Positions 1-7,051 of a stretch of 7,051 nucleotides of DNA are shown piece after piece. Positions within the stretch are counted from its first letter, which is position 1, and every line of letters begins with the position of its first letter. The position numbers and the translations under genes are program-made. The notes under the pieces are model-generated. The model had not been told where the DNA came from and ran no database searches. It was given only the letters and a program-made list of their open reading frames with translations. Origin of the DNA: Octopus sinensis (lineage: Eukaryota); contig NW_021829016.1 of NCBI RefSeq assembly GCF_006345805.1, positions 1 to 7,051 of the forward strand, given 5' to 3'.

Positions 1-600
1 GGTCACCACCACTACGACTACTACTACTACAACCATTACTACTATTCTACCCCACCACCACCACAACCATCTCCCCACCGACACTATAATTACATCACAA
101 CACCACTGCTACCACTACCACCATCACCTGTACGATCATTACTATCACTAACACATATACACACACACACACGCCGCACACAGACGTACGACGCACAACA
201 ACACGCACGCACACACACACGCTACGACACAGACGTACGCACACACACACACGCACACATACTACCATCACGTCACAACCGCAACCACCTCTACCGTCAT
301 TAATTACCTTTTCATAACCACCACCTCGACCCACCATAACTGCTACCGCCACCACCACCAACACTAGTACCACTATCGCTACCACCACCACCAATTACAC
401 ATTCTCAACCACCACCACCACCACTGCCATCAGTAACACCTTTACAAACACCGCCACGATCGCATTCAATTACACCGCCACAACCACCACCACATTCAGC
501 CCCTATACCACCGTCACCACCACCACCGTTTACACGGTCACAAACACCGCCGCCACCGCCGCCGCCGCTACCACTACCATTATTAACACCAATATCAACA
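1..600. repeat. Degenerate (ACC/ACT/GCC)n low-complexity tract with an embedded (CA)n/CACG block at about 153-262
   Basis: Directly visible triplet periodicity and CA runs. Confidence 0.9.
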
Positions 601-689
601 GCCAGCCACTCAGCCAGTCATATTACAAATTTCACAAGAAACAACAACAAAAACCCCCCGAAGAAGCCCCGATGCCTATTTGATGCAGC

Positions 690-762
690 TCGACCAATCA
701 GCGTCGCTTAGTTTTGTTAGTGGCTTTCCATATAAAGCAGCGAGTTGAAGACACGGCCAAAT
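690..762 (+). promoter_or_regulatory. Candidate Pol II core promoter: CCAAT box plus TATA box
   Basis: GACCAATCAG (CCAAT at 694-698) matches the NF-Y consensus and TATAAAG lies at 731-737. The spacing is canonical for a TSS near 760. Located in non-repetitive sequence and oriented toward Dbx. Function is inferred only. Confidence 0.45.
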
Positions 763-1019
763 GGAAGAAAGGTGAATCGATTTTATTCAGGTGAGACCAT
801 AACGCAACAAACTATAGTTGTTTGTTATATTTTTCCGAAAAAAAATATATTGAGACAAATATACAGATCAACGTTATGTATTTCCAGACCTAGAAAAAGA
901 GATATATGTATGTATATTTGATATGTTGTAGTAGAAACACGACTGCCTATGCGTAGATATATTAATGTATACAAATATATAGGATCGCTGTGTGTTTTCA
1001 GAATTTCGTGTCATCTGTT

Positions 1020-1020
<1 letters not shown>

Positions 1021-1072
<52 letters not shown>
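1021..1072. repeat. Perfect (AGAT)13 tetranucleotide microsatellite
   Basis: 52 nt uninterrupted. Confidence 0.97.
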
Positions 1073-1185
1073 TGCAGTATTTATTACATATTTATTTCAT
1101 CGCTCATTTACTTTCGGAAGAGATTTACGGAAAAGTCAAATGATAAAAAAAAAACGGCAAATTAGAGAGATTGATTAAACTATGA

Positions 1186-1313
1186 ACACACACACACACA
1201 CACACACACATACACACACACATACACACACACACACCACACAATTGTGTGTGTGTGTATATGTGTCTGTGTCTGTGTGTGTGTGTGTGTATGTGTGTGT
1301 GTGTGTGTGTATG
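1186..1313. repeat. (CA)n followed by (TG)n, forming an imperfect inverted repeat
   Basis: A CA arm and a TG arm are joined by the palindrome CACACAATTGTGTG (1238-1251). Confidence 0.93.
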
Positions 1314-1741
1314 CAGGCAGACATAATTAATGGCTATTACATACGATTAACATATTTAGAAGTACGTACACACGCAGATTCGCAAAATATAAACACACAC
1401 TCTAACACAAACACGCAAACATATGCGTGTGTGTATATAAATATATATATATATGTTTGTGTGTGTAGAACGCACACCTCTTGTATAAATAATTGCACTT
1501 TAACACAATTTTACATATTTCGTAATTGCTTCACTAACTGTTTCCGGCTATCCATTCGGGTACACACGCATACATGCATACAACACACGAAGAAAAAGTA
1601 ACAACGGACCGTAACATCTTTCCTCTCATTCGAACTTGTGTATTATAGACGAGCATTTTTATTATATACACTCACTCAACGAATACCACTGATATTTTAT
1701 CGAACTGTAGTTTTACATATTACATGCGCATACATGTGTGT

Positions 1742-1813
1742 TAGTTGTTATTGTTGTTATTATTATCATTATTACTATTATTATTATTATTTTATTATTA
1801 TTATTATTATTAT

Positions 1814-1851
<38 letters not shown>

Positions 1852-1889
1852 AGTAGTAGTAGTATCATTATTATTGTTATTATTATTGT

Positions 1890-1922
<33 letters not shown>

Positions 1923-1955
1923 TATTATTATTGCTGCTGTTGTTGTTGATGTTAT
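1742..1955. repeat. Compound trinucleotide microsatellite (TTG/TTA/GTA)n
   Basis: Directly visible; source of the poly-I/L/V/Y/N ORFs in the track. Confidence 0.95.
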
Positions 1956-2335
1956 TCAATCGTAAATTATGTTGTTTGTTTTTATTTGTCTGTTTACATT
2001 TATTTATTAACATGCTAATATCAACAGATTCATGTTATTTCTATATACCTCGTATGATATACTAACTACATCAGTGCCATCCTATATACACCACGCTATG
2101 TGATGTCTGCGTGTGTGTGTGTAAAGACAAACATACAGATATATGACTAAGTACACACACAACACACACATATATATATATAATTTATAGTTAACACTTC
2201 CTTGTTTTACCTTTTCTCTGTATTTTGTTTTCCCAAATACAAATACATACATATATGTATATATATATATGCATTCACATACGCACACAAATTTGTACGT
2301 ACCTACGTACGAACGTACGAACGTATGTATGCATG

Positions 2336-2339
<4 letters not shown>

Positions 2340-2393
<54 letters not shown>

Positions 2394-2405
2394 ATATATA
2401 TATAT
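2340..2405. repeat. (TA)n microsatellite with one phase interruption
   Basis: Directly visible. Confidence 0.96.
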
Positions 2406-2528
2406 GAATGAAGGCATGTATGCATCATAGATGAGGTAATGACGTTGATACGGATCAAAGATAGTAATTAGTTCGATCGCAATTACTTTTCCTCTTCCTG
2501 TCTATTATCATCGTCACCCTCATTAAGA

Positions 2529-2579
2529 TTATTATTATTGCTCTTCTTCTTCTTGTTCTTCATATTATTATTATTATTA

Positions 2580-2618
<39 letters not shown>

Positions 2619-2652
2619 CATTATTATTATAATTATCATTATTATTATTATT
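2529..2652. repeat. Compound (TTC)/(TTA)n microsatellite
   Basis: Directly visible. Confidence 0.93.
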
Positions 2653-2895
2653 GTTTTTCTTCTTTCAATTTTGTTTTCATTTGTTGCCGAGTGCCTTCCC
2701 GATACCTAGGGAAAAGAACATTATAATTATTATGATTATTATTTATTCATTTATTTTGCAGGTTACCGACCCAGCCTGTTATCACTCCGTTGTGTATACA
2801 CCTCTTCTTTATTTTTTTCTTCTCTGACGCTGTAATATGTAAAACATACAAACACACGTACACGAAAAAGAAAAACTCACTCTCGGACAGATTGG

Positions 2896-2914
2896 CACAC
2901 ACACACACACACAC
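2896..2914. repeat. (CA)n microsatellite
   Basis: Directly visible. Confidence 0.92.
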
Positions 2915-3033
2915 GTTTGCTAAAAGGAAAAATGTATGTCAAAAGAAAACTTCATCTTAGAGGAAACTTCCTACAAAAATAGCAGTCAAAGTACAAAAAT
3001 ATTGAGCAATAATATGCAAACTGAATAACATTT

Positions 3034-3106
3034 ACACACACACACATACACACACACACACACACACAATACATACACACATATAAACACATACATACAT
3101 ACATAC
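3034..3106. repeat. (CA)n grading into (CATA)n
   Basis: Directly visible. Confidence 0.92.
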
Positions 3107-3483
3107 TGGCAAAAAGACAGACATGACAACTGAGTTGATATCGTCCAAATTTCAATGAAAGAACCCATGTTTATGGGTTCCAAGACCGCGTCTTCCTATT
3201 AATGGTTAAATATTTATAAGATATGAGAAACCGACAGACATTTCCATAGAAAACAAAAAGGAGAAAAGAAGAAAATAAAAAGACAACGATGATTTGCTAC
3301 CACCCAAATATTATTCCTGCTACCTATATACTTTTGCCATTGCAAGGCCAATATTTACCGGATTCCGGAACTGAAGAACATAGCAACACTTAATCTTTAA
3401 CGGTACTGAAAATTCTTACACACGATAAGTCGGTCCAGTAAGTGAAAAAGAATTCTCTTATTTGTTGCGTGCTCTAACACGTG

Positions 3484-3519
<36 letters not shown>

Positions 3520-3536
3520 ATATATATTATATATAT

Positions 3537-3582
<46 letters not shown>
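3484..3582. repeat. About 100 bp (TA)n microsatellite with a few interruptions
   Basis: Directly visible; ends about 515 nt upstream of the Dbx ATG. Confidence 0.96.
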
Positions 3583-3586
<4 letters not shown>

Positions 3587-3915
3587 CCAACGCGTCTCAT
3601 TTCAAAAAATATATTGAAAGGGACCAGCATTTTTATCTCTACCTCGAAGAAGGGATTTATCCGAAACGTCGGAAACTTATCCTCACAACGGCATAATAAT
3701 TTGAATATCTTTACTCTTATACGTATATGTATATTTTATATACATATACACAAATATTCTCCGTTCTGCTTCGTCGTTTTCTTTATTTCAATGTATGACC
3801 GACAACAAACCTACACCGATTACAATAACTACAATGGCAGCAAAAGCAACAAGTAAGAAAATAAACTATTGCAAAGAATTATAATAATTACAAGAAGAAA
3901 AAAAATAAAACAAAA

Positions 3916-3939
3916 ATGAGCAACTACCACAACTTTTAA
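3916..3939 (+). other. Short upstream ORF MSNYHNF*, in frame with the Dbx CDS
   Basis: AAAAATG AGC AAC TAC CAC AAC TTT TAA, starting 183 nt before the main ATG. Relevant only if this region is transcribed. Confidence 0.4.
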
Positions 3940-4098
3940 TCTATCTGCCATAACGACAACGATAACAACGATAACAACATCAAACGATACCTTCAAGGCT
4001 CACAAAACAGCAACAGCAACAGCAACAACACTGACGCAAGTCATTCAATCATCCGATCAACAACGACATCTACAAGAGCCAAGAGACAACCCCTAAAC

Positions 4099-4764
4099 AT
4101 GTTCAACAACGTGTTGGCTCCTTCGCCCATTTACCACCAGAGTGTGTTCCGCGTCTCCCCGATGGCGCTGGCCACGCCGCCGCCTCCGCCGCCACCGCCG
4201 CCGCCCCCTCCTCCGCCGCCGCCGCCCACGGTCACCACGGCTTCGACGTCGTTCCTGGTGGAGAACCTGCTCCGAGATCGAACCCCGCCCCTCATTTCCC
4301 GTTGTGCCGCCGCAATGACAACAAACTCGAACTCTCTCTCCTCCTCCTCCTCCTCCCCCTGTTCTCCCTCCGCCGCAGCAGCGGCAGCAGCAGCGGCAGC
4401 CGCAGCAGCAGCAGCGGCCACCGCCAACACCACCTGCACCACCACCACCACGACTAACAACAACAACAACAACAACCACAACAACTTCAGCAACAACATC
4501 AACACCAGTAACACGTCATTGACTTTAGTGAACACACCCCCTTCGCTACACCACCCCTCCCATACGTCATCACACTTATCGTCCTCGTCGCCATCATCAT
4601 CACTATCATCATCGCTGTCTCTAACATCGCCGTCGTCATCATCCTTATCATCGTCATCATCATCATTATCATCGTCATCACCGTCATCGTCGTCATTATT
4701 GTCCTCAGTCAATCCGTCTTCGAACTGTTCCTCGCTGTCCACTTTGTCTCTACACATTCCGGGT

Positions 4765-4796
<32 letters not shown>

Positions 4797-5515
4797 CGGT
4801 GGCTGCAACAGTAGCAATAGTAATAGTAGTAGTAGCAGCAGTAACAGTAGTAGCAGCAGTAGTAGTAGTAGTAGTAGTAGTAGTAATAGTAGCAACTGTA
4901 ATAATAACAATAGTAGTAATAATAATAATAATAGTAGTAGTAATGGCAGTAGTGGTGGTGTTAGTAATGGTAATATTAATGGTATGGGTGTGATGGGGAT
5001 AGTAGGAGTTTGCGGCGGCGGCGGCGGCGGTGGTGGTGGTGGTGGTAGTGATAGCGTTGGGAGCAGTGGCGACGGGAGTGGTAGTGAGGGGGTCGGGAGT
5101 ATGGGTTGTAACAGCAGCAACGGCGCAGGTAGTTTCGACTGTGAAGGCAATGTGGGCGGAGGTAATCATCACCACAGCCACAACCATCACAGCAACAACA
5201 ATCTCAACAACAACAACAACAACCACAATAATCCCCATAACAACAGCAACAACAACAACAACACGACGTCGCTGGCGGGTGCAGTGAGTGCGGCGGCGGC
5301 GGCGCGATCAGCCGTGGCCGCTGCTGCAGCGGCGGCCGCTTGTGCGGCTGCGCACGCTGCCGCTGCCGCCGCTGCAGAGCCGGTGACAGGCAGGACAACA
5401 CCCTCGTGCCCGACCGGTTCAGTTGGAAGCATGGCTGCAGGAGGTGGTGTCACAACACCTTTCCTTAAATTTGGAATGAACGCAATACTGGCGCCGGACA
5501 CAACACCGAAACAAG
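4099..5515 (+). CDS. Dbx: First coding exon of a Dbx-family homeobox transcription factor (472 codons + 1 nt; homeodomain not in window)
   Basis: ATG at 4099 in AAAC-ATG context is the first Met after an in-frame TAA at 3937-3939. Motifs MFNNVLAP, TSFLVENLLR (aa 50-59) and TPFLKFGMNAIL (aa 453-464) match, in order, the vertebrate DBX1 N-terminal motifs as I recall them (MMFPGLLAP, SSFLVEDLIR, TTFLKFGVNAIL). The frame stays open for 1.4 kb through many triplet repeats and ends at a consensus donor. The related Hlx shares LKFG-type motifs, but the three-motif set fits Dbx better. Confidence 0.88.
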
Positions 5516-5521
5516 GTAAGT
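5513..5521 (+). other. 5' splice donor AAG|GTAAGT, phase 1
   Basis: Perfect consensus donor; the intron starts at 5516, 8 codons plus 1 nt after the FLKFGMNAIL motif. The ORF-track tail (KFSL*) is intronic read-through. Confidence 0.9.
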
Positions 5522-5540
5522 TCTCTTTATAGTATTTCAT

Positions 5541-5574
5541 ATAATAATAATAATATAATAATAATAATAATAAT
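5541..5574. repeat. (AAT)n tract, probable 3' tail of SINE copy 1
   Basis: Lies next to the 3' end of the minus-strand SINE and 25 nt from the splice donor. Confidence 0.85.
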
Positions 5575-5584
5575 GACAATAGTA

Positions 5585-5776
5585 ATCCTTTCTGCAATAG
5601 TTTGAAATTTTCGGGGAAGGGGTCTAGACGATTGCATCCAACCCCTTATCTTATTTTATGGAACCCTAAAGGATAAAAAAGCAAAGTCAACCGCGGCAGA
5701 ATTTGAACTCAGAACACGAAGACGGACGAAAATCATTTCGCCCGGCGTGCTACCGATTCTACCAGCTCACTGCCCT
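5585..5776 (-). mobile_element. tRNA-derived SINE copy 1 (octopus-type), with internal deletion
   Basis: Plus strand reads AAAGTCAACCGCGGCAGAATTTGAACTCAGAAC...CATTTCGCCCGGCGTGCTA...CCAGCTCACTGCCCT. The minus strand carries a B-box-like GTTCAAATTC (5699-5708). Clearly homologous to the three downstream copies. Confidence 0.85.
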
Positions 5777-5804
5777 GATGATGATGTCAATGATGAGGAT
5801 GATG

Positions 5805-6015
5805 ATCCTTTCTACTAAAGGCACAAGGCCTGGAACTGGGAGGTGGGGTACTATTCGATTATATCGACCCCAGTGTTTCACTGGTACTTACTCTATCGAC
5901 CCCAAAAGGATGAAATGGAAAGTTGACCTCGGCGGAATTTGAACTTAGAACGTAAAGACGGACAAAATACCGCAAAGCATTTTACCGGCGTGCTAATGAT
6001 TCTGCCAGCTCGCCG

Positions 6016-6018
<3 letters not shown>
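5805..6018 (-). mobile_element. tRNA-derived SINE copy 2, the most intact copy
   Basis: Minus strand begins AGGCGGCGAGCTGGCAGAATCATTAGCACGCCGG, with an A-box-like TGGCAGAATC and a B-box GTTCAAATTCC (5934-5944). The 5' GGCGG can pair with the downstream CCGCC like a tRNA acceptor stem. Resembles the abundant Octopus tRNA-derived SINEs as I recall them. Confidence 0.9.
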
Positions 6019-6019
<1 letters not shown>

Positions 6020-6060
<41 letters not shown>

Positions 6061-6090
6061 TAATAATAGTAATAATAATAATGATAATAA

Positions 6091-6120
<30 letters not shown>
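6020..6120. repeat. (AAT)n then (AGT)n tract between SINE copies 2 and 3
   Basis: Directly visible. Confidence 0.95.
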
Positions 6121-6121
<1 letters not shown>

Positions 6122-6318
6122 TCCAAATTTTGGTAGAGGGCCAGGAATTGTGTGGGAAAGTGGGGAAGTCGATTACATTGGTTTCAGCTACTTTATTTTA
6201 TCAATCCTGAAAAGATGAAAATGCAAAATTGATTTCACCATCATTTGAACTCAGAACGTATAGAGCCGGAAGAAATGCTGCTACGCATTTATTCCGACAC
6301 CTTCACGATTTTACCACC
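6121..6318 (-). mobile_element. tRNA-derived SINE copy 3 (divergent variant, decayed 5' end)
   Basis: Shares TTTGAACTCAGAACGTA (6244-6260) and GAAAAGATGAAA, plus a G-rich block and GTCGATTACAT. Its 3' end (TTCCAAATTTTGG) and head (GAGCCGGAAGAAATGCTGCTA) differ from the other copies. Confidence 0.78.
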
Positions 6319-6354
6319 ACAACAACAACATTGACAAGAATAATAATAACAATA

Positions 6355-6570
6355 ATCTTTTTTACAATAAGCACGAGGCCTGGAAATTGGTGGGTGGGGG
6401 TAAGTCGGTTACATCATTCCCAGTGCGTAACTGGTACTTATTTAATCAACTCTGAAAAGATGAAAAGCAAAGTCGACCTCAGCTGAGTTTGAACTCAGAA
6501 TGTAAAGACGGACAAAATACTAATAAGCATTTCGCCCGGTATGCTAAAGATTTTGCCCATTCGCCGCTCT
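6355..6570 (-). mobile_element. tRNA-derived SINE copy 4
   Basis: GCACGAGGCCTGGAAATT...CCAGTGCGTAACTGGTACTTA...AAAGTCGACCTCAGCTGAGTTTGAACTCAGAATGTAAAGACGGAC...TTCGCCGC aligns end to end with copy 2 by eye. Confidence 0.88.
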
Positions 6571-6581
6571 TATTAGCAACG

Positions 6582-6634
<53 letters not shown>
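6582..6634. repeat. (AAT)n microsatellite flanking the 5' end of SINE copy 4
   Basis: Directly visible. Confidence 0.96.
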
Positions 6635-6877
6635 TCAATCCCTACAAGTAGTGCCAAAAAATCGTGTTAACTGGAACGGCTCATGTACTGAGAAGAGTGT
6701 TGTCGCTGTGAAAACAACATCCATTCATGAATTTAGTTATTTATTAATTTTTTAAAAATACATATTTTACCTGTGAATTTGCGTGTGTAATCTGGGAACG
6801 CATAGGATGAGCTTCTCTGCCTTAGGTGTACGGAAAAACACTCGGCGAGAAATGGAAGAAAATTTGAAGAAAGAAGG

Positions 6878-6905
6878 ATAATAATAATAATAATAATAAT
6901 AATAA

Positions 6906-6940
<35 letters not shown>

Positions 6941-6947
6941 CAACAAT
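6878..6947. repeat. (AAT)n/(AAC)n microsatellite
   Basis: Directly visible. Confidence 0.95.
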
Positions 6948-7051
6948 ATTTATTAACTACTACAGGTGAGCATTTGATTTTGATTTAGGTAGAAGACCAA
7001 TTTTGAAATAAGGAATAAGATTTTATCATAGAATATAAAGAATCGGAACAA

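What the first reader, a model, noticed from the sequence alone, without database searches (positions are those of the whole stretch)
4276..5460. Dbx N-terminus inflated by a ~395-aa homopolymer linker between two conserved motifs
Seen: 395 residues separate SFLVENLLR and FLKFGMNAIL. They consist almost entirely of runs: A16 (4372-4419), poly-T/N, two long poly-S blocks, a pure (AAC)11 poly-N (4765-4797), G11 (5014-5046), an H/N-rich block and a second poly-A block. P17 (4177-4227) precedes the first motif. Knowledge (recalled): in human DBX1 this spacer is roughly 60 aa. Inference: microsatellite slippage has been tolerated in-frame, creating a large prion-like or disordered domain in a neural patterning transcription factor. 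It could be length-polymorphic and could affect condensate behaviour or repressor activity. Keeping the frame open over 1.4 kb of slippage-prone DNA implies selection against frameshifts.
Basis: partly seen in the sequence, partly recalled or inferred. Interest (0 to 1): 0.7.

Follow-up and report, generated by a model that had tools for sequence, protein, structure and literature searches.

The report
Repeat-inflated linker in octopus Dbx
The first coding exon of the Octopus sinensis Dbx homeobox gene has 395 low-complexity residues, built from in-frame trinucleotide repeats, between two conserved co-repressor-type motifs that lie only 35-193 residues apart in 77 other animals; it is an extreme example of a well-known kind of repeat expansion in developmental transcription factors.

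Summary
The window is a whole 7,051-bp unplaced contig of the Octopus sinensis assembly. It carries one stop-free 472-codon exon (4099-5515) that ends at a consensus splice donor.

The exon has all 11 invariant and 11 of the 12 nearly invariant residues of a 47-sequence alignment of Dbx N-termini. Profile searches return named Dbx proteins and no other named family.

The spacer between SFLVENLLR and FLKFGMNAIL is 395 aa. In 77 relatives it is 35-193 aa (median 58). Named non-cephalopod molluscs have 35, 35, 40 and 106, and a mammal-like DBX1 exon has 60.

The spacer is 75% S/N/A/G/T, but only 35% lies in runs of four or more, so "almost entirely runs" overstates it. AlphaFold2 predicts disorder apart from one Ala-rich helix.

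Several signs point to translated sequence. The exon has only period-3 arrays, repeat interruptions concentrate at third codon positions, and there is no credible internal splice site.

Best reading: slippage-driven, largely tolerated expansion of a naturally variable disordered linker.

The prion-like or condensate role is untested and borderline by composition. No cephalopod comparator, transcript or homeodomain exon could be reached. This is a new member of a known kind, of modest interest.

The parts
4099..5515 (+). Coding part of Dbx exon 1: 472 codons plus 1 base, from the start codon to the base before the splice donor
   Evidence: ORF 4099-5532. No stop in frame. The start motif MF.N..APSP.Y...FR is shared with relatives.
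4099..4152 (+). Conserved N-terminal motif MFNNVLAPSPIYHQSVFR
   Evidence: Y12 and R18 are invariant; M1, N4 and P8 are nearly invariant in the 47-sequence alignment.
4177..4227 (+). Pro17 run (mixed CCG/CCT/CCA/CCC codons) in the first variable linker
   Evidence: Relatives P0002-P0004 and L006 carry Ala9-Ala13 runs at the same place.
4249..4275 (+). Motif 1, SFLVENLLR, with an eh1-like pattern (F-x-V-x-x-L-L)
   Evidence: F52 and R59 are invariant; S51 and L53-L58 are nearly invariant. The fit to the eh1 pattern is my inference. That Dbx1/2 carry Eh1 motifs and bind TLE is from PMC3281934.
4276..5460 (+). 395-aa low-complexity spacer. The head DRTPPLISR keeps the nearly invariant R68; the rest is S/N/A/G/T-rich.
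   Evidence: Predicted disordered, with pLDDT mostly below 50.
4765..4797 (+). Pure (AAC)11, encoding Asn11: the longest uninterrupted microsatellite in the exon and the most likely to vary in length
4810..4953 (+). 48-unit AGT/AGC/AAT array (Ser/Asn block), including pure (AGT)9 at 4858-4884
   Evidence: AAT and AGT (TAG) arrays also lie in the intron at 6020-6121, and a TTA array lies upstream at 1748-1932.
5014..5046 (+). Gly11, encoded by (GGC)5(GGT)6
5266..5370 (+). Second Ala-rich block, residues 390-424: the only predicted helix
   Evidence: AlphaFold2 helix at 390-424, with 10-residue block mean pLDDT of 67-90 over residues 391-430.
5461..5490 (+). Motif 2, FLKFGMNAIL, a second eh1-like pattern (F-x-M-x-x-I-L); identical in Lottia, Lymnaea and Candidula
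   Evidence: L456, K457, F458, G459, A462, I463 and L464 are invariant. Motif strings.
5516..5521 (+). Splice donor, AAG|GTAAGT
   Evidence: It scores 8.6 bits on a crude donor matrix; the next best GT in the exon scores 2.7. ORF-called relatives end in ...PKNGK...PKNSK or ...PKNCK, which I read as read-through of a donor at the same place and phase (inference).

Best explanation
This is the first coding exon of the Octopus sinensis Dbx (developing brain homeobox) orthologue.

In all animals sampled, Dbx exon 1 encodes three conserved pieces: an N-terminal MF.N..APSP.Y..FR motif and two short hydrophobic motifs that fit the eh1 (Groucho/TLE-binding) pattern. Between these lie linkers that vary freely in length and sequence.

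In the octopus the second linker has grown to 395 residues. That is about seven times the median and twice the maximum seen elsewhere. It grew by accumulating in-frame trinucleotide microsatellites (GCN, ACC, AAC, TCN, AGY/AAT, GGY) through replication slippage, in a genomic neighbourhood saturated with microsatellites.

The product is a disordered, uncharged, S/N/A/G-rich tether that the protein tolerates because only the flanking motifs need to stay intact. The frame is kept for two reasons: slippage moves in units of three, and frameshifts would lose motif 2 and the downstream homeodomain.

Shown here: identity as a Dbx N-terminus, the outlier length, the repeat make-up, the signs of coding constraint and the predicted disorder. 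Inferred: the slippage mechanism, near-neutral tolerance and TLE binding by the two motifs.
For: - Source. The window is contig VCDQ01008208.1 of GCA_006345805.1, which is O. sinensis.
- Family. All 11 invariant and 11 of the 12 nearly invariant alignment residues are present.
- Length. The spacer is 395 aa against 35-193 aa in 77 relatives. Named gastropods have 35-106 aa.
- Repeats. Pure tracts (AAC)11, (AGT)9 and (AAC)7 are present. All exon arrays have period 3, whereas 7 of 14 flanking arrays have period 2 or 4 (p = 0.03).
- Coding constraint. Period-3 interruptions by codon position 1/2/3 number 11/18/34 in the spacer (p = 0.0013) and 12/18/41 in the whole exon (p = 5e-5). Four non-coding control arrays in the same window show no bias.
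- Splicing. The only strong donor is at 5516.
- Structure. Mean pLDDT is 50.7, and the only secondary structure is the Ala-rich helix.
- Precedent. An unrelated Dbx-like exon, P0072, has a 193-aa spacer with Gly and His runs. The linker is therefore repeat-prone in other lineages too.
- Expression. A dbx1/2 gene, LOC115218560, is expressed in GABAergic neurons of the octopus brain. That study annotated this same assembly.
Against: - No transcript evidence was reachable, so translation of the whole spacer is inferred.
- No other cephalopod Dbx was found, so the age and lineage of the expansion are unknown.
- The contig is a 7-kb unplaced fragment of a PacBio-based assembly. Repeat lengths may be imprecise, it may be a haplotig, and its link to LOC115218560 and to a homeodomain exon is unverified.
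- Neutral tolerance is assumed, not tested.
- The third-position test is ad hoc, and the period test rests on small counts.
Confidence: 0.78

Rival explanations
1. The linker is a selected functional module: an N/S-rich prion-like or condensate-forming domain that tunes Groucho-dependent repression by Dbx in octopus neurons, possibly acting as a length-polymorphic 'tuning knob'.
For: One 80-residue window (from residue 221) holds 30 Asn. By the Q/N-rich criterion I recall (30 or more Q/N per 80 residues) that is exactly borderline. The product is predicted disordered. Amino-acid runs are kept through synonymous codon changes, for example A16 and P17. Interruptions favour third positions. The linker lies between two putative TLE-binding motifs.
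Against: There is no Gln at all. The Asn runs are broken up by long Ser, Gly and Ala blocks. With only 2 aromatic and 11 charged residues there are few 'sticker' residues. A third-position bias needs only that the region be translated, not that its length be adaptive. The same repeat types fill the non-coding flanks, which fits mutational pressure. No predictor, polymorphism data or assay was available.
Confidence: 0.1
2. Much of the low-complexity stretch is not in the mature mRNA. An internal intron, or a different gene model, removes it, and the real protein has a linker of ordinary length.
For: There is no transcript evidence here. Low-complexity DNA stays stop-free easily, and the antisense frame is open for 344 codons. 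Weak GT and AG sites do exist inside the spacer.
Against: The best internal donor scores 2.7 bits against 8.6 for the true one, and no acceptor downstream of the internal donors has a good pyrimidine tract. Motif 1, motif 2 and the donor are all in one frame with no stop. Interruptions concentrate at third codon positions of that frame, and no period-2 or period-4 repeat occurs.
Confidence: 0.1
3. It is an assembly artefact or a non-functional copy. The 7-kb unplaced contig would be a mis-assembled or haplotypic fragment whose repeat lengths are inflated, or a dead duplicate of exon 1.
For: The window is a whole unplaced 7,051-bp contig of a PacBio and Hi-C assembly. About half of the window outside the exon is simple or interspersed repeat.
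Against: An intact 1,417-base frame, a perfect donor and every family-invariant residue are unlikely in a decayed copy or an error-rich contig. Indel errors would break the frame.
Confidence: 0.08

Closest known systems
Dbx (DBX1/DBX2, developing brain homeobox) family
   Same: It shares the N-terminal MF.N..APSP.Y..FR motif, the SFLVENLLR motif and the FLKFG(V/M)NAIL motif. The last is identical to Lottia, Lymnaea and Candidula. The exon ends at the same place after ...PK(N/Q).
   Different: The spacer between the two motifs is 395 aa, against 35-193 aa elsewhere. The first linker carries a Pro17 run. The homeodomain is not on this contig, so it was not seen.
eh1 (Engrailed homology 1) Groucho/TLE-recruiting motifs of homeodomain repressors
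   Same: Both conserved motifs have the F-x-hydrophobic-x-x-hydrophobic-hydrophobic pattern. Dbx1 and Dbx2 are reported to carry Eh1 motifs and bind TLE (PMC3281934).
   Different: Which of the two Dbx motifs binds TLE was not checked here, and no binding data exist for the octopus protein. Two motifs tethered by about 400 disordered residues is unusual spacing.
Homopolymeric amino-acid repeat expansions in developmental transcription factors (for example mammalian Pou3f2, PMC4040985; cyclostome Emx, PMC4464114; duplicated vertebrate TFs, PMC4540963)
   Same: In-frame trinucleotide repeats give Ala, Gly, Ser, Pro, His and Asn runs in disordered regions outside the DNA-binding domain, in a lineage-specific way (titles and abstracts listed).
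   Different: The scale differs: about ten different runs packed into one 395-aa linker, rich in Asn and Ser and with no Gln. No cephalopod case turned up in my searches.
Q/N-rich prion-like domains
   Same: Uncharged, disordered and rich in Asn runs. One 80-residue window holds 30 Asn.
   Different: There is no Gln and almost no Tyr or other aromatics, and Ser, Ala and Gly dominate. No predictor was run and no aggregation data exist.

Membership tests
Dbx homeobox family | N-terminal motif MF(P/H/N)N..APSP.Y...FR at the start codon | tested here: met
   Y12 and R18 are invariant; M1, N4 and P8 are nearly invariant; all are present.
Dbx homeobox family | First eh1-like motif, SFLVENLLR | tested here: met
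   Exact match at 4249-4275. F52 and R59 are invariant; S51 and L53-L58 are nearly invariant.
Dbx homeobox family | Second motif, (F/Y)LKFG(V/M)NAIL, near the end of exon 1 | tested here: met
   5461-5490, identical to the Lottia, Lymnaea and Candidula motif.
Dbx homeobox family | A search with the N-terminal profile returns Dbx proteins and no other named family | tested here: met
   The named hits are DBX or DBX1-like (Saccoglossus, Ptychodera, Glandiceps, Parasteatoda; Lineus by cluster look-up) or homeobox-domain proteins of molluscs, plus one uncharacterized spider protein. An Owenia (annelid) protein with the same motifs came from the second search.
Dbx homeobox family | Conserved intron position just after ...PK(N/Q) | tested here: met
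   The donor AAG|GTAAGT at 5516 follows one base after the Gln codon. Relatives called as ORFs end in read-through ...PKNGK...PKNSK or ...PKNCK. The phase is inferred from those read-throughs.
Dbx homeobox family | Dbx-type homeodomain (...RRAVFSD.QRK.LEK.F..QKYISKPDRKKLA.KLGLKDSQVKIWFQNRRMKWRNSKE) | not testable with these tools
   The contig ends at 7051 inside the intron, and no later exon is in the window. Full-length relatives that share the N-terminus do have it.
eh1 / Groucho-TLE-binding motif | The pattern F-x-(I/V/L/M)-x-x-(I/L)-(L/I) | tested here: met
   FLVENLL and FGMNAIL both fit. The consensus is recalled from the literature.
eh1 / Groucho-TLE-binding motif | Physical binding to the WD40 domain of Groucho/TLE | not testable with these tools
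   Reported for vertebrate Dbx1/2 (PMC3281934). There are no octopus data.
Q/N-rich prion-like domain | At least 30 Q/N in 80 consecutive residues (criterion recalled from memory) | tested here: inconclusive
   The maximum is exactly 30, all Asn, in residues 221-302. The second-best region has 22.
Q/N-rich prion-like domain | A positive score from a trained predictor (such as PLAAC), or experimental aggregation or condensation | not tested
   No such predictor was available.

The most novel reading that the evidence does not exclude
The roughly 400-residue Asn/Ser/Gly/Ala linker is a coleoid- or octopus-specific functional innovation. It would be a length-polymorphic, condensate-forming tether between two Groucho-binding motifs that changes how Dbx represses its targets in GABAergic interneurons. 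That would make it a concrete case of microsatellite 'tuning' of a neural patterning factor in the lineage with the largest invertebrate brain.
Probability: 0.08. Interest if true: 0.6.

Novelty: new member of a known kind. Interest (0 to 1): 0.3.

Why it matters
Dbx is a conserved neural patterning repressor, and an octopus brain atlas reports dbx1/2 in GABAergic neurons. A sevenfold-expanded disordered linker between its two co-repressor-type motifs is a clean natural test of how much spacer such repressors tolerate. It also offers markers, (AAC)11 and (AGT)9, that are likely to vary in length.

There is a practical lesson as well. The low-complexity stretch swamped an ordinary homology search, and the exon sits on an unplaced contig, so gene models for this locus may be incomplete. 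As a phenomenon, though, repeat expansion in transcription-factor linkers is well known.

Tried and rejected
- Searching with the whole 472-aa product failed. 8000 low-complexity candidates were collected and none was significant. A construct of the conserved ends worked.
- Pfam gave only sub-threshold noise on the exon product.
- The 477-aa read-through product is not in the clustered protein collection, so no near-identical octopus alleles or orthologues could be listed.
- The exhaustive profile search and the metagenome scan (locus L006) returned no sequence recognisable as cephalopod.
- The sources of the unnamed comparators (GCA_029979845.1, GCA_013332895.1, GCA_022702875.1, SRR23967707, ERZ samples) could not be tied to organisms. 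A literature search on six of these identifiers found nothing.
- I looked for internal introns with a crude donor matrix and a pyrimidine-tract count, and found nothing credible.
- Rfam and ARAGORN found nothing in the window.
- The 339-aa antisense ORF at 4131-5150 (poly-Leu and poly-Asp) was rejected as the complement of the repeats.

Full report
**What the window is.** An exact look-up of the 477-aa read-through product places it on NCBI record VCDQ01008208.1 of assembly GCA_006345805.1. That contig is 7,051 bases long, so the window is the entire contig. Two papers identify the assembly as Octopus sinensis (Li et al. 2020, PacBio plus Hi-C). The sequence is, however, a short unplaced fragment.

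**Check of the observation.** The longest ORF is 4099-5532 on the + strand.
- SFLVENLLR at 4249-4275 and FLKFGMNAIL at 5461-5490
- a 395-aa spacer at 4276-5460
- Pro17 at 4177-4227 and Ala16 at 4372-4419
- pure (AAC)11 at 4765-4797 and Gly11 at 5014-5046
- two Ser blocks, an H/N block and a second Ala block

The spacer composition is S 107, N 72, A 49, G 42 and T 27, which is 75% of residues. It has 11 charged residues, 2 aromatic residues and no Gln. Only 35% of residues lie in homopolymer runs of four or more (42% in runs of three or more). The stretch is better described as compositionally biased with many runs than as 'almost entirely runs'. Tandem Repeats Finder reports period-3 arrays, or multiples of three, across most of the exon.

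**Identity.** A search with the whole product was swamped by low-complexity words. A construct of the conserved ends found two exon-1-like ORFs. A profile built from them found 63 proteins. An exhaustive profile search found 48.

The named hits are:
- developing brain homeobox 1 of Saccoglossus
- DBX1-like proteins of Ptychodera, Glandiceps and Parasteatoda
- DBX of Lineus ruber and L. longissimus
- homeobox-domain proteins of Lottia, Patella, Lymnaea, Candidula and Owenia
- one uncharacterized spider protein (Caerostris)

The full-length hits among these carry the Dbx homeodomain. The octopus exon has all 11 invariant and 11 of the 12 nearly invariant residues of a 47-sequence alignment. The one exception is V460, which is Met in the octopus, as in other molluscs. 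Its second motif, FLKFGMNAIL, is letter-for-letter that of Lottia, Lymnaea and Candidula.

The exon ends at AAG|GTAAGT. This is the only strong donor in the ORF: 8.6 bits against 2.7 or less for any other GT. ORF-called relatives end in ...PKNGK...PKNSK or ...PKNCK. I read this as read-through of a donor at the same position and phase (inference).

The homeodomain itself cannot be checked, because the contig stops inside the intron.

**How unusual the spacer is.** In the 77 relatives where both motifs could be located, the spacer runs from 35 to 193 aa, with a median of 58 and a 90th percentile of 109.

| Source | Spacer (aa) |
|---|---|
| Lottia | 35 |
| Patella | 35 |
| Lymnaea | 40 |
| Candidula | 106 |
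| Hemichordates | 48-49 |
| Lineus | 56 |
| Owenia | 66 |
| Spiders | 64-67 |
| Mammal-like DBX1 exon (P0082) | 60 |
| Octopus sinensis (this window) | 395 |

The largest other case, P0072 from a Logan assembly of unknown organism, has 193 aa with Gly and His runs. Relatives P0002-P0004 and L006 carry Ala9-13 and Gln10 runs. These linkers are therefore repeat-prone in several lineages, and the octopus is the extreme.

**Is the spacer really coding?** No transcript data were reachable. Four indirect lines of evidence say it is.
1. The start motif, motif 1, motif 2 and the donor all sit in one frame with no stop in 472 codons. The other frames have 4-55 stops.
2. The seven distinct repeat arrays inside the exon all have period 3. 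Of fourteen arrays in the flanks, seven have period 2 or 4 (AC, TG, TA, TAGA) (one-sided Fisher p = 0.03).
3. Isolated interruptions of the period-3 pattern fall at codon positions 1/2/3 in the ratio 11/18/34 in the spacer (p = 0.0013) and 12/18/41 in the exon (p = 5e-5). Four non-coding trinucleotide-rich control regions of the same window show no bias. Accordingly Ala16 and Pro17 are encoded by mixed synonymous codons.
4. No internal donor and acceptor pair looks usable.

That is only partly sound. Trinucleotide slippage preserves the frame automatically, and low-complexity DNA is easily stop-free: the antisense frame is open for 344 codons. Lines 2 and 3 are the better evidence.

**Mechanism.** The pure tracts are (AAC)11, (AGT)9, (AAC)7, (CTC)6, (GCG)6 and (CAA)6. 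They are the signature of recent replication slippage. The interrupted tracts (Ala16, Pro17, TCN-Ser) look older.

The two Ser blocks use different codon families, TCN and AGY. They therefore arose separately. The AGY block grades into Asn by AGT/AAT changes.

AAT and AGT arrays also lie in the intron at 6020-6121, and a TTA array lies upstream at 1748-1932. This suggests that genome-wide mutational pressure, not gene-specific selection, supplies the raw material.

AlphaFold2, run with the 47-sequence alignment, gives a mean pLDDT of 50.7. It predicts no secondary structure except a helix over the second Ala block, residues 390-424.

My best reading is a tolerated, slippage-driven expansion of a disordered tether between two eh1-type motifs. 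Vertebrate Dbx1 and Dbx2 are reported to carry Eh1 motifs and bind TLE (PMC3281934). That both octopus motifs fit the eh1 pattern is my own inference.

**The prion-like or condensate idea.** One 80-residue window reaches 30 Asn, exactly the Q/N-rich threshold as I recall it. Elsewhere the maximum is 22. There is no Gln and almost no aromatic residue. I could not run a trained predictor. The idea is not excluded, but nothing here supports it beyond composition and disorder.

**Known biology and novelty.** An octopus brain cell atlas that used this very assembly lists LOC115218560 as dbx1/2 and reports high expression in GABAergic neurons. Whether that gene model includes this contig is unknown.

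Literature searches for Dbx in cephalopods, and for amino-acid repeats in cephalopod transcription factors, found no description of this linker. Repeat expansion in developmental transcription factors is itself well documented, for example Pou3f2, cyclostome Emx and duplicated vertebrate TFs. I therefore rate this a new member of a known kind, of modest interest.

**Limits.**
- No cephalopod comparator, no transcript, no homeodomain exon and no population data.
- The contig is unplaced and repeat-rich, so exact repeat lengths should be treated as provisional.

Noticed in passing
window 5587-6572 (minus strand): copies at 5587-5790, 5806-6016, 6122-6335 and 6352-6572: The intron after exon 1 holds four degenerate copies (about 72% column identity) of a roughly 215-nt interspersed element with a tRNA-like head (consensus ...GGTAGAATCGTTAGCACGCCGGGCGAAATG...GAGTTCAAATTC...). 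Each adjoins an (AAT/ATT)n array, one followed by (AGT)n. It looks like a tRNA-derived SINE whose tails seed trinucleotide microsatellites. ARAGORN and Rfam report nothing.
   Followed up: partly
window 1-650: A strongly strand-asymmetric A+C-rich, G-poor tract (C 281, A 224, T 103, G 52 in 660 bases) made of CCA/CAC/ACC-type repeats plus an AC dinucleotide array at 151-259. One + frame is open from about 317 to beyond 660, but nothing suggests a gene.
   Followed up: partly
window 1020-3582: Dense non-coding microsatellites upstream of the gene: (TAGA)13 at 1020-1072, AC and TG arrays at 1186-1310, (TTA)n/(AGT)n at 1748-1932, TA arrays at 2336-2405 and 3484-3582, (TAT)30 at 2563-2652 and AC at 3034-3103. 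About half of these have periods that would shift a reading frame; none of that kind occurs in the exon.
   Followed up: yes
window 4131-5150 (minus strand): A 339-aa antisense ORF (poly-Leu, poly-Asp, poly-Gly) overlaps the exon. It is the reverse complement of the coding repeats and is not evidence of a second gene.
   Followed up: partly
P0072 / locus L005 735-1721 (Logan SRR23967707): A Dbx-like exon 1 from an unidentified animal has a 193-aa spacer with Gly and His runs (H8NH6). This is a smaller, independent inflation of the same linker.
   Followed up: partly
loci L001, L002, L004, L006, L007, L008: Many Dbx exon-1 ORFs sit on contigs of 'metagenome' assemblies (ENA, JGI, NCBI). These are animal DNA inside microbial datasets, called as single prokaryote-style genes that read through the splice donor.
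   Followed up: no
window 3940-4098: The 160 bases before the start codon are A/C-rich (A 69, C 49, T 21, G 19 in 158 bases), with (AACAGC)3.7 at 4006-4027 and GATAACAAC repeats. The likely 5' UTR thus shares the repeat character of the exon.
   Followed up: no
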